This document shows positions 1 through 64,000 of a DNA stretch of 64,000 nucleotides, one piece after another. Origin of the DNA: Ostreococcus lucimarinus (taxonomy: Eukaryota). How positions within the stretch are numbered: the first letter of the stretch is position 1; each line of letters opens with the position of its first letter. The stretch is taken from NCBI GenBank assembly GCA_000092065.1, contig CP000589.1; one strand, written 5' to 3'. The notes below the pieces were generated by a model. The model did no database searches. It worked only from the letters and a program-made list of their open reading frames with translations, and was not told where the DNA came from. A program made the position numbers and the translations under genes.

Positions 1-1318
1 CATCGCGGTGTCCTTTCAACGTTTTCACCAAATCCGTTCCCGCGGACGGACCGACATCGGCTGTGTACGCGGGCCAGACGCGCACGGTTCTGTCGTACGA
101 TCCGCTAAAGACGTAATCATTCACCGTCACCAACGTGCGCACGGGACCGTTGTGACCTCGAAGAACCTTGAGCAACTCGAGCGACTCTATGTCGTACGCA
201 CGAATGGTGTGATCGTAAGATGCCGTGTACAGTGTCGTATCGTTGTACACTTGAAGCGCCCGCACGGCGTCTGTGTGGCCGGGAAGATAGGTGATTCTTC
301 GGTACGTGCTCAGGTTCCACACCCGCACGGTGCAATCGTACGAACCACTAAATAATTTGTCGTGCTTTACGCACACCGCTAAACACAACACCGGCCGCGT
401 GTGCTCTTCTAGAACTTGTACGCAGCGTCGACTCGAAATGTCCCACGCCCGAATCGTCTTGTCTGCCGAAGCGCTAAACAACGTCGTCGCTGTCGTGTCC
501 ACGCCCCAAACGATTTCGTCGTGTCCCTCTGCGATGGTGTACACCGGATGCTGATCATCGCTCGCATCCGCGGTCGACGCGTTCGCGGCGCCACCTGCGG
601 AAGGCGCGAGCTCTTGATCCGCCGACGGAAGCCCAGCGAAATCGCTATTCTGTCTATGAATATCCACCACCGCCTTGTCGTGCAGGGGCGCAAGAGGCCG
701 CAACGCGCTCAGCTCTGCCGGCGCCCACGACTGAATGGCGGTGCGAATCGCGTGGTTGGGAATCAACTCCAAGTGTCGCAACCGCACCCCGGTCACCGGA
801 CACGTGCGATGGCCCTGGTCGAGCCATCGTTGAATCGCCGGTCTATCGTACGTGTGCCCGGTGGCGATCATCACCGGATCTTGCATCAACTCCATCGTGA
901 TCGGACATTGAAAATGCGCGGGAATCTCCACCTGTAAGCTCGGCGTCGACTTCCGTTTCTCCTCGTCCTCGAGTTCGAGATCACCGTCCCCGGGCGGTTT
1001 CCCGTCTCGATCCGAAGGCTTTCGTCGTCCGCTCGCCTTTGGCGACTCCGCCGTCGACCGTCCTCCCTCCTCTCCATCGCCCTCTCCGCTCCCTCCCGCC
1101 TCGACCCCGCACTCCATCCCGCACGTCTCATCCTCGCTTCGTCGCGCTTCCTCTCCCGTCGCGTCGCTCGCGCGTTCCGCCCGCCGCTCGCCCTGCGCCT
1201 CGCCCACCGCGTCTTGAAACACGTCGTCCCCGCTGCTCTCGGAATCCATCCCTCGTCTCCCTCGCGGCGCGTCCATCATCTCCTGATCCGTCGACCGTCG
1301 CGTCGCGTCGCGATCCAT
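1..1318 (-). CDS. U-box (plant PUB-type) plus WD40-repeat E3 ubiquitin ligase. The 5' end is complete (ATG 1318..1316, the first Met after an in-frame stop at 1438..1436). The CDS runs off the window edge at position 1, so it is 3'-partial here.
   Basis: Hand translation of the minus strand gives a U-box core (IPAHFQCPITMELMQDPVMIATGHTYDRPAIQRWLDQGHRTCPVTG). It is followed by WD40 repeats (DKTIRAWD, TVRVWNL, HTIRAYD, RTVRVWP). One continuous frame with no stop runs from 1318 to 1. It is not in the ORF track because it has no stop inside the window. Confidence 0.65.
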   Translation of the reverse strand, partial: MDRDATRRSTDQEMMDAPRGRRGMDSESSGDDVFQDAVGEAQGERRAERASDATGEEARRSEDETCGMECGVEAGGSGEGDGEEGGRSTAESPKASGRRKPSDRDGKPPGDGDLELEDEEKRKSTPSLQVEIPAHFQCPITMELMQDPVMIATGHTYDRPAIQRWLDQGHRTCPVTGVRLRHLELIPNHAIRTAIQSWAPAELSALRPLAPLHDKAVVDIHRQNSDFAGLPSADQELAPSAGGAANASTADASDDQHPVYTIAEGHDEIVWGVDTTATTLFSASADKTIRAWDISSRRCVQVLEEHTRPVLCLAVCVKHDKLFSGSYDCTVRVWNLSTYRRITYLPGHTDAVRALQVYNDTTLYTASYDHTIRAYDIESLELLKVLRGHNGPVRTLVTVNDYVFSGSYDRTVRVWPAYTADVGPSAGTDLVKTLKGHRD

Positions 1319-1610
1319 GTCGCGCCTCGATCGAGCGCCGCGCGCCTCGATCGCGCGTCGCGCTTCGTCCGCGCGCGTCGATCGCTCGACGTCGAATCGA
1401 GATCGCGTTCGAAATTCGCGTCGCGATCTTCGCCGTCACCGTCGCGATCGACGCCGCGTTCGCCCGTTCGGCGGCGCCCTCGATCGCTGGAGAACCGACG
1501 CGCGCTTTCCGACCGCGCGCGACGCTCGAGCCGTCGCGCGCGTCGCCGTGTCGCGCGCGCGTGGCGGAGCCGTTAACACGCGGCGCCCATTCGTGTGCGC
1601 AAACAGTCTC

Positions 1611-1622
1611 ATTGTATATATA
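1611..1622 (+). promoter_or_regulatory. TATA-like AT island (ATTGTATATATAG) in the divergent intergenic region between the U-box gene and the GT49 gene.
   Basis: An isolated TATATATA in otherwise ~70% GC DNA lies ~110 nt upstream of the proposed GT49 start (1734). Confidence 0.25.
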
Positions 1623-1733
1623 GTTAGTAGAATGCTATCAATCGCGCTTCAATACGGAGTCGGCGCCGCGACGCGAACGGACACCGCGACGTCTCGAGTC
1701 TCGAGAGTCACGAGGTCGAGAGCGCGACGCGCC

Positions 1734-3338
1734 ATGACGAGCGGCGGAGGAAAGCGACGACGAGCGACGGCGCGCGACGCGCGAGCGCGATGGCGCGTCG
1801 CGCACCGCGCGTGGATGGTGGTGGTGGCGGCGACGGCGGCGAGCGCGGCGCGCGGACGGCGAAGGTGGAGGCGGACGCGCGACGACGCAAACGCGAGGGA
1901 CGAGACGACGTCGAACTTGACGATGTCGGACGTGTGTCTGTACTCGCCGGCGACGATCGAACGCGCGAGATCGGCGCTGCCGCGAACGGCGAGCACGTGG
2001 CGAGGGACGGTGAGCGTGGCGGTGTTGGCGGATTTGAAAACGCCCGGCGACGCGCTCGACTTGAGCGCGATGGCGAGCGAGTTGGAGGGAGACGCGGGAC
2101 GAATCGCGATCACGATGGTGGAGGCGCTACCGGAGTACGAGAATAGATTTCCAGTGAACTTTTTGCGCAACTTGGCGCGGGAGAAGTGCGTCGCGGAGCT
2201 CGGAGCGAAGTACGTGTTGGCACACGACGTCGATTTCGAAGTCTTTGTTGCGCCCGACGAGGACGCGTTTTTGAACGACGTGCGAAACGTTTTGGGGAAG
2301 CGGAGCGGCGAAAAGGTACGCCGCGCGCTGGTCGTGCCGGCGTTTCAACTTCATGCGGTGTGGTCACAACGAGTGAACGCGAAGAGAGATGCGATTCTGA
2401 ACGCGCGGCGGGTGCAAAGACAAACAAAGTCTCGCCGCAACGAAGGCAAAGACGACGACGAGTCCATCGACGCCGTCGTGGACAGTATCGCAACCAAGGG
2501 TGATGTACGACGACTAAATCCGATGTCTCTATACGAGACGCTCGTTGAAAGAGACCGAACTCGAACGGTCGACTCAAAAGCGACCGCAATAAATCTGACG
2601 CTTCCGTATTCCACGCGCGAGCGCCTCGATCGCCTCGTTCGCGAGCGTCGACTTGCGAACGGTTTCCAAATCAATTACTTTCCGATCGCGCACGCGCCGA
2701 CAAACTACACGGCATGGTTTGAGAACACCACCACTGGTGCGGACTCAACGTATCGCGTCGCGACTCCGAAGCATCCGTGGTACTACGAGCCTTACGTCAT
2801 CGTTCGCGCAGATCTTGCGTTGCCTTTCGATGAGTCTTTCGTGCAGTACGGCTTCAACAAGATTTCATTCGTTCACGAACTCGCCGCGGCGGGATTCGAC
2901 TTCCACGTTACGAAGAACGCTCACACTGTCCATACGAACACACACCCGACGCGTGCAATGGCAAACATGCAAGGACAAGACTTGGCGCGTTGTCGCGCGC
3001 ACCCTGCAGCGTCGAACGATTTTAGAATCGCTCGAGTCGGGCACTCATGCATTCCAGCTTTTTTACGCCGAATGGAGTGCGCGTACGGTTTTACCTTGGA
3101 TGACTTAGAATTCGGTGGCGTATCGAATGCGCCGCCGCCCGATGATTTGCTTTTTCGCCTACAGTCGGATGATAACATCGTCTGCTTTGGGGGATGCATC
3201 ACGGATTTAGAAGATGCGCCGCGCACGCCGGCTACCGTCACCGTGCGAGGCGGACGATTCGTCGGCGTGACGCAAGGCTCAGACGCTCGTCGGCGTAAAC
3301 GGGGCCCTTGTGAGCGCTTTGACGTAGCTTTACAGTAG
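1734..3338 (+). CDS. Glycosyltransferase family 49 (LARGE / B4GAT1-like) type II membrane protein.
   Basis: The C-terminal half matches the GT49 signature (HPWYYEPYVIVRADLALPFDESFVQYGFNKISFVHELAAAGFDFHVTKNAHTVH). An N-terminal signal anchor (MVVVAATAASAA) follows the Met at 1734. The ORF is open from 1317, but that stretch overlaps the upstream U-box promoter and is R/S low-complexity, so the start is placed at 1734 (alternative 1632). Confidence 0.6.
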   Translation: MTSGGGKRRRATARDARARWRVAHRAWMVVVAATAASAARGRRRWRRTRDDANARDETTSNLTMSDVCLYSPATIERARSALPRTASTWRGTVSVAVLADLKTPGDALDLSAMASELEGDAGRIAITMVEALPEYENRFPVNFLRNLAREKCVAELGAKYVLAHDVDFEVFVAPDEDAFLNDVRNVLGKRSGEKVRRALVVPAFQLHAVWSQRVNAKRDAILNARRVQRQTKSRRNEGKDDDESIDAVVDSIATKGDVRRLNPMSLYETLVERDRTRTVDSKATAINLTLPYSTRERLDRLVRERRLANGFQINYFPIAHAPTNYTAWFENTTTGADSTYRVATPKHPWYYEPYVIVRADLALPFDESFVQYGFNKISFVHELAAAGFDFHVTKNAHTVHTNTHPTRAMANMQGQDLARCRAHPAASNDFRIARVGHSCIPAFLRRMECAYGFTLDDLEFGGVSNAPPPDDLLFRLQSDDNIVCFGGCITDLEDAPRTPATVTVRGGRFVGVTQGSDARRRKRGPCERFDVALQ

Positions 3339-3415
3339 GAAAGTATGTTTATTGGAAAAATACAAGACGTCTTACAAAGAGTACGAGACTCGCTACAGGT
3401 CGCTATAGGTGGCTA

Positions 3416-4803
3416 TCATCGAAGGTAGATGGATGGCGAAAACGGCGCAGCCGAAGCCGCTTCGTTGTACTTCGGCCTCGTCGGCGTCGCGCACGCGCCT
3501 TCCCTCAGTCCCGTCAGAATCGGAAACTCGCTCACATCTACCCCTCGTAAAAGCTCCTCAGCTTGCTCGTACATGCTGGTGTTGGCCCGGTTCACGGTTC
3601 GCATCAAATCCAACGCGTCAACATTTTGCGCAACTCCAGTGGAATCGTCTTTCGTCTTAGTTTGCTTACCTCCCCTTCGGAACAGGTGGGAAAGACGTGT
3701 GTTACGAGTTTTTCTTGGCTTGTCCGGTGACACGAACGCTTGCAAATCCTCGATGGAGCTGATGCCTGGCATCTTTGGCATTTGAATCGAAGACGCGTCC
3801 ATACTCACGTTAGGCGGGAAGTGCGGCAGCTTGATCTTCGTCACGTTGGATAAACCCTCCACAGCGGCGATAGCGACGCCAGATGGGAGCATCGATTTAC
3901 CCGGCGATGTGATGCCGATACCTTGATACGCGCCTTCGGGTGTCGAAGTGGCTTCCAACACTGGTGACGTCGTCACCAACGGCGTGTTCGTCGTCGTGCC
4001 TCCAAAGTCTTCAAAAATCTCGCTAATCTTGAACGGGCTCTCACCCGCGTATCTCGTCGGCGTGGGCACGTCCGAGTACGGCGACGCGAAAATGTTGGCG
4101 CTAATGCCACCAGGCGGATTCGAAGCCTCACCTTCTGACGCATCAAACATGTTCGCGCGAATGTCCGAAATCGGCTCTGAGACGCGTCGCCTCGCCCCAG
4201 AGCGCGACGCTCTCGAGGACTTCTTTCGCTTGCTCATATCGACACCACCACGCTGAGACGGTGTCATGTAGTACTGCGGTATGTTGATACGCGACGAATT
4301 CAATGCCAAAGCCTTGCGCGTGTTATTCGACTTCTTGATCGAGCCAGACTTCCCCGACTTGGAATGCTCGCGCTGCTCCGCCGCCGCGAGCGCGGGGAAC
4401 CCTTGATTCAACGCTTGGTCCACCTTGCGCTTCAACGTGGAGTTCCAGTGATTTTTAATCGCGTTATCGGTGCGTCCTTTGAAAGACTTGGCGATTTCCG
4501 CCCAGCGATTGCCGTACTGTGCGTGCGCGATGATCAACTGACGGTCCTCGTCTGCGCTCCACTCCTCGCGCTTGATCTCCGGGTCGAGGTGGTTGTACCA
4601 TCTCTCGCGGCATTGCTTCCCGATTCTCCCAGGAAGCTCGCCCGCGATTTTGGACCATCGCTTCGCCCCGAGTTCGGTGACGAGCTCGATGATTCGCGCG
4701 TCCTCCTCCGCGGTCCACGGCCCTTTCACCAGTTCGGGGTTGAGCACTTTTTGCCACCTGTGCAAGCACTGCACGTCGGTGCGGCTATCGCTAAAGTACA
4801 CCG
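3416..4803 (-). CDS. MYB3R: R1R2R3-MYB (MYB3R/c-Myb-like) transcription factor, terminal exon: end of R1, then R2, R3 and the C-terminal region.
   Basis: [35 protein letters not shown]...[32 protein letters not shown]...[18 protein letters not shown] matches the c-Myb/MYB3R R2R3 repeats. The track 'start' is a GTG (Val) sitting 2 nt after a CGCGCAG acceptor, so this is an internal exon boundary. Confidence 0.8.
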
Positions 4804-4985
4804 CTGCGCGCGTCGAGAAAACACAAACTCATCGTCAGTAACCGTGAAACACGCGAGCAATCACACAAACACCGTCCTCGTCGTCCGAACGAGTGCGAAA
4901 GAGCACGACATCAACCGCCGCGCTCGAGCGTCCCGACGCTCGTTCACGCGCGCTTCGCCGAGGGATCTCGCGGTCGCTCGCGTAC

Positions 4986-5043
4986 CAATCTTCTTCCAAT
5001 TCCTCCCCCCGTACACCGCCACCGCGCCGCGCAACAATTCATC
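4986..5043 (-). CDS. MYB3R: MYB3R micro-exon (58 nt) encoding DELLRGAVAVYGGRNWKKI(A), the middle of Myb repeat R1.
   Basis: Donor ATT G|GTACGC at 4985 and acceptor CGTTCGTAG| at 5044..5046. Joining it to the 3416..4803 exon gives [22 protein letters not shown], matching plant MYB3R ([20 protein letters not shown]). Boundaries were cross-checked against track ORF 4944..5150. Confidence 0.6.
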
Positions 5044-5127
5044 CTACGAACGCAATCACCCCACGTCAGTCTCTTTCGCCGCCCTCTTTCACCGCAAACG
5101 GCGCATTCGCGTCGCGTAAATCCGCAT

Positions 5128-5157
5128 CCAAATTCAAATTCAAATTTCAAATTTTAA
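5128..5157. repeat. (AAATTC)n / (CAAATT)n AT-rich microsatellite inside MYB3R intron 1.
   Basis: ccaaattcaaattcaaatttcaaatttta on the plus strand. It is an AT island in GC-rich DNA. Confidence 0.6.
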
Positions 5158-5162
5158 CGCAC

Positions 5163-5217
5163 CTCCTCGGGTGTCCATCCTCCTTTGGCGCTTCTCCGCG
5201 TCGGTCCTCCGATCTTC
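5163..5217 (-). CDS. MYB3R: MYB3R upstream exon fragment encoding ...KGGWTPEE, the start of repeat R1. Its 5' boundary and the initiator ATG are unresolved; further exon(s) probably lie between about 5220 and 5600.
   Basis: GGA TGG ACA CCC GAG GAG|GTGCGT donor at 5162. Spliced to the micro-exon it yields KGGWTPEEDELLRGAVAVYGGRNWKKIA, the canonical W-x2-EED-x2-L R1 start. An in-frame stop upstream and no ATG imply at least one more upstream exon. Confidence 0.45.
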
Positions 5218-5715
5218 CTGCTCGCGACGCGCGCACGGCGCGAAAGTCAGTAAATCATTCTCGCGTTTCGCGCTCGTCGCGACGACGCACCCATCACCGA
5301 ACGCGCGCGGCGCGAGTCGGTCGTTCGAATGCGGTCGCGATGCGCCGGCGTCGCGACGCGTCGCTTTCTTCGCCGCTTTCCGACTTCCGGACGCGCTCGC
5401 GCGACCGCTCGATCGCGCGCCGGATTTCTTTTTCGTCTTTCGCGGCGACGGCGGCGACGGCGAGCGTCCGCGCGCGGGCTTCGTCGCGCGGCGCGCGCGG
5501 GCGACCATCTTCGTGCGCCGCGAACTGCGGGCGGCGTCGCGTCGTTCGGCTTCACTACGCGTCCCGTTTCATAAATGTTTTTAATACGCGTGTCACTGTA
5601 TGCGCAGCTCCGAGTTGTCTGATCGTGTACCACGCGCGGAGTCAACCGCGCGCCGAGTCGCCGCGCGACCGCGCGACACGGCGACGCGCGCGCGACGGCC
5701 CGGTCCGGTCCGCGC

Positions 5716-6696
5716 ATGACCGTCGAACCGTCGTCGAGCGATGGCGACGCCCGTTTGATGAAAGTCGCCGTCGACGATGACGCGCGCGAAGATGCGAAAG
5801 ATGCGACGACGCGGGACGATTCATGTCGCAGCGGCGCTTCGACGACGGACGACGCGCTCGCGGCGTTCGCGCACGACGAGCTCGATCGCGCGAAGACGAC
5901 GATCGCGCGATTACGGTTGGAGAAGCACGCGCTCGTGATGGGGAACAAGCGAGAGGGCGAGGCGAGAGCGAGGGCGGAGGTCGAGGCGAGAGCGCGCGCG
6001 GAGGCTGAGGCGAAGGCGTTGGCGGCGGAACGCGGGGCGTTGACTGAGCGTGAACGGGCGTTGCGAGCGTTCGTCGAGGATAAGAAGGCGCATGATGAAG
6101 CGTTGCGTCGGGCGAGGGAGGAGTGCGCGCGGTTGACGGTGGCCTTAGAGTCAGAACGAGCGGACATGGAGCGGGCGTTCGCGGCGAGGACGGGGGCGAT
6201 GCGCGCCGAGTGCGACGCGCGCGTGGCCAAGGCGAAGAAACAAGCGGAATCGACGATGACGGCGCGCATGGAGCGATCTGTAAAGAGAATTTTGGCGCAG
6301 AATAGGAAAATGAGCGATGAGCTTCGCGTGCAGGTGAATGAGACAGACGCGTTGCATCGGCGCTTCGCCAAGGCGAACGCCGAGGCGGAGAGCTTGCGCC
6401 GACGCGCGGCCGCGGCGGATGACGTCGAACGCGAGCGCGCGGAGCTCGGGGCGATGCGAGCGAGGGACCTACGACGAGCAGAGGAGAAAATCACGACGCT
6501 CGAGCGCGGTATCCGCGAACTCATGGAAGCGTTCGAGACGCAAAAGCTCGAGTGGGAACGGGAGACGAACGATTTGCGACGCGCCAACGATGAGGAAGTA
6601 ACGCACCTTAAACGTTCGCTGGCGTTGAAATCGCGCGAGTTGGTCAACATCAGGCGCTTAGCGAAAGAGGTAGTGTGTCATTATGAAGACTTGTAA
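5716..6696 (+). CDS. Hypothetical coiled-coil protein (326 aa).
   Basis: Long E/K/R/A/L heptad-like sequence with a varied, non-repetitive C-terminus (EWERETNDLRRANDEEVTHLKRSLALKSRELVNIRRLAKEVVCHYEDL). The antisense ORF 5247..6650 is S/A/R low complexity and is rejected. Confidence 0.4.
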   Translation: MTVEPSSSDGDARLMKVAVDDDAREDAKDATTRDDSCRSGASTTDDALAAFAHDELDRAKTTIARLRLEKHALVMGNKREGEARARAEVEARARAEAEAKALAAERGALTERERALRAFVEDKKAHDEALRRAREECARLTVALESERADMERAFAARTGAMRAECDARVAKAKKQAESTMTARMERSVKRILAQNRKMSDELRVQVNETDALHRRFAKANAEAESLRRRAAAADDVERERAELGAMRARDLRRAEEKITTLERGIRELMEAFETQKLEWERETNDLRRANDEEVTHLKRSLALKSRELVNIRRLAKEVVCHYEDL

Positions 6697-6816
6697 GTGT
6701 ATCTAATTCATCAATCGTTTCATTACATGTTGGTCAAACCGCCGTCGCGCTGCGCTCGGTCAAAAAAAATCAATGCGTCGCGCGGCCGCGATTGATTCTG
6801 TAAAAATATATCATTC

Positions 6817-7650
6817 TCACCAGTGGTGATTGAGAAATCGGCCGCCGTGTCCACCGCCGATTGCGGCGTGATGCTCGGCGTCTTGCGTCACGTTCTCCGT
6901 CTCCACCACGGTGCCGTCCGGTAAAGTTCTTCGACTCACCGTGCGCGTTCGTCGAACGCCATCCGCGCCAATCGTCGTCGTCGTCGAAGTCGACGTTGAC
7001 CACGTCGCCCCTCGTCCTCCGAACGCCGTCGACGATGAAACCGCGCCTCCCATCCGACCCCCTCCACCGTCTCCGCCGAACCCATCGCCGAACCATCCGT
7101 CCAACGAATCGACGTCTTCAAAAATCGACCGTCGCCGTCGAAAAACCGAATCGGCGCGCTCCATCGCGAACGGATCCCGTCCGAACGATCCAAACGTCCC
7201 CATCCCTCGCCCACCGCGCGTCCCGTGCGCGTCGTCCCCGAACACTCGCCGGAACGTCTCGAACGGGTCAAAAAAGTATCCTCGTCCATCGAAATCATCC
7301 TCATTCGTCGTCGTCCGCCCTTCGTCTCGGCGTTCGCCTCGCCTCGCCTCGTTCCCGTCCTCGTCGGCTTCCTCGTCTTCCTCGCGCCCTCGTCGCGCGC
7401 GTCCCTCCGCGAATCCGAATCCACGCGCGCGATCGTACCGCGCGCGTCGCTCTTCGTCTCGCACCGCCTCGTACGCGCGCGACGCGCGCTCGAACGCGTC
7501 GCGGCCGTTCGGATTCTTGTCGGGATGCCACCGCACGGCTTGTCGACGATACGCGCGACGAATCTCGTCGAACGGGGCGTCGCGCGCGACGCCCAGGACG
7601 TCGTACGCGCACGCGCGGTCGTCGTGCGCGCGCGGGGTCTCGCGCGACAT
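6817..7650 (-). CDS. DnaJ (Hsp40) subfamily B protein, DNAJB6/DNAJB2-like.
   Basis: J domain with the HPD motif (YDVLGVARDAPFDEIRRAYRRQAVRWHPDKNP). G/F-rich region with DPFETFRRVFG, and a C-terminal S/T-rich segment (TVSRRTLPDGTVVETENV) typical of DNAJB6-class proteins. ATG at 7650. Confidence 0.8.
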   Translation of the reverse strand: MSRETPRAHDDRACAYDVLGVARDAPFDEIRRAYRRQAVRWHPDKNPNGRDAFERASRAYEAVRDEERRARYDRARGFGFAEGRARRGREEDEEADEDGNEARRGERRDEGRTTTNEDDFDGRGYFFDPFETFRRVFGDDAHGTRGGRGMGTFGSFGRDPFAMERADSVFRRRRSIFEDVDSLDGWFGDGFGGDGGGGRMGGAVSSSTAFGGRGATWSTSTSTTTTIGADGVRRTRTVSRRTLPDGTVVETENVTQDAEHHAAIGGGHGGRFLNHHW

Positions 7651-7715
7651 CGACGCCGCGGACTCGACGCGACGGTTTGTGATGATTCGCGACGCGCGCG
7701 GCGCGAATGCTCGGA

Positions 7716-7742
7716 ACGGAACGGAACGGAATGGAATAGATT
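7716..7742. repeat. (GGAAC)3(GGAAT)2 pentanucleotide repeat in the intergenic region between the START and DnaJ genes.
   Basis: ggaacggaacggaacggaatggaatag. Confidence 0.4.
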
Positions 7743-7756
7743 ACACGTAGATTACG

Positions 7757-9733
7757 TCACGACGACGACGCGGACGCGACGACGGGCCGCGCGCGCGCCA
7801 GGGCGTCGGGAACGATGACCTCGGCGGTGACGTCGTCGAATTCGGGTTCGCCCAACCGTCGACGAACCATGCGATATAAATCAGGATTGGCGTCGATGCG
7901 CGGCTGAAACAACGAATCGCTCGCGCCGAAATACTTTGGCGATTTGAGCATCTTGTCGATCATGCGATGGACCCACGGAGCCATGACGCGAAGGACGAAA
8001 CGCACGACGGTGGTGGGGATGAAACGCATCTTGACGTCGGCGTGGACGACGATGTCGCCGCGGGTGCGGATGGATTTTGAACCGGCGACGGGCGGGAGCG
8101 CGCGCATGCGCATGCCGCAATTGCCGACGAATTCGATGCGCTTGCGCGATTTGGCGGACGGTGGCGCGCCCGAACCCAGGTCGTCGCCCGATTTGTTGGT
8201 TCGAGTGATTAATATCGCACACGAATGCGGGACTTCTGATTCGAAATCATCCATGCCGGGGATGTTCAAGTGATCGTACGCTCGCGTCGGCGGTTGACCG
8301 ACGTACGTGGAATCGATGACGATGATTTTGTCTCGAGCGCTCAGCGGCCAGGGAAGCCAAATGGCGGAGTATACGACCAAGTGCGTGAGCCCGCGAACGA
8401 GCATTATGGACGTTTCTATGGCATAGACGTTCCAAAGCGTCATTAAATCCCACTCGCGCGCGATGGCGACGAGTCTATGCGGCGGCGCGTCAAACGTCGC
8501 GCTCAGTTTGATGCTGTGCACCGTTCCGCCTTTGAAGCGTCCGTAATATATCACCAAACGCTCGTCCAAATCAGGGTCGGCCTCGAACGTTTCTTGCACC
8601 ACCCCCGGGACGCCAGCGGTTCCACGCACGCTGCTTTCACCTCCGCTCTCGCTCCCGCTCAACGGATCTGGTTGCGTCGCGATGACGGCGCCGTCGCTCG
8701 AACTCACGCTACCGCTCCTCGAGTGTCTGCTTCGTCTCCGACGTCCATACCGAGGCGCCAACGGGTCTTCTTCACCGTCCGACATCGACGCGCGCGAACT
8801 CGCAAGATCGGTGAGTTCGCCAAAATCAATCACGCCTCGTTTCTCCCTATCCGTCCGTCCTAAACTCACCTCGACTTCGGCGCCCGACTGTCGCAAACTT
8901 CTCCGAGCGTCGTTCGCGCCCCCACGCTCGAAATCCACGCTCGAAGCCCACTGTCGACTCAACCCTCGCCCTAAATCTATGCTCGACGTCCGTCGACTCC
9001 CGCTCTCGCTCGCTCGCATCCGCCCGAAATCCACGCTCGACGTCCTCCGCATCCCAAAGTCCACGCTCGACGCTCGCCGGCTGTGATTCGCTCCAATGAT
9101 GACCTCCGCGTCCACCTCCACGCTCGCCTGTCGCCGATGATGCGCCGCTCGCTTCGCCCCCTTATCCACCGGTTTCCACCCATCGTGATGTTCCTCTAAT
9201 TCAACGTCGTTCAGCGCGATCGCTTGTTCGTACACGTCCCGCCACGCCTCGCGTCGACGCGTCGACGCCTCGTCCCGCGCGCTCCCCGTCGCGTCCTCCC
9301 GCGCCACCATCCACAGCGCCGCCTCGAGCTCGCCGAGCGCCGCCAACCGTTCGGCATCGTTCGCGCACGCGTCCACCGTCGTCAGCGCGTCCGCGCGGCC
9401 GATCCACTCGCGCCGCGCGCGCGCGACGTCGAAATTCGCGTCGCATCGCACGTCGTCGTCCCAATCGATCTCGAACGCGTCGTGACGCGCGTCGTGGAAC
9501 GCGTCGTGGAGCGCGTCGACGTCGGCGTCGGCGCGCGCGACCGCGTCTCCATCGTCGGCGCGCGGTCTGCAGCAGCGCGCGCCCATGACGGGCGCGCGTC
9601 GCGCGATGGCGCGTCGCGCGCGCCGCGCGTTCGTTAAATACGGTGATTGATAGCGTTCGCGCGCGCGCGAGGCATCGCGCGACCGCACACGCGCGCGCGA
9701 CGCGCCGTCGCGAGCGAACGCGCGAGGGAACAT
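7757..9733 (-). CDS. START (StAR-related lipid-transfer / Bet v1-like) domain protein with a repetitive low-complexity N-terminal region.
   Basis: The C-terminal half has START-like motifs (LPWPLSARDKIIVIDSTYV ... RFVLRVMAPWVHRMIDKMLK). The N-terminal region carries degenerate repeats (SSVDFGMRRTSSVDFGRMRAS...SSIDLG...SSVDFERGG) encoded by a DNA tandem repeat near 8900-9100. Confidence 0.6.
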   Translation of the reverse strand: MFPRAFARDGASRARVRSRDASRARERYQSPYLTNARRARRAIARRAPVMGARCCRPRADDGDAVARADADVDALHDAFHDARHDAFEIDWDDDVRCDANFDVARARREWIGRADALTTVDACANDAERLAALGELEAALWMVAREDATGSARDEASTRRREAWRDVYEQAIALNDVELEEHHDGWKPVDKGAKRAAHHRRQASVEVDAEVIIGANHSRRASSVDFGMRRTSSVDFGRMRASESGSRRTSSIDLGRGLSRQWASSVDFERGGANDARRSLRQSGAEVEVSLGRTDREKRGVIDFGELTDLASSRASMSDGEEDPLAPRYGRRRRSRHSRSGSVSSSDGAVIATQPDPLSGSESGGESSVRGTAGVPGVVQETFEADPDLDERLVIYYGRFKGGTVHSIKLSATFDAPPHRLVAIAREWDLMTLWNVYAIETSIMLVRGLTHLVVYSAIWLPWPLSARDKIIVIDSTYVGQPPTRAYDHLNIPGMDDFESEVPHSCAILITRTNKSGDDLGSGAPPSAKSRKRIEFVGNCGMRMRALPPVAGSKSIRTRGDIVVHADVKMRFIPTTVVRFVLRVMAPWVHRMIDKMLKSPKYFGASDSLFQPRIDANPDLYRMVRRRLGEPEFDDVTAEVIVPDALARARPVVASASSS

Positions 9734-10191
9734 GCGCGCGATTACGATGGAGGTCCCGGTCGACGCCGCGGCGCCGCGGCGCGCGCGCGCGAGCGAGACG
9801 ACGAAGGAAACGATGCGCGCGCGGGTCAGGGTTGCGCGCGCGCGGTGCGGGACGACGAACGCGCGAGACGGCGCGCGCGACGTCGCCGCGCGCGCGGGAC
9901 GACGCGTGGAGGTGCGTGTGATATCGCGCGATCGCGCGCGCGCGCGACGACCGGCGGAGAGACGCGGAAAGGGCGATCGGAGGCGCGGCGGTGCGCGACG
10001 CTGGTGGTGGGTTGAGGGTTAGAGCGCGAGGGCGCGCGACGGCGTCGAATTCGGTTCGCGACGAAGACGATGGACGCCGATGCGCGGCGATGCGAACGCG
10101 GGAAAACGCACGAGACTGACGGTGTGAATTGTGGTCGTTCGCGCTGACGCAGACGCGGGCGTCGTCGGATGCGATTCCGGATTCGTTTAAG

Positions 10192-10776
10192 ATGCCGTTT
10201 CGACCGTCGCCGAACGGGAACAAGGGCAAGGGATTTTTAGAGTTGTGGTTCGGCAGGGACGAGGCGAACGAGGGTAAGATACGACCGGCGCCCTATTTGC
10301 GAATCTTGGCGGTGATACCGTTCGTGATTCCGTTGATGGGGACGATTGCGTTCACGCACAGCGCGTACGAGTTTTTGCCGCTGTTCAAGCACGCGATGTT
10401 CATCTTCGCCCCGGCGATGCAGCTCTTTTACGGGAACTCGTTCATTCCGTTCATGACCTTCTTCGCGCTGTTCTTGCTCGTCGTGCGTAACGAGAAGATT
10501 CCGTACTTTGTGCGGTATTGCACCATGCAAGCCATCTTGCTCGACATCTGTTGCATGCTCGGCGGTTTGATCATGCAATACATGCCGATTTTCATAATGG
10601 TGAGCTGGGTCGGCGAGTGGATGGAGCTTTGGATCTTCGTCAACTCGTTCTTCGCGCTCGGGTACTCCATTTTCAACGCCCTTCAGGGTTTGATCCCCGA
10701 AGCGCCGCTGATCTCCGAAGCCGTGTACGCGCAAGTCCAGGAAGCTCGCGACACGGGGTACATGGAGGAGGAGTGA
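10192..10776 (+). CDS. TIC20: Tic20-family protein (chloroplast inner-envelope translocon Tic20/HP20-like), four predicted TM helices.
   Basis: PYLRILAVIPFVIPLMG ... FVRYCTMQAILLDICCMLGGLI matches the Tic20 signature (FVRFNAMQAVLLD). The first ATG in the frame is at 10192; the track start at 10129 is a TTG. No obvious transit peptide is present in this exon. Confidence 0.65.
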   Translation: MPFRPSPNGNKGKGFLELWFGRDEANEGKIRPAPYLRILAVIPFVIPLMGTIAFTHSAYEFLPLFKHAMFIFAPAMQLFYGNSFIPFMTFFALFLLVVRNEKIPYFVRYCTMQAILLDICCMLGGLIMQYMPIFIMVSWVGEWMELWIFVNSFFALGYSIFNALQGLIPEAPLISEAVYAQVQEARDTGYMEEE

Positions 10777-11041
10777 GCGCGCGCTTCGACGACGCGAGTA
10801 GGCCAACCCATTTTCTTAGTAGCTTGAAAACATTGACACTGACACACACACACCTCTCGCCGGCGCGTTCGTCGTTCCATCGCGTTTCGCCCGCGCTTTC
10901 GCGCCCGAGCGCGGTTCGGCCGAACTGGATAAAGTCGCGCGCGTCGCAGATATTTCTCACCACCGTCCTCGCGTAATCGCCGCATCCGTCACAACACGCC
11001 GCGACGCACCGCGCGCGACCGGTTCGCGTGAAAGCGTAATC

Positions 11042-12316
11042 ATGCACGCCTTCGCGCCGTTCGCCAACGCCTCGGCGACGCCCACGGTTCGTCAAACGAC
11101 GTCGAAGCGTCAACAGACGTCATCGCGCTCGAACGCGATCGCGCGCGTCGTTCGCGCGAATGCGCGGTCGAACGACGCCGAAGACGCGGTCGGCGATGCG
11201 ACGACGCGTCGTCGAGCGATCGCGACGCTGTTCGCGGGTGCGGTAGGCACCGCGGGGGCGGTCGGGAGCGCCAAGGCGGACGTGCAAGATTACCTGTCAA
11301 ACTTGCTCGTCGAAAAGCCGCCGCCGCCGAAACGGGAAATTTTGCTCCCGGATCTCGAGGTCAAGCCGTTGACTCGAGAAGAGGGGTACCGAGGAACGAC
11401 GGGGGCGAACAAATCCAAGGCGCAGATCGAGTTTGCGCAGTTTATCGCGCCGATCATCGAGGAGAATATTGATATGGACTTTGGGTCGTACTTCCGATTG
11501 GCGTTGGCGGATTTGGGGACGTTCTCCGTCGTCGGTAAGAAGAATGGGTTGAACGGAAGCATTCGATTCGAACTCGACCGTCCGGAAAATGCTGGATTGA
11601 AGCCGGCGTTCAATTCGATCGAAAAGATTAAAAAGGCTGTGGACGCGAAGACGACGCAGCCGATTACGTACGCGGATTTGATCGCCATCGTTCCGCATTT
11701 TGCGGCTCGCAGACAGTTCAAGGCGGATTACATGGAGGAAGTCGGGGACGATAAGAACTACGAGTTCTTGTTCATCGGCACCAACCCGTTCTTGGGGGCG
11801 AAAATTCGCATCGGTCGCCGTGACGCCGACGGTCCCGATCCCGAAGGTTTGATTCCGCTCGTCGACGGCAACGCCGAGGATTTCATCGCCTGGTTCCGTC
11901 GCATGGGTCTCGGTCCGAACGAACTCGCCGCGCTCGCGCCGTACATCTACGAGGATCGTCAAAAAGGTATCGATATTTGTGCCCAAGACGGCACGTGCGC
12001 GCGTTTGCTCGACGTGTACGAGACGCAGCGCATTTTGGGCAAGCGCGCCCCGGGGCCGGCGGTGACCATCATCAAGAACCTCAAGCAATGCACCGATCAG
12101 TGCATTCCGGGCGGTCCGCTGAGCGTCGCCCCGGCGCAGCTCGATCCGCTCTACGTCGACTACGCCTTCATCAAGGGTGGCGGCGAGATCCCGCGCATCT
12201 CCGCCTCGGGCGCGTACCCGGGCTCGATTTACGACAGCGGCAGCAAGTTGGCCATGCAACTTCGCGCGTCTCAGGCCGAACAGCGCGCGCAGGCCGCCGC
12301 CGCCGCCGGTAACTAA
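11042..12316 (+). CDS. Thylakoid-lumen ascorbate-peroxidase-like protein (TL29/APX4-like, probably non-catalytic) with a bipartite transit peptide and twin-arginine (Tat) signal.
   Basis: Class I heme-peroxidase fold (FRLALADLGTFS..GKKNGLNGSIRFELDRPENAGLKPAFNSIEKIKK; YADLIAIVPHFAA). The catalytic RLAWH is replaced by RLALAD. The N-terminus is S/T/R-rich, then TTRRRAIATLFAGAVGTAGAVGSAKA, which reads as an RR motif plus hydrophobic core plus AxA cleavage site. Confidence 0.7.
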   Translation: MHAFAPFANASATPTVRQTTSKRQQTSSRSNAIARVVRANARSNDAEDAVGDATTRRRAIATLFAGAVGTAGAVGSAKADVQDYLSNLLVEKPPPPKREILLPDLEVKPLTREEGYRGTTGANKSKAQIEFAQFIAPIIEENIDMDFGSYFRLALADLGTFSVVGKKNGLNGSIRFELDRPENAGLKPAFNSIEKIKKAVDAKTTQPITYADLIAIVPHFAARRQFKADYMEEVGDDKNYEFLFIGTNPFLGAKIRIGRRDADGPDPEGLIPLVDGNAEDFIAWFRRMGLGPNELAALAPYIYEDRQKGIDICAQDGTCARLLDVYETQRILGKRAPGPAVTIIKNLKQCTDQCIPGGPLSVAPAQLDPLYVDYAFIKGGGEIPRISASGAYPGSIYDSGSKLAMQLRASQAEQRAQAAAAAGN

Positions 12317-12438
12317 TCGCATCGCGTTCTCTCACGATTCAAGTTTCGTTTTACACGCTATTCTTCAAACATTGAATTTCAATCAAACGCTCGCTCGCCG
12401 TCTACGCCCGGCCCTCGCCCGGCCCTCGCCTCGCCTCG

Positions 12439-12918
12439 CTACTCCGGCGGCGGATACTTCGCCACCTCCTCCCTCACCCTCCGCTCGTACTTCGCCCTAT
12501 CCGTCGTGTACGTCACGTACGCATCGCTCTGCGCCGGCGACTTCTCGTTCGGATTATCCAGCAGTTCCTGTATCCCCAGCGCCACCTGCTTCACCGTCAC
12601 GCTCGGCCGCCACCCCTCGTCCTCGTTCAGAATGCTCAGGCACACCGTCCCGCTCGGGTACACGTTCGGGTGATAAAATCCCGCAGGAAATTTACACTTC
12701 ATCGGCTTGGCCGGGTACTCCCTCGGGAACTCCATCGTCAGCGGCACGAACGCGCCCTCCCAGCGCGTCCCGCGCGCGCCCGGTATCGAGCACCGCCATC
12801 GAAACAGATTCGTCTCCCCGCTCGCCGTTTTCTCGGGACGCGCGAAGAATCCGGGCGGGTGGTCGCGACGCCAGTTTCGGCGCTCCTCGCCCAGGCGCGC
12901 GAGGGCGACCGACGCCAT
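12439..12918 (-). CDS. UBC9: SUMO-conjugating enzyme E2 (UBC9 / SCE1).
   Basis: [24 protein letters not shown]...[42 protein letters not shown] aligns almost residue for residue with UBC9, including the active-site Cys. ATG at 12918; the track ORF start at 12963 lies upstream, in frame. Confidence 0.9.
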
Positions 12919-13018
12919 CGCGCGTCGCGACGTGACGACGCGACGAATCGATTCTCGATGCAATCGGTCGTCGGCGCGCCGATCGGCGCGTCGCGCGCGG
13001 CAGAGCGCGCCGCGCGCG

Positions 13019-15247
13019 ATGGCGCGAGGGGCGCACGCGCGGACGCGCTCGATGCGCGCGCTCGCGGTGACGCTGACGCTGACGCTGTCGCGATGGCGCG
13101 TCGGCGCGGCGATGACGACCGACGGTTTGACGTCGTCGGATCACCGATCGCGACGCGCGCGCGGCGACGAGGACGCGCGACGCGCGCGCGGTCGTCCGGC
13201 GACGTGGACGGCGTGCGCGGGTCCGTCGCGCGCGGCGCTCGAGCTCGCGTGGCGCGCGGAGACGCACGCGTCGGTGTACGCGACGCCGCTCGCGGAGGAC
13301 GTCGACCGGGACGGACGAGGCGCGGCGGTGACGCAGACGACGAGCGCGCGCGTTCGAGCGCACGACGGCGCGACGGGAATCGATTTAGACGGCGAGAGCT
13401 GGGGCGCGCGACTCGGCGCGGCGTCTCGGGGAGGCGTGGTGAGGATCGGGGAGGCGTACGCGAGCGCGTCGCTGGCGGGCGAGGCGAGGACGTTCGACGG
13501 CGAGCGAACGCGCGCGGTCGCGCGATTAGCGCCGCTGGCGATGGCGGTGGATTGGTTCGGTGACGATGGATCGGGGAAGAGCGACGCGGGCGATCCGCGC
13601 GAGGTTGAGCGGAGACACGAGGCGAGACGACGCGCGCCGGGATCGAGGCGGTTGTTGGACGTCGAAGACGAAGACGAAGAGGAAGAGCCGACGACGATGA
13701 GCGCGGAGGAAGAGGCGAGGAGCGATCGCGGTTGGGACGCGATCGATAGTGGCGGTGATTCGACGCGCGATGTCGCGAGTGGGTCCGTCGAGGCGCGGCG
13801 AGCGGTGGACGGACGAGTCTTCGTGGACGCGCACGCGTTGTGCACGCCCGCCGTCGGCGACGTGGACGGTGACGGCGAACCCGAGCTCGTGCTCGCGGTG
13901 TCGTATTATTTCGATTCTTCCGTGCGCTTTGAAGACGACGTCGATCCGAAGCAGTACGCCGCGACGGCGTTGGTCGTGTTGAACGGCGAGGACTTGTCCA
14001 CCAAGCGCTCGATCGCGCTCGATCAGAGCGCGGCGACGGCGCTGTTCAAAGCCAGAGCGTACGCCCCGCCGACGCTCGTCGATGTCGACGGCGATGGACG
14101 ATTGGACATCGTGATCGGCACGTACGCTGGCGTTTTGCACGTCGTGGACGGCGTTTCGGGGAATCCCTTGCCGGGATGGCCTCGACGGCTCGGACAGATG
14201 GAAGCGCAAGTCACCGCCGCGGACGTCGACTCGGATGGTGACATCGAACTCATCGCGTGCGACGTTCGCGGGACGGTGGCGGTGTTTAAATCGAACGGCG
14301 TCGAGCTTTGGAACAAGCACGTCGAGTCTCGGATTGCCGTCGCGGCGAGCGTAGGAGACGTCGACGGCGACGACGAAATCGAAATCGTCGTCGGCGACAC
14401 CTCTGGCGCCGTGCACGCGTTTCGCGCCAAAGACGGCACCGCACGCGAGCACTGGCCGGTGTACGTGGGCGATAAAATTCTCGCCCCGATCGTGCTCACG
14501 AAACTTCGTCAAACAAAACGCGGGCTCGATGTCATCGTCGCCACGCACGACGGCGTGGTGCACGTGCTCGAGGGCCGAAGTCGATGCCGCGACGTCTTTG
14601 ATATCGCCGAAAAGATTTACGCCGCGCCGTTTGTCACCTCTTTTGCCGGCTTCGGCGAACTCGACGTGATAATTTCCACGATGGAGGGTCACGTGCGCTC
14701 GTTCAAGGCGAAAGGGTCAAAGTTTAATGCGTTGGCGTTGACGTCGAGCGATCACGTGTCTCGCTACGATTATTTCGGTGTGGCGCTGTACGATCGCACT
14801 TATCGCGTCATTCGTGGAACGTACGTTGATGTGGTTTATGAAATCATCGATAGACGCGTGCTCGATCACGCCAAGGCGAGGAAATCGTCGCTCGCGCCGT
14901 ACAAGGTTGCGATTACGGTGACGAGTTTGGATGGTTTCAAGAAGATCGTCTCCGCTCGACACGATCGCGCCGGTCGGTACACGCTTCGGGTGGGCGTTCC
15001 ATCGACGAAAACGCGCGGGGAGATCCGAGTGCGCGTTCAAGATGTCAACTTGATCGCCGACGAAGACGCGTATTCGGTTTCGTTTCACGAAAATTACGAG
15101 ATCGCCTTGAAATGGCTCGTCGCCCTACCGTTTCTTCTCGCGAGCGCGGCGGCGATTCGGCGCGCGAGCGAAGACGCGCTCGAGATGGATGTCTTTGGCG
15201 CGTCAGCCTCGATTCCAACCACCACGAAGGGGATGCACGAGGAATAG
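13019..15247 (+). CDS. DEX1: DEX1-like (Defective in Exine Formation 1) secreted/membrane protein with FG-GAP/VCBS repeats and a C-terminal TM helix.
   Basis: Repeated VDVDGDGxxELV / [11 protein letters not shown] / [21 protein letters not shown] calcium-binding motifs. Signal peptide [14 protein letters not shown]-terminal [19 protein letters not shown]. The ORF is open from 12707, but that stretch overlaps UBC9 on the opposite strand, so the start is placed at 13019. Confidence 0.7.
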
Positions 15248-15255
15248 TAGTAGCT

Positions 15256-15861
15256 TTAGTTGTTCGTATATTGCACGTATGTATCCATTGACATGAATTC
15301 ATGTCCATTCTCGGCAGCCATCTCTTGCGTCTCGTCCCAAGGACACCCGCGCTCACGCGCGTACTTCAAACATTCCAACTCTCCATCCATGGCGGCAAGT
15401 GCGCACGTCCACTCGTTCCAGGGACATCCATTCTCGTGCGCGTACTTCAAACACTCCAATTGTCCGCTCCGGGCGGCATTCATGCACGTCCTCTCGTCCC
15501 AAGGACAGCCGTGCTCGTGCGCGTACTTCAAACATTCCAAATGTCCATTCCGGGTGGCGTAATAGCACGTCCTCCAGTCCCAAGGACACTCGCGCTCGTG
15601 CGCGTACTTCAAACACTTCAAATGCCCATTCATGGCGGCATTCGCAGACGTCCATTCGTTCCACGGAAAGTCGAGTCGCCGCGCCTCCTTCAGCTGCTCG
15701 AGATAGCCAAGTTCCGCGAGTTTTGAGCAAACTAAGCCGTCTGCATCGCGCTGCGGTCCGCGAGATACATTCTCGAGGCAAGTCTCGAGGCAATCGTGAG
15801 TCTGACTGGCCCGGCGCTTGATCAATTCGCGCAAACGCGCGTATGGGTCCTTCTTAGCCAT
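15256..15861 (-). CDS. Ankyrin-like 'GCPWDE' repeat protein (tandem ~33-aa repeats).
   Basis: Five tandem repeats of the form NGHLECLKYAHEHGCPWDERTCxxAA. The underlying DNA is a ~99-bp tandem repeat across 15300-15700. ATG at 15861. Confidence 0.6.
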   Translation of the reverse strand: MAKKDPYARLRELIKRRASQTHDCLETCLENVSRGPQRDADGLVCSKLAELGYLEQLKEARRLDFPWNEWTSANAAMNGHLKCLKYAHERECPWDWRTCYYATRNGHLECLKYAHEHGCPWDERTCMNAARSGQLECLKYAHENGCPWNEWTCALAAMDGELECLKYARERGCPWDETQEMAAENGHEFMSMDTYVQYTNN

Positions 15862-16251
15862 GTGTTTGAGAGTCGCGATGTGACCACCGACGTCGTTCTC
15901 GCGCGAGATCGAATACGCGACGGGATCAAACGCGCGCGACGACGAACGAGCGTCGACGTAAACGGGCGTTCGTACATGTAATTACATCACGCTTGAAACC
16001 GTTCGCGCCGAGCGGAGCCGGCGGTATCACGTAAAACATCAAAAAATTAAACAAAATACGTCGAGCGAGCGGCTCGCCAAAGCTCGCGCGCGATAATCGA
16101 CGCCGCCACCGAACGTTAAAACGTCCGTTTCGCGACGGCGCGTCACATCTCACGCGCGAGTTCACGCACGCTCACCCGAACGCTCGCGCCGATCTCTCGA
16201 GATCGCGTCGCGACGGTTAACCCAACAGCTTCTTGTAATTGTAATAGACGG

Positions 16252-16725
16252 TTAACCCAACAGCTTGACGATTTTCGCTTCGTTATCCGCCGCGCCGTCC
16301 CCGTTGCGTTCGACGACGTTTCCATCGCGATCCACCAAAAACTTACACGCAAAGTTCCATCGCACGTCGGATTCATCCCCCGACGCCTTTTTCAAGAACG
16401 TCCACACCGGCGACGCGTCCGCGCCGTTCACGTTCGTCTTCGCCGTCACCGTCGGCGCCGTCTCGAATTCTTGCTTCGCCACGAACGCCGCGATGTCCTC
16501 CGCCTTCGCCAGCTCCTGTCCCCCGAACTGCCCGCTCGGCGTGAGCACGACGACTAAATCCGGCGAGTACTTGTTCGACAAGTCGCGCAGCGCCGCGTAC
16601 TCGCGCTTCGTCGCGCCTCACCTGCTCGCGACGTTCGTCACGAGCACGACTTTGCCCTTCATCGATGCAAACTCGATCGTCGAGCCGTCGAGCGCGGGCG
16701 CGCGCAGGTCGTGGAACGCCGCCAT
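16252..16725 (-). CDS. GPX: Selenocysteine-containing glutathione peroxidase (GPX). The in-frame TGA at 16620..16618 is read as Sec. One continuous reading frame spans track ORFs 16618..17460 and 16252..16581.
   Basis: FHDLRAPALDGSTIEFASMKGKVVLVTNVASR-[TGA]-GATKREYAALRDLSNKYSPDLVVVLTPSGQFGGQE ... VNGADASPVWTFLKK...DVRWNFACKFLVDRDGNVVERNG. The TGA sits exactly at the catalytic Cys/Sec of the NVAS(K/Q)[C/U]G(x)T motif (human GPX1 VASLUGTT). An alternative upstream ATG at 16815 would add an R/A-rich possible targeting peptide. Confidence 0.75.
16618..16620 (-). other. In-frame UGA (selenocysteine) codon of the GPX gene.
   Basis: TGA flanked on both sides, in frame, by conserved GPX sequence. 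Confidence 0.7.
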
Positions 16726-16818
16726 CGCGCGCGTGACTCTTCCGCGCGCGCGCTTCGAGCGAGCGACGCGCGCGGGCGCGAACGAGCGAGCGAACGCGCC
16801 GAGCGCTCGCGTCATACT

Positions 16819-17508
16819 ATGACGCCGACGCCGATCTTCGGCCGCGTGTTCCTCGGCGCGCGCGCGCCGACGCGCGCGGACGCGCGGCTCGCGTGCGAGC
16901 ACGGACTGCGGTGCGGGCACAACTACCCGAGCGAGCTCGTCGGGACGTCGGACTGCGACGAGGAGGCGCCGGGACAGCGCGCGAGGTTGGAGGGACAGCG
17001 ACGACGGTCGTGGGCGATAGATCGCACGCGCGCGCGCGTCGGACGCGGCGCGCGCGCGTACGAACGCGCGGTGAAAGCGCTGAAGTCGTGGGAGCACTTC
17101 GATCTCGGTTGGGCGCGCGTGTCGCGAGAGAGCGGCACCGCGGTCGGGGACGCGGTGTGCGTCGAGGCGCGCGTGGCGGGCGTGTGGATGCGGAATCCGC
17201 TGCGCATCGTCGAGCTTCGCGAGCGGGAGAAGCGCGCGAGCGGAGGCGCGTCGTCGTCGTCCGGGGCGAGGGCGAAGGCGCGGTTCGCGTTCGCGCACGG
17301 GACGCTCGGCGGGCACTTGCTCGCGGGGGAGGAGCGGTTCTCGGTGGAGCTCGCGGAGGACGGCGAAGTGTTTTACGAGGCCTACGCGTTCAGCAGGCCC
17401 GCGCACGCGCTGAGCGTGGTGAGTTATCCGTTCGTGCGATTGTTGCAAAAGCGGTTTCACTGGGATTCGTCGCGGGCGATGCGTAAAATCTTGAGCGAGG
17501 CGGAGTAG
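16819..17508 (+). CDS. Conserved hypothetical protein (~229 aa).
   Basis: Non-repetitive sequence rich in aromatics (WEHFDLGWARVS ... FYEAYAFSRPAHALSVVSYPFVRLLQKRFHWDS). ATG at 16819 lies 4 nt from the alternative minus-strand GPX ATG. The track ORF begins at 16711. Confidence 0.4.
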   Translation: MTPTPIFGRVFLGARAPTRADARLACEHGLRCGHNYPSELVGTSDCDEEAPGQRARLEGQRRRSWAIDRTRARVGRGARAYERAVKALKSWEHFDLGWARVSRESGTAVGDAVCVEARVAGVWMRNPLRIVELREREKRASGGASSSSGARAKARFAFAHGTLGGHLLAGEERFSVELAEDGEVFYEAYAFSRPAHALSVVSYPFVRLLQKRFHWDSSRAMRKILSEAE

Positions 17509-17595
17509 GACGGAGCCTCGGTCAACTCGTACTGTAGATGGTTATAAATAATATGCGGTGTTTAGATTCTTCCCATCGACGCGCTCGCGATGCGA

Positions 17596-19620
17596 TTAGA
17601 TGGAGTGCGTGCGACGTATTCGTGTGGCATCGTACGACGCGCGCTTGGAAGCGTCCTTGAGCACCGCGTACGCCTCGGCGACGCGCTTGAAGAGCGCCTC
17701 AGACGCCGGCCGAACGGCGTCGCTCGGCGCCTTGTCGGGATGAAACTTCAGCGCGAGCGACTTGTACGCCTTACTCACGTCCGCCTTAGTCGCGCGGGAA
17801 CTCACACCGAGCACGGCGTAGTGCTCGCACGACGTTGCACCGTTCTTCACCTTGCGCTGCGCCTCGCGCAACTTCATCGCGCAGTCGTCGCCCATGTGCG
17901 GCGCGAGTTCCTCCAAATCTTTCATCGCCATCGGCCAGTCGCCCATGGACAAGTAAGCATCCGCTCGGCGCTGTAACGCGCGAATGTACGTGTCATCGAA
18001 CGTGCGAGAGACGCAGCACTCCATGACGGCGTCGCAAAACTTGCCCATGGCTTGAAGCGCGGCGGCTTTGTTCGCGTGAAGCACGGCGCGGAACGCTTGG
18101 TCATCGAAATCGATCGCCAAAGCATCAGCGTACGCTTGAAGCGCCGCATCGTACGCTTTGGCGTGAAAATTTTGATTACCCCGCACCTTGAGTTGTTCCG
18201 CTTGTTCTCGCAACGCACTGAGACGTTTCTTTGGCGACGGTCGCGTCGGCGTTCGCTGACGTCGCGGCGAAGGCTTCGCCTTTTGCGGAGTTTCACGCTT
18301 TGGTGGCGACGCTTTCGATGGTGTCGTCGTTGCCTTCGTTTCTGGAGAACTCGCGCGTCTGGGCGAGGACGCCTTACGGGGTGAGGCATCCGTGGCGAAC
18401 CTGACGAGCTTGGCGCGTTCTTGCTTCCACGACGCCTTGTGCAGGGCGAAAGCCTCACGCTCGCGTTCGAGCTCCTTCATGACCGCCGCTAACTTCGCAC
18501 TCAACGCCGAAGAATCACTATTATTCGAGTTTACACGCGAGCGAAGCGCGTCCAACTCCGAACGCGTCGCCGAGAGTTCCTTCTTACGAATGGCCTCGAT
18601 TTCTCGCGCTTTGCGCGCCTCCGCCCTGGCGCCCGCCAAAGCGTCGCGCAACTCGGCGTTCTCCGCCTTTAAGTCAGCCTGCGACGCGGTGACTTCTACG
18701 GACTCTTTCAAGGCGCGAACTTCATCCTTTTTCGACGCAAACGCGCTGACGAGCTTGGCGTTCTGCGACGCCATCTCCGCGAGCGCGTTTCTCGCCGACT
18801 TTCGCCCGTTGTCCAACTCTTGGCACTTCGCCGTCAGAGCCCCAACCTCTCTCTCCGCCGCCTCCGCGCGCTCGCGCATCAACTTCAGCGCGTTCTCAAA
18901 ATCCGTCCTCAGCGTCGCCTCGATCGCCTCGACGTCCGATCGTCTATACCGCGGCGAAGACGACGACGGCGACACTTTCCCCTCGCGCGCCGAACCGCTC
19001 GGCGACGCGTCCATCATCTCCCGATCCCCCGACGCGACGACGCCCCCCTCCGACCTCTCCCGTCGCCCTCCATTCGAATTTTTCACCCCACTTCGCATCA
19101 CCGCCGCCACCGTGCTCGCCGCTCGCGCCCGCATCGTCCGTCCTCCCTCGCGCTCCGCTCGCTCCGCCTCGCGAACCGCTCGCGCCACCGCGTCTTCCAT
19201 CCACGTCATCGTCTCCCGCCCCATCCCTCGCTCGCGTCCGACCGTCGCGCGCGAACCGTTTGTTGCATCGCGCGCCTCGCTCGTTCGTCCGTCTCGAGGT
19301 CGCGTCGCGCCGTTCGCGTCGTCGTCGTCGTCGCCGCGTCTCGCGTCGCCGTCCTTCGACCCCCTCGCCGCCGCGTCCGTTCGCATCCCATCCCGCGTCG
19401 CGTCGCGCTCGACGCCGCGATTCGTGAGATCGCGCATCGAGCGCGTGACTTTGCGCTGCAGCGCGCGCTCGGCGTCTCGAGCGCGGACGCGTGCGCGTTC
19501 GATCGCGCGGTCGATGGCGGTGGATGAACCGACACCGTTCGACGCGATGATGTTTGCGCTTCGCGCGTCGTCGTCGTCGCCGCGCGGGGACGCGCGACGG
19601 AACGTCGAGACGGAGGGCAT
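17596..19620 (-). CDS. TPR-repeat plus C-terminal J-domain co-chaperone (DNAJC7/TPR2-like), with an N-terminal coiled coil and a P/S/K-rich linker.
   Basis: TPR helices (LKVRGNQNFHAKAYDAALQAYADALAIDFDDQ...ANKAAALQAMGKF). J domain with HPD (HYAVLGVSSRATKADVSKAYKSLALKFHPDKAPS...ASYDATR). ATG at 19620. Confidence 0.75.
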   Translation of the reverse strand: MPSVSTFRRASPRGDDDDARSANIIASNGVGSSTAIDRAIERARVRARDAERALQRKVTRSMRDLTNRGVERDATRDGMRTDAAARGSKDGDARRGDDDDDANGATRPRDGRTSEARDATNGSRATVGRERGMGRETMTWMEDAVARAVREAERAEREGGRTMRARAASTVAAVMRSGVKNSNGGRRERSEGGVVASGDREMMDASPSGSAREGKVSPSSSSPRYRRSDVEAIEATLRTDFENALKLMRERAEAAEREVGALTAKCQELDNGRKSARNALAEMASQNAKLVSAFASKKDEVRALKESVEVTASQADLKAENAELRDALAGARAEARKAREIEAIRKKELSATRSELDALRSRVNSNNSDSSALSAKLAAVMKELEREREAFALHKASWKQERAKLVRFATDASPRKASSPRRASSPETKATTTPSKASPPKRETPQKAKPSPRRQRTPTRPSPKKRLSALREQAEQLKVRGNQNFHAKAYDAALQAYADALAIDFDDQAFRAVLHANKAAALQAMGKFCDAVMECCVSRTFDDTYIRALQRRADAYLSMGDWPMAMKDLEELAPHMGDDCAMKLREAQRKVKNGATSCEHYAVLGVSSRATKADVSKAYKSLALKFHPDKAPSDAVRPASEALFKRVAEAYAVLKDASKRASYDATRIRRTHSI

Positions 19621-19811
19621 TTTTACCGGCGCCCTCGCCGCGCGTCGCGCGCGCGCGGCTCGGGGCGCGTCGTGGAGTGCGGCGCGCGCGATCGATGTCG
19701 GTTCGTCGACTCAACGGGAAAAATCGGCGAGAGTTTGCGTGAATTGGCGAGGAAATGACTGAGCGTTTGCGACGCGCGAGGGTCTGCGTCTATCGCATCG
19801 CGCGACGCGCG

Positions 19812-21140
19812 CTACGACGCGCCCGCGCGCTGATCCACGAGCTTGGATTTGAGACCGACCTTTTCGTACTCCCTCTTCGTCGTCTCGATCGCGCGCGGGC
19901 TGGAATCGCGGAGGAATTCGCGCTCGCGGTCGGAGACGGCTTCGACGGCGACGGCGCGGAGACGCGTGTCAATCTTCAATCCAGCGTACGGGTCGCGCTT
20001 GGCGCCGGAGGCGTTCTGCTTTGTCGTCGTGCCGTTGTGGTGCGCGATCGTCGACGCGTCGACGCGCGCGGCCGATGCGTCGCTCGGCGGCTCGGCGCGA
20101 GACAGCGATTCGCTTCTCGAGACGCTGGGCGAAGCCGCGAAGAAGTCTTCGTCGGACGCGCCCGAATTGTTGCGCATAGAGCCCAGATCAGAGTCGGTGG
20201 GCTTCTTCCTCGGACGCGCGTGCCAATCGAAGGGTAAGCCCTCGGGTGGGAAATATCTAGACTTGCTAAATTGTTGCTCGCTGCGTTTCATCAAGTGCCA
20301 GCCCCACGCGCTCTGCGTCCGCCACCACAATCCGATCGCGACAGCCGCGACGCCGGTGACGATGGAACACGTCACCGTGGAGTACCAAAACTTCAACCAC
20401 GCGCTCAACGTGAGCGTGGTGAGAAACATCGGCACCCCGTACGTGAACATCCGAAACGCTTTTCGCCAATCCGCCTCGCATCGCGTCTCCCAATACCTCT
20501 CGAACGACCTCTGCGGCTGCGGCGGCGTGTCTCCCGGCGCGTACGACAGCGCAAATTTACGACACGCGTATAAAAACTCCGCCTCCTCGTCCTCGCTGAC
20601 GTACGACTTCCCATTCCTCAAAATATTACTCAACATGAACGAACACAGCACCATGGCGTTCAACATCAACGCCACCGTCACCGCCGTGGCTCCCGCGTAC
20701 GCCGCGATCAACGCCTCGCTCTGAAACGCCTTCACCGTCGGATCGCTGAACTGCAATTCCACCAGCGCCACGACCGCGAATCCACTGATCAACGCGCTCA
20801 GGTTCGACGTCGTTCGCAGTTGTTCGCCCTTCTCCTCCACGTCCCGTCTATTCTTCTCCGCGTACCGATTCCACACCCATCGCGCGTTCTCCAGCACGCG
20901 CTGCTCGACGTCTTGTCGTCGCCACTTCCGCTGCTCGTCCCTGTGGACGTGCTCGAGCTCCCACCAGTCGCGCTCTTCGACGCGAAATTCCAAATCTTCG
21001 CGTCGCCACTGTCGCTCTTCTTTCCGCCATTGTCGGTCCTCTTCGCGCCACGCGCGCGCGAGCGACGTGTCCAACGCGGTGAGAAACGCGGTGGCGGCGT
21101 CGCCGACGTCTCCGGCGCCGACGCCGGCGAACGACGGCAT
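19812..21140 (-). CDS. Orai / CRAC-channel-like four-TM calcium channel subunit.
   Basis: TM1 TTSNLSALISGFAVVALVELQFSD closely matches Orai1 TM1 ([21 protein letters not shown]), including the selectivity Glu. Three further TM helices follow (ATAVTVALMLNAMVLCSFMLSNIL; VPMFLTTLTLSAWLKFW; VTGVAAVAIGLWW). Start is placed at the ATG at 21140; the track ORF extends to 21503 but overlaps the divergent ATP-synthase promoter/exon. Confidence 0.7.
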   Translation of the reverse strand: MPSFAGVGAGDVGDAATAFLTALDTSLARAWREEDRQWRKEERQWRREDLEFRVEERDWWELEHVHRDEQRKWRRQDVEQRVLENARWVWNRYAEKNRRDVEEKGEQLRTTSNLSALISGFAVVALVELQFSDPTVKAFQSEALIAAYAGATAVTVALMLNAMVLCSFMLSNILRNGKSYVSEDEEAEFLYACRKFALSYAPGDTPPQPQRSFERYWETRCEADWRKAFRMFTYGVPMFLTTLTLSAWLKFWYSTVTCSIVTGVAAVAIGLWWRTQSAWGWHLMKRSEQQFSKSRYFPPEGLPFDWHARPRKKPTDSDLGSMRNNSGASDEDFFAASPSVSRSESLSRAEPPSDASAARVDASTIAHHNGTTTKQNASGAKRDPYAGLKIDTRLRAVAVEAVSDREREFLRDSSPRAIETTKREYEKVGLKSKLVDQRAGAS

Positions 21141-21174
21141 GCAGCGCGCGCGTCGTCGAATGCCGACGATGCGA

Positions 21175-21215
21175 TAAAACCCAAACCATATATATAATAA
21201 TCTAAACCCTCTATG
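21175..21215. promoter_or_regulatory. AT-rich island (CCATATATATAATAATCTAAACCCTCTATGTATGTATAT) in the divergent promoter between the Orai-like and ATP synthase delta genes.
   Basis: The only AT-rich stretch in the 21141-21297 intergenic region, between two divergent start codons. Confidence 0.25.
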
Positions 21216-21297
21216 TATGTATATCGCGAACACGCGCGCGACGCGAATGCGGACGCGCGGTTCGGCCGGCGCGCGCGCCCGCACACGCGCGCGCGCC

Positions 21298-21570
21298 ATG
21301 TCCACCACCGTCGCGCTGCGCCACGCGCGACGATGCGCGAAAACTCTCTTCGCCCGCACCGCCGCCCGCGCGAACACCGCGGCGTCGCAGGCGTCGATCG
21401 ACGCGTTCATGGAAAAGTTTGACGTCGCGAAGACGAGCCCGACGATGGACCGTCCGAGCACGCCCACGACGTTCGCGAGCGCGCCGGTCGAGGAGAGCGC
21501 CAAGGGAACGGCGGATAAGTTGAAGCTGAATTTCTACCTCCCGCACGAGGTGGCGCACGACGAGGAGGAG
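21298..21570 (+). CDS. ATP5D: Mitochondrial F1-ATP synthase delta subunit (ATP5D/ATP16), exon 1: presequence plus mature N-terminus.
   Basis: R-rich presequence MSTTVALRHARRCAKTLFARTAARAN, then KLKLNFYLPHEVAHDEEE, corresponding to MSFTFASPTQVFFNGANVRQ of ATP5D. Donor GAG|GTGCGCGAG at 21571. Confidence 0.7.
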
Positions 21571-21811
21571 GTGCGCGAGCGATGCGAGACGCGATGGGAC
21601 GGTGATCGCCCGATGGGGTTGCGGCCAACGAGTGGAAGGCGTGGGTTTGACCCGAACGCGAAGGAGACGCGCGCGAACGCGCGACGAGGCGCGGGTCGGA
21701 CGCGGCGCGCGCGGAACGATCGCGCGATGGTGGGATGGTGGCGCGCGGCGAGCGATGACGCGGGATCTCGGAGCGATGACTGACGGAACGACGAGCGTCG
21801 CGCGCGCGCAG

Positions 21812-22162
21812 GTGGACATGGTGCTCGTGCCGGCGACGACGGGGGACTTTGGAATCTTACCGGGACACGTGCCGACGGTTTCGCAGCTGCGACCGGGGGT
21901 GGTGAGCGTGCATTTGAACGATAAAGACGTGAAGAAATACTTCGTCAGCAGTGGATTCGCGTTCGTGCACGCGGATTCGACGGCGGATATTTGCGCCATC
22001 GAGGCGGTGCCGGTGGAGCAACTCGACGGGGACGCGGTGAGGAAAGGGTTGGCCGAGCATCAGGCGAAATTTACGAACGCGAAGGATGATTTCGAAAAGG
22101 CGAACGCGCAAATCGGTATCGATGTGTGCAACGCCATGGTGGCTGCGCTCGACGCCAAGTAG
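21812..22162 (+). CDS. ATP5D: Mitochondrial F1-ATP synthase delta subunit, exon 2.
   Basis: VDMVLVPATTGDFGILPGHVPTVSQLRPGVVSVHLNDKDVKKYFVSSGFAFVHADSTADICAIEAVPVEQLD matches ATP5D (VDVPTLTGAFGILAAHVPTLQVLRPGLVVVH...KYFVSSGSIAVNADSS). Acceptor CGCGCAG| at 21809..21811. Intron 21571..21811 (241 nt). The reading frame shifts from frame 1 to frame 2. Confidence 0.8.
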   Translation: MDMVLVPATTGDFGILPGHVPTVSQLRPGVVSVHLNDKDVKKYFVSSGFAFVHADSTADICAIEAVPVEQLDGDAVRKGLAEHQAKFTNAKDDFEKANAQIGIDVCNAMVAALDAK

Positions 22163-22212
22163 AGAGAAGTGTAAAGGAATATCGTTAAAAATGTACGTTG
22201 AACGGATTCGGC

Positions 22213-24717
22213 TCAGCCGGCGGCGCTCGCGATGACGATGGAACGGTCGGCACCGTTTACACCGCTCTTTTTCTTCCGCAACAACGCCAACTCGTCGTGC
22301 AACATCGTTAGTTCGTGCGTGTACGCGTCCTTGTGCGCGATGAACATCTTTAGCTCGCTTCGCAAGCCTTTGATTTGACGCGACTTTTCCTTGATGTGCG
22401 CGTGCGTCTCTCGTAGCTCCTCAAACGCTCGAGGTCCGGGTTGACGGGACAACACCACGCGAAGTTCGGCGAGTACTTTTGTTTTCTCGCTAATCAGAAT
22501 GTCTTTCGTCGTCACTTCTTCCGTTTTCGTGATCAGTTTGCGCTGCAACATTTGAACTTTCTGAATCAACTCGTACATAGTCGGATCGCTGCCTTTGAGC
22601 TGTCGCCAACGATGGACATTCATCGGATTCTCGAGTTCCTCGCTGAGTGCCTTAACTTTTGTGCGTTCGTGGAGAAGTTCGCGACCAAGCGTTTGGACTT
22701 CGTGCTTCAACGCATCGATGCTTGCCGCCGCTTCTCGCAGGGACGTGAGTTCTTGCGCGTGCGACGCCAATCTGAGCTTCAACGTTTTAATCTCGCGAAC
22801 GCGCTCACGATACTCGGCTTGGCCTTGATTCAAAATTTTCTGCTGAACCTTGACTTTCTCGTAAAGTAGCGCGCATTCTTGATTCCGCTGCACAAGTTGT
22901 GCGTTGAGAACGTCACGATCACGCTTGATGACATCGAGCTGCTTGCGATGCGCCTCGCGACTTTCTCGCAACGACGCCACAGATGAGCGTAGCGTCTTCG
23001 ATTCATCACTCGTATGCTTCAGAGACTCTTGCGTCTCGCGAAGCGTCGAGTTTAGCTTATCATTCTGTCGTCGTAGAGCATCGTGTTCTTTGTCCAACTT
23101 GCGATGCTCGAAACGCTCGCCCGCGATGACGGCGTCCTTCATTCTAAGTTCCTCGTGCAAACCTTCCATCGCCACAGTCTTGGCCTTGAAATCGCGTTTG
23201 ATCTCCGCAATTTGTGACTGGGCCTCGACGAGAGACTTTGATTGTTGATTGCGTTCCGCGCACACGACGTCGTACGCGTGCTCGGCTTGCTTAATTTTGC
23301 TTTCTGCATCTTGTAATTCTTGCCGTAAATCAACGATTTGAGACTGTCGATCATGAACGTCATCCTCCAACTTTTCCTGACGACGCACCGCCGCCGCGAT
23401 GTCCGCCAATAACTTTGCACGTTCTTGATCGAGACTTTTTATCTGCATCTCTTGCTTAACTTGTTCGCGTTTGTAACTCTTGATTTCGTTTTCGAGTGTT
23501 TGACGCTGCGCCTCATGAATACGCAGCAAATCTTGTTGCCGACTTGTGGCGTTCTGCGCCTGCGTAGTCGTCTTCAGAAGGACATCGCGCTCGCGCATAA
23601 GATCTTCTTTTCGCCTTTGCTCGTTATCTAAGTCTCTTTTTTGTTGCTCGAGACGTTGTTTGAGTAATTGAATCTCGCGCTTGAGCGCATTCTTTGCGTC
23701 GTCTGCGTTCAATTTCGTTTGCTCCGCCGCGCGGAGTTTAGACTCTAGTTGAGTGGACTTTTTTAAAGTACTCTCCTTTTCACGCTCGAGCGTTTTGATT
23801 TCATCGTTCAACGCTCGAATTTCGTGCATCTTGGCCGTGTTTGCATCCTCAGCACTCTTATTACTCGCGCGAGCTTCGTCAAGTTCGCGATGAAGCTTGT
23901 CAGATTTGCTCGCTAACACGTTCAACTCTTTCTGAGCCGCCTCTGTCCGTCGCTCTTGCAAACAAGTATCTTTTTCTAGCTTGATAATCATTTCGTCAGC
24001 CTTTGTTATCCTCGCTTTATACTCTCTGATCTCAATGTCGCGTTCTTCAGAGCGTTCCTGTACCTCGCGCATCTCGCGCTCGAGACGTTCCTTCGTGCGC
24101 TTTTGCCGCTCCACCTCCATCGCACTCGCGTGCGACAGATCACGTGCATTTTGTAATTCTACGTCTAAATCTAATTTCGTCGATTCAGCCTTTCTCGTTC
24201 GCTCCGATAGCTTATCGATATCCTCCCTGAGCCTGATGGTTTGCTCGAGTAATTCATCTCGTTCGGCGGTGAGACTCTCCTTGGCGCTCAGTAACGATTC
24301 AATCTCGCGCGAGTTCGCCCTTCGCGCACTCGCGCGCTCCATAAACAACCCATCACTGGTCGTCGTTTCGCAACCCCCTAGCTTGTCTTCATCTCGTGTC
24401 AGCCGTTCAATTTCCATCTTCAATTCGCTCGCCTCGCGCTTACTCGCCAACTCGCTCTCGTGCGATTCATCCACCATCGCCCACGCCTTCTCTAACTCTT
24501 CTTTGAGCGCATCGATGGTTGATTGATCTTCCCGCGACAAATCCAGCGTCATCATCATTTTCCTCGCCTGTCCGCGACACTCCTCCGCGAGCGTCGCGCA
24601 CTTTGCCGTCAACGCTCGCTCGCGCTCCGCGGCGTCCGCGAGCGCGGCCCTCACCTTATCGCACTCTTCTCGCACCTTGACCGCGCGCGCGTCGTCGCGC
24701 GGTAATTTTGATATCGC
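22213..24717 (-). CDS. Long coiled-coil protein, CCDC39/CCDC40-like (axonemal 96-nm ruler family), exon 2.
   Basis: About 830 aa of continuous coiled coil with a conserved C-terminal block (NPMNVHRWRQLKGSDPTMYELIQKVQMLQRKLITKTEEVTTKD...LSRQPGP). The track start at 24675 is a GTG. The frame stays open upstream to a CGCGCGCACAG| acceptor at 24718..24720. Confidence 0.6.
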   Translation of the reverse strand, partial: AISKLPRDDARAVKVREECDKVRAALADAAERERALTAKCATLAEECRGQARKMMMTLDLSREDQSTIDALKEELEKAWAMVDESHESELASKREASELKMEIERLTRDEDKLGGCETTTSDGLFMERASARRANSREIESLLSAKESLTAERDELLEQTIRLREDIDKLSERTRKAESTKLDLDVELQNARDLSHASAMEVERQKRTKERLEREMREVQERSEERDIEIREYKARITKADEMIIKLEKDTCLQERRTEAAQKELNVLASKSDKLHRELDEARASNKSAEDANTAKMHEIRALNDEIKTLEREKESTLKKSTQLESKLRAAEQTKLNADDAKNALKREIQLLKQRLEQQKRDLDNEQRRKEDLMRERDVLLKTTTQAQNATSRQQDLLRIHEAQRQTLENEIKSYKREQVKQEMQIKSLDQERAKLLADIAAAVRRQEKLEDDVHDRQSQIVDLRQELQDAESKIKQAEHAYDVVCAERNQQSKSLVEAQSQIAEIKRDFKAKTVAMEGLHEELRMKDAVIAGERFEHRKLDKEHDALRRQNDKLNSTLRETQESLKHTSDESKTLRSSVASLRESREAHRKQLDVIKRDRDVLNAQLVQRNQECALLYEKVKVQQKILNQGQAEYRERVREIKTLKLRLASHAQELTSLREAAASIDALKHEVQTLGRELLHERTKVKALSEELENPMNVHRWRQLKGSDPTMYELIQKVQMLQRKLITKTEEVTTKDILISEKTKVLAELRVVLSRQPGPRAFEELRETHAHIKEKSRQIKGLRSELKMFIAHKDAYTHELTMLHDELALLRKKKSGVNGADRSIVIASAAG

Positions 24718-24811
24718 CTGTGCGCGCGCGCGACGTCACGGCCGCGGTCAGTGCGTCGATCGCATCGTCTCGACGGTTCGCAGACTCGCCGAGAGCTTCC
24801 TAATATAGCAC

Positions 24812-24955
24812 CCGCGCGAGACGAAAGCGTGGGACGCCGACGCGCGCCGCACGCGCCTCGACGAACGCGTCCTCGTCATAATCACCAAGCGAGGTATCTC
24901 CTTCATCTAAGCTCGCTGTTTCGTCGTCGTCCGCGTCGTCTGCGTCCAAACTCAT
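24812..24955 (-). CDS. CCDC39/40-like gene, exon 1 (48 codons, acidic N-terminus).
   Basis: ATG at 24955. Encodes MSLDADDADDDETASLDEGDTSLGDYDEDAFVEARAARVGVPRFRLAR and ends at a GCG CGG|GTGCTA donor. Intron 24811..24718 (94 nt). The phase-0 join continues AISKLPRDDARAVKVREECDK. Coordinates were cross-checked against track ORF 24751..24978. Confidence 0.5.
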
Positions 24956-25073
24956 CGCGCGGCGTTGTGGGGGTTTGACGATTAATATCGCCGTGAAAAG
25001 AAAGGAGGTGCCCGGGTTGTTGCGCGAGCGCGCCAGACGCGACGACTCGTGCGCACGAAACGGGTTTCAAAGG

Positions 25074-27164
25074 TTAAAATCCATCTAGTCCGCGAGCAAA
25101 AGCTAAATCATCGAATTCGCGCGCGAGAGCGGCCACGGCGGTTCGGTCGATGCCGGGATTGCGGGAGAGCGTCGCGGCGAACGTGCGAGACGAGGACGAT
25201 TCCGCGAGACGGCGGACGGCGACGGCGGTGAGGTCACAGTCGGAGACGTCGAGCGTGTGCAAGTGAGGGAGATTGGGGAGAATATCGGTGATGGCGTCGA
25301 TGCCGTCATCGCCGATGTGGTTTCCGCGGAGGCTGAGGATCTCGAGGGGAGTAGGCGACGCGCCGGCGGCGGCGGCGGCGACGTCGAAGGCTTCGGTAAA
25401 ATCGTACGTGCCGCGCCATGAGATGACGTTCATGGACAGATCGCAACACTTTAGCATAGGAAAGTGACCATTTTGGAAGAGATTGGCCAGCGCTGGCATC
25501 GCCGAGTCGCCGATTCCGTTCGAACCAAGACGAAGAGTCTCGAGGCGACGCAGCGTTTTCAGCCCTCGAGGCGCTTCGCACAACCAAATCAATCCGTTAT
25601 CTCCTAGAGAACAACCACTCAGATCCAAGATCACGAGTGATTTCCCTATGGTTTCGAGATATGTAGAAAGCTCGGCCGCGCCGTTGGCGTCAAAACAATC
25701 GTTGCCGCTCAGATCGAGGTTTCGTAATTGTTCGCACCGCGCCACGAGTCTTGAAGCGACGTCGGCGCCGCCAATCGCGGACACGCCAACGTTCGCCAGA
25801 CGAAGCTCGCGCAAGCCAACAAATTCGATGTCACAGATTGATTTTATGCCTTCGTCGCCGATTGGGCAGAAGCTTACTTCGAAACATTCCAACTCGCGTG
25901 CGAGAGCGGGCGGAGGAAACCACGACTGTCGAAGCGCGACAATGGCTTGAGCGTTCAATCGGTCGCAACGGCTGAACTTTAAGCTCTTCAATCGACTGAC
26001 CCACGAGTTTGCAACGTTTCCACTCGAATTCGTCATCGCGTGCAAAATTTCCTCGTCGACATCCTCACCGATAATCTCCAAATCGCGCACGTCCGATTCG
26101 CAGAGAAAATCTCCCAAGGCGCGCCATCCGTCGACATCGAGCCAAGTTTCGCACAACTTCAACCTAATTAGCTTCACTCGTGACGCGTGTTTCGCAAACA
26201 CGTCGAGCAAACAACGAAGCGTGTCTTGATGTATTCTAAACGGCCCTTTCGCGTTAATCTCCAGACTCTCGATCGCGCCTCCGTGCGTCTCGAGTGTTGA
26301 ACACAAGTCATCAGCAAAGCGCTCCGTAAACGCGTCCGCGGGTGTGATCTTGAGCACGTTTAATTCAGCATCAAACCACTCACGAGCGCGTTTCGGCATT
26401 CTTGCTCGAATTTGCCCGCGCGCGCCGCACCCACCGCGTGTGATTTCGAACAAACAAGGTCGACCTTCCAACGATTCTTTGCGAGCGAGCTCGTCGAAAT
26501 CCGCCACGGGAATCAGCGTTGCGGTCCACCCACCGGCTACGATTGCCTCGTACAGCGCCCGATCCACGTGCGCCCAACGCGACACGTACGCGAGTAAAAG
26601 CATCCCATTATCACGCTCGAGCTTTGTGTGCACGACGTCTAACACATCGCGCGCCGATGCCTCGCTGTACACCACGTCGCTCGCGACGACGAGTGGAAAC
26701 GTTTTTCTCGCGAAATCATCTGCGTCCCCTCGCCCCCACTCCAGCGTCCCCGCCGTCGCGCTCCCGAGCGACGTCAATACATTGTCATCTACAAAGTTTC
26801 GATTCATCTCGATCGATCGCCGTAGATCGCTCGCGACGTCGGCGTTTCCGTCCGTCAGCGTCGTCTCGCGCGCGGCGCCGCTCAGCCAGCACAGCATCCC
26901 AGGCGTCCCCAGCCCCGCGCCGAGCTCGAGCACGCGCGAGCGCTCGACCACGATCGAGTATCCTTCGTCGCTGGCTAAATACGCGCAGAGCGCTGGGAGA
27001 GCGCGCCAGGCGACGCGTCCAGTCTCGTCGCACTCGGCGGTTGAAGTGTCTTCTGGAAAGAGTTTCGGACGCCGCGTGCGCACGCGCACGACTCCGCGAG
27101 GGGTTTTGAAGGCGTGCACGTCGACAATATCATCGTCGGCGCCGTCGGACGCGGTCGGGGTCAT
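25074..27164 (-). CDS. Fusion protein: N-terminal class I lysine methyltransferase (METTL21/FAM86, Methyltransf_16-like) plus C-terminal leucine-rich repeats (ribonuclease-inhibitor-like).
   Basis: MTase motifs VLELGAGLGTPGMLCWLSGA ... VVASDVVYSEA. The C-terminal half carries RI-type LRRs (LRELRLANVGVSAIGGADVA...LRNLDLSGNDCFDANGAAEL...LVILDLSGCSLGDNGLIWL...LRLGSNGIGDSAM...LSLRGNHIGDDG). The first ATG is at 27164; the track start at 27257 is a TTG. Confidence 0.65.
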   Translation of the reverse strand: MTPTASDGADDDIVDVHAFKTPRGVVRVRTRRPKLFPEDTSTAECDETGRVAWRALPALCAYLASDEGYSIVVERSRVLELGAGLGTPGMLCWLSGAARETTLTDGNADVASDLRRSIEMNRNFVDDNVLTSLGSATAGTLEWGRGDADDFARKTFPLVVASDVVYSEASARDVLDVVHTKLERDNGMLLLAYVSRWAHVDRALYEAIVAGGWTATLIPVADFDELARKESLEGRPCLFEITRGGCGARGQIRARMPKRAREWFDAELNVLKITPADAFTERFADDLCSTLETHGGAIESLEINAKGPFRIHQDTLRCLLDVFAKHASRVKLIRLKLCETWLDVDGWRALGDFLCESDVRDLEIIGEDVDEEILHAMTNSSGNVANSWVSRLKSLKFSRCDRLNAQAIVALRQSWFPPPALARELECFEVSFCPIGDEGIKSICDIEFVGLRELRLANVGVSAIGGADVASRLVARCEQLRNLDLSGNDCFDANGAAELSTYLETIGKSLVILDLSGCSLGDNGLIWLCEAPRGLKTLRRLETLRLGSNGIGDSAMPALANLFQNGHFPMLKCCDLSMNVISWRGTYDFTEAFDVAAAAAGASPTPLEILSLRGNHIGDDGIDAITDILPNLPHLHTLDVSDCDLTAVAVRRLAESSSSRTFAATLSRNPGIDRTAVAALAREFDDLAFARGLDGF

Positions 27165-27309
27165 TTCTGTGCTGTCATGGAGTCGGCGCGGGAGGCGCGC
27201 TGTGCCTCGGCGGTTGGACGCTCGGCGGCGAGTGGCTACTCTACGTTTGTGATACAAAACTATCGCCTAAAATCTACGTGCGATCGTGAAAAAAGTGCGT
27301 CTGTGACGC

Positions 27310-28392
27310 TCATTCGAAACAAAACGGTAAGGTGATGACGGACTCGGCATCGCGAGCCGGAAATTTCAACTCCAACAGCGCGCTCGCGATGTCGAGCATG
27401 ATGGCGTCGCGAATGTCCGTCTCACTCGGGAGCTCGGGCAAAGGAATCGGCGTCAGGGTATCGCACGTCCATCGTAGATTGGTCACCGCACCATCTGGAG
27501 CTACGGTGAGCGCGGCGCAAACCATGCCGCTCGCTCGGGGAAGCTCGACGAGACGTCCGTACAGTTCCCCGAGCGCGCCCTCGAGCGTCGGCGACGCGTC
27601 CTCCTCCGTCAATGCGCCAGAAAACGACGGTTCGGGGTCTTTAAACCATCCGTGTAGTACCAACCTTCCGTGCCTCGGATCTTGAGTCCCGAAAACTTCA
27701 GTGACGCCGTGCGGTAGGCGCGGGTCGAACGCCACGAGACGCCCAAACGTCGGCGCGATGGTCTCCATGATTTGCGACCGCTCGACGACCTCGCCGGCGT
27801 CAAAATTCTTCCAATAATTCAATCGCTCGGGGCGCATTATTTGCGTTTCACCGCCCCTAAAATGTGCGCCGTACGACCCATCCTCCGCGTCGTTCTTTGT
27901 CAAACTGAGCACGAAGGCCCACGGTCCGTGCGGCACATCGGCGTGCAACTCTTGCCGCATCCCGTGCACGTAACACGACATCCACACCGGCGTGATCGCC
28001 GAGCATCCCAACTCTCTCCGTCCGTACTCCAACAGCGCCTTTTCCAACTCGCCGTACCGCTCGGCGCCGAAATAGTCCTCCGCGGGCGTTCGCAGCAGCG
28101 TGTACTGATTCGGCACGTGCCAGTAATCCCACACGAACCGCTCCGGATCCACGCGCAGCGGATCGCGCGTGCGTCCATCGTACACGGCGCGCAAATCGTT
28201 CGCGAAATCGCTCACGAAGCCATCGACGACGCGCCAGTGCGTCGGTTTTTCCGCGATTTCCACGTCGAACCCAGCGTCCGCGTCGTCCTCGTTCGTCGCC
28301 CTTCGCGTCCCGCGCGCGCGCCGCGAGCGACGGCGCGTGCGCACCGTCGTTCCCGACGCGCGCGCGCGCGCGACGCTCGACAGCGCCGACAT
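27310..28392 (-). CDS. Conserved hypothetical protein, possibly of the 2OG-Fe(II) oxygenase superfamily.
   Basis: Non-repetitive 360-aa ORF. Candidate HxD...H iron-binding residues (ELHADVPHG ... RLPHGVTEV) and an aromatic-rich block (FVWDYWHVPNQYTLLRTPAEDYF). The functional call is tentative. Confidence 0.4.
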   Translation of the reverse strand: MSALSSVARARASGTTVRTRRRSRRARGTRRATNEDDADAGFDVEIAEKPTHWRVVDGFVSDFANDLRAVYDGRTRDPLRVDPERFVWDYWHVPNQYTLLRTPAEDYFGAERYGELEKALLEYGRRELGCSAITPVWMSCYVHGMRQELHADVPHGPWAFVLSLTKNDAEDGSYGAHFRGGETQIMRPERLNYWKNFDAGEVVERSQIMETIAPTFGRLVAFDPRLPHGVTEVFGTQDPRHGRLVLHGWFKDPEPSFSGALTEEDASPTLEGALGELYGRLVELPRASGMVCAALTVAPDGAVTNLRWTCDTLTPIPLPELPSETDIRDAIMLDIASALLELKFPARDAESVITLPFCFE

Positions 28393-28489
28393 GCGCGCCG
28401 GCGTGCGCGGTTTCGTCGCGGTTTCGTCGATCCTTTACATCAATTCGCGACGCACCGCGCGGCGTCGCGTCGCGCGCCCGTCGCGCGCG

Positions 28490-29314
28490 ATGCCGCCCAA
28501 GGGAAAGACGAATCTCCTCGCCGCGCGCATCAAGCGCGTGATGCAAAAGGACGAGGACGTGGGAAAGATCGCCGGCCCGGCGCCGATCGTCATGGGCAAG
28601 GCGTTGGAATTATTCGTCAAGCAGCTCGTGACGACGGCGAACGACGTCGCGGTGCTGCACGGGAGCAAGACGGTGAACGGGAGTCACCTGAAGGGCGCGG
28701 TGGCGATGGTGCCCGAGGCGTTCGATTTTTTGAGCGACATCGTGGAGAAGGCGAAGGATTTGGGACCGCCGCCGGATCTGCGCGCGGTGGAGGCGGAACT
28801 CAAGGCGGCGGTGGGGGGGAAAGGGAAGAAACGAGGGAAAAAGGAAGCGCAGGGAAGCTTGGGGGACTTGGATTTCGGCGGTGGGTCGTTGGATGCGGAT
28901 GATGGAGAGGATGAGACGGCGTCCGCGAAGCGGAAATCAAAGGCGAAAACCAAGGCGAAGCCGAAAGCCAAAGGACGAGCGAAGAAGGTTAAGAAGGAGG
29001 AGGATTTCATCGACGACGATGACGAGGAGTTCGTGGATGAAATGAGTGAAACTGATGAAGAATTTGATGCCGATGCGCCCGTGGAGCCGAGGGAGAAGCC
29101 GACGCGCGCGAGGTCGTCTCGCGCGACTCCGAAGAAGTACGTGGACGATTTCGTCGACGAAGACGAAGAAGACGAGGAGGCGCCAGTGAATCCCAGCGCA
29201 AAGGTGAAGGAGGAGCCCGTCGGTAATTTAGGCTCGCTTGATGTTCCGTTCGCTGGTGGATCGCTCGCGGCGGCGGCGCCAGACGTGGGCGAAGACGAGG
29301 ACGATTACGACTAA
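28490..29314 (+). CDS. DRAP1: Histone-fold transcription regulator NC2-alpha / DRAP1-like with a long K/E/D-rich tail.
   Basis: LLAARIKRVMQKDEDVGKIAGPAPIVMGKALELFVKQLVTTAN...NGSHLKGAV...FDFLSDIV parallels DRAP1 ([36 protein letters not shown]...TSHLKQCIE..FDFLKDLV). ATG at 28490; the track ORF is open from 28169. Confidence 0.7.
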   Translation: MPPKGKTNLLAARIKRVMQKDEDVGKIAGPAPIVMGKALELFVKQLVTTANDVAVLHGSKTVNGSHLKGAVAMVPEAFDFLSDIVEKAKDLGPPPDLRAVEAELKAAVGGKGKKRGKKEAQGSLGDLDFGGGSLDADDGEDETASAKRKSKAKTKAKPKAKGRAKKVKKEEDFIDDDDEEFVDEMSETDEEFDADAPVEPREKPTRARSSRATPKKYVDDFVDEDEEDEEAPVNPSAKVKEEPVGNLGSLDVPFAGGSLAAAAPDVGEDEDDYD

Positions 29315-29451
29315 TAAAGACTGGGCGCGACTAGCTCTAGCGACCGCGTGTGTACAATCATGTTGATTAAGAAATATGAATCTTCACTAGCGCTGGATAT
29401 GAAACAAGGAAAGATTCTAGCCGTATGTGCTGCGCAATTATGCTGCGAGCT

Positions 29452-29490
29452 GTGCGTGCGTGCGTGCGTGCGTGCGTGTGTGCGTGCTTT
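29452..29490. repeat. (GTGC)n / (TGCG)n tetranucleotide microsatellite in the 3' flank shared by DRAP1 and the LAMMER kinase (convergent genes).
   Basis: gtgcgtgcgtgcgtgcgtgcgtgcgtgtgtgcgtgc. Confidence 0.7.
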
Positions 29491-29506
29491 GGTGGGGCGC
29501 GAGCCC

Positions 29507-31228
29507 TCACGAGCGCGACTTCTCCAGACTCTTCGGTCGTAGTTGACTACCGTTGCGCGTGTTGATCTTCCAATCCATCTGATCGAGATTGACTGAAAAG
29601 AATGGGTGAGCCACCGCCTGATTCGACGTCAAGCGTCGCTTGGGGTCGAAATTGAGCAAGCGACTAATCAAATCGTAAAACAACTCTCGCGCCTCGCCCG
29701 CGAGCTGCTTGTCGATCAAGTTTCGAACGATGCCCGTTTTCCCGAGCGCGGCGTACGACTCGTTGTCAGTTTGATCATTTGGCCAATTCAACGATCCGTT
29801 GGTCGTGAAAAACTCGCTGTGCTTGTCCTTGGGCGCGCGTCTCGCGACGGCGACGGGGATGGCGCTTTCGAGGGCGTGTTGCATCATGGCCAAGTGCTCG
29901 AGGTTATCGTGGGTTTGAAATAACGCTTCACCCGTGAGAAGCTCGATCATTATGCATCCGATGGACCACATGTCGCACGGATACGACCAACCGAGGCCAA
30001 GAATGATTTCAGGGGCGCGGTAGTGTCGCGTCGATACTACGGCGCTGTGATGCCGTTCGACAAACGTCGTGCTCCCAAAATCAATCAAGCGAATCGTATG
30101 ATCGACTGGGACGCGATACGTGGCGTTTTCGAGGTACGAACTCGACATCAAGAGAATATTCTCGGGCTTCAAGTCCGTGTGCACGAGTCCGAGCGTGTGC
30201 AAGTATCGCACCGCTACGAGCGTCTGCTCGCAAAAGCTCTGCACCGTCTTCGGATGAAATGGCTTGTATCGATTCGATCGCAAAAAGTCATACAGACTCG
30301 GTCCGCACTTATCAAACACCATGCACACGTGTCCTTGATAATCGAACGCCCGCCTGAGCGCGATGCAATTGAACCGTTCGCCATCCCTCCGCGACGCGTC
30401 GCCCTCGGCGAGCGTCTTCAAGACTTCGATTTCCACCATCGCCGCGTCGCGATACTTTTGTACGTTTCGAATCACCTTGATCGCGCAGCGTCGCTCGGAT
30501 ATCGCGTCCCAGCATTCCAAAACCCTACCGAAAGTCCCCTCGCCGAGCAAAGAGATGATCTTGTACTCATTCGTCAGCGCGTCCCCGAGCGCGTATCGCA
30601 GGTGCCCATCGGCGTCGTTCGCTCGTCCCGCTCTCGCCCGCGTCGTCTTCTTTTCCATCTCCACGTTTCCCTCGATGTAAAACCGGGTCAGCTTGGTGCG
30701 TTTCGAGCGTGCATCGATCGTCGCCACCGCGGGCGGCGTATCTCCGTACGGCGTCCCCGTCATCGCGTCGCTCGACACCGTCGCCCCCCCCCGACGTCGC
30801 CTTATCTCCGACGCCTCCCGTCCCTCAAACAACACCTGCACCGCGCCCCCCTCCCCGCCCTCGCTCGACGTCGACGCCCCCGACGACGACTTCGACGATC
30901 GTCTCGAGCTCATCCCTCGCGTCGTCGTCGTCCCCGATCGCTTCCGTTTCCCTCCCTTCGTCGTCGGCGCCTTTTCCTCGCGTCCCGCGTCGTCCCGCGT
31001 CTCCATCGTCTTCCCCCCCTCTCCCATCGCGTTCGCCGTCTTCGCCCTCCGCCGCGCGCTCGCGCGCTTCCCGAGATCTCCCCCCATCGTCACCTCGCAC
31101 CCCGACGTCCCCGTCGTCGCGCTTCGCGTCGCCGTCGTCGATCGCGTCGCGCGTCCGCCGTCTCGAATCGCTCTCGCGTCGTCTCGAATCGCGCCTCCCG
31201 CGCGCGCGCGCCGCGTCGTCCCGCCCAT
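29507..31228 (-). CDS. LAMMER / CLK-family dual-specificity protein kinase with an R/S/G-rich N-terminal region.
   Basis: Kinase subdomains (LGEGTFGRVLECWD; AIKVIR; HTDLKPENILL; DFGS; SYPCDMWSIGCIM) and the LAMMER signature EHLAMMQHALE. ATG at 31228. Confidence 0.85.
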   Translation of the reverse strand: MGGTTRRARAGGAIRDDARAIRDGGRATRSTTATRSATTGTSGCEVTMGGDLGKRASARRRAKTANAMGEGGKTMETRDDAGREEKAPTTKGGKRKRSGTTTTRGMSSRRSSKSSSGASTSSEGGEGGAVQVLFEGREASEIRRRRGGATVSSDAMTGTPYGDTPPAVATIDARSKRTKLTRFYIEGNVEMEKKTTRARAGRANDADGHLRYALGDALTNEYKIISLLGEGTFGRVLECWDAISERRCAIKVIRNVQKYRDAAMVEIEVLKTLAEGDASRRDGERFNCIALRRAFDYQGHVCMVFDKCGPSLYDFLRSNRYKPFHPKTVQSFCEQTLVAVRYLHTLGLVHTDLKPENILLMSSSYLENATYRVPVDHTIRLIDFGSTTFVERHHSAVVSTRHYRAPEIILGLGWSYPCDMWSIGCIMIELLTGEALFQTHDNLEHLAMMQHALESAIPVAVARRAPKDKHSEFFTTNGSLNWPNDQTDNESYAALGKTGIVRNLIDKQLAGEARELFYDLISRLLNFDPKRRLTSNQAVAHPFFSVNLDQMDWKINTRNGSQLRPKSLEKSRS

Positions 31229-31658
31229 CGCGCCGCGGGCGTCCGCCGACGCGTCTCCGCCGTCGAGCGCGCGCGGTCGAGTCGCCCGCGCGTCGTCGCG
31301 CGCGTCGTCGTGCGCGGATAACGTCGACTAATCCAAAGCCGCGGTGCGGCGCGCGCGCGCCGTCGGGCGAATCCGCGTCCGCACTGTTTGCGCATACGCA
31401 TATGGCTCGATCGACGCGTCGATGGAAAAATCGCGATCGATCGACGACGCGAGGTTCGCGATCGATCGCGCGAAGTGGGTCGATCCGTCGATCGCGCCGT
31501 CGCGCGCGACGGTTCGCGTCGCCGAGGCTGACGCGCGGCCGCAGTGCGCGACGACGCGCGCTGCGATCGCTACTTTCGAGGGCTCGAGGTCGTTCGACGA
31601 GATCGCGCGAGCGAGCTGTCCCTCCTTCGCGTCCTCGCGTCCTCGCGACGACGCGACG

Positions 31659-33047
31659 ATGCGACGACGACGACGCGCGCGCGCGGCGACGGCGATGGCG
31701 ATGGCGATGGCGATGGCGACGGCGACGGCGACGCGCGCGAGGGCGCTGGAGACGGACGCGGTGATGAGGGCGATCGACGAACGGGCGTTCGCGACGGAGG
31801 AGGGCGCGAGGCTGGCGTTCACGCACGACGTGGACGCCGAGCGGCGAGCGATCGACGCGAGCGGCGCGGGCGTGGACAGCGATGGGAAAGGGAACCCGGG
31901 AATGATTTACGCGCGCGTGTTCGACGGGAACGGCGCGTCGGGGTTTCGGTTGGGCGGGGAGGACGCGCTGTGCGTCGCGCTGAGAGCGCCGCCCGAGGCG
32001 AGGTATTTCTCCTTCGCGCCGTACGTGTACAGGCGGGGCGCGCGCGTGGTGTCGGCGCAGGCGGGACATTCGATCAATAACGCGAACGCGAAGCGCGACG
32101 GTGATGTGTTGATCTTCGTGGCGACGCACTCGCGCGAGACGTTCGAGGCGATGAGGACGGCGTTCGGCGACGCGGGATACGACGAGGGCGCGGTGAATTT
32201 AGTGCCGCTCTTTGACGATGTGCGCTACGGCGGCGGGTTCGGAGATTTCGGAGATTTGCTCTCGATTTCGTTTCGCGTCGCGTTTTGGCCGTCGCGTTTG
32301 AACGCGACCGGCGAGGACGCCCTCGGTGAGTGGTCGCGATTGGAATGGCCGGCGTTTTTCGCTCGGCGCGCGAGCTCCGGCGCCGCGCGCGGCGGGTCGA
32401 CGGTTTCGCAAGCGTTACCGACGCCGACGCTGAATCTCACCGTCGAGGTCGATAAACAGCATGAATCATCGACGATCGTGGCGCCGGTTGTGGTCGTTGA
32501 TGGCGCCGCGCGCGTCGGGTCGACGACGCTCGTCGTCATGCCCGTCGACCACGCGCGATGCAGGCGAGACCCGTTCTACTCGCCCTGGTCCACCGCCGGC
32601 GTCAGCGTACGCTCGGCGTGTTTCGGCGCGACGACCGACGCGTTGTACTCGATCTCTCGAGACTTCATGCGCGTCGCGTCGCTTCGTCAATTTCTCATCG
32701 TCGTCAGAGGTCGCGACGTCGTCTCTCGCGGACGCGCCGCGTTCACCACCATCGCTTTATACGCGACGGGCGGGCCGATATCATCCTTCGCGAGCGCGCG
32801 AGACGTCCGCGTTCTCGCCGCCGTCGACGACCGCGCCTTCATCGTGGACGAGCGTTCATCGCTCTTCGCCGTCGCCTTCGGCTCTTCGCTCGCCGCGTGC
32901 GCGCGCGTCGCCGTTCCCTGCGTCGTCGCCGCTTCGCCTCCCGCGCGTTCGACGTTATTCGTCGTGTGTCGCGACTACTTGAATCCTCGCACCGCCACCG
33001 CGCCGGCGAGCAGACCCGCGCTCGTCGTCGACGCCTTCGCGTTGTGA
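31659..33047 (+). CDS. Hypothetical, probably secreted protein (~462 aa).
   Basis: ATG at 31659, followed by MRRRRRARAATAMAMAMAMATATATRARA (a signal-peptide-like stretch encoded by a hexanucleotide repeat). The rest is non-repetitive with normal aromatic content. No recognised domain. The ORF is open from 31344, but that region is the divergent promoter of the kinase gene. Confidence 0.35.
   Translation: MRRRRRARAATAMAMAMAMATATATRARALETDAVMRAIDERAFATEEGARLAFTHDVDAERRAIDASGAGVDSDGKGNPGMIYARVFDGNGASGFRLGGEDALCVALRAPPEARYFSFAPYVYRRGARVVSAQAGHSINNANAKRDGDVLIFVATHSRETFEAMRTAFGDAGYDEGAVNLVPLFDDVRYGGGFGDFGDLLSISFRVAFWPSRLNATGEDALGEWSRLEWPAFFARRASSGAARGGSTVSQALPTPTLNLTVEVDKQHESSTIVAPVVVVDGAARVGSTTLVVMPVDHARCRRDPFYSPWSTAGVSVRSACFGATTDALYSISRDFMRVASLRQFLIVVRGRDVVSRGRAAFTTIALYATGGPISSFASARDVRVLAAVDDRAFIVDERSSLFAVAFGSSLAACARVAVPCVVAASPPARSTLFVVCRDYLNPRTATAPASRPALVVDAFAL
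31689..31733. repeat. (GCGATG)4(GCGACG)3 hexanucleotide repeat encoding (AM)n(AT)n at the N-terminus of the hypothetical protein.
   Basis: gcgatggcgatggcgatggcgatggcgacggcgacggcgacg. Confidence 0.5.
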
Positions 33048-33120
33048 CGCTCGATACCGGCCAAAATCACATCCGACATCGCGGAATCGCGGCGCTCGCG
33101 ACGTCGTCGTCCTTCGCCTC

Positions 33121-33236
33121 GGCGCGCTCGCGTCCAAATGTTTATGTTTTGCCCGCGTGTTTGTCGCCTCGGCGCGCTCGCGTCCAAATGTTTATGTCTT
33201 CCAAATGTTTATGTTTTGCCCACGCCTCGGCGTTCC
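33121..33236. repeat. Tandem duplication carrying three copies of CCAAATGTTTATGT(T/C)TT in the promoter / 5' region of the ZNHIT gene.
   Basis: tcggcgcgctcgcgtccaaatgtttatgt occurs twice, and ccaaatgtttatgt three times, within ~110 bp. The AT-rich motif contains TGTTTAT, the reverse complement of forkhead-type ATAAACA. Confidence 0.55.
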
Positions 33237-33248
33237 GCACACTCTCGC

Positions 33249-33357
33249 ATGCCATCCGCCGCGCCCTGCGTCGCGTGCGCCGCGGAGACCTCATCGTACA
33301 AGTGTCCGACGTGTCGTTCGCCCTATTGCTCGGTCGCGTGCTACAAATCGCACAGGG
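33249..33357 (+). CDS. ZNHIT3: zf-HIT zinc-finger protein (ZNHIT3/Hit1-like box C/D snoRNP assembly factor), exon 1.
   Basis: MPSAAPCVACAAETSSYKCPTCRSPYCSVACYKSHR matches the zf-HIT pattern C-x2-C...YKCPxC...YCSxxC...H (ZNHIT3: [29 protein letters not shown]). Donor AGG G|GTGCGC at 33358. Confidence 0.55.
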
Positions 33358-33466
33358 GTGCGCCCGCGACGCGCGTTCGCGTCGACCGATTGCGCGCGAC
33401 GAATGCGACTTAAAACGACGACGGCGCGCTTTCAGACTGACGATGAACGACGCGCGCGCGCGATAG

Positions 33467-33780
33467 AGACGACGTGCGAACCGGTGCGCGCGTCGACCGC
33501 GCCCGCGGTCGCGGAACGCGCGAACGAGACGAGGGAACAGCCGTCTCGCGCGTTCGAGGAAGATTCCGAAGACGAACTCGGGACGCGGGCGCGTCGCGAG
33601 GATCTGCAACGCGTCGCCGACGACGCGAGCGTGCGAGAAAAGCTGCGAAGCGAGCGATTGCGAGAGATAATACGAGCGATCGACGCGGCGAAGGACGGTG
33701 AGAAGGCGCTGGCGAAGGCGAGGGAGGATCCAGAGTTCAGGGCGTTTACGGAGGACGCGCTGAGTCTGTTCGAGCGGTGA
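33467..33780 (+). CDS. ZNHIT3: ZNHIT3-like, exon 2.
   Basis: Acceptor GCGATAG| at 33465..33466. Intron 33358..33466 (109 nt); the frame shifts by +1. Exon 2 (E)TTCEPVRAS...FEEDSEDELG...ASVREKLRSERLREIIRAIDAAKDGEKALAKAREDPEFRAFTEDALSLFER parallels the ZNHIT3 C-terminus ([42 protein letters not shown]). Confidence 0.55.
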
Positions 33781-33790
33781 GCGCTCGCTG

Positions 33791-36700
33791 GTGAGGATCA
33801 TGGGGTTCATGGATAAGATGAAAGAGATGAAGACTAAGGCGAGCGTTAAGGCGGTGGGCATGCGGGATCGGGCGAAGGAGATGATGAATTCACCGAGTGG
33901 ACAGACGGCGCCGCGGTTTTCGACGACGAGTCGCAACGGCGGCGAAGAGTCGGCGACGACGACTCCACCGCCATCGCCGTATCGATACGAGTCGAATGTC
34001 GGGTTATCTATGTTAAACGTTATAGAATCGCCGGCGCCGGCGTCTCGCGCGCGTGATGTGCTTGTGGAGCGATCGAATGCGGCGGCGGCGACTCCGGAGC
34101 GACCCTCGCCGCGGCAACGACAAGAGTCGAGTGGAGTTTCTCTCGTGGATGGCATCGAGTGCGAATATTTTGATGAGCCATCCACAAGTGCGCCTTCGTT
34201 TGATCCAGTCTTAGTGTCTTTGAACCGCCTCGGCGCGGACTTCACTGTGGAGGACTTGAGCAAAGAGGAAGAGCGTCTGTCCGAGCTCGTCGAGCGCGTG
34301 TCGACGGAGTTGAATAGAGAGATTATGGCACATGGGGAAGACTTTGAGAAAGGGATAGAAAATATTGCAGAGATTTACAACGCACTTCAGTCGTCAGGGG
34401 TGTTACTGAGCAACTCTCGTCGTTTGCTCCAGCGCGTGGAGACCGACGTGAAGAGTGCGCTTCGAGTGCAAGGCTCGCATACGACGAAGGGTTCAATCAT
34501 GGGCGTGTTGCAGATTCTAGAAAATATTAGGTTTTGCCAAACGTGCGAAACTAAGATACGCGCGCGTCTGGATGTTTCTGAGTACGCGGATGCCATGTCG
34601 CTGTATTCCAAGGCGTGGGAAATTTTAGAAGACATGCACGCGTTGACGTGTACGTTAACGCTTCGAGAAGATTTCGTCGCGTTGCGATGGGAGCTCGTCA
34701 CCTGCGTTGATAACGTCTTGATTGATTTGTGTGGCACATTTGACGCTAAGAAGTTTGCAAACCTTTACGACACGTACCCAAAGCTTGGTCCAGAGGTGAA
34801 GCACTTGGCTGATAAGATTCAAGACGCGTTTCTCAAGGCGGTGGAGATGCAAACCGAAGGCATGTTGCGACTGCATGCCATGCTTTCGCACAATCAGGAC
34901 GAGGCTGACACCAAGCGCAAGAGTAGGATGGGTTACAAGCAACTGTGTTCGCAATTGTCTTCGATGCAGTTCGTACCGTGCCTACGCAAGACACTCGAGT
35001 CGTTACATGAAATTTTCCTTTCGTCGTATAGAATGACGGCGTGGTGCGAGACGGCGATGCGCGAGGTGATTGATAGCTCGGATGCAGAGGCGATCAATAA
35101 CTGCAGTGCATTGATTGCGGCGTTAGAAATTAACCGAAAACCAGTTGTTGAGATGGCGAGCGTGCGTCTGGCAGCCTTACTGCAAGCATCAGCCGCACCC
35201 AGTAACGCGGCGTTTCGCGAGGTTTTCGATCTGTGCCGCGTCTTCATAACATGCGCGGAGGCATTTTGTGGCGAAGAGTCTCGAGTTTTGCGCGCGCAGC
35301 TGGAGAGGATCGGTGATAGATACTTTGAATCGCTGCATAGCGCTAGAATGGACGCATCGAAGACGATGTTAGAGACAGAGCGATGGGTGCCAGTCTCCAC
35401 AGATGCCGTGAAGCGCGTGCAAGACGATTTGAAAAATGCCATGCAGCGCGGACGAGCGGCGAATGGGCTGGGCAAAACTTTAGGCGAGACGGTGATAACG
35501 ACTTTTACCTCGGAACAAGTCCTGAATTCTGAGTCGTTCATGAAGTTCATCGACCAGCCGAATCCATTCGTTTCAGAGTCTGGGAATTCCTCGGCGGAGG
35601 AAAATCACTCGCCGCGAGACATTCTCGCACAAAACGTCGTCGCCGCACATGAGACGACGACCACCACCAACACCACGGACGACGTCGACGATGGGTTTGA
35701 TGAAGAGATCAGCAATCAGAATGGCGATAAAACCGGTCTTGATCGCGTGGGCGTGAAGATTACGGCGTCTTCGTTGTACATTCTTCAGGGCATCGTCGAG
35801 TACACGGCGCTGATGCAAGTAATGCGGCCGAGCGTGCCGGTGATTTTCAACGGTATCTGTCAACTCTTCGAGCTCGCACTAGTGAAAACTTTTAACGCTT
35901 TCGGGCGAACGGAAGCTTTGCTTCCCGAATCGCACGACATGACGCCGCGGCTGCGAGGTACGTTGTCTAGACTCGGGAACTCGGGTGGCGCCATGGCGAT
36001 TCGACCTACGATTCGGGGACAAGGGGACGTAGACATCTTGTCCAGCGGTAATTTGTACGGTTTGAAGGAGCGCGGCATCGCGCTCGAGTCGCTCTCGCGC
36101 GTCGCCGATGAGTTCAAGCGCATCAAGGCGCGTGTGAAACGCTCGCTCCCGCTCAAAGACGCCGCGCTGGCGGATCGCTTTTACTCGCACACCGTCGCTG
36201 CGGTGGACGATTTGCGCGAGCACGTGTACAAGAACGTTGCTTCATTATTGCTCAACATTGAATTTTGCGCAGAAGCGATCGGAGACGGCGATCCAAACTT
36301 TGCGTTGGTGAACTCTACGTTCGTGGGCAAGTACAACATTCGCGAGACGCCGTCGAGGCACAACAAGTGGGTGGACGACGTCCAGGCCGAACTCTTACAG
36401 TTCACCACCAAACTCGCCTGCGCCGACGTCGCACCTGAAGCTCTGGATGTTCTGTGGCAGCACGCCGCGAGTGTGATCCAAGACTCTCTCGTCGATGGTT
36501 TCAGCAAGGTGAAAAAATGCACCGACGCCGGCAGAGCGCTCATGGCGCTCGACGTCGAAACCCTGCGCGGCGAATTCGCGAAACTCGCCCCGTCCCAGTC
36601 CCTTGCCTTCGACTGGCGCTACGTCAGCACCTACATCAACGCCTTCTACGTCCCAGAAAAAGACGTCGAGAAATGGATGCAAATCCATCCCGAGTTTTCC

Positions 36701-36817
36701 AAAAAACAAAAGCTCGCCTTGGTCGCCCACAACGCCTCGGCGGATCGCGACAGGCGCTGGACCGCGAAATTCCGCCAAGACTTGCTCAACGCCATCGAAA
36801 CCGACACGTTACTCTAG
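33791..36817 (+). CDS. Large conserved protein, probably syndetin/VPS50-like (EARP/GARP-type tethering complex subunit, Vps54-N-like domain plus DUF2451-like C-terminus).
   Basis: A 1008-aa non-repetitive ORF with normal amino-acid composition and lower GC than its surroundings. The N-terminal coiled coil and the conserved C-terminal block (KWVDDVQAELLQFTTKLA...LDVLWQHAASVIQDSLVDGFSKVKKCTDAGRALMALDVETLRGEF) are consistent with the CCDC132/syndetin family. The family assignment is tentative. Confidence 0.5.
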   Translation: MRIMGFMDKMKEMKTKASVKAVGMRDRAKEMMNSPSGQTAPRFSTTSRNGGEESATTTPPPSPYRYESNVGLSMLNVIESPAPASRARDVLVERSNAAAATPERPSPRQRQESSGVSLVDGIECEYFDEPSTSAPSFDPVLVSLNRLGADFTVEDLSKEEERLSELVERVSTELNREIMAHGEDFEKGIENIAEIYNALQSSGVLLSNSRRLLQRVETDVKSALRVQGSHTTKGSIMGVLQILENIRFCQTCETKIRARLDVSEYADAMSLYSKAWEILEDMHALTCTLTLREDFVALRWELVTCVDNVLIDLCGTFDAKKFANLYDTYPKLGPEVKHLADKIQDAFLKAVEMQTEGMLRLHAMLSHNQDEADTKRKSRMGYKQLCSQLSSMQFVPCLRKTLESLHEIFLSSYRMTAWCETAMREVIDSSDAEAINNCSALIAALEINRKPVVEMASVRLAALLQASAAPSNAAFREVFDLCRVFITCAEAFCGEESRVLRAQLERIGDRYFESLHSARMDASKTMLETERWVPVSTDAVKRVQDDLKNAMQRGRAANGLGKTLGETVITTFTSEQVLNSESFMKFIDQPNPFVSESGNSSAEENHSPRDILAQNVVAAHETTTTTNTTDDVDDGFDEEISNQNGDKTGLDRVGVKITASSLYILQGIVEYTALMQVMRPSVPVIFNGICQLFELALVKTFNAFGRTEALLPESHDMTPRLRGTLSRLGNSGGAMAIRPTIRGQGDVDILSSGNLYGLKERGIALESLSRVADEFKRIKARVKRSLPLKDAALADRFYSHTVAAVDDLREHVYKNVASLLLNIEFCAEAIGDGDPNFALVNSTFVGKYNIRETPSRHNKWVDDVQAELLQFTTKLACADVAPEALDVLWQHAASVIQDSLVDGFSKVKKCTDAGRALMALDVETLRGEFAKLAPSQSLAFDWRYVSTYINAFYVPEKDVEKWMQIHPEFSKKQKLALVAHNASADRDRRWTAKFRQDLLNAIETDTLL

Positions 36818-37009
36818 CGCCTCGTGTAATCGAACGCGTTTTAGGCATTCACTCGGCGCGGTGCGACGCATCCACCGCGCGCGTCGTCCGCTCGCCCCGC
36901 GCTGACTAGGCAACTCCAATAATTCCCATCGCGCCATTTCACGAAGCGCGACGCACGACGCACGCACGCGCGCCCGACGACGCCGACCTACGCGAGCAAA
37001 CGCGCACCG

Positions 37010-37243
37010 ATGACCGCAGACGACAAGAAACTTCACACCCACGGCTTCTGGGCGCGATTCTGGTTCGGAAAGAAGCACAAGCACCAACCCTCGGCGCCGC
37101 TCCCCGGGTACATCAATGAGATGATGAACCCGGAACATCACACCGGTGACTCGAAGAACGATCTGGGAGAGTTCATTCGACGACGATCGATGGATGAGCG
37201 GTGCACGCCGCGAACGAGCGCGTCGAGCGAGGAAGAACAGTAG
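37010..37243 (+). CDS. Small hypothetical ORF (77 aa) in the gap between two convergent genes.
   Basis: ATG-initiated ORF with mixed composition (MTADDKKLHTHGFWARFWFGKKHKHQ...). No homology recognised. It may be non-coding. Confidence 0.2.
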   Translation: MTADDKKLHTHGFWARFWFGKKHKHQPSAPLPGYINEMMNPEHHTGDSKNDLGEFIRRRSMDERCTPRTSASSEEEQ

Positions 37244-37518
37244 GGCGGCGGCTGCTCGGGGAATGAATCGCGCGCGCGCTGACGAGGACTGGGCGACCGG
37301 GACGCTCGCGAGCGATGAAACGGATCAGAGAATGATATGTGCTCCAACGCGAACGTCTGGATCGAACGGACGATGTAAAACGCGAACGATGACGCGCGCG
37401 CGGCGAGGGATACCGCGACGCGCGCGCGTGTACCAATTTTGTATTTCAACGTACGAAGCTGTGCGAACGACTCGCGAGACGTCGTCTCCCGGCGAAGGGT
37501 GCTCTTAAATGGCGCTGG

Positions 37519-38472
37519 CTACGCGTTATCGGTGAGCGCTGAGAGTTGCGATTTGAGGTCGAGCAAGACTTTAACCGCGGCTTTGACGTCGTCGTCGGCG
37601 TTCGTGAGCCCCGCGTCTTTGAGCGCTCGCACCTCGGCCGCCTTCGCGTCCACCGCGGCGGATAATTCTTCGATTTTCGCCGCGTCAACCGCCGGAGCTT
37701 CGCCCGTGGGCTCGTCCACTCGCGTCACCCAATGGCCTTCGTCGTTCACGACGCGAACTTCGCCGTCCGAACCGTCCGGCTGAAGACGCACGACGCGATC
37801 GAAGCGCACCGCCTGCCCCGTCTTGTTCCCGTCGCCATCCTTCATCGTCCACACCGTGGCGTCTTCAATCCTAAATTTCGCCCCTCTCGAGCTCACGCGC
37901 ACGCCGCTATAGTTCATGATCACCCCATCGCTCGCCGCTCGATCCAAAAGCGCCCGTCTTTCCGCTTGCGTCGCCTCGTCCGCCTCGTCCGCCGACTTTT
38001 TACTCGACATCCCCACGAACGCGTCCCACTCCATCTCCCACAGCTCCAGCGCCGCTTGATTCCCATAATTGAACACATCGTTCCCATCGTGACTCGCGCA
38101 CGCGAACGGCGCTCGAAACAGCGCCCTCGCCGCGTCGTGCACCATCACGTTCCCCTCCACCAGCTTCGTCCCCGTCGCCTTTTTATACGACAGCCCGAGG
38201 TCCAGCGCGTGAAACACCATCTCCGCCGTCTCGTGTCGCGCCGCCGACGTCCCGCCCGACCCGATCGCCGCTTCGTCTTCGTCCTCGTCCCCTGCCGCGC
38301 CGTCGCGCGGCGTCGTCGTCGCCAGATCCCTCGCGAACTCGCGCTGTTTCGCCGCGCGCGCCGCCTTTCGTTTTTTATCCTTCGCCCGCGCGCGCACGTC
38401 CCGTCGCGCTTCGCGCGCGCGCGTCGTCGTCGCGCGCGTCGTCGTCGCGCGCGTCATCGCGCCCGCCGTCAT
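37519..38472 (-). CDS. MEKHLA-domain protein with a C-terminal WHEP-TRS-like helix-turn-helix and an N-terminal organellar-type targeting peptide.
   Basis: MEKHLA-like core (VFNYGNQAALELWEMEWDAFVGMSS...VIMNYSGVRVSSRGAKFRIEDATVWTMKDGDGNKTGQAVRF). C-terminal WHEP-like motif (IEELSAAVDAKAAEVRALKDAGLTNADDDVKAAVKVLLDLKSQL). N-terminus MTAGAMTRATTTRATTTRAREARR. Confidence 0.55.
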   Translation of the reverse strand: MTAGAMTRATTTRATTTRAREARRDVRARAKDKKRKAARAAKQREFARDLATTTPRDGAAGDEDEDEAAIGSGGTSAARHETAEMVFHALDLGLSYKKATGTKLVEGNVMVHDAARALFRAPFACASHDGNDVFNYGNQAALELWEMEWDAFVGMSSKKSADEADEATQAERRALLDRAASDGVIMNYSGVRVSSRGAKFRIEDATVWTMKDGDGNKTGQAVRFDRVVRLQPDGSDGEVRVVNDEGHWVTRVDEPTGEAPAVDAAKIEELSAAVDAKAAEVRALKDAGLTNADDDVKAAVKVLLDLKSQLSALTDNA

Positions 38473-39340
38473 CGCCCGTCGTCGCCGTCGTCGTGTGCGG
38501 CGCGCGTCGCGTCGCTGGCGTGTCCATCGCCTCGTATATATAGTCTACGTGTCTACTTTTATATGGGATTAGACCACATACATTGACAGTTTCACACGCG
38601 ATGGACGCGACACCCCCGACCGACACTAAACCCTAAAGATTCGCGCATGTGCGGTGCAGACGATAAAGACGGACGCCCCGTAGTGCGCGCCGCAAAACGC
38701 CAATCAACGCGACACTCGGGTGTAAAAAGATGGTCGCGCGCCGCGCACCACAACACCCGCCATCGCGCGCCGCGCGCGCCGCGTCACCGACGCGCGCTTC
38801 GGTCGATCGCGCGCGCGAACGCACGATGGACGATTTCGACGACTTCGTGTTCGGGTTCGAGATCGGGACGACGACGACAAACGGCGCGACGGCGACGACG
38901 ACGACGATTCGCGACGCGATTCGACATCCGTTCGACGTCGTCGCGTTCGCGACGCGGAGCAAATCGCCGACGCCGGCGCCGACGCGGGAGGAGGTCGAGC
39001 GCGAGGCGGCGGCGAAGGCCGCCCTGAAGGCGGCGGCGCGGCGGGAGCGGGAGCGACGGCGAAGCGCGAGGCGGCGGTTGGCGCAGACGGAGGCGCAGCG
39101 CGAGGCGGAGCGCCTGCGGAGTCGACGACGACGCGAGGCGACGACGAGCGCGCGGCGGGCGAGCGAAGCGCGAGGGAAGGCGCGAGGACGCGCGCGCGCG
39201 AGGGAGACGGTCGAGGCGGCGGCGACGCCGGCGTCAGCGAGCGGGGACGCGGCGGCGAGGAAGAGCGTCGGCGAGCGGCGAGCGGCGACGATTCGCCTCG
39301 GCGCGCGGCGGCGAGCGGCGGCGAGCGGCGTCGCCGTGAA

Positions 39341-40447
39341 TTGAATTCGCGCGCGCGTTTCGCGAGCGCGCGATCGGTCGTCTTTCGTCGTCTGTTTCGG
39401 TCGCCATCATTTAATCATCGTCGTCATGATAATGTAAACACTCGTCGTCACGATAATGTAACCACCGCCGAACGTCACTTCGTCCCGCGTCGCGGCGCGC
39501 GCGACGCGAACGACGCGCGGCGATCGATGACGAAGTTCGAACCGCTCGCGAAGGGCGAGCGCGGGCGCGATCGCGCGCGCCCGAGCGCGGCCGAGCGCCG
39601 ATCGCGCATGGAAACATTCAAGCGCACGGGCGCGCATCCAGAACTAGAGATCGACCCGGACGACGCGAGACGCGCGAAAAGGCTGGCGAACGTCGCGCGA
39701 AAGAACGCGTCGAACGTCAAGGCGTTCGTCGACGTCGAGGTGGCGGGCGAAAACCGAGGGTCGGTGGTGATCGAGGTGTTGGAGGAGGCGGCGCCGCGCG
39801 CGGCGAGACGCTTCGCGGAACGCTTGGAGGCGACGGAGGGCGATCGCGATGGGGTGTCGTATCGAGATTCGTGCGAGATGACGACGGTGGACGATGAGTT
39901 GCGAGTGAGTTTCGGGGTTTCGGGGAAACGGGTGAAAACGACGATCGAGGTGGAGGGAGAGCTCACGCACGCGGCGGCGGGCGTCGTCGGCGTGGATCGA
40001 AGGAGCGGGGAATTTTGCGTGACGACGGCGGCGTGTGAGTCTTTGGACGAATCCGCGCAGGTCGTGGGGAGGGTTATTAGTGGTTTAGAGATTTTGCGCG
40101 CGCTCACGCACCGCGAGAAGGGAGAGAAGGTGCCGACTCCGGTTCGAGTGACGGCGTGCGGCGTCGTGCGCGGCGGCGCGGACGTTTCGGCTCTCGTCGG
40201 CGTAGCGGCGCGAGGCCGCGCCGAGGCGGCGGCGAAGGCGCGTGCTGAAGCGGAAAAGATTAGAAATGAGTCTCAGCACGACACGCTGAAGCGTCTGCGC
40301 GCGGAATCGGCACAGAAAGGGGCTGAGATGAACGAAATCGTGCGCTCGACGTTGGGAAAGAAGCTGAAAGAGGCGCCAAAGAAGAAGCCGGGCGCGGGCA
40401 TGCTCGACTCCATGCTCGGTTCGTCTTCGAGCGATTCGGAGGATTAA
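39341..40447 (+). CDS. Divergent cyclophilin-type (PPIase-like) domain protein with a K/E-rich C-terminal tail.
   Basis: KAFVDVEVAGENRGSVVIEVLEEAAPRAARRFAERL...GEFCVTTAACESLDESAQVVGRVISGLEILRAL follows the cyclophilin pattern (VFFDI.IGG...GRIV.EL...P.TAENFR.L ... GSQFFIT......LDG.HVVFG.V..G..V). The real start is probably a downstream Met (about 39527, MTKFEPLAKGE). Confidence 0.45.
   Translation: MNSRARFASARSVVFRRLFRSPSFNHRRHDNVNTRRHDNVTTAERHFVPRRGARDANDARRSMTKFEPLAKGERGRDRARPSAAERRSRMETFKRTGAHPELEIDPDDARRAKRLANVARKNASNVKAFVDVEVAGENRGSVVIEVLEEAAPRAARRFAERLEATEGDRDGVSYRDSCEMTTVDDELRVSFGVSGKRVKTTIEVEGELTHAAAGVVGVDRRSGEFCVTTAACESLDESAQVVGRVISGLEILRALTHREKGEKVPTPVRVTACGVVRGGADVSALVGVAARGRAEAAAKARAEAEKIRNESQHDTLKRLRAESAQKGAEMNEIVRSTLGKKLKEAPKKKPGAGMLDSMLGSSSSDSED
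39400..39470. repeat. Direct repeat TCGTCGTCA(T/C)GATAATGTAA(A/C)CA (two copies) just upstream of the cyclophilin-like gene.
   Basis: tcgtcgtcatgataatgtaaaca ... tcgtcgtcacgataatgtaacca. An AT-rich element in a GC-rich promoter region. Confidence 0.4.
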
Positions 40448-40506
40448 TGGCTGGATCATAATTCGTTCAATAGAAATAGATTGCAATAAACAGTAGCGGC
40501 AAATCG

Positions 40507-41613
40507 TTAAATTTCGGCGAGCAAAGCGTCGATGATTTCGACGTCGATGGCGGCGGGCGCTTTTCCCTTGGCCATATCGTATCCTTTCCTTCGCTCGCGG
40601 TCTGTGGGTGGCGTCAGCGATTGCTCGCCGAAGAAGTTCGTCTTCGTCACCACGCTCAATACTTCCACATCGTCCGGAGCGTCGTCCACGCGCGTCGTGC
40701 TGACGTGGGCGATGAACTGCGCGAGATTTAACCGCTTCGTGTAGCCTTCGGAAGTATCGCCCCTTTTGAGGTACAAATCTTGAAACTTGACGTCGTACAT
40801 GTTATCGACCAACCGCGCGCTGTAATCTCCGAGCAACAACGGCCCATTACCGCGCAATTGCCCCGAACGCACGACCGTCAACGCGTATCCGAGCTCCTTC
40901 GCCCCGCGCTCGAGCGTCGCCTCCGCCGCCGCGTACGAATCCAACAGTCCCTTACTTCCATCCACGTCCCCTCCGATCGGCAGATTCATCTGTCCAACCT
41001 TCACCATCTTTTGCACCGGTCGATTCTGTTCTTTGAACGGATTTTCATCCCGACGATTCACCCCCACGCGCGACAGCGCCACGACGCGTTTCGCCTTCGT
41101 CGCCCCCCTTCGCACGCTCGCCGCCGCCGCCTCGCTCCTCGCCCCGCTCTCGTGCGCCACGATCACGACGTCGCTCGCCCGCATCGCTCGCTCCACCGCT
41201 TCGTCGTCGTTTTCGTTCACCAGCGCGCACTTCATCATCGCCGCCGCGCTCGTCCCGAACCGTCGCTCGAAGACGTCCTCGGGCATGTCCCGCGGCACGT
41301 ACGAGTCCGCGTCCTCCACCACCAGCGCCACGCCGTCGCCGCCGCGGCGCGCGAGCATGCCCGCGATGAGTCGTCCCGTGAGCGAGCGCGCGCCGACGAC
41401 GCACACGCGCGCCGACGACGCCGACGACGACGCGACGCGAATCATCGCGCGTCCGCGCGGATTCGACGCGCGCGTCGCGCGTCGCGCGCGCATCAGCGCG
41501 CGCGAATCGACGCGAACGCGCGCGCGCGTCGACATCGCGCGATTCGCGCCTCGCGTCGACGTCGCGGCGTCGCGCGCGCGTCGAGGCGCGTCGACGAGTG
41601 TCGATCGCGGCAC
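40507..41613 (-). CDS. NAD(P)-binding Rossmann-fold protein (NmrA / atypical SDR-like) with an N-terminal organellar-type targeting peptide.
   Basis: Glycine-rich dinucleotide-binding motif VCVVGARSLTGRLIAGMLARRG after an R/S/A-rich presequence (MSTRARVRVDSRALMRARRATRASNPRG). The remainder is non-repetitive. Confidence 0.5.
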   Translation of the reverse strand: MPRSTLVDAPRRARDAATSTRGANRAMSTRARVRVDSRALMRARRATRASNPRGRAMIRVASSSASSARVCVVGARSLTGRLIAGMLARRGGDGVALVVEDADSYVPRDMPEDVFERRFGTSAAAMMKCALVNENDDEAVERAMRASDVVIVAHESGARSEAAAASVRRGATKAKRVVALSRVGVNRRDENPFKEQNRPVQKMVKVGQMNLPIGGDVDGSKGLLDSYAAAEATLERGAKELGYALTVVRSGQLRGNGPLLLGDYSARLVDNMYDVKFQDLYLKRGDTSEGYTKRLNLAQFIAHVSTTRVDDAPDDVEVLSVVTKTNFFGEQSLTPPTDRERRKGYDMAKGKAPAAIDVEIIDALLAEI

Positions 41614-42022
41614 AACGCGACGACCGAGCGCGCGCGCGCGCGAACGCGCGCGACGCTCGAGCGCGCGCGCGCGCGGTGAGAGCGTCGAGCGCTTTTGCGC
41701 GAGGCGAATCGCGGCGACGCGGACGCGGGCGAGGCGCGCGCGGGGGCGGGCGGGCGCGCGGGACGCGCGCGGGCGGTGGTGTCGAGGGCGATTCGACGAC
41801 TTCGCGACGATATGGCGTCGCAGCGGTGCGTGATTCGCGAGCGAGACGCGCGGTGCGCGGTGCGGGGGGGTCGTGAGCGTCGTTCGCGCGCGGTAGGGGA
41901 AGCGCGCGCGACGGGGGGCGCCGCGAGGGAGAATTTGAGTCGTGTTCTTAACAGAATTGCGAATTTGAATTCGGGCGGAAAGTCGACGATGACTGACGAC
42001 GCGCGAACGCGCGACGCGCAGG

Positions 42023-43651
42023 ATGAACGGACAAGGCGCGAAATTCGGACGATTTGTCTCGATCGGACGCGTCGGGGAGCCGAAACCGGCGCAATTGCCG
42101 AGCGAACGGCGCGAAGGCGGCGACGAGGACCGAAGCGCGAGACCGACGCCGGGACGGGACGAAGGACGGTGGCGAGACGAGAATGAATCGATCGATCCGC
42201 GGCGTCGGGAATCGGGAGACGGAGGCGCGCGACGATATGACGATGGGTACGGGCGAGAGCGAGGGTACGGCGATCGGGATCGAGGGTTCGGGTCGGCGTC
42301 GTTCGACGGCGGCGCGAGGCGGAGTCGGGACGACGACGGCGGTTACGGAGGGAGTTGGAGGTCGGCGGATCGGCGGATGAGCGGGGAACGCGCTGGAAGG
42401 GATTATGGAAGCGGTGGTTGGCAAGACAGGGATGATCACCGCGGATTCGGGAGACAGGCGCGGGAGAGTCCCGATCGCGAAAAGAGTTGGCGGCGGCGAG
42501 AAGAACCGGCGACGGCGACGGCGACGAGACCGGTTGCGACGGCGCCCGTCGTTCGAAGGAGCCTGGACGTGAATCATAACGCGGAGGGTGCTTTAGATAA
42601 GCTACACATTCCGCACGGCGCGCACGAATGGGGACAAGAAGACGACGATTTTGACGATTTGGCGCCTCCAGCTTGGTTGCTGCAGGACGAACGCGGCGCA
42701 AGCGGAGGCGACGACAGGCGAGCGCAACATCGCGTGCCTGAGCCGCGTCAGAGCTCCAGATCGCCACCTACGTCTCGTGTGAAAGCGCTCGTGAGGCCAA
42801 AGGGAGATGGTGGGCACTTCAACAGCGCGAAACTTCCGGACCATTTGAAAAATTTGAAGCGCGAACCCGGCGAAGAGAAGAAGCTGTGGACGCCTCCGGA
42901 ACCGGTCGGAGGCGCGGTTAAAAAGCGTCCAGAAAAGGTACACAGTACGCCTCCTAAGGCTGTACCTAAAGTCACGCCTAGGAGCGTACCAGAACCTAAG
43001 ACTCGCAGAAGCATGGACATCAGTCCCGTATCGCGAACGCCGCCTCAACCGCGCAAATCGAGCGCGTCCAAAAGGCAGCCTTCGCCTTCGGCGCCGCATT
43101 TACCGCCGCCTCATCCTTTACAACAAACACCACCACCGGCTCCACCTGGGGCTCCCCCACCGGGCGCTTCTAGAGCGCCGCCTCCGGTTCCTCCCGGCGT
43201 GCCGCCGCCGGCGACCCGGGCGCCCCCGTTGCCGCCGACTCCGCCGCCCCCGTTGCCGCCAGGCGCGCCGCCGGCGAGGCCTCCACTGCCGGCCGGTCCG
43301 CCACCAGCGATGCCACCGCTTGATGCGGCTTTGAAAGCCAAGTTAGCTGTCTCTGAAAAGTCTGCGCCCGCTAAAGCGGCGAAGAAAAAGAAAAAGAAGA
43401 GCAACATCTCCAGAACCGCGTCGTCGTCAGAGAATTTAGAGGACGCCGCGGAGAACAAGACACCGCCGCCGAAAGCGAAGATTGTCAAGGGTAAGTCGAA
43501 GGGCAAGAATTCAAAAAGTTCTTCGCACGACAATCTCGCCGCTGCGGCGAAGAAAGATGGCGGTTCTCCACCGAAACCGAACCTTTTACCAAAGGCAAAG
43601 GACAGCCCGGTGGGGAACGCGTCAAGAGCGGAGTCAAAAATCAGCATCTGA
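42023..43651 (+). CDS. Low-complexity proline-rich protein (RGG/DGGYGG-rich N-terminus, polyproline PPPxPPG tracts, K-rich C-terminus).
   Basis: PPAPPGAPPPGASRAPPPVPPGVPPPATRAPPLPPTPPPPLPPGAPPARPPLPAGPPPAMPP is formin/WASP-like polyproline. The gene model is uncertain. Confidence 0.4.
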   Translation: MNGQGAKFGRFVSIGRVGEPKPAQLPSERREGGDEDRSARPTPGRDEGRWRDENESIDPRRRESGDGGARRYDDGYGRERGYGDRDRGFGSASFDGGARRSRDDDGGYGGSWRSADRRMSGERAGRDYGSGGWQDRDDHRGFGRQARESPDREKSWRRREEPATATATRPVATAPVVRRSLDVNHNAEGALDKLHIPHGAHEWGQEDDDFDDLAPPAWLLQDERGASGGDDRRAQHRVPEPRQSSRSPPTSRVKALVRPKGDGGHFNSAKLPDHLKNLKREPGEEKKLWTPPEPVGGAVKKRPEKVHSTPPKAVPKVTPRSVPEPKTRRSMDISPVSRTPPQPRKSSASKRQPSPSAPHLPPPHPLQQTPPPAPPGAPPPGASRAPPPVPPGVPPPATRAPPLPPTPPPPLPPGAPPARPPLPAGPPPAMPPLDAALKAKLAVSEKSAPAKAAKKKKKKSNISRTASSSENLEDAAENKTPPPKAKIVKGKSKGKNSKSSSHDNLAAAAKKDGGSPPKPNLLPKAKDSPVGNASRAESKISI

Positions 43652-43745
43652 TGCCGTCATGTATAAACATACCACTCTACACACGACACAGTTATTTCTA
43701 TAATCAAGATTTACCATTAGCTACAACTACACTACCTACATTTAC

Positions 43746-44474
43746 CTACGAATACGGCGTCGTGACGCCGAAGATGCTCTCGAGAGATGTCGCGGCTGTC
43801 GCGGAGCTAACCCCCGAGGTATCGACCACATCGAAACACTCCACTACCGCCTGATCGCTCGAAACCCTACAGGGTTTCGTTCCACACTTACACGAGCAGC
43901 AGCTATCGGCGCTCGCGTAAAAATGCTCCGCCGGCACCACCGCGAGCGCCGCGCTCAGCGGCGCTCGCCAATACAGCTTCGCCGAAAACGTCCCGCTCGC
44001 GCCGTTGTACGTGATCGCCTCGATCTCCACGTCTACATTCGCTTCCAAATATTTCCAACCCGTAATATTCCCCCCGCTCTCACTGCTCGCGACGACTCCA
44101 CCGTTGACGCGCAGCGCACCGCCGGCGTTCGCTTCCAGCGCGAACAGGTGCGCGCCGGTGACGTTCGCGCGCAGGCGTCCTCGAAAGCGCGCCAGCGCGT
44201 TCGCATCGACGGTTTGCCCGCTCGCCAGCGGCAGGCTCGAGACATCGATCGACGTAACGTTGGCCGTGTGCGCGGGCGCCGCGCCGCGCACGTCCGGCAC
44301 GCGCGTCGGCGCGACGGGATACGTGAAGACGTCCAGCCTCAGGCCGCGGGCATCGACCGGGACACTCGAAGAAACGGTCGACGTGTTCGCGATGTCGATC
44401 GCGGCCGCGGCGAAACGGACGCGCGCGACGACGAGGGCGATGAGGAAAAGCCGGGCCCGCGCGCGGAGGGACAT
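43746..44474 (-). CDS. Hypothetical secreted protein (signal peptide; possible PA14/GLEYA-like beta-sandwich; Cys-rich C-terminus).
   Basis: MSLRARARLFLIALVVARVRFAAAA signal, then GWKYLEANVDVEIEAITYNGASGTFSAKLYW ... CCSCKCGTKPC. Confidence 0.45.
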   Translation of the reverse strand: MSLRARARLFLIALVVARVRFAAAAIDIANTSTVSSSVPVDARGLRLDVFTYPVAPTRVPDVRGAAPAHTANVTSIDVSSLPLASGQTVDANALARFRGRLRANVTGAHLFALEANAGGALRVNGGVVASSESGGNITGWKYLEANVDVEIEAITYNGASGTFSAKLYWRAPLSAALAVVPAEHFYASADSCCSCKCGTKPCRVSSDQAVVECFDVVDTSGVSSATAATSLESIFGVTTPYS

Positions 44475-44579
44475 CGAGGACGGTGCGCCGAGGAGTGGGG
44501 CGAGGAGAGGCGCGAACGGGACAAACAGTTACTTTGGTTTGACGGTCGACGCGTGTTATTAATGCGTCGTGCGTCGTCG

Positions 44580-47500
44580 CTAGATGCGATAACGGCCTTG
44601 TGGTTGACCTGCGGCGCCGGGAAGGGCTTGCTTAGCGATGGCGGTCTCGATGATGTTCTTGACGTAGTTCTTTCCTTCCTTGACCACGCGCTCGGTGGGG
44701 CCTTCGATGAGGAGGTAGAGCTTGCGATCGCCGGGGGCGAGCGGACGCCCGGGGGCGGCGTATTGCCCTTTTGCCGTGACTGCGGCGCCGGTATGCTCCA
44801 TGATTTGCACTAACGTGTCTTTGTGAGTGACCTTGTAGCGCGCGAATTGTGGGAAGTCGTTGATCTCGAGCTCAGTCTCGAAGTGCGAGCCTGACTGCGT
44901 CGGCCCTCTGGACGTTTTTGCGTGCTGCGCGTTGAGCGCTGCGGCGAGGGCGGCGGCTTTAGCGGCACCCGCCGATGCGCCGTGCGCAAGCGCGTAGCTC
45001 TGAGCCAATGCGATCGCTTTCGTATTTTGCGCGCCTGCAGCTTGTTTTTGCGGCTGCTTCATTTTTGCAAAAACGGATTGCGCCGCAGCTTGCGCGATCT
45101 GCGCGGGCGTCAAGCCACCCTTGGCGACGAGCGCTCCTGGCGTGTGCGCAGCCTCCGCCGCCGCCGCCGCCGCCGCCGCCGCTGCTGCGGCCGCTTGTGC
45201 TGGTGCTTGAGCAGCTGCAGCTGCTTGCGCCGCGGATGCTTGCGCTGCGGCTTGACCGGACGGACCCACAGAGGCGTAGATTGGTCCTTCGTCTTCCGCA
45301 TTGCCATCGCCGAAGACTGGCTCTTCGTCACTATCGCTCTCACCATCGTCTACATCCAGGCCAGCCGCTCGAGCGGCGTCACGCTTCTGTTTGCGCAAGA
45401 GGTCTTGCTCTTCTTGGTTGAATTTGAATCCAGAACCACCGAAGCCAGAACCAGCGGCACCGACGAGACCCTCCTTGCGCTTACGAGTAAACTCATCCGC
45501 CATTGCTTGCACATCCTGCGGGACGTTTTGCTTCGACTCTTTAAGCGCCTTGACTAAGTCGGGTGCGAACTTTTCTTCGTCTTCTGAAATAAACGTTACT
45601 GCGGTCCCTTTCTGGCCGGCGCGTCCAGTACGTCCAACTCTGTGCACGTAATCCTCCAAGTGGTTAGGCGTGTCGTAGTTGATGACGAGCCTCAAATCCT
45701 TGACATCCAACCCGCGAGCGGCGACGGAGGTGGCGACGAGGATGTTACAGACGTCTGATTTGAAGTCTGAAATCGTACTTTGTCGGTCGCTTTGTTCTTT
45801 ACCGCCATGTAAGCTCAAACACGGATAACCGCTCTTGAGCAATTCCTTAAACGTCGAGTCCGCCTTGTCCTGGCTCGCGACGAAGATTATAATCTTGCCG
45901 CGCTCGTACCATTCGCCGAGTAATTCTAAGACTCGTAAAAATCGATCTTCTTCGGGACGAAGTTCCACAAGCTGCTCTATATCGGAGTTCACCACGGACT
46001 TTCCACCGATTTGGATCTCGATCGGGTTGTCCAGCGCGGCACGCGCCAACGCCTCCATCGTGTGCGGAAACGTGGCGCTAAACATCACCGTCTGGCGATC
46101 CGGACGAAGATTGGCCAGGATGCGAGTAATTTGTGGTTCAAAGCCCATATCGAACATACGGTCTGCCTCATCGAGCACCATGTAAGTTACTCTACGCAAG
46201 TTTGTAATTTTTCCCGAACCTGTCGTCAGCAAGTCAATCATGCGACCGGGCGTGCACGCGACGATTTCCGCGCCGCGTTTCAAATCGCCAATCTGCGCCG
46301 CTATACCCGAGCCACCGTACACGGACACGGCCGAAAACCCCATGGCTTTTCCGTAACGCTTGCAATCTTTACCAATCTGCGTCACCAACTCTCTCGTAGG
46401 TCCCATGATCATACCAATAGGTCCGTCGCCGGAGGCGAGGGGCTCCTGCGCGTTGATGTGGCGCAACATCGGTAAAATGTACGCTAAAGTCTTCCCGCTA
46501 CCGGTTTTCGCGACCCCGATGCAATCGCGTCCGGACATGATCACGGGAAGCGCTTGTGCCTGAATAGGCATCGGCTTTTCGAATCCAGACCGGCGAATCA
46601 GCTCATGCACGCGATTGTTCAAGCCCGCCTGCGCCCACGTCTTGATGGGTTTCGGCACCTTTTTACCTCGACACTTGATTCCGTCCAACTCCACACGAAG
46701 CTGCTTCACCTCCGCCTTGGTCATCGACGCTATTTCCTTCGCTTCGATGTAAAAGTTTTTCTTCACCGGTTCGTAATCGATCTCGTCGTGATTCACCGTC
46801 CCGAGACGTTCAGTCTTGCTCAATTTCGCGGTTTGCTTCTTTGCCCACGCTTCGTCGTCGTCGTCGTCGTCATCTACCTCAGTTTTTGCTTCGACCGCGT
46901 CTTCCGACAGAACATCCGTAGTTTTAGCTTCATCTCTTTCGGCTTCGTCTTCGGACGACTCGCCTCCGCTTGAGTCGAAGACCTCGTTCATGACTTGCGC
47001 GCGTTTGGACGTTCTTCTATTCTTCTTCACCGGCACATAATTCACCGCCGCGGTCGGGATCACTGGACGCAAAACCTCGACGACAGACTTTTTCACCCCC
47101 AAAACCAACGGTTTCGACGTCGACGCGCCGTCCGCGGAGGTGCCTCGCGCGCCAATCTTCCCCGCCGCCGCCGCCTTTTTCGCCGCCGCCGCGAACACGC
47201 TCATCAACGCGTCTTCCTCCGAAACCTCCATCGGCGTCGCTTCAGCCTTCGCCTTTGCCTCTAACTTGGCCGCTTCCTTTTCCTCGGCCTCGCGCTTAGC
47301 GCGCTCTTTCGCCTTTTCTCGCTCCTGGTCCATCGCGTCGTCGTTCGCCGCCATGAAAGCGTCGAGCGGGTCGTCGTCTTCATCCGTCGTCTCCCCCTTA
47401 CTCCTGGACCCACTCCTCCCGCGTCGTTTCGCACCCCCCGCGACCGTCGTTTTCGCCTTTTTACCCCTCTTCCCATCGTCCTCGTCCGCGTCCGCGTCCG

Positions 47501-47798
47501 CGTCCGCATCACCGAGCGTCAATTCCGGCGGCGGCTTCGACTTCGCCGAATTCGACCCGTCGCCGTCCTCCTCCTCCTCCGCCTCGAACAATCCTCGCAC
47601 CGCGCTCGGCCTCGCGCTCGGTCTTCGCGCCGTCAGCGCGAACGACGCCGAGCGCTCCGACGCCTCTCGTCCGCCCCCCGCGCGCTCGTTCGCCCACGCG
47701 CGCGCTTTCGCGTGCCGCCGCGCCTTGACGTCCGCGTCGTCATCGTCCTCTCGCTCCCCGTTCTCCGCGCGTCGGCGCTTCGTCGCGCGCGGTGGCAT
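44580..47798 (-). CDS. DDX46: DEAD-box ATP-dependent RNA helicase DDX46 / PRP5 (U2 snRNP spliceosomal helicase) with an RS/acidic N-terminus.
   Basis: Helicase motifs AKTGSGKT, PTRELV, DEADRM, SAT, HRVGRTGRAG. The PRP5-specific C-terminal domain (EINDFPQFARYKVTHKDTLVQIMEHTGAAVTAKGQYAAPGRPLAPGDRKLYLLIEGPTE). The first ATG is at 47798; the track start at 47807 is a GTG. Confidence 0.85.
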   Translation of the reverse strand: MPPRATKRRRAENGEREDDDDADVKARRHAKARAWANERAGGGREASERSASFALTARRPSARPSAVRGLFEAEEEEDGDGSNSAKSKPPPELTLGDADADADADEDDGKRGKKAKTTVAGGAKRRGRSGSRSKGETTDEDDDPLDAFMAANDDAMDQEREKAKERAKREAEEKEAAKLEAKAKAEATPMEVSEEDALMSVFAAAAKKAAAAGKIGARGTSADGASTSKPLVLGVKKSVVEVLRPVIPTAAVNYVPVKKNRRTSKRAQVMNEVFDSSGGESSEDEAERDEAKTTDVLSEDAVEAKTEVDDDDDDDEAWAKKQTAKLSKTERLGTVNHDEIDYEPVKKNFYIEAKEIASMTKAEVKQLRVELDGIKCRGKKVPKPIKTWAQAGLNNRVHELIRRSGFEKPMPIQAQALPVIMSGRDCIGVAKTGSGKTLAYILPMLRHINAQEPLASGDGPIGMIMGPTRELVTQIGKDCKRYGKAMGFSAVSVYGGSGIAAQIGDLKRGAEIVACTPGRMIDLLTTGSGKITNLRRVTYMVLDEADRMFDMGFEPQITRILANLRPDRQTVMFSATFPHTMEALARAALDNPIEIQIGGKSVVNSDIEQLVELRPEEDRFLRVLELLGEWYERGKIIIFVASQDKADSTFKELLKSGYPCLSLHGGKEQSDRQSTISDFKSDVCNILVATSVAARGLDVKDLRLVINYDTPNHLEDYVHRVGRTGRAGQKGTAVTFISEDEEKFAPDLVKALKESKQNVPQDVQAMADEFTRKRKEGLVGAAGSGFGGSGFKFNQEEQDLLRKQKRDAARAAGLDVDDGESDSDEEPVFGDGNAEDEGPIYASVGPSGQAAAQASAAQAAAAAQAPAQAAAAAAAAAAAAAEAAHTPGALVAKGGLTPAQIAQAAAQSVFAKMKQPQKQAAGAQNTKAIALAQSYALAHGASAGAAKAAALAAALNAQHAKTSRGPTQSGSHFETELEINDFPQFARYKVTHKDTLVQIMEHTGAAVTAKGQYAAPGRPLAPGDRKLYLLIEGPTERVVKEGKNYVKNIIETAIAKQALPGAAGQPQGRYRI
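45120..45260. repeat. (GCN)n trinucleotide repeat encoding a poly-Ala/Gln tract inside DDX46.
   Basis: gccgccgccgccgccgccgccgccgctgctgcggccgc...; protein AAAQASAAQAAAAAQAPAQAAAAAAAAAAAAAEAA. Confidence 0.5.
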
Positions 47799-48124
47799 CG
47801 AACGCACCCTCGTCGAGCGTTCACCGCGCGCGCTCGACGCGTGGGCGTCCGCGCGCGCGCGCGTCGTCGCGAAATGTCGATCGAGTCGGTTGGGTTTCGC
47901 AATCGCGACGCCGCACTTCGAGACGCCGCGCGCGCTTCCGACGCGTTTCGGACCGCGCGAGCGCGAGGCGGGAGGCGCGGGGCGCGTCGACGCGCGCGCC
48001 GCGCGTCGACGAGCGCGCGCGACGCGCGAGGGCGCGCGCGCGGTCGATAATCTGAGATTTCGAGCGCGCGACGCCTCGAAACGACGTCGACGCCTCGAAA
48101 CGACGACGCGCGCGCTCGAGAGAG

Positions 48125-49192
48125 ATGTTCTCCAGGTTCGGCGTCGGTCAGGCGCGGTTCAACGCGAGCTATCGCGCGTACCCGGTGAGCTTCATCGATC
48201 GCCCGCAGTTGGAGCTCGGGGACAAGGTGATCTTGCCGCCGAGCGCGCTCGAGAGGCTGACGCGGATGCAAATCGATGATTACCCGATGCTGTTCGAGGT
48301 GACGAACGCGAAGGAGGGGAAATCGACGCACTGCGGTGTGCTGGAATTCGTCGCGGACGAGGGGGTGGTGTACTTGCCGTATTGGATGATGCAAAACTTG
48401 TTGCTGGGCGAGGGAGACATCGTAAAGTTTTCGTACTCGACGCTGCCGAAGGGGACGTACGTGAAGTTGCAGCCGCAGACGCAGGACTTTTTGGATATAT
48501 CGAATCCGAAGGCGGTGTTGGAAACGACGCTGCGGCAGTACACGTGCTTGACGGTGGGAGATACGTTTGTGATTCATTACAATAACAAGCAGTATCACAT
48601 CGACGTCATCGAGGCGAAACCGGGGGACGCCATCGGAGTCGTGGACACGGATTGCGAGGTTGATTTCGCACCGCCGCTGGATTACGTCGATCCTTACGGA
48701 CCAGACACGACGAAGTTTGAGGATACGAATTCTGGGGCGATAAATGCGCCGAAGACGGCCGACAAGGCAGACGCGGGAGCGTCTGGCGACGCGGCGACAA
48801 ACGGCGAAACGCTCGCGGCGCCGCAACCGGTGGTGAATACTTTTCTCGCGTTCGCGGGTGGTGGGCATCGATTAGACGGTAAAGCGATCTCAGAAATCGC
48901 CCCGAAAGAGGTGGAGATTCCGACGTCTTCGCTCAACGTCACCAAGGAATGGCAGCAGCTTCGTCAAGGAGGTGTTTTGGGAGGAGAAACTAGCAAGGAA
49001 CCAGAAAAACCCGCCCCGGACGCCGACATCGACCGCAAGCGCAGCGGCAAGGTGGTGTTTGGTGGCGCGCGCGCGGCGGCGATCGCTCGCAAGAAAGAGA
49101 AAGCCGCGGTTGCGAAAAAAGACGATTCCTCGAAAGACAAACCGACGTCGACGTTCCAAGCGTTCCAAGGAAGCGGGAACAAGTTACGATGA
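48125..49192 (+). CDS. UFD1: Ubiquitin fusion degradation protein 1 (UFD1, Cdc48/p97 cofactor).
   Basis: YRAYPVSF...[31 protein letters not shown]...[33 protein letters not shown]...[37 protein letters not shown] matches the UFD1 double-psi beta-barrel almost motif for motif. C-terminal FQGSGNKLR looks like a SHP box. Confidence 0.9.
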   Translation: [355 protein letters not shown]

Positions 49193-49283
49193 CACGATTG
49201 ATTGATGTGTACACACTGAATTGAAAATGAAAATAGCAAGCAGCCTACGGTTATTATACGATGCGATGATTTCGCGTTTTCGT

Positions 49284-49955
49284 TCAAACGAGCAACTGTT
49301 TTTTCACGTAGGCTCGAATCGCTCGACGCTTCTCCACAGCCTTGAGCGTCCACATATCCGCCACCACGTCCTCATCAACCATGCGATCGACGATTTCCTC
49401 CGCCCGCAGTAAATCATTCGACGCGCTGCAGCAATTCAACAGCACGTTATACGTGACGCTCGTCAGCGCGATGTCATGCTTTTCCCGCGCGCCGTTGACG
49501 AGTTGCATCGCTCGTCCCCAACCCGGCGGATCCATATTCAGATACCCTTTCGCCAACTCCGCCACCGCCACCTCATCCGGCGCGCACACTTCCTTTTCAA
49601 ATATCTCATCGTACACTTTTTGCGCCAATTCCATGTTTTTCCCGTTCACGCACGCCGATATGCACGCCGTCGCCGCGAACGCGTCCGGAGTCACCCCCTC
49701 CCGTCCCAGTCCGACGAGCAGATCCACCGCCGTCGCCGCCGCGCCTCGCTTCGCGCACTCCCTCAGCTTCGTCGTCGTGTCTTTCAGTATTCTCATCTCC
49801 TCGCTCGACGCCATCGCGCGCGTCGCGCGCATCGCGCGCGTCGTCGTCATCGGGACGCGCCGCCGCCGGGACGCGTCGGCGCCGAAAGACGCGCGAAGGA
49901 GCGCGCGCGAGCGCGCGAGCGACGCCGTGGACGCCATCGGAGCGTCGGAACTCAC
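49284..49955 (-). CDS. Small pentatricopeptide-repeat (PPR)-like organellar protein.
   Basis: R/A/S-rich presequence, then PPR-like helices (DAFAATACISACVNGKNMELAQKVYDEIFEKEVCAPDEVAVAELAKGY; VTYNVLLNCCSASNDLLRAEEIVDRMVDE). Confidence 0.55.
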   Translation of the reverse strand: MSSDAPMASTASLARSRALLRASFGADASRRRRVPMTTTRAMRATRAMASSEEMRILKDTTTKLRECAKRGAAATAVDLLVGLGREGVTPDAFAATACISACVNGKNMELAQKVYDEIFEKEVCAPDEVAVAELAKGYLNMDPPGWGRAMQLVNGAREKHDIALTSVTYNVLLNCCSASNDLLRAEEIVDRMVDEDVVADMWTLKAVEKRRAIRAYVKKQLLV

Positions 49956-50122
49956 CGCGCGCGCGTTCGTGCGTCTCGCGAGGTCGTCGTCGCGACGCGG
50001 TGTGTCGGCGTCGCTCGCGAATCACATTCGCGAGGCGAAAACGCCCGCGCGAGGCGAACCACGACCACTGACTGACTGACTGCGCGACGTTACATTACAC
50101 TACGCGTAAAACAGCGAACGAG

Positions 50123-50716
50123 CTACGGCGCGACGCCGGAAAACAACGCCGCGAGCCCGATCGTGAGCGCGGTGCCGACGAGGACGGGATTATCTCCGGA
50201 CCAAAACTTGGGCGCGCGCCGCGCCGCGCGCGCGACGTCTTCGAGCGTCTCGACGCGGCGCGCCGCCGCCGGCGCGTCGTCTCGCAATAAATACCTCGTC
50301 TCCGGATCGATCTTCGTCAGCCACTGGGCGTAGAACCATTTTTCTAATCCCTTGCCGTCGCTCCGAGCGAGGTCGTCGAGGTAGGCGCGGAGTTCGCCCG
50401 ATTTTTTATTCTTCGCCAGCCGGACGCGCGCGCTCGGGACCAAAACGAGCCACCAGTACGCCGTCATCGCGCCGATCGCGCCGAGGACGACGAGCTCGTC
50501 GCGAAGCAGCGCGGGATCGATCGGCGTCGGGACGTACGCCGCCGCGATCGGGTCGACGGCGGAGATCGCGCGCGGGGCGGCGTCGGCGACGTCGGCCTCG
50601 AACGCGCGACGCGACGTCGACGCGCGCGGCGGCGGCGACGACGCGCGACAGGGCGCGCGACAGGGCGCGCGCGCGGCGTGGAGGACGGCGGTGGTGGTGG
50701 CGGTGACGGCGCGCAT
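50123..50716 (-). CDS. Hypothetical organellar (probably plastid) membrane protein: transit peptide plus one or two TM helices.
   Basis: S/T/A/R-rich N-terminus (MRAVTATTTAVLHAARAPCRAPCRASSPPPRAST), TM LVVLGAIGAMTAYWWLVLV, C-terminal TM VLVGTALTIGLAALFSGV. Confidence 0.45.
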   Translation of the reverse strand: MRAVTATTTAVLHAARAPCRAPCRASSPPPRASTSRRAFEADVADAAPRAISAVDPIAAAYVPTPIDPALLRDELVVLGAIGAMTAYWWLVLVPSARVRLAKNKKSGELRAYLDDLARSDGKGLEKWFYAQWLTKIDPETRYLLRDDAPAAARRVETLEDVARAARRAPKFWSGDNPVLVGTALTIGLAALFSGVAP

Positions 50717-50842
50717 GCGGCGACGCGAGAGAGACGCGACGACGCGAGAGAGGCGCGGCGCGGTGTCGCGACAAGATGACGCGGTCGGTCGGACGTGGAT
50801 TTCGCGGCGTCGAGGCGGCGGGCGGCTACAGGGCTGGGTGGG

Positions 50843-51778
50843 TTACAACGAATCGTGGAGATCTTTCGCGGCTCGGCACGCGTCGATGTACTCTTGTTCG
50901 GTCATTTGTTCTTTGCGGGATTCGATGACGTTGAACATGGTTTCAAGACTCTTTCTTTGCTTGACTTTTTTGTCGTGCCTCTTGGCGAAGGCAATCGTCT
51001 CGGCGTCGCCGCTCTTTTCAGCCGACGCCAGTGTTTCGTCGTCCCAAGGACAGCCATTCTCGACCAAGTGTTTCAACACGCGGACAACGCCCTTTCTTGC
51101 TACGTTCCAAGTGGCTGTCTCACTCCAACCGCAACCGCACTCTCTGAGGAAATCGATACACTGTATTACCTCGCCCGGCTGTCCCCTCGCGGCATTGGCG
51201 CACACCGCACCTATGAACGCGCTTCCTCGCTCAACAATCATATTTTTCGCGTCGTCTTCTCGTTTCCTCTTCCTTCGTTTCGTCTGCTCTTGGTAGGCCT
51301 CGATGAGGAGCGTGATTCTCGTCACACTTGTATTCTGACACGCGGTATGCACGGCGTCGTAGTCCACTTCCAGACCGAGTTCCAACGCGTACTTGAAGCA
51401 CTGCATCTGCGTCGGCACATCCGTGGCTTCGCGCAATAGGTTCGGATGCAGAGCGCAGCCATTCTCCACGGCGTACTTCAGACACCGAATGTGCCCTCTG
51501 CGAGTCGCCAGAAGCGTCGTAAAGTCACAAAACGCGCCGGTACCGAAAGACAGCGTCTGCCCGCGTGGCCACGCGGCGGCGTCCGGCCACGACTCGCGCA
51601 ATATGCACGCACACGTCTCTGGATCGCCCGTGACATGCGCGCGATATTCGGTTGTTGGCATCCGTGCCGTTTCACGCCCGTACCGACGCCGCGCGGAGTC
51701 GTCGGTGCGGCGATGAGTGACGACGATAAGACCTCGGTTTAGCGAAATCGGCGAAACCGGGCACTGGGAACCTGGCAC
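50843..51778 (-). CDS. Second ankyrin-like 'GCPW' repeat protein, paralogous in repeat type to 15256..15861.
   Basis: IRCLKYAVENGCALHPNLL...CFKYALELGLEVD...LKHLVENGCPWDDETLASAEKSGDAETIAFAKRH. It is less regular than the first copy. Confidence 0.55.
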   Translation of the reverse strand: MPGSQCPVSPISLNRGLIVVTHRRTDDSARRRYGRETARMPTTEYRAHVTGDPETCACILRESWPDAAAWPRGQTLSFGTGAFCDFTTLLATRRGHIRCLKYAVENGCALHPNLLREATDVPTQMQCFKYALELGLEVDYDAVHTACQNTSVTRITLLIEAYQEQTKRRKRKREDDAKNMIVERGSAFIGAVCANAARGQPGEVIQCIDFLRECGCGWSETATWNVARKGVVRVLKHLVENGCPWDDETLASAEKSGDAETIAFAKRHDKKVKQRKSLETMFNVIESRKEQMTEQEYIDACRAAKDLHDSL

Positions 51779-51866
51779 TGGTTTTTCTTTGGTTCTCTAA
51801 GCACTCGCATGGGAAAACGTACTACGGATTCTAATGAACGATACCTTAAGGCTGGTGATCGCGCGA

Positions 51867-53963
51867 TCACCAGCCGCCGCGATCGACGTCGTCGCCGGCG
51901 TCTTGACGCCAGACTTGAACGTCGTCCGCGGGACGGCGTTCGCCGGAATCGCGAGGCGGCGGTCGTCGACCGTCGTCGAAAGAGCGGCGACGATCGTCTC
52001 GCGGTGGCGAACGACGGTCGTCGTCGTTGAAAGAGCGACGCTGCGGACGGGCGCGGTAGCCTTCGTTGTCGTAGCGAGGACGGGAGTCGTCGTCGAAACG
52101 CTCGCGAGGGCGGAAGGAATCTCGCTCGGGGCGGCGATCGTCGAAACGACGGCCGAATTCGCCCCTGTCCTCGCTTCGCCGATCGTCGAAAGAGCGCCGT
52201 GGTGGGCGATCGTCGAAGTTGTCGCGGTTGCGGAAAGAATCGCGTCCACCGCGACCGCCGCGGTCGCCGAAACGTCCACCACCGCGACCGCCGTCCCGGT
52301 CGCCGAAGCGACCGCCGCCGCGGTCGCCGAAGCGTCCGCCACCGCGACTGCCGTCGCGATCGCCGAAGCGATCGCCGCCGCGACCGCCAAAGCGACCGCC
52401 GTCGCGACCGCCGAAGCGTTCGCCTCGATCTTCGAAGCGACCGCCACCGCGACCGCCTCTGTCATCGAATCGGCCGCCGAAGTCACCGCCGCGACCACCG
52501 CCGTCCCTGCGCTCGAATCGCGGCGGACGATCGTCGAACCGATCGAAAGATTGACGTCTATCGTCGTCGAAGCCGCGACCGCGGCCGCCGCGACCACCGC
52601 GACCTTCGTATCCGCCACGACCGCGTCCACCGCGGTCGCCGAAGCGATCGTCCGAGCGCCTGTCGTCGAATCTGCTTCCGAACTCCTCTCTTCGATCGTC
52701 CCTGTCTCTGCGCTCAAATCGCGGCGGCCCGTCGTCTCTTCTCCGTTCGTATCCACCGCGATCATCGCGGCGTTCAAACCTTGGCGCCCTGTCGTCTCTT
52801 CTTTCGTACGATCCACCGCCTCTTCCCCAGTCGTCTCGCCTTTGGCCTCGGAAAGAATCGCCGCGGCCGCGACCGCGACCGCGATCGTCGTAGCGAGGCG
52901 GTCTGTCGTCGAAAGATCTTCGTCCCGTGGACGATTTCGCGGTCGAAACTTTGGACGTGTCGATCGGCATTTCCTCCGGCGGTGGTTTCGGCGATTCCGC
53001 CAGGCGCAACAATCGTCGAACGCAATCCGACGCCAGTTCCTTGGACGGAAGATCGGCGAACTCGTCGGGATCGTCGATGTCATTCAGCACCAACAGAACG
53101 CGAAGCAAATCCGATAATTGCAGCGCCGGATTCTCTTGTCTGTCCTGAAGTTTATCGCACGCCGAGCACTTGCCTCGCAAATGCGAAACGTCCATCGACA
53201 TCGACGCTCGCAGGCGCTGCAAACCGGCGTTGAGCTTGCGATTATTCAACCTTCGAGGCAACGGCCAATCGATGAGTTGATACACCAGAGACTCGGGCAA
53301 TCGCGAAAATAAATCAGGTCGATCGCGCGCGAAAGAGAGCGCCAATCGTTTGATCTCTCCTGGATCCGACGGCGTCAAATCCTCTTCGTCGCTCTCGAAT
53401 TTAGACTCCGAGTCGGCGCCGGCGGCCGCGTCGTCTCCGCCGCCGCTCACGCCTCGCGCCCACTCCGGCGTCTTCGAATCCCCCGCCGCGACGACGATTT
53501 CATCCGCGTTCACCCCACTGTACCCGAGCGCTTGCAAACGCGCGAGAAATATGACAAACTCCGCCCAATCCCCTCCCCACGTCGTCGTCGTTCGCACGCT
53601 CGACAACAATTCGTCCACGTCGGCGTCCACGCGCGCGCCAACCACCGCTTCGTCCGCCGCGCGCACCGCGCCCTCGTCCGCGTCCTCGCTTTCGAAATCA
53701 TTCGCGTCGACGACGCGATCAACGTCGTCTTCTTCCGCGTCATCGCTCGCCGAGGCGACGACGCGTCCCGCGCGCGCCGCCGCCGTCCCGACTAACCCGC
53801 GCGCGCGCCGAGCGCCGAGCGATTCGAGCGCGACCGGCGCTCGCCACGGCGGTGCGACGCGCGGGAGCGCGCGCGCGGTCGTCGACGCGCGCGCGCGGTC
53901 GACGCGCGGGAGCGCGCGCGCGATGGGCGCGCATCGCGCGGACGCGACGCCGCCGCCGCGCAT
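51867..53963 (-). CDS. RGG/RG-repeat protein (putative RNA-binding) with an N-terminal presequence, a conserved globular N-domain and a ~350-aa (F)GDRGG(R)GG repeat array.
   Basis: Presequence MRGGGVASARCAPIARALPRVDRARAST. Globular part WAEFVIFLARLQALGYSGV...HLRGKCSACDKLQDRQENPALQLSDLLRVLLVLNDIDDPDEFADLPSKELA. Then dozens of RFGDRGGRGGG / FDDRRxxR repeats. Confidence 0.5.
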   Translation of the reverse strand: MRGGGVASARCAPIARALPRVDRARASTTARALPRVAPPWRAPVALESLGARRARGLVGTAAARAGRVVASASDDAEEDDVDRVVDANDFESEDADEGAVRAADEAVVGARVDADVDELLSSVRTTTTWGGDWAEFVIFLARLQALGYSGVNADEIVVAAGDSKTPEWARGVSGGGDDAAAGADSESKFESDEEDLTPSDPGEIKRLALSFARDRPDLFSRLPESLVYQLIDWPLPRRLNNRKLNAGLQRLRASMSMDVSHLRGKCSACDKLQDRQENPALQLSDLLRVLLVLNDIDDPDEFADLPSKELASDCVRRLLRLAESPKPPPEEMPIDTSKVSTAKSSTGRRSFDDRPPRYDDRGRGRGRGDSFRGQRRDDWGRGGGSYERRDDRAPRFERRDDRGGYERRRDDGPPRFERRDRDDRREEFGSRFDDRRSDDRFGDRGGRGRGGYEGRGGRGGRGRGFDDDRRQSFDRFDDRPPRFERRDGGGRGGDFGGRFDDRGGRGGGRFEDRGERFGGRDGGRFGGRGGDRFGDRDGSRGGGRFGDRGGGRFGDRDGGRGGGRFGDRGGRGGRDSFRNRDNFDDRPPRRSFDDRRSEDRGEFGRRFDDRRPERDSFRPRERFDDDSRPRYDNEGYRARPQRRSFNDDDRRSPPRDDRRRSFDDGRRPPPRDSGERRPADDVQVWRQDAGDDVDRGGW
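52150..52950. repeat. Highly repetitive DNA encoding the RGG array ((GGCGGTCGC)/(GCGATCGCC)-type degenerate repeats).
   Basis: Visible period-9/18 repetition of cgccgccgcggtcgccgaagcg units on the plus strand. It coincides with the long artefactual antisense ORFs 51834..53117 and 52199..53233. Confidence 0.5.
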
Positions 53964-54168
53964 GCGCTCGGTCGAACGCGCGCGCGCGCGCGCGGTCGCG
54001 CGAGCGATGGACGCGCGCGCGAGGGCGCGCAGGCGATCGGCGCGTATGGTTCGCGAGCGCGCCGCGACCTCGAGGACGGGCGCGAGGTGTCGAACGGTGA
54101 CGCGGTGCGAAGTGAGGGAATCGAACGGACGCGGCGGCGGTTCGTCGGTTGGTTGGACTGCGCTCGAG

Positions 54169-55944
54169 TTACATTTGGTCGAGATAGGCGCCGTAACCGA
54201 GCTCTTCGAGCTTGCTCGCCTTGTTCAACACGACGTTCTCCATGTCGTCTTGGTACGCTAACATTTTAGAGCACACGTCGGGCTCGAACGCGGCGACGAT
54301 GCGAGCGGCGATGAGACCGGCGTTGGCGCTGTTGCCGATGGCCACCGTCGCCACGGGAACGCCTTTGGGCATTTGAACGATGGAGAGCAAGGAATCCATG
54401 CCGTCGAGATACTTGAGCGGGACTGGGACGCCGATAACGGGAAGAGGGGTCATGGCGGCGACCATGCCGGGTAAGTGCGCGGCGCCGCCGGCGCCGGCGA
54501 TGATGGCGCGCAAGCCGCGCGTGTGCGCGCTTCTCGCGTACTCGTTCATACGCTCGGGCGTTCTGTGCGCCGAAATGACGGTGACTTCGCAACCGATGCC
54601 GAAAGATTCGAGGACCTCCGCAGCGGCGCTCATCGTGGGCAAGTCACTGTCGGAACCCATGATGATGCCGACTTGAGCCGCCTTCTTCGGCGGCGTCTTG
54701 TCCCCGCTCGCGGCGCGCAAAAGCGTGTCCAGACGCTCCGTCGCCACCGCCGCGCTCGGGCCGACGACGGTGAGGTGACCCATCTTGCGCGCGAGCTTCA
54801 TGTCAGGCTTTTCGTACCAGTGAATGCTCGCACCGGGAGTCGCTAGCGCGGCGCCCATGAGACGGTGCGCCCGGCCCATGGCCTCGTCGCCGTCGCCGTC
54901 TCCCAAAATATTCTTCATCACCGCCCCGCCAACCTTGAGCGAGGTGTCACCCAAGGGCCAACCCAAAATGGCGCGCAAGTGATTTTCGTACTGCGAGCAC
55001 GCGCAGCCTTCGATGGTGTAGTGACCGCTGTTGTGCGGTCTCGGCGCGCACTCGTTGAGCAAAATCGAGCCATCCTTGAGGAGGAAGAGCTCGACGCCAA
55101 AGATCCCCGCACCCGTGAAAGACCCGATCGCTCGCTTCGCCGCCGCTTGCACCGCTTCGGCAACTTTATTCGGAATCGGCGCCGGCGTCGTCGTCGTGTC
55201 GCAAATATTGTTTTCGTGAACGGTTTCGACGACGGGGTACGCCCGCGTCTCCCCATTCTTGGCGCGCACCACCATCACCGCCAATTCCTTCTCAAACGGC
55301 ACCCACTTCTCGCAATACAACCCTTGTTCAAACCCACCCAACTTCGCCACCGCATCGGCCAAATCCGCGGCGGTCTTCGCCACCGCGTTCCCGCGCCCGT
55401 CGTACGCCAAACGCTTGGACTTTAACATGAGCGGAAACCCAAACTCGCTCGCCGCGCTCTGCAACGCGGCTTCATTCGGGCAATCCGCGTACGGCCCGAG
55501 CGGGACCCCGGCGTTCGTGAAGTGTACCTTCTGCGCATACTTATCCTGAATCGTCGCCAACGTCTCCGGCGTCGGCTGCACGTCCACGCCCGCCGCGCTC
55601 AGCTCTCGCAGCGCCTCCACGTCGATGTGTTCAATCTCCACCGTCACCACATCGCACGTCTCCGCGAACGCCTTCACCGCCGCCTTATCCCTAAAACTCC
55701 CCACCACCTGCGTCGCCGCGATCGACGCCGGCGCGCGCTCCGTCGGATCCAGCGCTTTCAACCGCACCCCCATCGGCGCCCCCGCGATTGCGAGCATGCG
55801 TCCGAGCTGTCCGCCGCCCAATATCCCCACCCGACAGTCCCGTCCGTACCCCTCGAATCCCGGTTCATCGCTATCGCGTCCGCGCGCGTTCGCGCTTTCG
55901 TCAGTCCATCGCTCGATCGCTCGCGTCGTCCCGCGTTCGCGCAT
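54169..55944 (-). CDS. ADE2: Phosphoribosylaminoimidazole carboxylase, bifunctional PurK-PurE fusion (ADE2-type; N5-CAIR synthetase plus mutase).
   Basis: N-terminal ATP-grasp ([14 protein letters not shown]...; [18 protein letters not shown]). C-terminal PurE ([42 protein letters not shown]...[29 protein letters not shown]). ATG at 55944. Confidence 0.9.
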
Positions 55945-55966
55945 TCATTCATTCATTCATTCGCTC
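55942..55966. repeat. (CATT)5-6 microsatellite overlapping the ADE2 start codon / 5' UTR.
   Basis: gcattcattcattcattcattcgctcactcattcgcc. Confidence 0.5.
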
Positions 55967-56185
55967 ACTCATTCGCCCGGTTCAAACCGACGCACCTCAC
56001 TCGAAACTTGGCCTCCCCGCTCGCGCGCGCGCGCGTCCGGCGCGTTCGCCCGCGCGCGTTCGCCCGCGCGCATCGTCGCGTCGCGCGCGGCGCGCTCGCG
56101 TCGGTCGTCGCGCGCGCCGCGGCGCCCGTCATCGCCGTCGTCGTCGTCGATGTGACGACCGCGCGGCGGGCGGCGCGATCGCCCT

Positions 56186-56335
56186 CGCGTTCGCGTATTC
56201 GACCGGTCCTGACTCGTGAAGAGTCTCACACTACGACGCGCGCGCGAACGATCGCGATCGACCCTCGCGTTCGCGCATTCGACCGGTCCTGACTCGTGAA
56301 GAGTCTCACACTACGACGCGCGCGCGAACGATCGG
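56186..56335. repeat. Tandem duplication (2 copies, ~80-bp period, 1 mismatch) of a unit containing a GACTC-GTGAA-GAGTC hairpin, in the divergent ADE2 / ACT-kinase intergenic region.
   Basis: ccctcgcgttcgcg(t/c)attcgaccggtcctgactcgtgaagagtctcacactacgacgcgcgcgcgaacgatcg occurs twice, 80 bp apart. Confidence 0.6.
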
Positions 56336-56516
56336 CGACCGGGCGACCGACCGTCGCGAAAGGCCACGGGGCGCGGCGCCAACCGAAGCGTCGCCAACCG
56401 ACGCGTCGCGCGACGCCGACGCGCGCGACACCGCGCGACGCCCGCGCGAGCGCTCGAACGCGCGCGCGTATTTCGCGCGACCGGGCGCGCGGGCGCGCGG
56501 GCGCGGCGCGGGCGCG

Positions 56517-58376
56517 ATGGCGACGGCGCGCGGCGACGACGACGCGCGCGCGGCGACGACGCGACGCGAGGACGACGACGACGACGACGGGACGCGCGCG
56601 AGGACGCGCGACGCGCGGGACGCGGCGATGCGCGAGGAACTGGCGAAACGATTTCCCACGTGCGATTGGCGGGAGGCGCGGGCGATGGACGACGCGTGCC
56701 TGGTGCTCGTGCGCGCGGCGGTCGCGGCGGAGCGACACGGGGCGAGGGCGCTCTCGTGCGGGGCGCGGAGAGTCGCGGGCGAGGACGAGGACGACGCGTC
56801 GCAGAGAATGGCGCGGGGGGGATCGAACTCGTCGAGCGCGTCGGCGGGGACGTCGTTTTCGCGCGAGGCGTACGAGCTGGAACAGCTGACGGCGGCGGTG
56901 CGCGGCGCGGGTCTGAAGACGCCGGAGGAGACGGAGTATAAATTGGTGTTTTGCGGCGCGGACGTCGGTGGGATGCTAACGAGGACGATGCAGGTGGTAG
57001 ATAGGATCGGGTTGGAGGTGAAGGATGCGCAGGCGCACAAGAGCGTGGACGGAATGGCGTTGAATTTTTTCACCGTCGTCGGGTACGAGGGCGAGGACGA
57101 ACGCGCGCTCGAGGAAGCGGTGGAGGCTGCGCTTGTGAACGAGGAAAGCGAGGAGAAGAAGCCGCCGGTACCTTTGATCATCAACGCGGCACCGCCGAAG
57201 TCGGGAGTGAAGCGCCGGAGAGACGCACGGGCGCGAGGTGGTGAAGCTTTTTCCCCGAGCACGTCTGCGGAGCATCACGGTAAATCGCAACGGGCGGCTG
57301 CGAGCTTTGGCGGACGCGCTTCTAGTCGGCGTTCGCATTCGCGGTCTGGCTCAGAACTGTCGATGAATGACTCGTTCAACAATACAGCATCGGCGACGGA
57401 TACGCCGGGGAGTGAAGAAGCTACAGAGGAACCCATGTCGGAGGACAACAGCGACGGCGCGTTGAGCGTAGGAAGCGACATCGATTCGAAAAAGCTTCAA
57501 ATCGGACGCAAAATCGGTGAAGGGACGTTCGGAACGCTGTATCACGGCATTTATCCCAGCAGAACGAGAGAAGGACGAGTCGTTCACATCGAAGTCGCGC
57601 TAAAATATGTGACGCTCAAGCGGGACGATGTCAAATCGGCGCGGCTTGACTTTTTCCAAGAAGTCAAGATGCTTCGAACTCTCAAGCACGCAAACCTTGT
57701 CGGGTACGTTGGCTCGGTGGTCGAGGGATCGGAGCTATGCTTGGTGACAGAATTCATGGCAAAGGGTCCCTTACTAGAGTACTTGCGCGAAAATGGTCCG
57801 ATGCGAAAGGTGGAAGCGATACGAGTCGCCGTCGGCATCACGCGAGGCATGACGTACTTGCACGAAGTGGGCGTGATACATCGAGACTTGAGGGCTGCGA
57901 ACGTCTTACTTTCTGGATCTTTTGACGCAAAAATTTCCGATTTTGGTCTTGCACGTCGCGTACCTCGAAACCGATCGAGGATGACCGCGGAAACAGGCAC
58001 GTATCGATGGATGGCTCCGGAGGTCATCACGCACGGCGAGTACGACGTCAAGGCAGATGTGTTTTCTTTCGCCATTACGCTTTGGGAAATCGTCACCGGA
58101 GGCGCAAACCCGTACGGGGAGTTGAATCCTCTTCAAGCCGCAGTGGCGGTCGTTCAGAGAGGAATCCGCCCGCCGATACCGCATAAGTGCGATCCCCTGT
58201 TCGCAGAATTGATGCAGAATTGTTGGAAAACCGTGCCGCAGTCGCGGCCTCGTTTTAGAGATTTGCAGCCTTTACTCGAAGCGTGTGATTCTCCGGAAGA
58301 AGTCATCGAAACCTTGGCGAAACCTCCGAGCAAGTCTTTTTTCTCCAAGTTCCGCTTCGGAAGAAAGCAACAATAA
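56517..58376 (+). CDS. ACT-domain-containing TKL-family Ser/Thr/Tyr protein kinase (plant STY-type).
   Basis: ACT-like region YKLVFCGADVGGMLTRTMQVVDRIGLEVKDAQAHKSVDGMALNFFTVVGYEG. Kinase core IGEGTFGTLYHG...HIEVALKYV...HANLVGYVG...HRDLRAANVLL...DFGLAR...GTYRWMAPEV...FSFAITLWEI. The very acidic/R-rich N-terminal ~60 aa may not be coding. Confidence 0.8.
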   Translation: MATARGDDDARAATTRREDDDDDDGTRARTRDARDAAMREELAKRFPTCDWREARAMDDACLVLVRAAVAAERHGARALSCGARRVAGEDEDDASQRMARGGSNSSSASAGTSFSREAYELEQLTAAVRGAGLKTPEETEYKLVFCGADVGGMLTRTMQVVDRIGLEVKDAQAHKSVDGMALNFFTVVGYEGEDERALEEAVEAALVNEESEEKKPPVPLIINAAPPKSGVKRRRDARARGGEAFSPSTSAEHHGKSQRAAASFGGRASSRRSHSRSGSELSMNDSFNNTASATDTPGSEEATEEPMSEDNSDGALSVGSDIDSKKLQIGRKIGEGTFGTLYHGIYPSRTREGRVVHIEVALKYVTLKRDDVKSARLDFFQEVKMLRTLKHANLVGYVGSVVEGSELCLVTEFMAKGPLLEYLRENGPMRKVEAIRVAVGITRGMTYLHEVGVIHRDLRAANVLLSGSFDAKISDFGLARRVPRNRSRMTAETGTYRWMAPEVITHGEYDVKADVFSFAITLWEIVTGGANPYGELNPLQAAVAVVQRGIRPPIPHKCDPLFAELMQNCWKTVPQSRPRFRDLQPLLEACDSPEEVIETLAKPPSKSFFSKFRFGRKQQ

Positions 58377-58608
58377 AATAGCAAAAATACCGTATTTACG
58401 CAGAAGAGCGGCGCTCGCGAGCGCTTGCGCGCAAAATCTGAGCACGATGGACTATTCAACATCATCGAGTGCCAGTGTACCATCACCTCCCTAATAATGT
58501 TTATCTATTAGTTTGAGTTGAATAAAAACAGATGTACTGTATCACCCAAGAACACCAGCGTCGTTGCCTTCATTACGATGCGCGCGCATTACATACGAAT
58601 TAAAACTA

Positions 58609-59753
58609 CTACTTCTTAGTCGAAGGGAAAAGCGTCGTCAACGACGGTCGCGTCGGATTCACTTTGACGACTTGGTCGCCGACGACTTCGACGTTCTTGT
58701 ACGTGTAACCGACAAAGTTGGAATCTTTGCCCGCATCCGTTTCCCCAAGTTCACTCTTCTTTCGCATGCTCTCGTCCTCTTCGAAATCTTCAAAGTTACG
58801 AGTGTCCAATTGATGCGAAACGACGGGACTATGGGGTGGCTTCCTCGTGTAGAGAGTGTCCCAGTCGATGCCGCTAAAAAATTTGTGCGATTTGATCTCT
58901 TCCACGCCTCCGCTCGTTCCTAAACGCTGATCGACGTCGCATAACAGACGTTCGATCAAGTCGCGCGCTTCGGGAGAGATCGTCGCGTCGTCTGGAATTC
59001 TCAAGTGGTGTCTCCAGTGCACGATTTTACGGCACGTCGTCATCGGCTCGTCGCTGTAAAACGGCGCGTAACCCATGAGCATTTCAAACATGATAGCACC
59101 GACGCTCCACCAATCGCACTCCAAGCCGTATCCTTTCTTCAGGAGAACTTCTGGGGCGATGTAGTCCGGCGTACCAACTGTGCTGAACGCCAACCGACGT
59201 CGATTCTTCTGCCAGTTCGCGAGCTCTTCTGCGCGCTTTTGATCCGTCTCGATCGTGTTTGGCAAATTGCCCTCGCCGTCTCGACTCATCGCCGCTTCGT
59301 TCTCCAAGATTTCCGGGAGAACCGCCTGCTGATACGCCGGATCGATGGGTTTGCACAATCCGAAGTCGCTCAACTTCATGTGACCATCCTTGTCGAGCAA
59401 CAAGTTGTCCGGTTTGATGTCTCTGTGAATAAAGTTGTGTCGATGAATCGTCTCCAGCGCCGCCACCGTCTGCGCCAAGTAAAACCGCGTCTCTTCCTCC
59501 GTGAGCGTATCGCGTCGAATCAACAGAGTCATCACGTCTCCACCCGGTAAATATTCCATCACGAGGTACAAGAATTGATCGTCTTGAAACGAATAATACA
59601 GCGTCACCACCGCGCGCGAGTTCACCTCGGCGAGCAAGTTTCGCTCCGCCTTGACGTGATCGACTTGCCCGCGCCGAACCATTTCCGACTTTTTCAGCTT
59701 CTTCATCGCGAAAATCTCCCCCGTGCTCTTCTGTCGCACCAACCGCACCTCCC
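58609..59753 (-). CDS. NDR/LATS-family AGC Ser/Thr kinase, exon 2 (kinase domain and AGC C-terminal tail).
   Basis: (G)[24 protein letters not shown]...[26 protein letters not shown]...(NDR insert)...[10 protein letters not shown]...[16 protein letters not shown]...FVGYTYKN hydrophobic motif. The track start at 59781 is a GTG; acceptor CGAACAG| at 59754..59755. Confidence 0.85.
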
Positions 59754-59862
59754 CTGTTCGCGCGCGCGAAACGAATCCCACCCGTCGTCAGTCCCGCGTC
59801 CTCCCGGAATATTCCCGCGCGCGTCGTCGTCCGCGTCGCGTCGCGTCGCGTCGTTCACGCAC

Positions 59863-59940
59863 CGAAAGCCCCTCGCCCGATCAACTTCAGCGGTTCAAAA
59901 TCCTCGACGCACATCCTTTTCCCCGTCCCCTGTTGCGCCT

Positions 59941-59984
<44 letters not shown>

Positions 59985-60133
59985 TCGCCCGCGCTCGCCT
60001 CGGTCCTCGCGCGCGCGTCCCCCGTCGTCATCCCTCCCTCTCGCTCGCTCGCCGCCCGCTGCGCCTTGCTCGCTCGCTGCGTCTTGCTCGACATCTTCGC
60101 CACCGCGCGCGAGAACCACGACTCCTTCCCCAT
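59863..60133 (-). CDS. NDR/LATS kinase, exon 1 (N-terminal regulatory region with a poly-Thr14 tract, and the start of the kinase domain).
   Basis: ATG at 60133: MGKESWFSRAVAKMSSKTQRASKAQRAASE...TTTTTTTTTTTTTT...KRMCVEDFEPLKLIGRGAFG. Donor TTC G|GTGCGTGA at 59862. Intron 59862..59754 (109 nt). The splice restores LIGRGAFGEVRLV. Cross-checked against track ORF 59855..60133. Confidence 0.75.
59941..59982. repeat. (ACG)14 / (CGT)14 trinucleotide repeat encoding poly-Thr in NDR kinase exon 1.
   Basis: gtcgtcgtcgtcgtcgtcgtcgtcgtcgtcgtcgtcgtcgtc on the plus strand. Confidence 0.7.
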
Positions 60134-60525
60134 GTCGTCGCCGCGCCTCGTTCGTTCGTTCGTTCGTTCGAATCAAATCTCAAATCCGACCCCTCGTCGT
60201 CGCCGTCGTCGCGACGCGTTCGATCCCGATCGACGCGCGACGCCGCGCGTCGTCGTCCTTCGTCGCGCTCGCGCGGTCGCCGCGTCGCGATCGCCGTCGC
60301 TCGACGATCCGGGTCGCGTCGTCGCGCGCGCGCGAGTGCCGAGCTCGATCGATCGATCGAACGCGTCGCGTCGCGCGCGTCGACCGCGCGACCGCGGCGC
60401 CGGTCGACGACGCGCCGGCGCGCGGCGCGCGCGACGACGCCGACGCGCGCGCGCGACGTCGCGGCGCGCGACGGTCGGATTGGATGTCGTTTCGGACGCG
60501 CCGCGTCGGCACACGCGCGCGCATG

Positions 60526-60561
<36 letters not shown>

Positions 60562-61349
60562 ACGCGACGCGTGCTGCGCGACGTCGTCCGCGCGCGACGC
60601 GCGCTTCGCGAGATCCGCGCGTCGCTCGACGCGAATCGCGCGCGGACGACGCGCGATTCGCGTCGAGCGTCGCGACGCGCGCGGTCGGACGCCGCGCGCG
60701 CGATCGCGCGCGACGCGAAGCGCGCGTCGAAGCGCGACGAAACGGACGCGCGAACGGCGACGGCGGCGACGCGCGCGCGGTTGGCGACGGCGGCGACGCG
60801 CGCGCGCGAGACGAGCGAGACGCTCGCGGCGGCGCTCGCGGCGGCGGCCGACGCGCGAGGCGGCGCGCGAGCGCTCGAGGACGCGCGAGGCGAGGTCGAG
60901 GACGCGAGGCGAGCGATTCGGGACGGCGCGCGCGCGATCGAGGCGCGCGCGAGGGCGATCGGGGCGACGATGGCGGCGACGGCGGCGGACGTCGAGGACG
61001 CGACGGAGGCGCGAGACGCGCGCGAGCGCGCGAGGCGGGCGACGGAGGCGGATTTCGAGCGCGCGCTCGCGCGCGAGCGGCGCGCGTGCGAGCGCGCGAT
61101 CGATGCGATGGACGCGCGCGCGCGCGATTGCGTCGTCGACGTCGCCGTCGCTCGACGCGGCGTCGCGTAACGTCACGTCAATGTAAAGTCAGTGTAATGT
61201 AATGTAACGTCAATGCAATGTAATGCGGCGCGTCGTAACGCGACGCGACGGACGCCGCGCCGACGGACGCCGCCTCGAATCGACGCCGCGTCGACGCGCG
61301 CGTCGGCGTCGCGTCGACGCGCGCGTCGACGTCGTCTCGCGTCGACGCG

Positions 61350-62441
61350 ATGACGATTTCATTCGCCGCGGCGGCGGCGGCGGCTTCGACGTCGACCGCG
61401 CGCGCGCGTCGACCGCGCGCGCGCGTCGACGCGGCGACGCGCGACGGCGACGGCGACCGCGCGCGTCGCCGCGTCGTCTGTCGCCTCGCGCGCGCGCCGC
61501 AGCGGCTGAGCGCCAACAAAAAGCGCGCGAAGCGCGAGCGCGAGGACGCGCGGCGAGAGGCGCGAAAAGTGTCGCGCGAGGACGGCGCGCTGCGCGGCCG
61601 GGTCGAGGACGCCGAGCACGAGGCGCGACGGTGGCTCGGACAACACTTTTTGGTGGACGCGAGCGTGGTGACGGACGCGGTGGAGGCGGCGAGGCTGGGA
61701 GCGGGGGAGCGAGTGCTGGAGATTGGACCGGGGACGGGAAACTTGACGAACGAGATGCTGAAGCGCGGGGCGCGCGTGTTGGCGGTGGAGAAGGATAGGA
61801 ATTTAGCGGAGAAATTACGGGAAGGGTTGTGCGTGGAGTATAAAGATGCGTTCGAGTTGGTGGAGGGGGATTTTTTGAAGTGGGACGGATTGGCGACGGC
61901 GTTTGAGCGCGCGACGCCGGAGACGCCGAGGGCGAAAGTGGTGGCGAATATTCCGTACAACATCACCACAGACGTGTTGAAGGTGTTGCTTCCGATGGGT
62001 GACACGTTTGAGGATATGATTTTTATGTTTCAAGAGGAAGTGGCGCAGCGTTTGGTGCGCGACGACGCCGGCGGCGGAGACTATCGGGCGATGAGCGTTC
62101 GCGTCCACTACTACTCCAAGCCGTATTACATCCGTCCAGTTTTGCGTGATTGCTTCATGCCGCCGCCGAACGTGGAATCGTGTTTAATCGGATTCAAGCC
62201 GAAAGAGCCGCACGAGCTCTTACCCTTGAACGGCACCGACAAGCAATTCTTCACCTTTGTCCAGGCGTGCTTCGCGCAAAAGCGTAAAATGTTACGCAAC
62301 AACCTCAAGGCGGTGTGCGACGAGGCGACGATGGACGGCGCGTTCGCGTTGCTCGACCGCGGACTTAAAGTTCGTCCGCAAGAGCTCACCATGGAGGAGT
62401 ACGTCAAACTATTCAATTTCGTACGCGATCGAGAGACGTGA
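61350..62441 (+). CDS. rRNA adenine N6,N6-dimethyltransferase (KsgA/Dim1 family; probably organellar TFB1M/PFC1-type given the N-terminal presequence).
   Basis: GQHFLVDASVVTDAVEAARLGAGERVLEIGPGTGNLTNEML...VLAVEKDRNLAEKL...ANIPYNITTDVL matches the KsgA SAM-binding motif and fold. The N-terminus MTISFAAAAAAASTSTARARRPRARVDAATRD is presequence-like. Confidence 0.85.
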   Translation: MTISFAAAAAAASTSTARARRPRARVDAATRDGDGDRARRRVVCRLARAPQRLSANKKRAKREREDARREARKVSREDGALRGRVEDAEHEARRWLGQHFLVDASVVTDAVEAARLGAGERVLEIGPGTGNLTNEMLKRGARVLAVEKDRNLAEKLREGLCVEYKDAFELVEGDFLKWDGLATAFERATPETPRAKVVANIPYNITTDVLKVLLPMGDTFEDMIFMFQEEVAQRLVRDDAGGGDYRAMSVRVHYYSKPYYIRPVLRDCFMPPPNVESCLIGFKPKEPHELLPLNGTDKQFFTFVQACFAQKRKMLRNNLKAVCDEATMDGAFALLDRGLKVRPQELTMEEYVKLFNFVRDRET

Positions 62442-62494
62442 GCTCGCGTCTCGCGTCGTTGTAGCATTACATCGTTACCATATAATGTGTACTC

Positions 62495-62767
62495 TCACGC
62501 GCTCGCCTTCATGAACAACTGCACCCCGTGCACGATGCTCCACACCCATCCGACGAAGAACACGAAACACATCAACCACATCATCGCGAAACACTTCAAC
62601 CCTTCGAACGTTTTGTTTGCGGTCACGCACGCGACGAGCGTCCCCACTCCGGGGAAGATGATGTTCAGCACCATGGCGACGATGGCGATCGGTTTTTTCG
62701 CCTTGACGAGGGCATCGTCGTGCGTTTTGCGCAAAAAATCTTGAATCTTTTTCAGCGTGTCGCTCAT
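62495..62767 (-). CDS. Small membrane protein of the Stum/SPEC3 family (90 aa).
   Basis: MSDTLKKIQDFLRKTHDDALVKAKKPIAIVAMVLNIIFPGVGTLVACVTANKTFEGLKCFAMMWLMCFVFFVGWVWSIVHGVQLF carries the LNxxxPGxGTxxA ... GWxWSI signature. ATG at 62767; the track ORF is open from 63073. Confidence 0.5.
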   Translation of the reverse strand: MSDTLKKIQDFLRKTHDDALVKAKKPIAIVAMVLNIIFPGVGTLVACVTANKTFEGLKCFAMMWLMCFVFFVGWVWSIVHGVQLFMKASA

Positions 62768-62919
62768 CTCGTGCTTCGCGCGTTCCAGGCGTCGTCGTCG
62801 TCGAGGGAGAGGCTCGTTTTGACGACGCGGTCGGTCTGGGCGGTCGGTCGGTCGGTCGCGGCGCAAACTGGAATCTGATAAAATACAACACGAATAAAGC
62901 CTAAATGCGGGCGAAGCGC

Positions 62920-63531
62920 TCATCCGAACGTGTTCAACGCGCCCTGGGTTTGCTCTAGAAAGCTCGCGAGTCGCGCGCGGGCGACTTTCGCCGCCGCCGG
63001 CTTGGCGCGCTCCGTCTCGTCGTCGTCCTCCGGCGGCGCGCGCCACGACTCGGCGAGCGGGCCGTCCCACCATCCGAACGGTACGTCCCGCAATCGCGCG
63101 TCGTGCGCTCGCAGAGCCTGCGCTATGAATTCTGCATCCTCAACGCTCACTTTACGCGCGTCTTCGTGCACGGTGGGCGTGAGTAAGACGCCTCCCGGAA
63201 TCGTCCCGGCGTCTCCGCGTCCGCCCAGCAGCGCGCGCGCCAGCGCCGTCGTCGGCGGCGACGCGCGCGAATCGCCGCGTATCATCACCACGCCTCGCGC
63301 GCTCGCGAGATTTAAGTACGCGTTCGACGCGCTCACGCCCCAGCACTTGGCGCACGCCGCGTCGTCGCGCGTCGTCGTCGTCGTCGTCTCGTCGCGCGCT
63401 GTCCCAGGGGGCGTCGCGCGCGCGGCGCCGGCGAAATCCGGCGGCAGCGCCACGGCGAAGATGGCGCGGTAGGGCTCGATGGCGGCGAAAAATGCGTCGC
63501 CTCTGAGCACGCCTCGCGCCGCGCCGCGCAT
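62920..63531 (-). CDS. Hypothetical protein (203 aa), no domain recognised.
   Basis: Non-repetitive ORF (DVPFGWWDGPLAESWRAPPEDDDETERAKPAAAK...). The gene model is uncertain. Confidence 0.3.
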   Translation of the reverse strand: MRGAARGVLRGDAFFAAIEPYRAIFAVALPPDFAGAARATPPGTARDETTTTTTRDDAACAKCWGVSASNAYLNLASARGVVMIRGDSRASPPTTALARALLGGRGDAGTIPGGVLLTPTVHEDARKVSVEDAEFIAQALRAHDARLRDVPFGWWDGPLAESWRAPPEDDDETERAKPAAAKVARARLASFLEQTQGALNTFG

Positions 63532-63663
63532 GGCGATTCCGCGCGTCGCGGAGTGCGCCGGAGCGGGCGCTTTCGAACGCGACGGTTTCGATTCCTCGTG
63601 CTAAAAGTTTGGTCTGCGCTAAAATGTTTCTACTGATTGCGACTGCTCGACCGCGACGTTGGG

Positions 63664-63999
63664 TCAATCCAACCCGTCGTGCGCCTCGACCGCGGCGCCA
63701 CCGCCCGTCATCTCTCGCTTCAACGCGGCGATGCGCTTCGCCACGTCCGGGTCCTCCTCCGCCTCTGACTCGGCGGATTTGCGCTTCTTGGTCGCCTTCT
63801 TCTCCACGTCCTCGGTGATCGGTGTGTTCCACCAGATTGGACCGCCCATGATACCGTCCCCGGAACAACACGAGATGCATCCCGTCTTCACGTTCGGCGT
63901 CAAGCGCTGTTGCGGCGCTCTCGACGCCATCGGCACGCGACAGATGCTCGCCGTGCCGAAATTCGTCGCCGACTTTTGAATCGACAAGAGCGAACACAA
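63664..63999 (-). CDS. Small hypothetical protein with a CxxCC motif and a K-rich acidic tail. It may begin at the internal MASRAPQQ.
   Basis: GCISCCSGDGIMGGPIWWNTPITEDVEKKATKKRKSAESEAEEDPDVAKRIAALKRE. It reaches the window end. Confidence 0.25.
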   Translation of the reverse strand: MCSLLSIQKSATNFGTASICRVPMASRAPQQRLTPNVKTGCISCCSGDGIMGGPIWWNTPITEDVEKKATKKRKSAESEAEEDPDVAKRIAALKREMTGGGAAVEAHDGLD

Positions 64000-64000
64000 A

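Follow-up and report, generated by a model that had tools for sequence, protein, structure and literature searches.

Three-repeat Myb genes and the public record

Plant MYB3Rs and animal B-Myb control G2/M genes. For land plants, the role described is MSA-dependent G2/M transcription (PMC5405339); plant-type MYB3Rs act at MSA sites, whereas animal Mybs work chiefly via MuvB at CHR sites (PMC7527812, PMC4974476). Two introns of the Myb domain, named A and B, are older than the divergence of green algae from land plants, and the family study that reports them included a 3R-MYB on chromosome 9 of Ostreococcus lucimarinus (Feng et al. 2017, PMC5405339), which we take to be the gene described here. 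The locus lies in a 64-kb stretch of O. lucimarinus DNA (the window) and is, with high confidence, a four-exon minus-strand gene encoding a MYB3R (three-repeat, c-Myb-type) transcription factor of 572 aa, from this species or a nearly identical strain. Its R1R2R3 domain is about 55-74% identical to that of land-plant MYB3Rs (Arabidopsis MYB3R1/3/4/5, tobacco NtmybA1/A2/B, and Selaginella MYB3R-5). The three repeats of animal c-Myb and B-Myb align to it end to end, with identical R2 and R3 DNA-contacting helices, but these proteins show no similarity to it outside the DNA-binding domain.

Part of the gene is already public. XP_001419697.1/ABO97990.1 ('predicted protein, partial', O. lucimarinus CCE9901, 180 aa) has the same two junctions around a 58-nt exon and the identical stretch KIGGPTRR..NQG; 172 of its 172 compared residues are identical to the spliced protein, across both R1 junctions, and this match at the protein level identifies it as the same gene. 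Neither end of the record is complete. On the 5' side, the start codon and exon 1 (72 residues) are missing, and the last 23 nt of intron 1 plus the opening base of exon 2 are read as if coding (RRARVASR); on the 3' side, the record ends after R3, without the 327 C-terminal residues that follow NQG. The public model from Micromonas commoda (P0204, 172 aa, 'predicted protein, partial') is likewise just a partial Myb-domain model. What is added here is thus a complete gene model with its 5' end for an already known gene: a 572-aa model replaces the 180-aa partial one and brings a start codon, a second micro-exon (55 nt), and a conserved C-terminal region. Because the gene and its intron pattern were already public, the finding is otherwise an ordinary one, and for the gene itself little changes. 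The original prediction held that the gene had been missed by the ORF track. It is indeed absent from the ORF list, since such a list cannot see introns, but it had not been overlooked, as GenBank has the partial model.

The four-exon gene model

The coding sequence of the model is 1719 nt long and stop-free, with splice sites read straight from the sequence. Exon 1 (5291..5508, on the minus strand like all exons and introns below; 218 nt) runs from the ATG at 5508 to ..GATGG, where the donor GTGCGT follows. It codes for 72 residues and two bases of a Gly codon, and its peptide, a basic N-terminus rich in Ser and Pro, ends in APRAFGD-G. Intron 1 (5218..5290; 73 nt, phase 2) has a GTGCGT donor, a CTGAC branch site 28 nt ahead of the 3' splice site, and a CAG acceptor, and contains the E2F-like octamer TTTCGCGC. 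Exon 2 (5163..5217; 55 nt) codes for (G)KIGGPTRRSAKGGWTPEE, a conserved pre-R1 motif with the beginning of R1, and its end at 5163 is followed by intron 2 (5044..5162; 119 nt, phase 0; GTGCGT donor, CTGAC branch site, TAG acceptor). The micro-exon, exon 3 (4986..5043; 58 nt), has TAG directly before it and GTACGC directly after it, and codes for DELLRGAVAVYGGRNWKKI and the first base of an Ala codon. Intron 3 (4804..4985; 182 nt, phase 1) has a GTACGC donor, a CTGAC branch site, and a CGCGCAG acceptor. Exon 4 (3416..4803; 1388 nt including the TGA stop at 3416..3418) codes for the remainder of R1, for R2 and R3, and for a 334-residue C-terminal region. All three introns open with a GT[GA]CG[TC] donor and close with an AG acceptor, and each has CTGAC as its branch site, 21-30 nt ahead of the 3' splice site.

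Much of this structure had been foreseen, and every coordinate then given for it holds. The original prediction departed from ORF 3416..4801 (461 aa), said to open with a GTG inside R1, as its reading frame bears out, and it named a CGCGCAG acceptor just upstream, a motif that ends at 4804, with the exon opening at 4803. The proposed micro-exon at 4986..5043 has exactly the expected length and splice flanks, and the proposed upstream exon does end at 5163, before GTGCGT. Both junctions are those of the public partial model and are kept in nine other loci, including Selaginella. Splicing was claimed to restore R1; the spliced protein reads through R1 and aligns unbroken to c-Myb R1R2R3. The label 'intron 1' for 5044..5162 has to be corrected, as this is intron 2, another intron lying 5' of it.

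Transcription of the C-terminal part is shown by an MMETSP transcript product, P0129 (283 aa), which agrees with the C-terminus except for 2 mismatches. In the same protein cluster, the short members P0123-P0125 and P0133 cover the C-terminus only and are uninformative on the junctions.

The 5' end of the gene

Read upstream of exon 2, the frame meets a TGA, within the CTGAC branch site, before any ATG, as had been pointed out, and an upstream coding exon is therefore required. The search interval proposed for it, about 5220-5600, does hold such an exon at 5291..5508, the exon that ends at 5163 itself beginning at 5217. The ATG at 5508 is the sole in-frame ATG downstream of an upstream stop. 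First exons at related loci start with M..R.RR and end in ..PR(A/P)FGDG or PLG(E/D)Y(D/E)G. Exon 1 is otherwise poorly conserved and its codon-position signal is weak, the differences to close relatives being distributed over the three codon positions as 12/11/19 and 24/19/31. As a consequence, the choice of start codon rests on the sole in-frame ATG and a loose N-terminal motif.

It is accordingly the 5' end that leaves most room for another reading, in which the gene is right from exon 2 on while 5291..5508 is untranslated or misdelimited and translation starts elsewhere. This is improbable. Such a reading would suit the fast evolution, low complexity, and weak coding signature of exon 1, as well as the ease with which long open frames arise by chance in GC-rich DNA; moreover, no transcript of this species covers exons 1-3, and when the N-terminal 127 residues were searched for a spliced product of the same species, the only matches were distant Myb-domain fragments. 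However, besides the TGA that makes an upstream coding exon necessary, merely 207 nt separate the ATG at 5508 from that of the divergent neighbour, and the donor context of exon 1 (GG followed by GTGCGT) and its ..PRAFGDG end are conserved among related loci. An intron matching intron 1 in position and phase is present in Selaginella. One of eight related marine-alga loci, L004, lacks intron 1 and reads APRAFGDGKIGGPTRK straight through; because this read-through matches residue for residue, it confirms the junction between exons 1 and 2. An ATG at 5508 remains the preferred start of the four-exon model.

Conservation of the exon-intron architecture

This architecture recurs at eight related marine-alga loci, with stop-free models, exons of 55 and 58 nt, and the same phases. 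A Micromonas-type locus (L013) shares the four-exon layout and both short exons, although its product is only 44% identical over the full length and its introns are longer than here. The same three intron positions, phases, and short exons are found in Selaginella MYB3R-5, which also has in common with this gene a GPTRRS.KGGWT motif before R1. The two consecutive micro-exons are the ancestral green-lineage structure of this gene and no peculiarity of this genome. As far as the description of introns A and B in Feng et al. (2017, PMC5405339) extends, we infer that they correspond to introns 2 and 3 here; of the later introns found in plants (C, D, and E) this gene has none, as already reported in that study. 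The C-terminal region, compared among Ostreococcus- and Micromonas-type loci, aligned with these relatives only; the aligned blocks include PFSPSxYL.

Splicing of R1 can be followed independently in a transcript-like orthologue (P0009, 597 aa, from a 1883-nt contig), which carries an uninterrupted SGKIGGPTRRSAKGGWTADEDELLRRAVAHYNGKNWKKIAVFFSD. In a tblastn search, its residues 64-83 fall at 5222..5163, residues 84-102 at 5043..4987, and residues 101-245 at 4810..4376. Since consecutive residues are in this way placed on exons 2, 3, and 4 of the model, the spliced R1 is more than a chance assembly. The in-frame stop that retention of intron 2 would produce occurs in some loci and is absent from L009 and L012, and is hence not conserved.

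These data bear directly on the notion that ORF 3416..4801 (461 aa) is translated unspliced into the functional product, an R2R3-like protein without R1, the upstream pieces being decayed remnants. Prokaryote-style gene callers give exactly this ORF, and its cluster counts 196 metagenome member sequences. Against this stand its GTG opening, which is no usual eukaryotic start codon, the presence of a whole R1 in the P0009 contig, and the R1 exons, which are intact, in phase, and of constant length in nine loci whose proteins are merely 44-88% identical. We consider it very unlikely that the unspliced frame is the product, and retain the spliced three-repeat protein. A caution for databases follows nevertheless, as hundreds of metagenome-derived copies recorded as 461-aa GTG-start ORFs without R1 could pass for R2R3-type Mybs.

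The Myb domain and its inferred function

Three Myb repeats are recognised in the product (Pfam Myb_DNA-binding, E = 2.6e-53). With coordinates derived from the four-exon model, R1 comprises residues 84-134 (4733..5186, minus strand), spread over exons 2, 3, and 4 and delimited by alignment to c-Myb R1 (PDB 1H88, 1MBE). R2 (residues 135-186; 4577..4732, minus) and R3 (residues 187-238; 4421..4576, minus) were both defined by Pfam and the c-Myb alignment. When the 172-residue Myb-domain segment was used to search the PDB, c-Myb R1R2R3 (1H88 chain C) aligned unbroken over query residues 11-165, that is, model residues 84-238 (E = 3e-64). The base-contacting segments of the R2 and R3 recognition helices (KQCRERW..N and NAIKNHWNS) are identical to those of 1H88_C, and the R3 recognition helix is the same as that of c-Myb, residue for residue.

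Both the three Pfam repeats and the best named homologues, which are plant MYB3Rs, agree with the MYB3R identity first proposed, and the product is closer in sequence to MYB3R/c-Myb than to the SNAPc4 or CDC5 classes. That it is instead a SNAPc4-like or CDC5-like three-repeat Myb and no MYB3R/c-Myb orthologue is scarcely credible, for although the PDB search also returned SNAPC4 and CDC5/CEF1, these match far more weakly than c-Myb (3e-37 and about 1e-14 versus 3e-64), while the nearest named database proteins are land-plant MYB3R-1/-3/-4/-5 (55-74% identity over the domain) and the GPTRRS.KGGWT motif and intron positions are those of Selaginella MYB3R-5.

By homology, this MYB3R would bind AACNG-type sites (MSA/Myb-binding sites) through R2 and R3 and would control G2/M genes, with a DREAM/MuvB-like complex as its probable partner. 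It is likely to be a CDK substrate, given its many S/T-P sites, SPDK among them. Conservation of the domain thus suggests MSA-element binding and control of G2/M-specific genes, and a role as a G2/M regulator may be assigned to the gene on grounds of homology.

A conserved TTTGAA array in intron 2

LIN54/TSO1-type proteins recognise the hexamer TTTGAA, CHR elements usually lie near the transcription start, and a TSO1-MYB3R1 module is known from Arabidopsis. A hexamer microsatellite had been noted within 5044..5162, and Tandem Repeats Finder reports there, inside intron 2, a (GAATTT)n array at 5129..5153 (minus strand; period 6, 4 copies, score 41; CAAATT on the plus strand, GAATTT on the gene strand). 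The sole exact occurrence of TTTGAATTTGAA in the 64-kb window is this array. It holds three tandem TTTGAA hexamers (5133..5151), 12-25 nt past the donor and about 350 nt downstream of the ATG.

The hexamers fit the CHR consensus TTYRAA, most often TTTGAA (PMC4974476), and are both conserved between species and enriched over background. TTTGAA is found 7-25 nt past the donor in 8/8 Ostreococcus-type loci, where it forms the only conserved block of intron 2, and TTYRAA motifs number 2-5 per locus against 0.3-1.0 in dinucleotide-preserving shuffles. At the Micromonas-type locus L013, TTYRAA motifs are located in intron 3 and upstream instead. As the motif occurs in either orientation and its position in Micromonas varies, a DNA element fits better than an RNA element. 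Two CPP (CXC) factors have been reported in O. tauri, where promoters of genes that peak at ZT12 are enriched in a CPP motif (PMC12216367). One possible but doubtful interpretation is that the 'microsatellite' is a conserved cluster of candidate CHR-type sites, through which a LIN54/TSO1-like CXC (CPP) factor of a DREAM-like complex may control MYB3R transcription. If this were so, the TSO1-MYB3R1 module would be an ancient green-lineage feature, carried here by the first introns of a gene that is very compact. Transformable O. tauri would then offer a simple system for studying the mutual regulation of DREAM-type complexes and MYB3R, a picoalga with one MYB3R and two CPP genes being easier to study than plants.

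Within the 64-kb window, a T-rich or TTTGAA context past GTGCGT is no general feature of donor-like sites, and no ORF with a CXC domain was found. The only other case, at 55995 within the 5' intron of a gene of PurK/PurE type, was dismissed as a single hexamer. Other paired TTTGAA (15608, 42844) and a near-match at 45417 lie within long ORFs or a coding-like 81-nt repeat. That the intron-2 repeat might be a heat-shock element was rejected, its GAA/TTC spacing being unsuitable.

The intergenic region and neighbouring genes

An intergenic stretch of 207 bp (5509..5715) lies between the start codons of MYB3R (5508, minus strand) and of a divergent plus-strand ORF of 326 aa (5716), and is presumed to serve as a shared promoter and 5'UTR region. 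An AT-rich stretch, TATTAAAAACATTTATGAAACGGG, lies within it. Among the related loci compared, MSA-core (AACGG) and E2F-like octamers occur near the 5' end in some and are not consistently conserved. Base composition across the 64-kb window showed nothing unusual. The gene order DnaJ, unnamed ORF, MYB3R, GT49 is the same at orthologous loci.

Structure of the MYB3R gene

The minus strand of the window was read directly over 3200..6200 and its ORFs were listed. The 461-aa ORF at 3416..4801 starts with a GTG inside Myb repeat R1, as the original prediction had described, and the acceptor CGCGCAG/CG lies immediately upstream of it, the exon starting at 4803. The proposed micro-exon, at 5043..4986, is exactly 58 nt long and lies between TTCGTAG upstream and GTACGC downstream, and the exon before it ends at 5163, with GTGCGT next. 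Joining the three exon pieces in silico restores the R1 sequence. A hexamer array was also expected in the intron after 5163 (intron 2 of the model below), and Tandem Repeats Finder places it at 5129..5153 with 4 copies; finally, the frame of the upstream exon indeed reaches a TGA before any ATG. Since all of these checks agree, every statement of the original prediction is correct. Its inference of a MYB3R gene is likewise correct, the gene itself being known and ordinary; what has been gained is the full gene model, together with one regulatory lead for follow-up.

The missing 5' part is found in the upstream sequence. The frame opened by the ATG at 5508 ends in ..CGCGCGTTCGGTGATGG at a GTGCGT donor, which is followed by a CTGAC branch site, a CAG acceptor, and G-AAG-ATC-GGA at 5217. 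The completed model thus comprises, on the minus strand, exon 1 (5508..5291), exon 2 (5217..5163), exon 3 (5043..4986), and exon 4 (4803..3416). Exon 2, at 55 nt, is also a micro-exon, so that two micro-exons are consecutive. Joined, the four exons give a 1719-nt CDS without internal stop, encoding 572 aa. The introns measure 73, 119, and 182 nt, and all three carry a GT[GA]CG[TC] donor, an AG acceptor, and a CTGAC branch site 21–30 nt before the 3' splice site. Exon 1 is fast-evolving, with a faint codon-position signal. The choice of start codon is based on 3 points: the ATG at 5508 is the only one in frame, a loose N-terminal M..R.RR motif is kept across loci, and just 207 nt separate this ATG from that of the divergent neighbour. 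A database search with the N-terminal 127 residues of the model returned no O. lucimarinus transcript over exons 1–3, and the short members of the protein cluster span just the C-terminus.

Conservation of the exon junctions

A 597-aa orthologue (P0009, 58% identity) fills its 1883-nt contig and is therefore transcript-like. It contains SGKIGGPTRRSAKGGWTADEDELLRRAVAHYNGKNWKKIAVFFSD without interruption, and its residues 64–83, 84–102, and 101–245 align by tblastn to window positions 5222..5163, 5043..4987, and 4810..4376. Eight related loci were also fetched, seven of Ostreococcus type and one of Micromonas type. They share with the window the gene order DnaJ, unnamed ORF, MYB3R, and glycosyltransferase 49, and their proteins are 44–88% identical among themselves. 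Each of the eight can be modelled without internal stops, its exons of 55 and 58 nt and its phases being those of the window. The three intron positions and their phases recur in Selaginella MYB3R-5, again with exons of 55 and 58 nt. The micro-exons are therefore ancestral rather than a local oddity.

The Ostreococcus-type locus L004 lacks intron 1 and carries an unbroken APRAFGDGKIGGPTRK, whose read-through matches the predicted APRAFGDG/KIGGPTRR junction of the window residue for residue. Intron 1 thus varies among Ostreococcus-type lineages: it is absent in L004/L005, where exons 1 and 2 are fused (L004 1327..1650 against window 5218..5290 shows an intron-less exon with the exact junction). 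Because it is present in all other lineages and in Selaginella, its absence looks like a precise intron loss.

Protein identity and public records

Pfam recognizes three Myb repeats in the product (E = 2.6e-53). The alignment of the spliced domain to the R1R2R3 region of c-Myb is continuous (1H88_C, E = 3e-64), the recognition helices of R2 and R3 being identical in sequence, and the top named homologues in a database search are land-plant MYB3R-1/-3/-4/-5. Matches to SNAPC4 and to CDC5 are far weaker than that to 1H88_C. Homology suggests a role as G2/M regulator, and the S/T-P sites, including SPDK, would fit CDK control without proving it.

A 3R-MYB on O. lucimarinus chr9, and one per algal outgroup, were described by Feng et al. 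2017 (PMC5405339). The closest database cluster, at 99% identity, is made up of 461-aa ORFs called in prokaryote style on marine metagenomes. A neighbouring cluster includes XP_001419697.1/ABO97990.1, a 180-aa 'predicted protein, partial [Ostreococcus lucimarinus CCE9901]', whose residues 9–180 are identical to residues 74–245 of the 572-aa model. This record spans both R1 junctions, which were therefore already in GenBank; its first eight residues, RRARVASR, arise from translating the 3' end of intron 1, along with one base of exon 2 (the first), in the exon-2 frame. The match also assigns the window to O. lucimarinus or a strain almost identical to it. An MMETSP transcript product (P0129, 283 aa) agrees with the C-terminal part of the model except for two mismatches, so this part is transcribed.

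All public copies of the gene are truncated. Metagenome gene-caller versions (P0001, a cluster of 196 members) are 443–466-aa ORFs without R1, some of which (P0008, P0010, and P0012) have an N-terminus with read-through intron sequence; and the GenBank models of O. lucimarinus (P0139) and Micromonas commoda (P0204) are partial, with the Myb domain only. Such copies could be taken for R2R3-type Mybs by automated classification.

A TTTGAA block in intron 2

The intron-2 repeat at 5129..5153 reads on the minus strand as three tandem TTTGAA hexamers. Its exact 12-mer, TTTGAATTTGAA, is unique in the 64-kb window, and with one mismatch it has 3 matches there, against 0.24 expected by chance. TTTGAA occurs 7–25 nt past the exon-2 donor in all eight Ostreococcus-type loci (the window, L003, L004, L006, and L009–L012), and it is tandem in 7 of them. 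It forms the sole conserved intron-2 block between lineages whose proteins are ~60% identical. Such a context is not general at donor-like sites of the 64-kb window.

The block may be a regulatory site. [quoted passage not shown] Two CPP factors were reported for O. tauri, where the promoters of genes with a ZT12 peak are enriched for a CPP motif (PMC12216367), and an Arabidopsis TSO1-MYB3R1 module is cited as known in PMC7527812. Further TTYRAA motifs lie in intron 3 of L004, L006, L009, L011, and L012, and, in the Micromonas-type locus (L013), in intron 3 and the upstream region in both orientations. The introns hold 2–5 per locus, versus 0.3–1.0 in dinucleotide-preserving shuffles of the same introns, a 3–7-fold enrichment. 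The intron-2 TTTGAA is thus a reasonable candidate for a CXC-factor binding site; it could alternatively be an intronic splicing enhancer beside the micro-exon, or a tolerated microsatellite.

Other sequence features

Intron 1 and exon 2 carry, in less than 100 nt, three E2F-like octamers (TTTSSCGC or complement), at 5238..5245, 5266..5273, and 5184..5191 on the minus strand, compared with an average of 0.4 per kb over the window. Comparable octamers are present in L004, L009, L011, and L012 and absent from L003, L006, L010, and L013. Self-regulation via MSA elements has been reported for plant MYB3R genes. An MSA/Myb core, AACGG, occurs in TGAAACGGGAC (5448..5452, minus strand, given as 60 nt upstream of the ATG at 5508), adjoining AT-rich sequence of the 207 bp that MYB3R shares with the divergent ORF 5716..6696. 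AACGG is common (2 per kb) and is not conserved across loci.

At the 3' side, the MYB3R stop (3416..3418) and the end of the convergent glycosyltransferase-49 ORF (3338) are only 77 nt apart (3339..3415), which leaves room for nothing but overlapping or very short 3' UTRs; TGTAA lies between the two genes at 3372..3376. Elsewhere, Tandem Repeats Finder reports at 15330..15667 an 81-nt unit in ~4.2 copies (score 339; 402 as a 162-nt unit), with TTCAAA in each 81-nt unit, which is probably a repeated protein-coding module. Finally, a PurK/PurE-type (AIR carboxylase) gene likely has a short 5' intron at 55906..55995 (minus strand), with a GTGCGT donor, a (GAAT)n-like run, and a CTGAC branch site, in which case ORF 54169..55944 would lack its first exon in the ORF list.

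Follow-up and report, generated by a model that had tools for sequence, protein, structure and literature searches.

The GPX-family selenoprotein GpxC of Ostreococcus lucimarinus has already been catalogued (Lobanov et al. 2007, Genome Biol 8:R198, PMC2375036), and the SECIS elements of this alga have been described as a group. With a single exception, the SECIS of O. tauri and of O. lucimarinus are reported there to have G as the base preceding the quartet; a long mini-stem, present in almost all of them, is stated to be a hallmark. According to PMC3473315, the pattern that prevails in Chlamydomonas and Ostreococcus, and is typical of them, is GUGA_AA; it is the organism-wide default in Chlamydomonas reinhardtii and in the sponge Amphimedon. 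The canonical eukaryotic type-2 SECIS is represented in Rfam by SECIS_1 (RF00031), with the consensus AUGA_AA_GA.

The DNA considered here (the window) is a stretch of 64,000 nucleotides of the O. lucimarinus contig CP000589.1, in which the positions 15862-16251 form the 390-nt 3′ intergenic region between GpxC and an ankyrin-repeat ORF (Table 1). We conclude, with a probability of roughly 0.93, that the 3′ UTR of GpxC carries one eukaryotic type-2 SECIS with a GUGA core, predicted from the sequence to occupy 16160-16083 on the minus strand. A SECIS of this type is an already known kind and ordinary for O. lucimarinus. In fact, compared with the Ostreococcus-type SECIS of PMC2375036, the organism and the gene are the same, the unpaired G, the long type-2 mini-stem, the AA(A) 10-13 nt from the core and the 3′ GA are held in common, and there is no difference in kind, so that what is supplied here are the exact coordinates and the structure. 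The element may be the same hairpin that Lobanov et al. detected; the accessible text and supplements of PMC2375036 give no GpxC SECIS sequence. With SECIS_1, the window SECIS shares the kink-turn-like UGA/GA quartet, helix I, the internal loop, a helix II close to 10 bp long, the unpaired adenosines, the mini-stem and the location in the 3′ UTR, but the base before UGA is G rather than A, the mini-stem is longer (7 bp) and the score falls below the reporting threshold. The SECIS of Chlamydomonas reinhardtii and Amphimedon have the GUGA_AA pattern alone in common with it, as they belong to other lineages and genes.

A sequence-only reading of this DNA had suggested that, if the in-frame TGA of the GPX gene encodes Sec, a non-canonical SECIS of GUGA type could lie in the interval. 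The Sec codon, the location and the GUGA core of that proposal hold, but the term “non-canonical” is unsuited to Ostreococcus, where G before UGA is the normal state and departs from the animal consensus only.

Table 1. Features of the GpxC locus and anatomy of the predicted SECIS (positions in the window)
Feature	Position	Strand	Details and basis
GpxC CDS	16252..16725	minus	157 codons, intron-less; ATG 16725, TAA 16254-16252
In-frame TGA, predicted Sec codon (codon 36, NVASR-U-GATKREY)	16618..16620	minus	translation and orthologue alignment
GpxC TAA stop codon	16252..16254	minus
Tandem duplication of 35 bp: 20-bp repeat GACGGTTAACCCAACAGCTT at 16212-16231 and 16247-16266, with 15-nt AT-rich filler TATTACAATTACAAG	16212..16266		spans the stop codon
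Complete type-2 SECIS, helix I to helix I (predicted)	16083..16160	minus	descriptor, folding, covariation; begins 92 nt past the stop codon
Helix I, 5′ arm CUCGCGCGUGA	16150..16160	minus	11 bp with 16093-16083
Short internal loop G-A-U between helix I and core		minus
SECIS core, 5′ side: unpaired G16146, then U16145 G16144 A16143 (GAUGUGACGC)	16143..16146	minus	descriptor and fold
Quartet U16145-G16144-A16143-C16142 opposite C16099-G16098-A16097-U16096		minus	tandem sheared G·A pairs and U·U (predicted geometry)
Helix II, 5′ arm GCGCCGUCGC	16132..16141	minus	10 bp with 16100-16109
Bulged G16131 and unpaired AAA 16130-16128		minus	AAA 12 nt past the core A
Apical mini-stem, 7 bp (16127-16121 with 16116-16110), UUUA loop 16120-16117	16110..16127	minus
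Helix II, 3′ arm GUGGCGGCGU	16100..16109	minus	fold pair list
SECIS core, 3′ side: C16099 G16098 A16097 U16096	16096..16099	minus	GA faces the 5′ GA
Helix I, 3′ arm UCGCGCGCGAG	16083..16093	minus	fold pair list
UUUAA, candidate poly(A) signal variant	16047..16051	minus	conserved in L014; putative
UGUAA in palindrome ATGTAATTACAT, candidate poly(A) signal	15982..15986	minus	putative
Ankyrin-repeat ORF	15861-15256	minus	Pfam Ank_4, 2e-14
DUF1990 gene	16819-17508	plus	divergent from GpxC; product identical to XP_001419485.1 (O. lucimarinus CCE9901)

The identity of the gene is well defined. Its translation scores 90.4 bits against the Pfam family GSHPx (PF00255; cut-off, 27), and both NVASR-U-G and RWNFACKF (the WNF motif) are found in it. 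It is the “O. lucimarinus GpxC” of the supplementary alignment in PMC2375036, where U stands at the position of the TGA; the same source lists a 561-nt O. lucimarinus GPX at Chr_9 80255-80815, a length that was taken as matching. The same locus, with DUF1990-GPX-DEX1 synteny, was found in relatives from marine metagenomes by searching at the protein level and by a single metagenome scan. Four other lineages have TGA where GpxC has it, L003, L025 and L026 have Cys there (NVASKCG), and the GPX frame and the active-site motif are kept across the TGA in five lineages. On these sequence comparisons, the TGA at 16620-16618 is predicted to encode Sec.

On its minus strand, the interval 15862-16251 holds no ATGA, as had been pointed out, and in fact none occurs on this strand from 15634 to 16372. 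From the minus-strand frequency, 1.2 ATGA would be expected in 390 nt and none would be found with a probability of about 0.30; the absence of the motif from the interval is thus unremarkable. GTGA is found there six times, with the G at 16175, 16165, 16153, 16146, 16030 and 15990. Three of these motifs (16153, 16030 and 15990) had been listed before and are real, but the true core, 16146, had been missed, 7 nt after the listed motif at 16153.

This core emerges from a search with the descriptor NTGA_(10-13)_AA_(15-39)_GA of PMC2375036, which was coded with added helix checks. A single match was obtained in the UTR, with the core at 16146, d1 = 12, d2 = 30, a helix II of 10 bp and a helix I of 11 bp; the spacing of 12 nt from the core to AA and of 30 nt from AA to GA lies within both rules (10-13 and 15-39, respectively). 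Membership in the class is defined by an (A/G)UGA facing a 3′ GA at the base of helix II, and this arrangement is seen in G16146-U-G-A16143, which is placed opposite G16098-A16097. The UGA codon precedes the core by 472 nt. The minimum free energy of the hairpin 16160-16083 is −47.2 kcal/mol (z = −3.7), and the SECIS-form fold, in which the core is forced open, has −46.3 kcal/mol, that is, 0.9 above the minimum.

Regarding the matches to be expected by chance, 300 dinucleotide shuffles of the window produced 0.002 minimal matches per 390 nt, a figure that falls to 2e-5 per 390 nt when the minimum lengths are set at 10 bp for helix II and 8 bp for helix I. When the UTR itself was shuffled 5000 times, 19 of the shuffled sequences had any descriptor match at all. 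When both strands of the 64-kb window were scanned, one further match was found, weak or marginal, at 26368-26323 on the minus strand. Its core is CTGA, its helix I measures 5 bp, and its helix II measures 8 bp and contains 2 mismatches; it is of chance quality, with 0.6 such matches expected per window.

The same scan bears on two other locations for the element. It is highly improbable that the SECIS is built on another GUGA of the UTR (16153, 16030, 15990, 16175 or 16165): all five motifs are GUGA, lie on the correct strand and are found downstream of the stop codon, but none of them fits the NTGA_AA_GA spacing together with the helices of the descriptor. Additionally, comparison with a close relative, L014, shows that the motif at 16153 is GCGA there, and its bases belong to helix I; the motifs at 16030 and 15990 fall in a 781-bp segment that is missing from L014 and from every other syntenic relative; and the region of 16175 and 16165 has diverged in L014 (GGGCTAGCGCGAAC). 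We give almost no credence to a distant canonical AUGA SECIS, reached through a longer UTR or by read-through into the ankyrin gene. There is an ATGA at 15633-15630 on the minus strand, within the ankyrin ORF, but the descriptor has no match of AUGA type on either strand of the whole window, Rfam has none either, and relatives that still encode Sec lack the ankyrin segment, which was inserted in this lineage specifically.

Five lineages are informative for the SECIS predicted at 16160-16083, namely L014 and groups B, C, D and E; a further sequence, L002 (87% amino acid identity), stops at the stop codon and covers no UTR. L014 has 94% amino acid identity, and its protein clusters with that of O. 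lucimarinus at the 90% level. Its SECIS is identical except for the change of U16152 to C, which turns the U16152·G16091 pair of helix I into C-G, and the flanking UTR has diverged. In group B (L010, L015-17 and L027; Sec), GUGA, AAAA and UGAU are present and the sequence of helix I is unrelated. In group C (L018-24; Sec), helix II and the mini-stem are clearly homologous, the core is AUGA and helix I is different again. In group E (L029-38; Sec, TNVACK-*-GAT), which has about 65% GC and an intron, GUGA, AAA and GA-U are found, with one bulge in helix II. In group D (L003, L004, L025 and L026), where the codon is Cys, no such SECIS was found downstream; in L003, the distance from the stop codon to the convergent gene is 133 nt. 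The hairpin accompanies TGA codons exclusively and is absent from genes with TGC or TGT.

The structure is also supported by covariation. When four elements are aligned with MAFFT, standard pairs make up 98.9% of the cells and 9 pairs are changed on both sides, while in the control, with the partner strand slid, 30-56% are paired. MAFFT misaligned group E, whose elements were therefore aligned by hand and whose inclusion rests on that alignment. In the resulting hand alignment of seven elements, 156 of the 157 cells are paired (99.4%) and 19 of the 28 pairs are changed on both sides, figures that are somewhat inflated because this alignment was fitted to the structure. The UGA, the AAA and the GA-U are invariant across its seven elements (five lineages), and four lineages have G before UGA, the remaining one having A. 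Helix I is wholly different in sequence between lineages and keeps its pairing, and the changes in helix II also keep pairing.

These comparisons weigh on a further explanation, in which the hairpin would be a generic GC-rich structure of the transcript end, or one that confers stability, the TGA would be a true stop and the gene would be a pseudogene or truncated. The genome is GC-rich and abounds in stable hairpins and CG palindromes (there are 133 perfect 12-nt palindromes in the window), and Rfam calls no SECIS at the hairpin. However, the frame and the GPX active-site motif persist past the TGA in five lineages, UGA, AAA and GA stay invariant at SECIS spacing while the stems covary, the hairpin accompanies the TGA codon and not TGC or TGT, and GpxC is already on record as a selenoprotein. 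We consider this explanation very unlikely.

Searches with covariance models, which had been recommended as a check of the interval, did not bear fruit in the window: Rfam cmscan at E ≤ 10 gave no SECIS match in 15200-16900 or in 16060-16185, which means that SECIS_1 is without a match even at this threshold, and the whole window gave nothing at the gathering thresholds. The gathering score of SECIS_1 is 35 bits, and the window SECIS does not attain it. The AUGA orthologue of group C (L019:1948-2030) is recognised by SECIS_1 with 24.9 bits (E = 0.0034), also under the gathering score, and the alignment of the model puts AUGA, AAA and GA at the positions assigned here. Since SECIS_1 matches the group C orthologue at the same positions, the SECIS annotation may be transferred to the window element by homology. 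We suspect that SECIS_1 misses the latter because the model underweights the algal forms with GUGA and a long mini-stem. Our own covariance model, R1, which was made from four orthologues, recovered only its own relatives and missed the elements of group E, which are high in GC and Micromonas-like; in the window it revealed no other SECIS, the remaining matches (up to 21 bits) being GC-rich hairpins. Rfam also gave nothing on L011, L028, L039 and L040. These sequences come from more distant Sec-GPX, and plausible AUGA or GUGA elements may be recognised in them by eye.

By analogy with other eukaryotes, the kink-turn core of the SECIS would be bound by SBP2, which would recruit eEFSec and Sec-tRNA[Ser]Sec, and the ribosome would then read the UGA at 16620-16618 as selenocysteine and not as a stop. 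For this to occur, the element has to be part of the transcript. In O. lucimarinus, the main poly(A) signal is UGUAA and its commonest variant is UUUAA (PMC6413133), and because the first plausible signals of the region, UUUAA at 16051-16047 and UGUAA at 15986-15982, are both downstream of the SECIS, the GpxC mRNA should include it, as far as can be deduced from their positions.

The second of these candidate signals lies in the 12-nt palindrome that had been noticed at about 15975-15986; the palindrome, ATGTAATTACAT, is real, but its position was one base off, as it occupies 15976-15987. It is one among the 133 of its kind in the window, most of the others being CG-rich, and it carries UGUAA on both strands. 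Through this UGUAA, GpxC transcripts may stop short of the ankyrin gene. As a part of the SECIS the palindrome was discarded, since it sits in the lineage-specific insertion 15261-16041.

This insertion comprises the ankyrin gene and a 180-bp upstream region (781 bp in total); L014 has 12 nt in its place, and the segment is missing from every other syntenic relative as well. As it carries an ankyrin gene and is absent from all the relatives, it is a recent, lineage-specific insertion that separates GpxC from the convergent DEX1-like gene. The stop codon of the ankyrin gene (15258-15256) is just 8 nt from that of the DEX1-like gene (15245-15247). It had been proposed that an ankyrin-like gene starting at 15861 bounds the 3′ region of GpxC, and the Pfam assignment agrees with this. 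Another ankyrin-repeat ORF, with 27-39% amino acid identity to the one adjacent to GpxC, is found at about 50945-51526 on the minus strand.

At the other end of the interval, the direct repeat described as 18 bp long over the stop codon exists, but it measures 20 bp, its coordinates were 1-3 nt off and it forms part of the 35-bp tandem duplication of Table 1. The two copies of GACGGTTAACCCAACAGCTT, spaced 35 nt apart, match exactly, which is far beyond chance. L014 has a single copy of the repeat and a TGA stop codon in place of TAA, and the duplication is present in all the O. lucimarinus-like metagenome contigs (L001, L005-L009, L012 and L013). It is lineage-specific. The repeat was rejected as a functional part of the SECIS because L014 lacks it and because the second copy lies out of frame, without an evident role.

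The CCE9901 lineage has gained, in the 3′ region of GpxC, the duplication across the stop codon and the ankyrin insertion, the latter about 40 nt beyond the SECIS. Regarding the base before the quartet, G is found in O. lucimarinus and in groups B and E, and A in group C, and SECIS_1 sees the A form only. A tentative and rather doubtful suggestion is that this base switches between G and A within one and the same Mamiellales GpxC SECIS, and that the 3′ region of CCE9901 was recently remodelled, with the poly(A) site perhaps moved. If this were true, the GpxC locus would offer a natural test of the weight of the pre-quartet base, as well as seed data for a model of algal SECIS.

Beyond annotation, the significance of these results is small: the SECIS of a selenoprotein already on record is given exact coordinates and a structure, and the UGA at 16620-16618 is to be annotated as Sec. 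They also point to a pitfall, as a search for AUGA, or with Rfam SECIS_1 alone, overlooks the standard SECIS of prasinophyte green algae. In the automated gene calls, GpxC is broken at the UGA. For instance, just the ORF of 98 or 109 amino acids that follows the UGA is called in L001 and L005-L009, and in the public calls a separate fragment of 35 or 65 amino acids is sometimes called too. GpxC is therefore mis-annotated throughout metagenome collections.

Other characteristics of the locus were observed in passing. Codons ~61-72 of GpxC (16510-16545) read LTPSGQFGGQE, while the relatives have FPC(D/N)QFGGQE or FPSLQFGGQE, so that the usual Phe-Pro-Cys/Ser-Asn before the catalytic Gln is altered in O. 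lucimarinus. An intron follows soon after the exon with the Sec or Cys codon in groups C, D and E (L019, L026, L031 and L003), and none is found in O. lucimarinus, near 16560-16620 of the window, or in group B. Finally, 93 very GC-rich nucleotides separate the ATG of GpxC (16725, minus strand) from that of the DUF1990 gene (16819, plus strand), and this spacer is probably a shared bidirectional promoter.

Follow-up and report, generated by a model that had tools for sequence, protein, structure and literature searches.

The in-frame TGA at the active site of the glutathione peroxidase (GPX) gene GpxC of Ostreococcus lucimarinus, a marine green alga, is almost certainly a real selenocysteine (Sec) codon. 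The gene lies on the minus strand of the window, by which we mean the whole 64-kb stretch of DNA analysed here. It is the GpxC gene of O. lucimarinus CCE9901, a nuclear gene of chromosome 9 that has been catalogued as a selenoprotein gene since 2007 and is hence already known. The original prediction had preferred Sec over a pseudogene or an intron, and this preference is borne out by a SECIS element downstream of the stop codon, by the conservation of the TGA in orthologues, by purifying selection and by the published GpxC. The features of the locus are listed in Table 1.

Table 1. Features of the GpxC locus in the window, with the predicted parts of the SECIS element and the neighbouring gene
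Feature	Position	Strand	Remarks
GpxC CDS, published model	16252..16815	minus	187 codons including Sec66, followed by TAA; intronless in O. lucimarinus
Predicted UGA Sec codon, peroxidatic position	16618..16620	minus	U66 of the full protein, U36 from the internal Met
Stop codon TAA of GpxC	16254..16252	minus	
N-terminal extension of GpxC, 30 codons	16726..16815	minus	MTRALGAFARSFAPARVARSKRARGRVTRA
Proximal 3' UTR, stop to SECIS	16161..16251	minus	Contains the 35-bp tandem duplication of the CDS end
Predicted SECIS, type 2, 78 nt	16160..16083	minus	MFE fold and pattern scan
SECIS helix I	16160-16150 / 16093-16083	minus	CUCGCGCGUGA with UCGCGCGCGAG
SECIS internal loop GAU; unpaired G	G at 16146	minus	
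SECIS non-Watson-Crick quartet UGAC / CGAU	16145-16142 / 16099-16096	minus	
SECIS helix II, 10 bp	16141-16132 / 16109-16100	minus	
SECIS unpaired G-AAA	16131-16128	minus	
SECIS mini-stem, 7 bp	16127-16121 / 16116-16110	minus	Apical loop UUUA, 4 nt
DUF1990 gene	ATG 16819..17508	plus	Pfam E 7.5e-41

With regard to the reading frame, a single internal stop, the TGA, is observed on the minus strand between the ATG at 16725 and the terminal TAA. In translation, the context of this codon is KGKVVLVTNVASR, then the TGA, then GATKREYAALRDL, the residues VVLVTNVASR standing before it. The ORFs 16618..17460 and 16252..16581 share this frame and no other stop separates them, so the original description of two in-frame ORFs split only by a TGA stands. 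The accompanying description of 16618..17460 as a GPX ORF does not: only the last 35 to 65 of its 280 codons are GPX sequence, the remainder being an antisense frame of the DUF1990 gene. Two separate small genes, or chance ORFs abutting at the TGA, would agree with the mechanical ORF list, which shows two ORFs. The probability of such an arrangement is vanishingly small, as the alignment to GSHPx runs over the junction without a break, covering profile positions 1 to 108, and the upstream ORF is mostly DUF1990 antisense.

The product of this frame belongs to the GPX family. When the 157-aa product was compared with Pfam with U replaced by C, GSHPx (PF00255) was matched with an E of 6.8e-26 and 90.4 bits, the cut-off being 27. 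The match pairs protein residues 4-112 with positions 1-108 of the 108 profile positions and spans the TGA, in line with the expectation that GPX sequence is conserved in frame on both sides of this codon. In the PDB search, the top matches were de novo GPX4-derived designs, followed by the short GPX enzymes 2rm5/3dwv, poplar GPX5 and human GPX4; the latter two were matched across most of their length. The alignments of the GPX4 chains cover query residues 3-142, whereas those of GPX1 and GPX2 extend only to about residue 113-120.

At the level of single residues, the TGA position corresponds to the peroxidatic Cys/Sec of 9jl9, a GPX4-derived design, and of 2rm5, a GPX-like protein, as well as to the TGT of one group of orthologues (group D, see below). 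The placement of the TGA at the catalytic Cys/Sec position of GPXs was therefore correct. The residues of the catalytic tetrad align with 9jl9 and 2rm5, namely the U with the C of NVAS-x-C-G and the Q of SGQFGGQE with the Q of CNQFG, and the WN of RWNF is equivalent to the WN of KWNF in the same two alignments. The inspected full-length database homologues (P0003-P0006, P0009, P0011, and P0012) exhibit a Cys at the TGA site.

The claim that no splice signal was present has to be corrected, since the TGA lies inside a donor-like string, agcAG/GTGAGGcg (the slash marks the potential splice site), although there is no evidence of an intron. If the string cAG/GTGAGg at 16623-16615 were a real 5' splice site, an intron would cover the TGA. 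The string fits the eukaryotic donor consensus, and two orthologous lineages (groups C and D) do have an intron in their GPX gene. Nevertheless, we consider such an intron exceedingly unlikely. The GPX homology is unbroken past the TGA, where GATKREY corresponds to CG(K/Y)T(E/K)xxY of the homologues, e.g. CGYTKANY, and the active site would be lost by splicing at the donor-like string. In groups C and D, the real intron is located 8 codons further, after NYQ (CAG/GT...AG), at a position where the coding sequence of the window is uninterrupted. Moreover, the GTGAG string follows inevitably from the encoding of Arg-Sec-Gly as (A/C)GG-TGA-GGN, and it is also found in orthologues with other synonymous codons. 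An intron spanning the TGA had been named as an observation that would speak against Sec; what is observed instead is continuous GPX homology.

The identity of the gene follows from its coordinates. An O. lucimarinus GPx is listed at Chr_9 [80255,80815] by Lobanov et al. 2007 (PMC2375036, Genome Biol 8:R198), which is equal to window positions 16255..16815 plus 64000, both ends being exact. With this offset, the window corresponds to Chr_9 64001..128000, and the gene to the selenoprotein published as GpxC. The translation of the window from ATG 16815 is also equal to the O. lucimarinus GpxC row in additional file 2 of that paper (PMC2375036), allowing for noise in the alignment text. This row comprises MTRALGAFARSFAP-ARVARSKRARGRVTRAMAAFHDLRAP and ALDG, followed by STIEFASMKG, NVASRUGATKREYAALRDL and KYSP-DLVVVLTPSGQF, and the amino acid identity includes the N-terminal part from MTRALGAFARSFAP to RAMAAFHDLRAP as well as the stretch around the Sec. 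The other selenoproteins reported on Chr_9, SelU at ~185 kb, MsrA at ~236 kb and SelW at ~280 kb, are all outside the window (PMC2375036). Neither the published list for Chr_9 64001-128000 nor our SECIS scan showed any further selenoprotein gene in the window besides GpxC.

The hairpin at 16160..16083 is supported by its structure as a type-2 SECIS element, although the curated covariance models of Rfam do not match it. Its core begins 106 nt past the stop codon and 472 nt past the UGA. The 78-mer folds with an MFE of -46.1 kcal/mol and an 81-nt version with -41.7 kcal/mol, the latter having a z of -2.5 against dinucleotide shuffles. Type-2 elements carry a UGAN/NGAN quartet of tandem G.A/A.G pairs, for which UGAC is found here opposite CGAU. 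A further trait is an unpaired AA(A) located some 10-13 nt on the 3' side of the quartet, together with an extra mini-stem; both are present here. In each Ostreococcus species, all SECIS elements except one have been described as having a G ahead of the quartet and a long mini-stem (PMC2375036). A SECIS element is thus present in the 3' UTR, where its absence had been named as one of the observations that would speak against Sec.

We also scanned both strands of the window (128 kb) for the SECIS pattern, which was defined as [A/G]UGA, a helix II with at least 9 of 10 pairs, AA 11-14 nt past the core, a 3' GA and a helix I of at least 6 bp. The element at 16160..16083 was the only match, and the chance expectation, estimated from thirty first-order Markov shuffles, is 0.03 matches per 128 kb. 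A second SECIS-like stretch, GUGAUACCGCC...GCGUGAUG at about 16030-15975, was rejected: its helix II appears unpaired by eye, and the scanner was silent there.

Rfam cmscan at E <= 10 returned no SECIS family for 15700-16400 (701 nt) or for 16075-16175 (101 nt), the only hits being weak chance matches to h2cR, a trypanosomatid snoRNA and mir-2518. A poor representation of the G-type core and the long mini-stem in the Rfam models could explain this result. As the structural features of a SECIS are present and conserved, we did not take the Rfam result to mean that a SECIS is absent; it speaks only against calling the element a typical Rfam SECIS.

The same hairpin could be a generic stimulator of read-through, with the UGA being decoded as Trp or Cys, and the inserted residue is indeed not identifiable from the sequence. 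However, we consider this very improbable. The hairpin exhibits every feature of a SECIS, including the UGAN/NGAN quartet, an AAA left unpaired 11 nt past it, and helices of the correct length. Its distance from the UGA is typical of SECIS elements and unlike that of a stop-adjacent stimulator. In addition, the UGA occupies the classical Sec site of GPX enzymes, and 75Se enters many Ostreococcus proteins (PMC2375036).

The comparative evidence comes from 17 metagenomic loci found in one scan and from further loci found by contig look-ups. The gene order DnaJ/TPR - DUF1990 - GPX - DEX1-like FG-GAP protein is common to these loci wherever the flanks are present, and we therefore consider them to be orthologues. 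The loci of the O. lucimarinus type (L001, L002, L005, and L006), which belong to the same species (99% for L005/L006), have the TGA and no intron, as does L007, which is 92% identical to the GPX of the window. Group B (L008-L010, L020, and L023; 54% identity) likewise has the TGA and no intron, L020 stopping short of the codon. Group C (L011-L017 and L022; about 55% identity) has the TGA and an intron after NYQ, L013 stopping short of the codon. Group D (L003, L004, L018, and L019; 56-58% identity) has a TGT, encoding Cys, and an intron at the same position as in group C. The loci in which the TGA is kept at the Sec position are L001, L002, L005-L012, L014-L017, L022, and L023.

Around the TGA, the residues NVASR_GAT are conserved, while their codons vary synonymously among the groups, with AGC/AGT/TCT for Ser, AGG/CGG for Arg, GGC/GGA/GGG for Gly and GCG/GCA for Ala. 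Past the TGA, 14 synonymous and 7 non-synonymous differences separate the window from L007 over 122 codons. Both observations indicate that the sequence following this codon is translated and under constraint.

Every TGA locus for which the 3' UTR is present has a SECIS match about 70-130 nt past the stop; this count excludes L002 and L022, the contigs of which extend no further than the stop codon. In contrast, the four Cys loci of group D gave no SECIS match, even at relaxed scanner thresholds. The TGA and the SECIS thus co-occur perfectly across the orthologues with a UTR, and the sole Cys lineage is without a SECIS. The weight of the comparative case lies in this co-occurrence, together with the unique match of the scan. 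The relaxed thresholds also gave extra matches within the coding sequence of L007 and group B, with 8/10 helix II pairs; these are not conserved and were discarded as chance matches.

The orthologous hairpins fold independently to the same architecture at the same place, and the unpaired AAA does not vary in the alignment. Of the aligned cells of helix II and the mini-stem, 98.4% are paired, versus 30-61% when the register is slid, and three compensatory pairs change on both sides. The observed covariation values are reached by 7-11 of 500 shuffles; with no more than 4 distinct sequences, drawn from 3 independent lineages, this signal is modest. The helix I sequences of groups B and C are unrelated to that of the window, yet they are paired in the individual folds. 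As MAFFT set helix I of these two groups out of register, this helix was dropped from the pair counts and judged by the folds. The quartet is UGAU/UGAU in group B and UGAC/CGAU, preceded by an A, in group C, so that the core is GUGA in the window, L007 and group B, and AUGA in group C. Between the window and L007, the SECIS shows one difference, a U.G-to-C-G change in helix I, while the surrounding UTR shows substitutions and indels. An exact 20-nt direct repeat (16212-16231 / 16247-16266) attests to the 35-bp tandem duplication of the CDS end in the proximal 3' UTR of the window, and L007 is without this duplication.

These comparisons bear on the possibility that GpxC is a pseudogene, i.e., a Cys-GPX inactivated by a TGT/TGC-to-TGA mutation, with translation ending after Arg65. 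A TGA is normally a stop, the automated gene callers of public collections give only a 109-aa or 98-aa piece downstream of the TGA, and Rfam is without a SECIS match. Yet we judge inactivation to be extremely improbable. The same TGA persists in four syntenic lineages that have diverged to as little as 54% protein identity, and the frame downstream of it is open, with mainly synonymous change. A SECIS accompanies every TGA allele for which UTR data are available and is missing from the Cys allele. Furthermore, the 'Glutathione peroxidase C' of O. tauri, ostta09g00530, has been detected as a protein and quantified by proteomics (PMC8834552).

With regard to the Cys lineage, group D is 74-75% identical to the Sec-containing group C, shares its intron position and exhibits an extra Cys nearby (EICSFV). 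As its nearest relative is a Sec lineage, a Sec-to-Cys change accompanied by the loss of the SECIS is implied. The O. tauri GpxC row of the published alignment matches none of groups B, C and D.

The original prediction placed the start at 16725, whereas the model of Lobanov et al. 2007 starts at ATG 16815, 30 codons upstream (PMC2375036). The latter is probably the true start, because the syntenic orthologues all carry a comparable in-frame, ATG-initiated extension of about 28-45 residues, with a similar composition and a start of the form M-(R/T)-x-A. The extension of the window is rich in Arg, Ala and Ser, with 9 basic and 0 acidic residues. This composition suggests a presequence or transit peptide and thus a possible targeting of the enzyme to an organelle.

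The ATG at 16815 on the minus strand and the ATG of the DUF1990 gene at 16819 on the plus strand are arranged head-to-head, with 3 bp between them. The DUF1990 protein is identical to XP_001419485.1/ABO97778.1, annotated as 'predicted protein [Ostreococcus lucimarinus CCE9901]'. The head-to-head starts are also found in L007, and in group B the spacing is about 20 bp. Should translation begin at ATG 16815, the divergent GPX and DUF1990 mRNAs would overlap, each starting inside the coding region of the other. Such overlapping mRNAs can be joined with two further features of the orthologue series, which comes from uncultured Mamiellophyceae: the alternation of GUGA and AUGA cores and a Sec-to-Cys switch in one lineage nested among Sec lineages, in which a single TGA-to-TGT change would go with the loss of the SECIS and the gain of a Cys. 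We put this combination forward tentatively, its probability as a whole being slightly short of even.

Based on these results, the following mechanism can be proposed. The mRNA would be read from ATG 16815, or less likely from 16725, to the TAA at 16252, with the UGA at 16620..16618 not acting as a stop. The SECIS at 16160..16083 would recruit SBP2, eEFSec and Sec-tRNA[Ser]Sec, leading to the insertion of Sec at NVASR-U-G. The product would be a short GPx4/PHGPx-like peroxidase, in which the Sec, assisted by the Gln of SGQFGGQE and the Trp and Asn of RWNF, would reduce hydroperoxides. The hydroperoxide would oxidise the Sec to a selenenic acid, which thiols would re-reduce, probably glutathione or another thiol from outside the protein. 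The analysis itself shows the frame, the position of the UGA, the protein family, the SECIS with its conservation, the selection across the UGA and the match to the published gene; how the UGA is decoded, how the enzyme reacts, what reduces it and where it resides we infer from established knowledge.

The choice of reductant can be related to one position of the active site. GpxC exhibits an Ala at FVAKQ where 2rm5 exhibits a Cys (FVCT), and the Cys of FVCT is the resolving Cys of the thioredoxin- or tryparedoxin-dependent Cys-GPXs. As GpxC has no resolving Cys at FVC, a GPX4-like reduction of the predicted selenoenzyme by an external thiol appears more likely than a thioredoxin/resolving-Cys mechanism.

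Few selenoproteomes are as large for the size of the genome as that of Ostreococcus, which includes five Sec-GPX genes. For O. lucimarinus, 29 selenoproteins have been reported, and the selenoproteins of O. tauri are labelled by 75Se, which is taken up by many proteins (PMC2375036). EFsec and SecS are present in picoplanktonic Mamiellophyceae (PMC6627142). ARAGORN found no tRNA genes, including tRNA-Sec, within the 64-kb window.

In comparison with the accessible text of the published work on GpxC, the present analysis adds the coordinates and structure of the SECIS, the syntenic series of Sec-to-Cys change and SECIS loss, and the truncated 98-109-aa annotation. The SECIS coordinates, the annotation point and the orthologue set can help annotators and make up a small case study; they open no new question. 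GpxC also constitutes a clean positive control, in that its Sec codon can be recognised from the raw sequence alone.

Among known GPX systems, the closest is the O. lucimarinus GpxC of Lobanov et al. 2007, which is the same gene; the accessible text of the paper does not give the coordinates or the structure of its SECIS (PMC2375036). The GpxC of O. tauri (ostta09g00530, chromosome 9) is the counterpart in the published alignment, with its Sec at NVASRUGATGREY (PMC2375036). The sequences of the two species differ, e.g. ...RFEERYSARGLTIVLFPCCQF in O. tauri against ...DLSNKYSPDLVVVLTPSGQF in O. lucimarinus.

Mammalian GPX4, the phospholipid hydroperoxide GPX, and the Sec-PHGPx of Chlamydomonas reinhardtii are short GPXs of the monomeric type, to which GpxC may also belong to judge from its sequence, and they have Sec at NVAS-x-U-G. 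They also appear to share with GpxC the Gln, Trp and Asn residues, the lack of a resolving Cys and a SECIS in the 3' UTR, but their identity is only about 40%. In contrast to these two, the SECIS of GpxC exhibits a long apical mini-stem and has a G, not an A, preceding its quartet. Within the protein, GpxC has WNFACKF, with a one-residue insertion and a Cys, where the other two have WNFTKF, and TPSGQF where they have FPCNQF.

The Cys-type GPX-like enzymes, represented by poplar GPX5 (2p5q) and Trypanosoma brucei 2rm5/3dwv, were among the best natural PDB matches, with E values of 6e-25 to 7e-23. They belong to the same fold family as GpxC and are similar to it in length. The structures 2rm5 and 3dwv are presumably those of the T. 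brucei tryparedoxin peroxidase, and in plants and trypanosomes thioredoxin or tryparedoxin serves as the reductant of such Cys-type enzymes. These enzymes combine a peroxidatic Cys with a resolving Cys (FVCT), whereas GpxC combines a predicted Sec with an Ala (FVAKQ).

Among the syntenic orthologue loci from metagenomes, the L003-type GPX genes exhibit a Cys (TGT) at the position where the window GPX has Sec. No SECIS was found in the 134-nt UTR of the L003-type orthologue. This type is nearest to the Sec orthologues of group C, with which it shares 74-75% identity and an intron at the same position. The comparison suggests a recent switch from Sec to Cys, with SECIS loss, in the L003-type lineage. 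In these genes, the segment EICSFVEDKF, close to where the resolving-Cys block usually lies, contributes an additional Cys that none of the Sec orthologues possesses; it is possible that a resolving Cys was gained with the switch.

Group C itself exhibits AUGA in the SECIS core, whereas the window GPX, its 92%-identical relative L007 and group B (54% identity to the window GPX) exhibit GUGA. The catalytic Gln position is occupied by Glu in group C (FPSDEFGGQE, versus SGQFGGQE/CDQFGGQE), and the group C intron, located after the NYQ codon, is absent from the window and group B genes.

Features of the GPX locus and of its orthologues
Feature	Location	Strand	Remarks
Ankyrin-repeat gene, 201 aa	window 15256-15861	minus	repeat ends GCPWDE/NEWTC
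Ankyrin ORF, distant paralogue	window ~50945-51526		weak similarity to the 15256-15861 gene
RWNFACKF	window 16316-16336	minus	
Upstream GPX start codon ATG	window 16815-16813	minus	
DUF1990 start codon ATG	window 16819-16821	plus	
Cys-type syntenic GPX orthologue	L003 2778-3324		also L004, L018, L019
Sec GPX orthologue, group C	L011 2001-2770		group: L011-L017, L022

At the 5' end, the upstream GPX start codon and the start codon of the flanking DUF1990 gene lie head-to-head with a gap of only 3 bp (window 16813-16821). The same layout is observed in L007, and the gap is about 20 bp in group B. If both ATGs are used, each divergent mRNA must begin within the coding region of the other gene. 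At the 3' end, an exact 20-nt direct repeat, GACGGTTAACCCAACAGCTT (plus strand; spacing 35 bp; window 16212-16266), duplicates the final GPX codons, the stop and 5 nt into the 3' UTR. This 35-bp insertion is missing in L007, whose GPX stop is TGA instead of TAA.

In O. lucimarinus, as in L005 and L006, an ankyrin-repeat gene sits between GPX and the DEX1-like gene. Neither L007 nor any of groups B, C and D carries it in this interval, so it is a lineage-specific insertion.

In public protein collections, the gene (window 16255-16581, minus strand) is present only as fragments of 98-114 aa that begin past the TGA, some of which carry the name "glutathione peroxidase". No named NCBI O. lucimarinus protein for GPX was found there, although the neighbouring gene has XP_001419485.1. 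The selenoprotein may be truncated or unannotated in the deposited annotation.

The GPX orthologue group exhibits the WNFACKF motif, in which a one-residue insertion places a conserved Cys beside the catalytic Trp-Asn. In contrast, the aligned PDB chains exhibit WNFTKF or WNFTSF, and the remoter algal and streptophyte relatives (full-length database homologues P0003-P0006) exhibit WNFAAKF.

Follow-up and report, generated by a model that had tools for sequence, protein, structure and literature searches.

A protein of four predicted membrane helices, encoded on contig CP000589.1 of Ostreococcus lucimarinus, raises the question of whether this alga carries a Ca2+ channel pore of the Orai type and, if so, how such a pore would be opened in a lineage reported to be without STIM. 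We analysed the gene within a window of 64,000 nucleotides, the whole stretch of DNA under study, in which an earlier note had picked out an Orai/CRAC-channel homologue.

A complete Orai gene

The coding sequence occupies exactly the interval in which the homologue had been placed (19812..21140, minus strand, as are all features of the gene given below). It is a complete single exon of 442 codons plus the stop, running from the ATG at 21140 to the stop codon at 19812-19814 with no need for an intron. The translation is 100% identical over its 442 residues to XP_001419702.1 (UniProt A4S279, "predicted protein") of Ostreococcus lucimarinus CCE9901, which bears out the plastid-bearing alga proposed as its source. 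Many orthologues with 65-75% identity were found on Mamiellales contigs, near-identical metagenomic copies are named 'calcium release-activated calcium channel protein 1' by JGI, and 532 related cluster representatives were recovered. The RefSeq identity and the Mamiellales orthologues indicate a real, expressed-type gene. With its sequence in GenBank and RefSeq, the gene is already known and as a gene find adds nothing new.

ORF callers extend the gene upstream to give a product of 532 or 563 amino acids. We rejected these longer models because the extension crosses an AT-rich intergenic region and overlaps the start of the ATP synthase gene, and because the RefSeq model also begins at the ATG at 21140. 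The divergent intergenic region (21141..21298, 158 bp) separates the Orai start codon from the start of the gene for the mitochondrial ATP synthase delta subunit (Pfam ATP-synt_DE_N) and is presumed to act as a shared promoter. The neighbours scanned, over a stretch of about 20 kb, encode a TPR-DnaJ protein, the ATP synthase delta subunit, a CFAP58-like protein, a methyltransferase-LRR protein and a kinase; none of them is related to Ca2+ or a STIM candidate, and they give no functional hint.

Family membership was assessed with the Pfam Orai-1 profile (PF07856), as the earlier note had proposed. The protein matched it with 181.5 bits (E = 1.4e-53; gathering cut-off 25 bits) across residues 94-287. 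Because profile positions 2-172 of 173 were covered, the similarity is not confined to a short TM1 segment, the outcome that would have told against the assignment. In a phmmer search of the PDB the only significant sequence matches were Drosophila Orai crystal chains. Their pairwise alignment, at E about 5e-4, spans residues 105-173 and is restricted to TM1-TM2, which taken alone would have counted against the assignment; once the profile and the predicted fold are considered, the match takes in all four transmembrane helices. The AlphaFold2 monomer model (pLDDT 88-97 across TM1-TM4) places helices at residues 9-128, of which the C-terminal part is TM1, 142-180, 213-250 and 255-289, in an Orai arrangement that agrees with the four-TM protein described earlier. 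Using this model as the query, Foldseek returned Drosophila Orai (6bbg/6bbi/7kr5) as its top four matches in the PDB with a probability of 1.00, a TM-score on the target of 0.61-0.81 and an rmsd of 2.9-6.1 Å. Judged by the profile and the model, this is a member of the Orai family with the same predicted four-TM fold as metazoan Orai1 and Drosophila Orai (PDB 4HKR, 6BBF-6BBI, 7KR5). The locus is best read as the nuclear gene for the pore-forming Orai-family subunit of Ostreococcus lucimarinus.

Pore and STIM-coupling residues

Alignment with a validated human Orai1 sequence and with the Drosophila channel placed the TM1 pore helix at residues 110-131 (20748..20813). Residues 112-133 (SNLSALISGFAVVALVELQFSD) are identical to human Orai1 residues 90-111 at 13 of 22 positions, an identity in sequence that is far above chance. 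The likeness to metazoan TM1 remarked on in the earlier note, including its pore glutamate, holds: the selectivity-filter residue E128 (codon 20757-20759) aligns with human E106 and fly E178, L117 with L95, the glycine hinge G120 with G98, and the hydrophobic gate positions F121 and V124 with F99 and V102. The motif S-A-L-x-S-G-F-A-x-V-A-x-V-E-x-Q, with the filter glutamate, V/F gate and glycine hinge, is shared with animal Orai. G120, F121 and L117 are each kept in 81 of 82 relatives and V124 in 75 of 82, and the filter position is Glu in 70 and Gln in 12. Mamiellales, Bryopsis and Cymbomonas have Glu, whereas the Gln sequences retrieved are streptophyte-like and chlorophycean-like.

TM2 (residues 142-176, 20613..20717; AlphaFold2 helix 142-180) carries M159 at the site of human H134. 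TM3 (residues 225-250, 20391..20468), placed by alignment to human Orai1 and column counts, shares with animal Orai W225 (human W176), G235 (G183) and the WxKF motif, W248-x-K250-F251 being the human WVKF; T242 replaces E190, a site occupied by T or N family-wide. TM4 and its cytosolic extension form one predicted helix (residues 255-289, 20274..20378) that reaches about 14 residues past the membrane and gives way to a Pro-containing, low-confidence coil. W272, T275, Q276, W279, G280 and H282 are conserved, and the conserved post-TM4 sequence reads W-x-TQ-xx-WG-WH ... GLPFDWH. If the Drosophila and human channels are a guide, and they serve as such here for membrane location and oligomeric state as much as for conduction and selectivity, the protein would be a hexamer whose TM1 helices line the pore and conduct Ca2+ selectively into the cytosol.

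The basic inner-pore/ETON residues needed for STIM1-dependent opening of human Orai1 are not retained. R91 is replaced by N113, K85 by Q107 and R83 by G105, so that, compared with animal Orai, the basic ring is down to one residue, R109 at the site of K87. The same pattern is seen family-wide, with N at the R91 site in 74 of 82 relatives, K or R at the K87 site in 81, Q at the K85 site in 79 and S or G at the R83 site in 75. H134, the gating 'steric brake' of human Orai1 (residue roles from PMC7825772), is replaced by M159, and Met is found here in 76 of 86 relatives. The TM1-TM2 loop has one acidic residue, D133, against D110, D112 and D114 in human Orai1. Both the LVSHK nexus and the long C-terminal coiled-coil helix that binds STIM1 (L273/L276) are absent, human Orai1 residues 261-291 having no counterpart in the MAFFT alignment. 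In human Orai1, STIM1-mediated activation is lost and pore hydration falls when the basic inner-pore residues are neutralised (PMC7825772); going by these effects, a pore with Asn in place of R91 might conduct poorly or differently. With green algae reported to lack STIM and the coupling residues replaced family-wide, gating of this channel by STIM is very unlikely.

The earlier note had also presented the homologue as special, on the grounds that Orai is characteristic of metazoa and absent from land plants. In comparative studies Orai is regarded as largely pan-eukaryotic and as probably going back to the last eukaryotic common ancestor (PMC7016017; PMC7935092), with T. brucei being without Orai according to the T. 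brucei paper. Absence from land plants is wrong, because reviews state that Orai is present in non-flowering land plants and we retrieved homologues from Selaginella moellendorffii and several Sphagnum; only angiosperms lack it, and Orai persists up to gymnosperms (PMC8318260; PMC11894410). A homologue with its pore glutamate is what stands of that framing; the metazoan-only distribution and the land-plant absence do not. On the STIM partner asked about in the note, the literature had already given a negative answer, for green algae as for early plants (PMC11085791; PMC8318260). As cited in PMC8318260, PMC7016017, PMC11085791 and PMC11894410, the green-lineage Orai reports of Collins & Meyer (2011) and Edel et al. 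(2017) have Orai present and STIM absent in green algae and non-flowering land plants. The Orai reported from Chlamydomonas reinhardtii (Cre01.g025000), Physcomitrella and Selaginella are of the same family and likewise STIM-less. STIM-less Orai in green algae is thus known, in reviews since 2011-2017, and the find is in this respect ordinary. The literature search returned no functional study of a plant, algal, protist or other non-animal Orai.

Modules conserved outside animals

Alignments of 28 and 86 relatives, among them Selaginella, Closterium, Tetradesmus, Bryopsis and Cymbomonas, showed several modules conserved outside animals, for which no prior description was found in the literature searched. 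One is the N-terminus, where about 100 residues are predicted to form a charged heptad helix in place of the Pro/Gly-rich disordered segment of animal Orai. At its far end, column counts mark out a hydrophobic tip motif (residues 16-28, ATAFLTALDTSLA, 21057..21095; pLDDT 79-91), whose consensus AFLTALDTSL is common to sequences from Mamiellales through Selaginella and Closterium. The W/R/E heptad array (residues 29-94, 20859..21056) lies outside the Pfam Orai-1 domain and is predicted to be an uninterrupted cytosolic helix. Its register (a = W/F, b = R, d = E, e = D/E, f = R) is conserved across the 28 relatives, with significant periodicity of aromatic (p = 0.002) and acidic (p = 0.001) residues, and its DNA contains a 21-bp repeat at 21004-21051. 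AlphaFold2 models residues 9-128 as a single helix (pLDDT 91-97), in which about 100 N-terminal residues are continuous with TM1 over a length of about 15 nm. The N-terminal helix has 28 possible i+3/i+4 salt bridges, against 20.9 ± 3.6 in shuffled sequences. A classical coiled coil was rejected because the 'd' positions are acidic and not hydrophobic, so the array does not follow the canonical a/d pattern; the closer resemblance is to an ER/K-type single helix that carries a stripe of aromatic residues. The model is of a monomer, and in the oligomer this straight 120-residue helix could alternatively be folded back or form a coiled coil.

Between the array and the pore, where animal Orai has the ETON and basic inner-pore segment, lies a near-invariant pre-TM1 motif (residues 95-109, EKNRRDVEEKGEQLR, 20814..20858) that ends in R109. 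E95, R98, R99, E102 and E103 of its EKNRRDVEEK core are invariant, and K96, N97, D100, V101, K104, E106, Q107 and L108 are conserved in at least 90% of sequences. The cytosolic TM2-TM3 loop (residues 177-224, 20469..20612) is about 30 residues longer than in animal Orai, opposite a gap in human Orai1, and contains a short helix at 183-198. This insert is without a counterpart in animal Orai and is modelled at pLDDT 85-91; G177, C193, P206, P207, P209, R211, F213, W217 and C221 are invariant or nearly so.

The C-terminal tail is otherwise disordered around a short linear motif, GLPFDWHARP (residues 301-310, 20211..20240), which alignment traces from Mamiellales to Selaginella, Closterium and Chlorophyceae. 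G301, P303, F304, D305, W306 and H307 are each present in 79-82 of 86 sequences; the monomer model has a pLDDT of about 50 here, and any role for GLPFDWH is a guess. A Ser/Asp/Pro-rich linker follows (residues 311-392, 19965..20210), predicted to be disordered (pLDDT 32-45), poorly conserved and variable in length and sequence among relatives. AlphaFold2 then predicts distal helices (residues 393-441, 19818..19964) at 393-400, 404-412, 415-428 and 433-441 with pLDDT 68-81, and within them an E-x-x-F-x-R-x-x-S-P-R-A motif (about residues 406-417) is conserved in Mamiellales. This long disordered tail ending in an SPRA-containing helical segment is an extra of Mamiellales Orai relative to other green Orai. 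The heptad helix, EKNRRDVEEK, the loop-2 module and GLPFDWH are shared by relatives from Selaginella, Closterium, Tetradesmus, Chlorella, Polytomella and Sphagnum.

A second, non-green clade of non-animal Orai (P0194, P0206, P0212, P0227, P0229, P0238, P0242 and P0249) consists mostly of metagenomic proteins, one of them labelled Batrachochytrium salamandrivorans. Each of them passes Pfam Orai-1, its domain beginning only at about residue 60-75, and each has a charged heptad-type N-terminal extension of 60-80 residues. They differ in having REIDEKNEQL in place of EKNRRDVEEKSEQL and another TM2-TM3 loop, and they have no GLPFDWH.

Gating and its alternatives

The reading that we favour, and consider probable, is that the Orai pore is selective for Ca2+ and opens independently of STIM, by way of the conserved non-animal modules; the gating part of this reading we infer. 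The N-terminal helix, the EKNRRDVEEK collar, the enlarged TM2-TM3 loop and GLPFDWH, all conserved across Viridiplantae, would together form a gating and regulatory module. Rearrangement of the N-terminal helices and of the loop-2 collar under the pore would govern opening, in answer to a putative signal or partner, from the cytosol or carried by an organelle, that docks on GLPFDWH, the helix tip or both. A stronger form of this proposal, which we offer tentatively and as possible rather than probable, is that the rigid helix of about 15 nm with its hydrophobic tip, the sub-pore collar, loop 2 and GLPFDWH are a built-in activation apparatus by which non-animal Orai replace STIM.

Alternatively, the protein could be a genuine store-operated channel whose ER Ca2+ sensor, either non-homologous to STIM or too divergent to be recognised, docks on GLPFDWH or the helix tip. 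The ER-plasma membrane junction gap is on the order of 15 nm, as is the predicted helix, and a short linear motif conserved across Viridiplantae within a disordered tail is a typical partner-binding site. Reviews also reason that an associated Ca2+ sensor of some kind is to be expected in any organism with Orai (PMC11085791). No candidate sensor is known, however, nothing sensor-like occurs among the neighbours scanned over about 20 kb of the 64-kb window, and the literature searched contains no demonstration of store-operated entry in any green alga, so that we regard this alternative as rather unlikely.

We hold it to be distinctly unlikely that the protein is a release or leak channel of an internal membrane (ER, vacuole or acidocalcisome, or chloroplast envelope). 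Such a location would fit the Orai-derived sister family Jiraiya/TMEM221, which is described as ER-located (PMC7016017), and the long, highly charged N-terminus, unlike that of animal plasma-membrane Orai. Yet the pore chemistry is of the plasma-membrane Orai type, and the N-terminus begins MPSFAGVGAGDVGDAATAFL... and passes at once into the confident charged helix, neither a signal nor a transit peptide being obvious on inspection.

A non-conducting regulatory or scaffolding role, as proposed for Jiraiya/TMEM221, is highly improbable. Human Orai1 E106Q is non-conducting, and 12 relatives have Gln at the filter; here and in 70 of 82 relatives, however, the filter glutamate is kept, together with the whole hydrophobic gate. 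Jiraiya (PF15038), a metazoan Orai-derived family with a distantly related four-TM fold, matched weakly over TM3 and below threshold (13.3 bits against a cut-off of 27, E = 0.063), but the Orai-1 score is 168 bits higher and Jiraiya is without the Ca2+-binding pore residues (PMC7016017) that the Ostreococcus protein keeps. Finally, a chance resemblance in a spurious ORF, conceivable in a GC-rich window (about 0.51-0.73 in 2-kb bins) with many long overlapping spurious ORFs, has practically no prospect of being right and is refuted by the E-value of 1.4e-53 against a curated full-length profile, the identical RefSeq model, the 532 cluster representatives and the Orai fold match.

Returning to the built-in activation apparatus, if it is real the channel itself would reach the partner or membrane and the signal would pass straight down TM1. 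In animals the arrangement is the reverse, STIM reaching from the ER to Orai. As it also occurs in the second, non-green clade, the heptad helix could be an ancestral eukaryotic design that was replaced in animals at the rise of STIM. Ostreococcus is genetically tractable, and the N-terminal heptad helix, EKNRRDVEEK, the loop-2 insert, GLPFDWH and M159 in place of H134 offer targets for mutation. The residual value of the find is as a compact, intron-free representative, bearing the filter glutamate, for a question stated in reviews, namely how Orai is gated, and whether store-operated Ca2+ entry exists, in a photosynthetic lineage without STIM (PMC11085791; PMC8318260; PMC11894410).

Identity and genomic setting of the Orai gene

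The gene is an uninterrupted ORF on the reverse strand (19812-21140, -), with its ATG at 21140 and stop codon at 19812-19814. The encoded protein of 442 amino acids is 100% identical across all 442 residues to the Ostreococcus lucimarinus CCE9901 entry XP_001419702.1 (A4S279), annotated there as a 'predicted protein'. This places the window on an O. lucimarinus chromosome and confirms that the gene comes from a plastid-bearing alga. The reading frame remains open 5' of the ATG as far as 21503. We rejected a model extended to this point, which crosses the AT-rich 158-bp intergenic spacer (21141-21298) and is missing from the RefSeq annotation. Because of this open frame, automatic callers working on metagenomes and Logan assemblies produced versions of 532 or 563 amino acids (cluster members P0001 and P0094-P0101); these inflated models take in translated intergenic sequence, and domain or signal-peptide predictions made from them could go astray. 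Near-identical metagenomic copies bear the JGI name 'calcium release-activated calcium channel protein 1'.

The Pfam Orai-1 profile (PF07856) scored 181.5 bits on the protein (gathering cut-off 25; E = 1.4e-53) and covered profile positions 2-172 of 173, so the similarity is not restricted to a short segment. A sequence search of the PDB returned Drosophila Orai chains as the only significant matches, in an alignment limited to TM1-TM2 (E ~5e-4). In an AlphaFold2 prediction that used an alignment of 86 relatives, pLDDT was 88-97 across TM1-TM4. Using this predicted model as the Foldseek query against the PDB, the best four matches were Drosophila Orai (6bbg, 6bbi, 7kr5; probability 1.00, TM-score on target 0.61-0.81, rmsd 2.9-6.1 Å), and all matches below these were long-helix proteins aligned to the N-terminal helix. 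By profile, PDB sequence and predicted fold, the protein belongs to the Orai family.

The earlier note therefore identified the gene correctly, but its claim of novelty does not hold, the gene being already deposited and its STIM-less Orai family of the green lineage already described. Its view that Orai typifies metazoa and that land plants lack it is inaccurate given the published distribution: Orai has a largely pan-eukaryotic distribution and probably goes back to the last eukaryotic common ancestor (PMC7016017, PMC7935092), and the green lineage retained it up to gymnosperms, angiosperms alone being without it (PMC8318260, PMC11894410, PMC7016017). Chlamydomonas reinhardtii has one Orai (Cre01.g025000) that preserves many important sequence features, and no STIM, suggesting that Orai arose earlier and is gated there by other means (PMC8318260, which cites Collins & Meyer 2011 and Edel et al. 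2017). The question of a STIM partner, also raised in the earlier note, is an acknowledged problem in the green lineage rather than a new one. Functional studies of Orai from outside the animals were absent from the literature that we searched.

The neighbouring genes were assigned by Pfam. A TPR-DnaJ protein (17596-19620, -; 674 aa, TPR with a C-terminal DnaJ domain) begins just ~190 bp beyond the end of the Orai ORF, an example of how very tightly genes are packed in this genome. Across the 158-bp spacer lies the divergent gene for the mitochondrial ATP synthase delta subunit (~21299-22162, +; ATP-synt_DE_N). Its coding frame shifts between ORFs 21217-21783 and 21602-22162, indicating an intron from ~21559 in a region that is otherwise intron-poor. 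The next ORF (22213-24675, -; 820 aa) matched the central coiled coil of CFAP58, a cilia- and flagella-associated protein (PF21771, 150.4 bits, E = 7.5e-44). Ostreococcus is non-flagellate, and the ORF may represent a ciliary-type gene kept for another role. A Methyltransf_16-LRR protein (25074-27257, -) and a protein kinase (29507-31228, -) follow. The Pfam content of these five neighbours (17596-31228) gave no functional hint for the Orai gene.

Pore and STIM-coupling residues compared with human Orai1

The human Orai1 reference sequence, validated by its match to Drosophila Orai (238 bits) and to the PDB Orai1 peptides 2MAK and 4EHQ, was aligned using MAFFT; TM1 aligned gap-free with a numbering offset of 22. 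In TM1, human L95, G98 and F99 correspond to L117, G120 and F121 (each the same in 81 of 82 relatives), V102 to V124 (75/82) and the selectivity-filter residue E106 to E128 (70/82). Human W176, G183 and WVKF (TM3) are represented by W225, G235 and W248-x-K250-F251, also conserved among relatives. Among the basic inner-pore positions, K87 is the only one kept, as R109; R91 is replaced by N113 (N in 74/82), K85 by Q107 (Q in 79 relatives) and R83 by G105 (S or G among relatives). Likewise, H134 is replaced by M159 (M in 76/86) and E190 by T242 (N or T among relatives), and the TM1-TM2 loop has one acidic residue compared with three in human Orai1. No counterpart of the LVSHK nexus or of the STIM1-binding L273/L276 coiled-coil helix was found in this alignment; in the predicted model the helix after TM4 runs for ~14 more residues and then gives way to a Pro-containing, low-confidence coil.

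In human Orai1, the basic residues and K85 are required for STIM1-mediated opening and pore hydration, the nexus is indispensable for STIM1 coupling, and H134 is a steric brake whose smaller substitutes open the channel (PMC7825772). Set against these roles, the residue map indicates that the permeation pathway looks animal-like, whereas the STIM-coupling determinants of human Orai1 are missing at the sequence level. More speculatively, M159 at the H134 position could leave the resting state closed less tightly than in animals.

Conserved cytosolic modules and a putative gating mechanism

Alignments of 28 and 86 relatives, comprising many marine-metagenome Mamiellales together with named Selaginella, Closterium, Bryopsis, Tetradesmus and Cymbomonas, revealed four conserved modules: an N-terminal helix, a sub-pore collar, the TM2-TM3 loop and the motif GLPFDWHARP. 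The first module starts with the conserved AFLTALDTSL motif (residues 16-28) and continues as a heptad array (residues 29-94; REEDRQW, RKEERQW, RREDLEF, RVEERDW, etc.) in a register conserved family-wide (a = W/F, b = R, d = E, e = D/E, f = R), with seven-residue periodicity exceeding that of shuffled sequences (aromatic p ~0.002, acidic p ~0.001). The collar (residues 95-109, EKNRRDVEEKGEQLR) is almost invariant and occupies the place of the animal ETON/basic segment. The enlarged TM2-TM3 loop (residues 177-224) includes a short helix and the invariant or near-invariant G177, C193, P206, P207, P209, R211, F213, W217 and C221. GLPFDWHARP (residues 301-310) lies within an otherwise disordered tail, its core residues present in 79-82 of 86 sequences.

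AlphaFold2 predicted residues 9-128 as a single continuous helix (pLDDT 91-97), so that the heptad array would lead directly into TM1; the cytosolic part would measure ~15 nm (~100 residues x 1.5 Å). Compared with human Orai1, the N-terminus is 45% rather than 20% charged, has nearly no Pro/Gly where the human one has 23, and shows a heptad periodicity that the human N-terminus lacks. A classical a/d coiled coil was rejected because the 'd' positions are acidic; the array instead resembles an ER/K-type stable helix bearing an aromatic stripe. At the DNA level, a 21-bp tandem repeat (21004-21051; 2.3 copies, 77% match) lies inside the heptad coding sequence, suggesting that the protein repeat originated by DNA duplication, traces of which persist.

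The protein is probably an Orai pore subunit of a Ca2+ channel that is not gated by STIM. Judged from sequence and predicted structure, it has the family's fold and has kept the selectivity filter and hydrophobic gate; by analogy with animal channels, it would assemble as a hexamer whose Ca2+-selective pore is lined by TM1. We infer that the conserved cytosolic apparatus would gate this pore without STIM: since the N-terminal helices would form one rigid unit with TM1, rearrangement of these helices, of the EKNRRDVEEK collar or of loop 2 beneath the pore would pass directly to the gate. Candidate docking sites for a partner or an adjacent subunit are the helix tip and GLPFDWH. That the protein is instead a true store-operated channel, gated through a non-homologous ER sensor, is conceivable but doubtful. 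A location in an endomembrane rather than the plasma membrane is improbable, and a non-conducting Orai-like protein very improbable indeed. Chance similarity to Orai is excluded.

Spread of the design among non-animal Orai

When 1.84 billion cluster representatives were scanned exhaustively with HMMER, 532 matched at E <= 1e-3; the stricter thresholds of 1e-10 and 1e-30 left 237 and 60, respectively. In many of the distant matches the alignment began at query residues 10-40 and ran onward from there. Named relatives include Chlorella vulgaris, Tetraselmis striata, Polytomella parva, Asterochloris, [Myrmecia] bisecta and several Sphagnum species. The trebouxiophyte [Myrmecia] bisecta protein (P0149, KAK9828657.1, 532 aa) contains two complete tandem Orai units, in each of which a pre-TM1 motif, four TM helices and a GLPF(D/A)WH motif are present. 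It is either a concatenated dimer that occurs in nature or a product of fused gene models.

At the E128 column, Gln replaces the filter Glu in 12 relatives (P0066-P0068, P0070-P0072, P0076-P0079, P0081, P0082), which are streptophyte-like (Selaginella, Closterium; '...VVTLTQF') or chlorophycean-like (Tetradesmus; '...AFLQF'); Mamiellales, Bryopsis and Cymbomonas retain Glu. Provided that the alignment is correct, Orai may be non-Ca2+-selective, or non-conducting, in the animal sense throughout much of the land-plant and Chlorophyceae branch.

A second Orai clade (P0194, P0206, P0212, P0227, P0229, P0238, P0242, P0249) differs from Ostreococcus Orai in being without GLPFDWH and in having REIDEKNEQL ahead of TM1, but shares a charged heptad-type extension of 60-80 residues before the Pfam domain; the members scanned (all but P0242) exceed the Pfam threshold. 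One of them, P0249 (KAH9258406.1, 280 aa, 86.6 bits), is deposited under the chytrid fungus Batrachochytrium salamandrivorans; it represents either a true Orai of chytrids or contamination, its clade being found otherwise only in unnamed metagenomic contigs. Since this clade also carries the extension, the long N-terminal helix may be an old trait shared generally by non-animal Orai, and not one that the green lineage invented. Tentatively, a self-contained gating apparatus built on this helix may even be ancestral to eukaryotic Orai.
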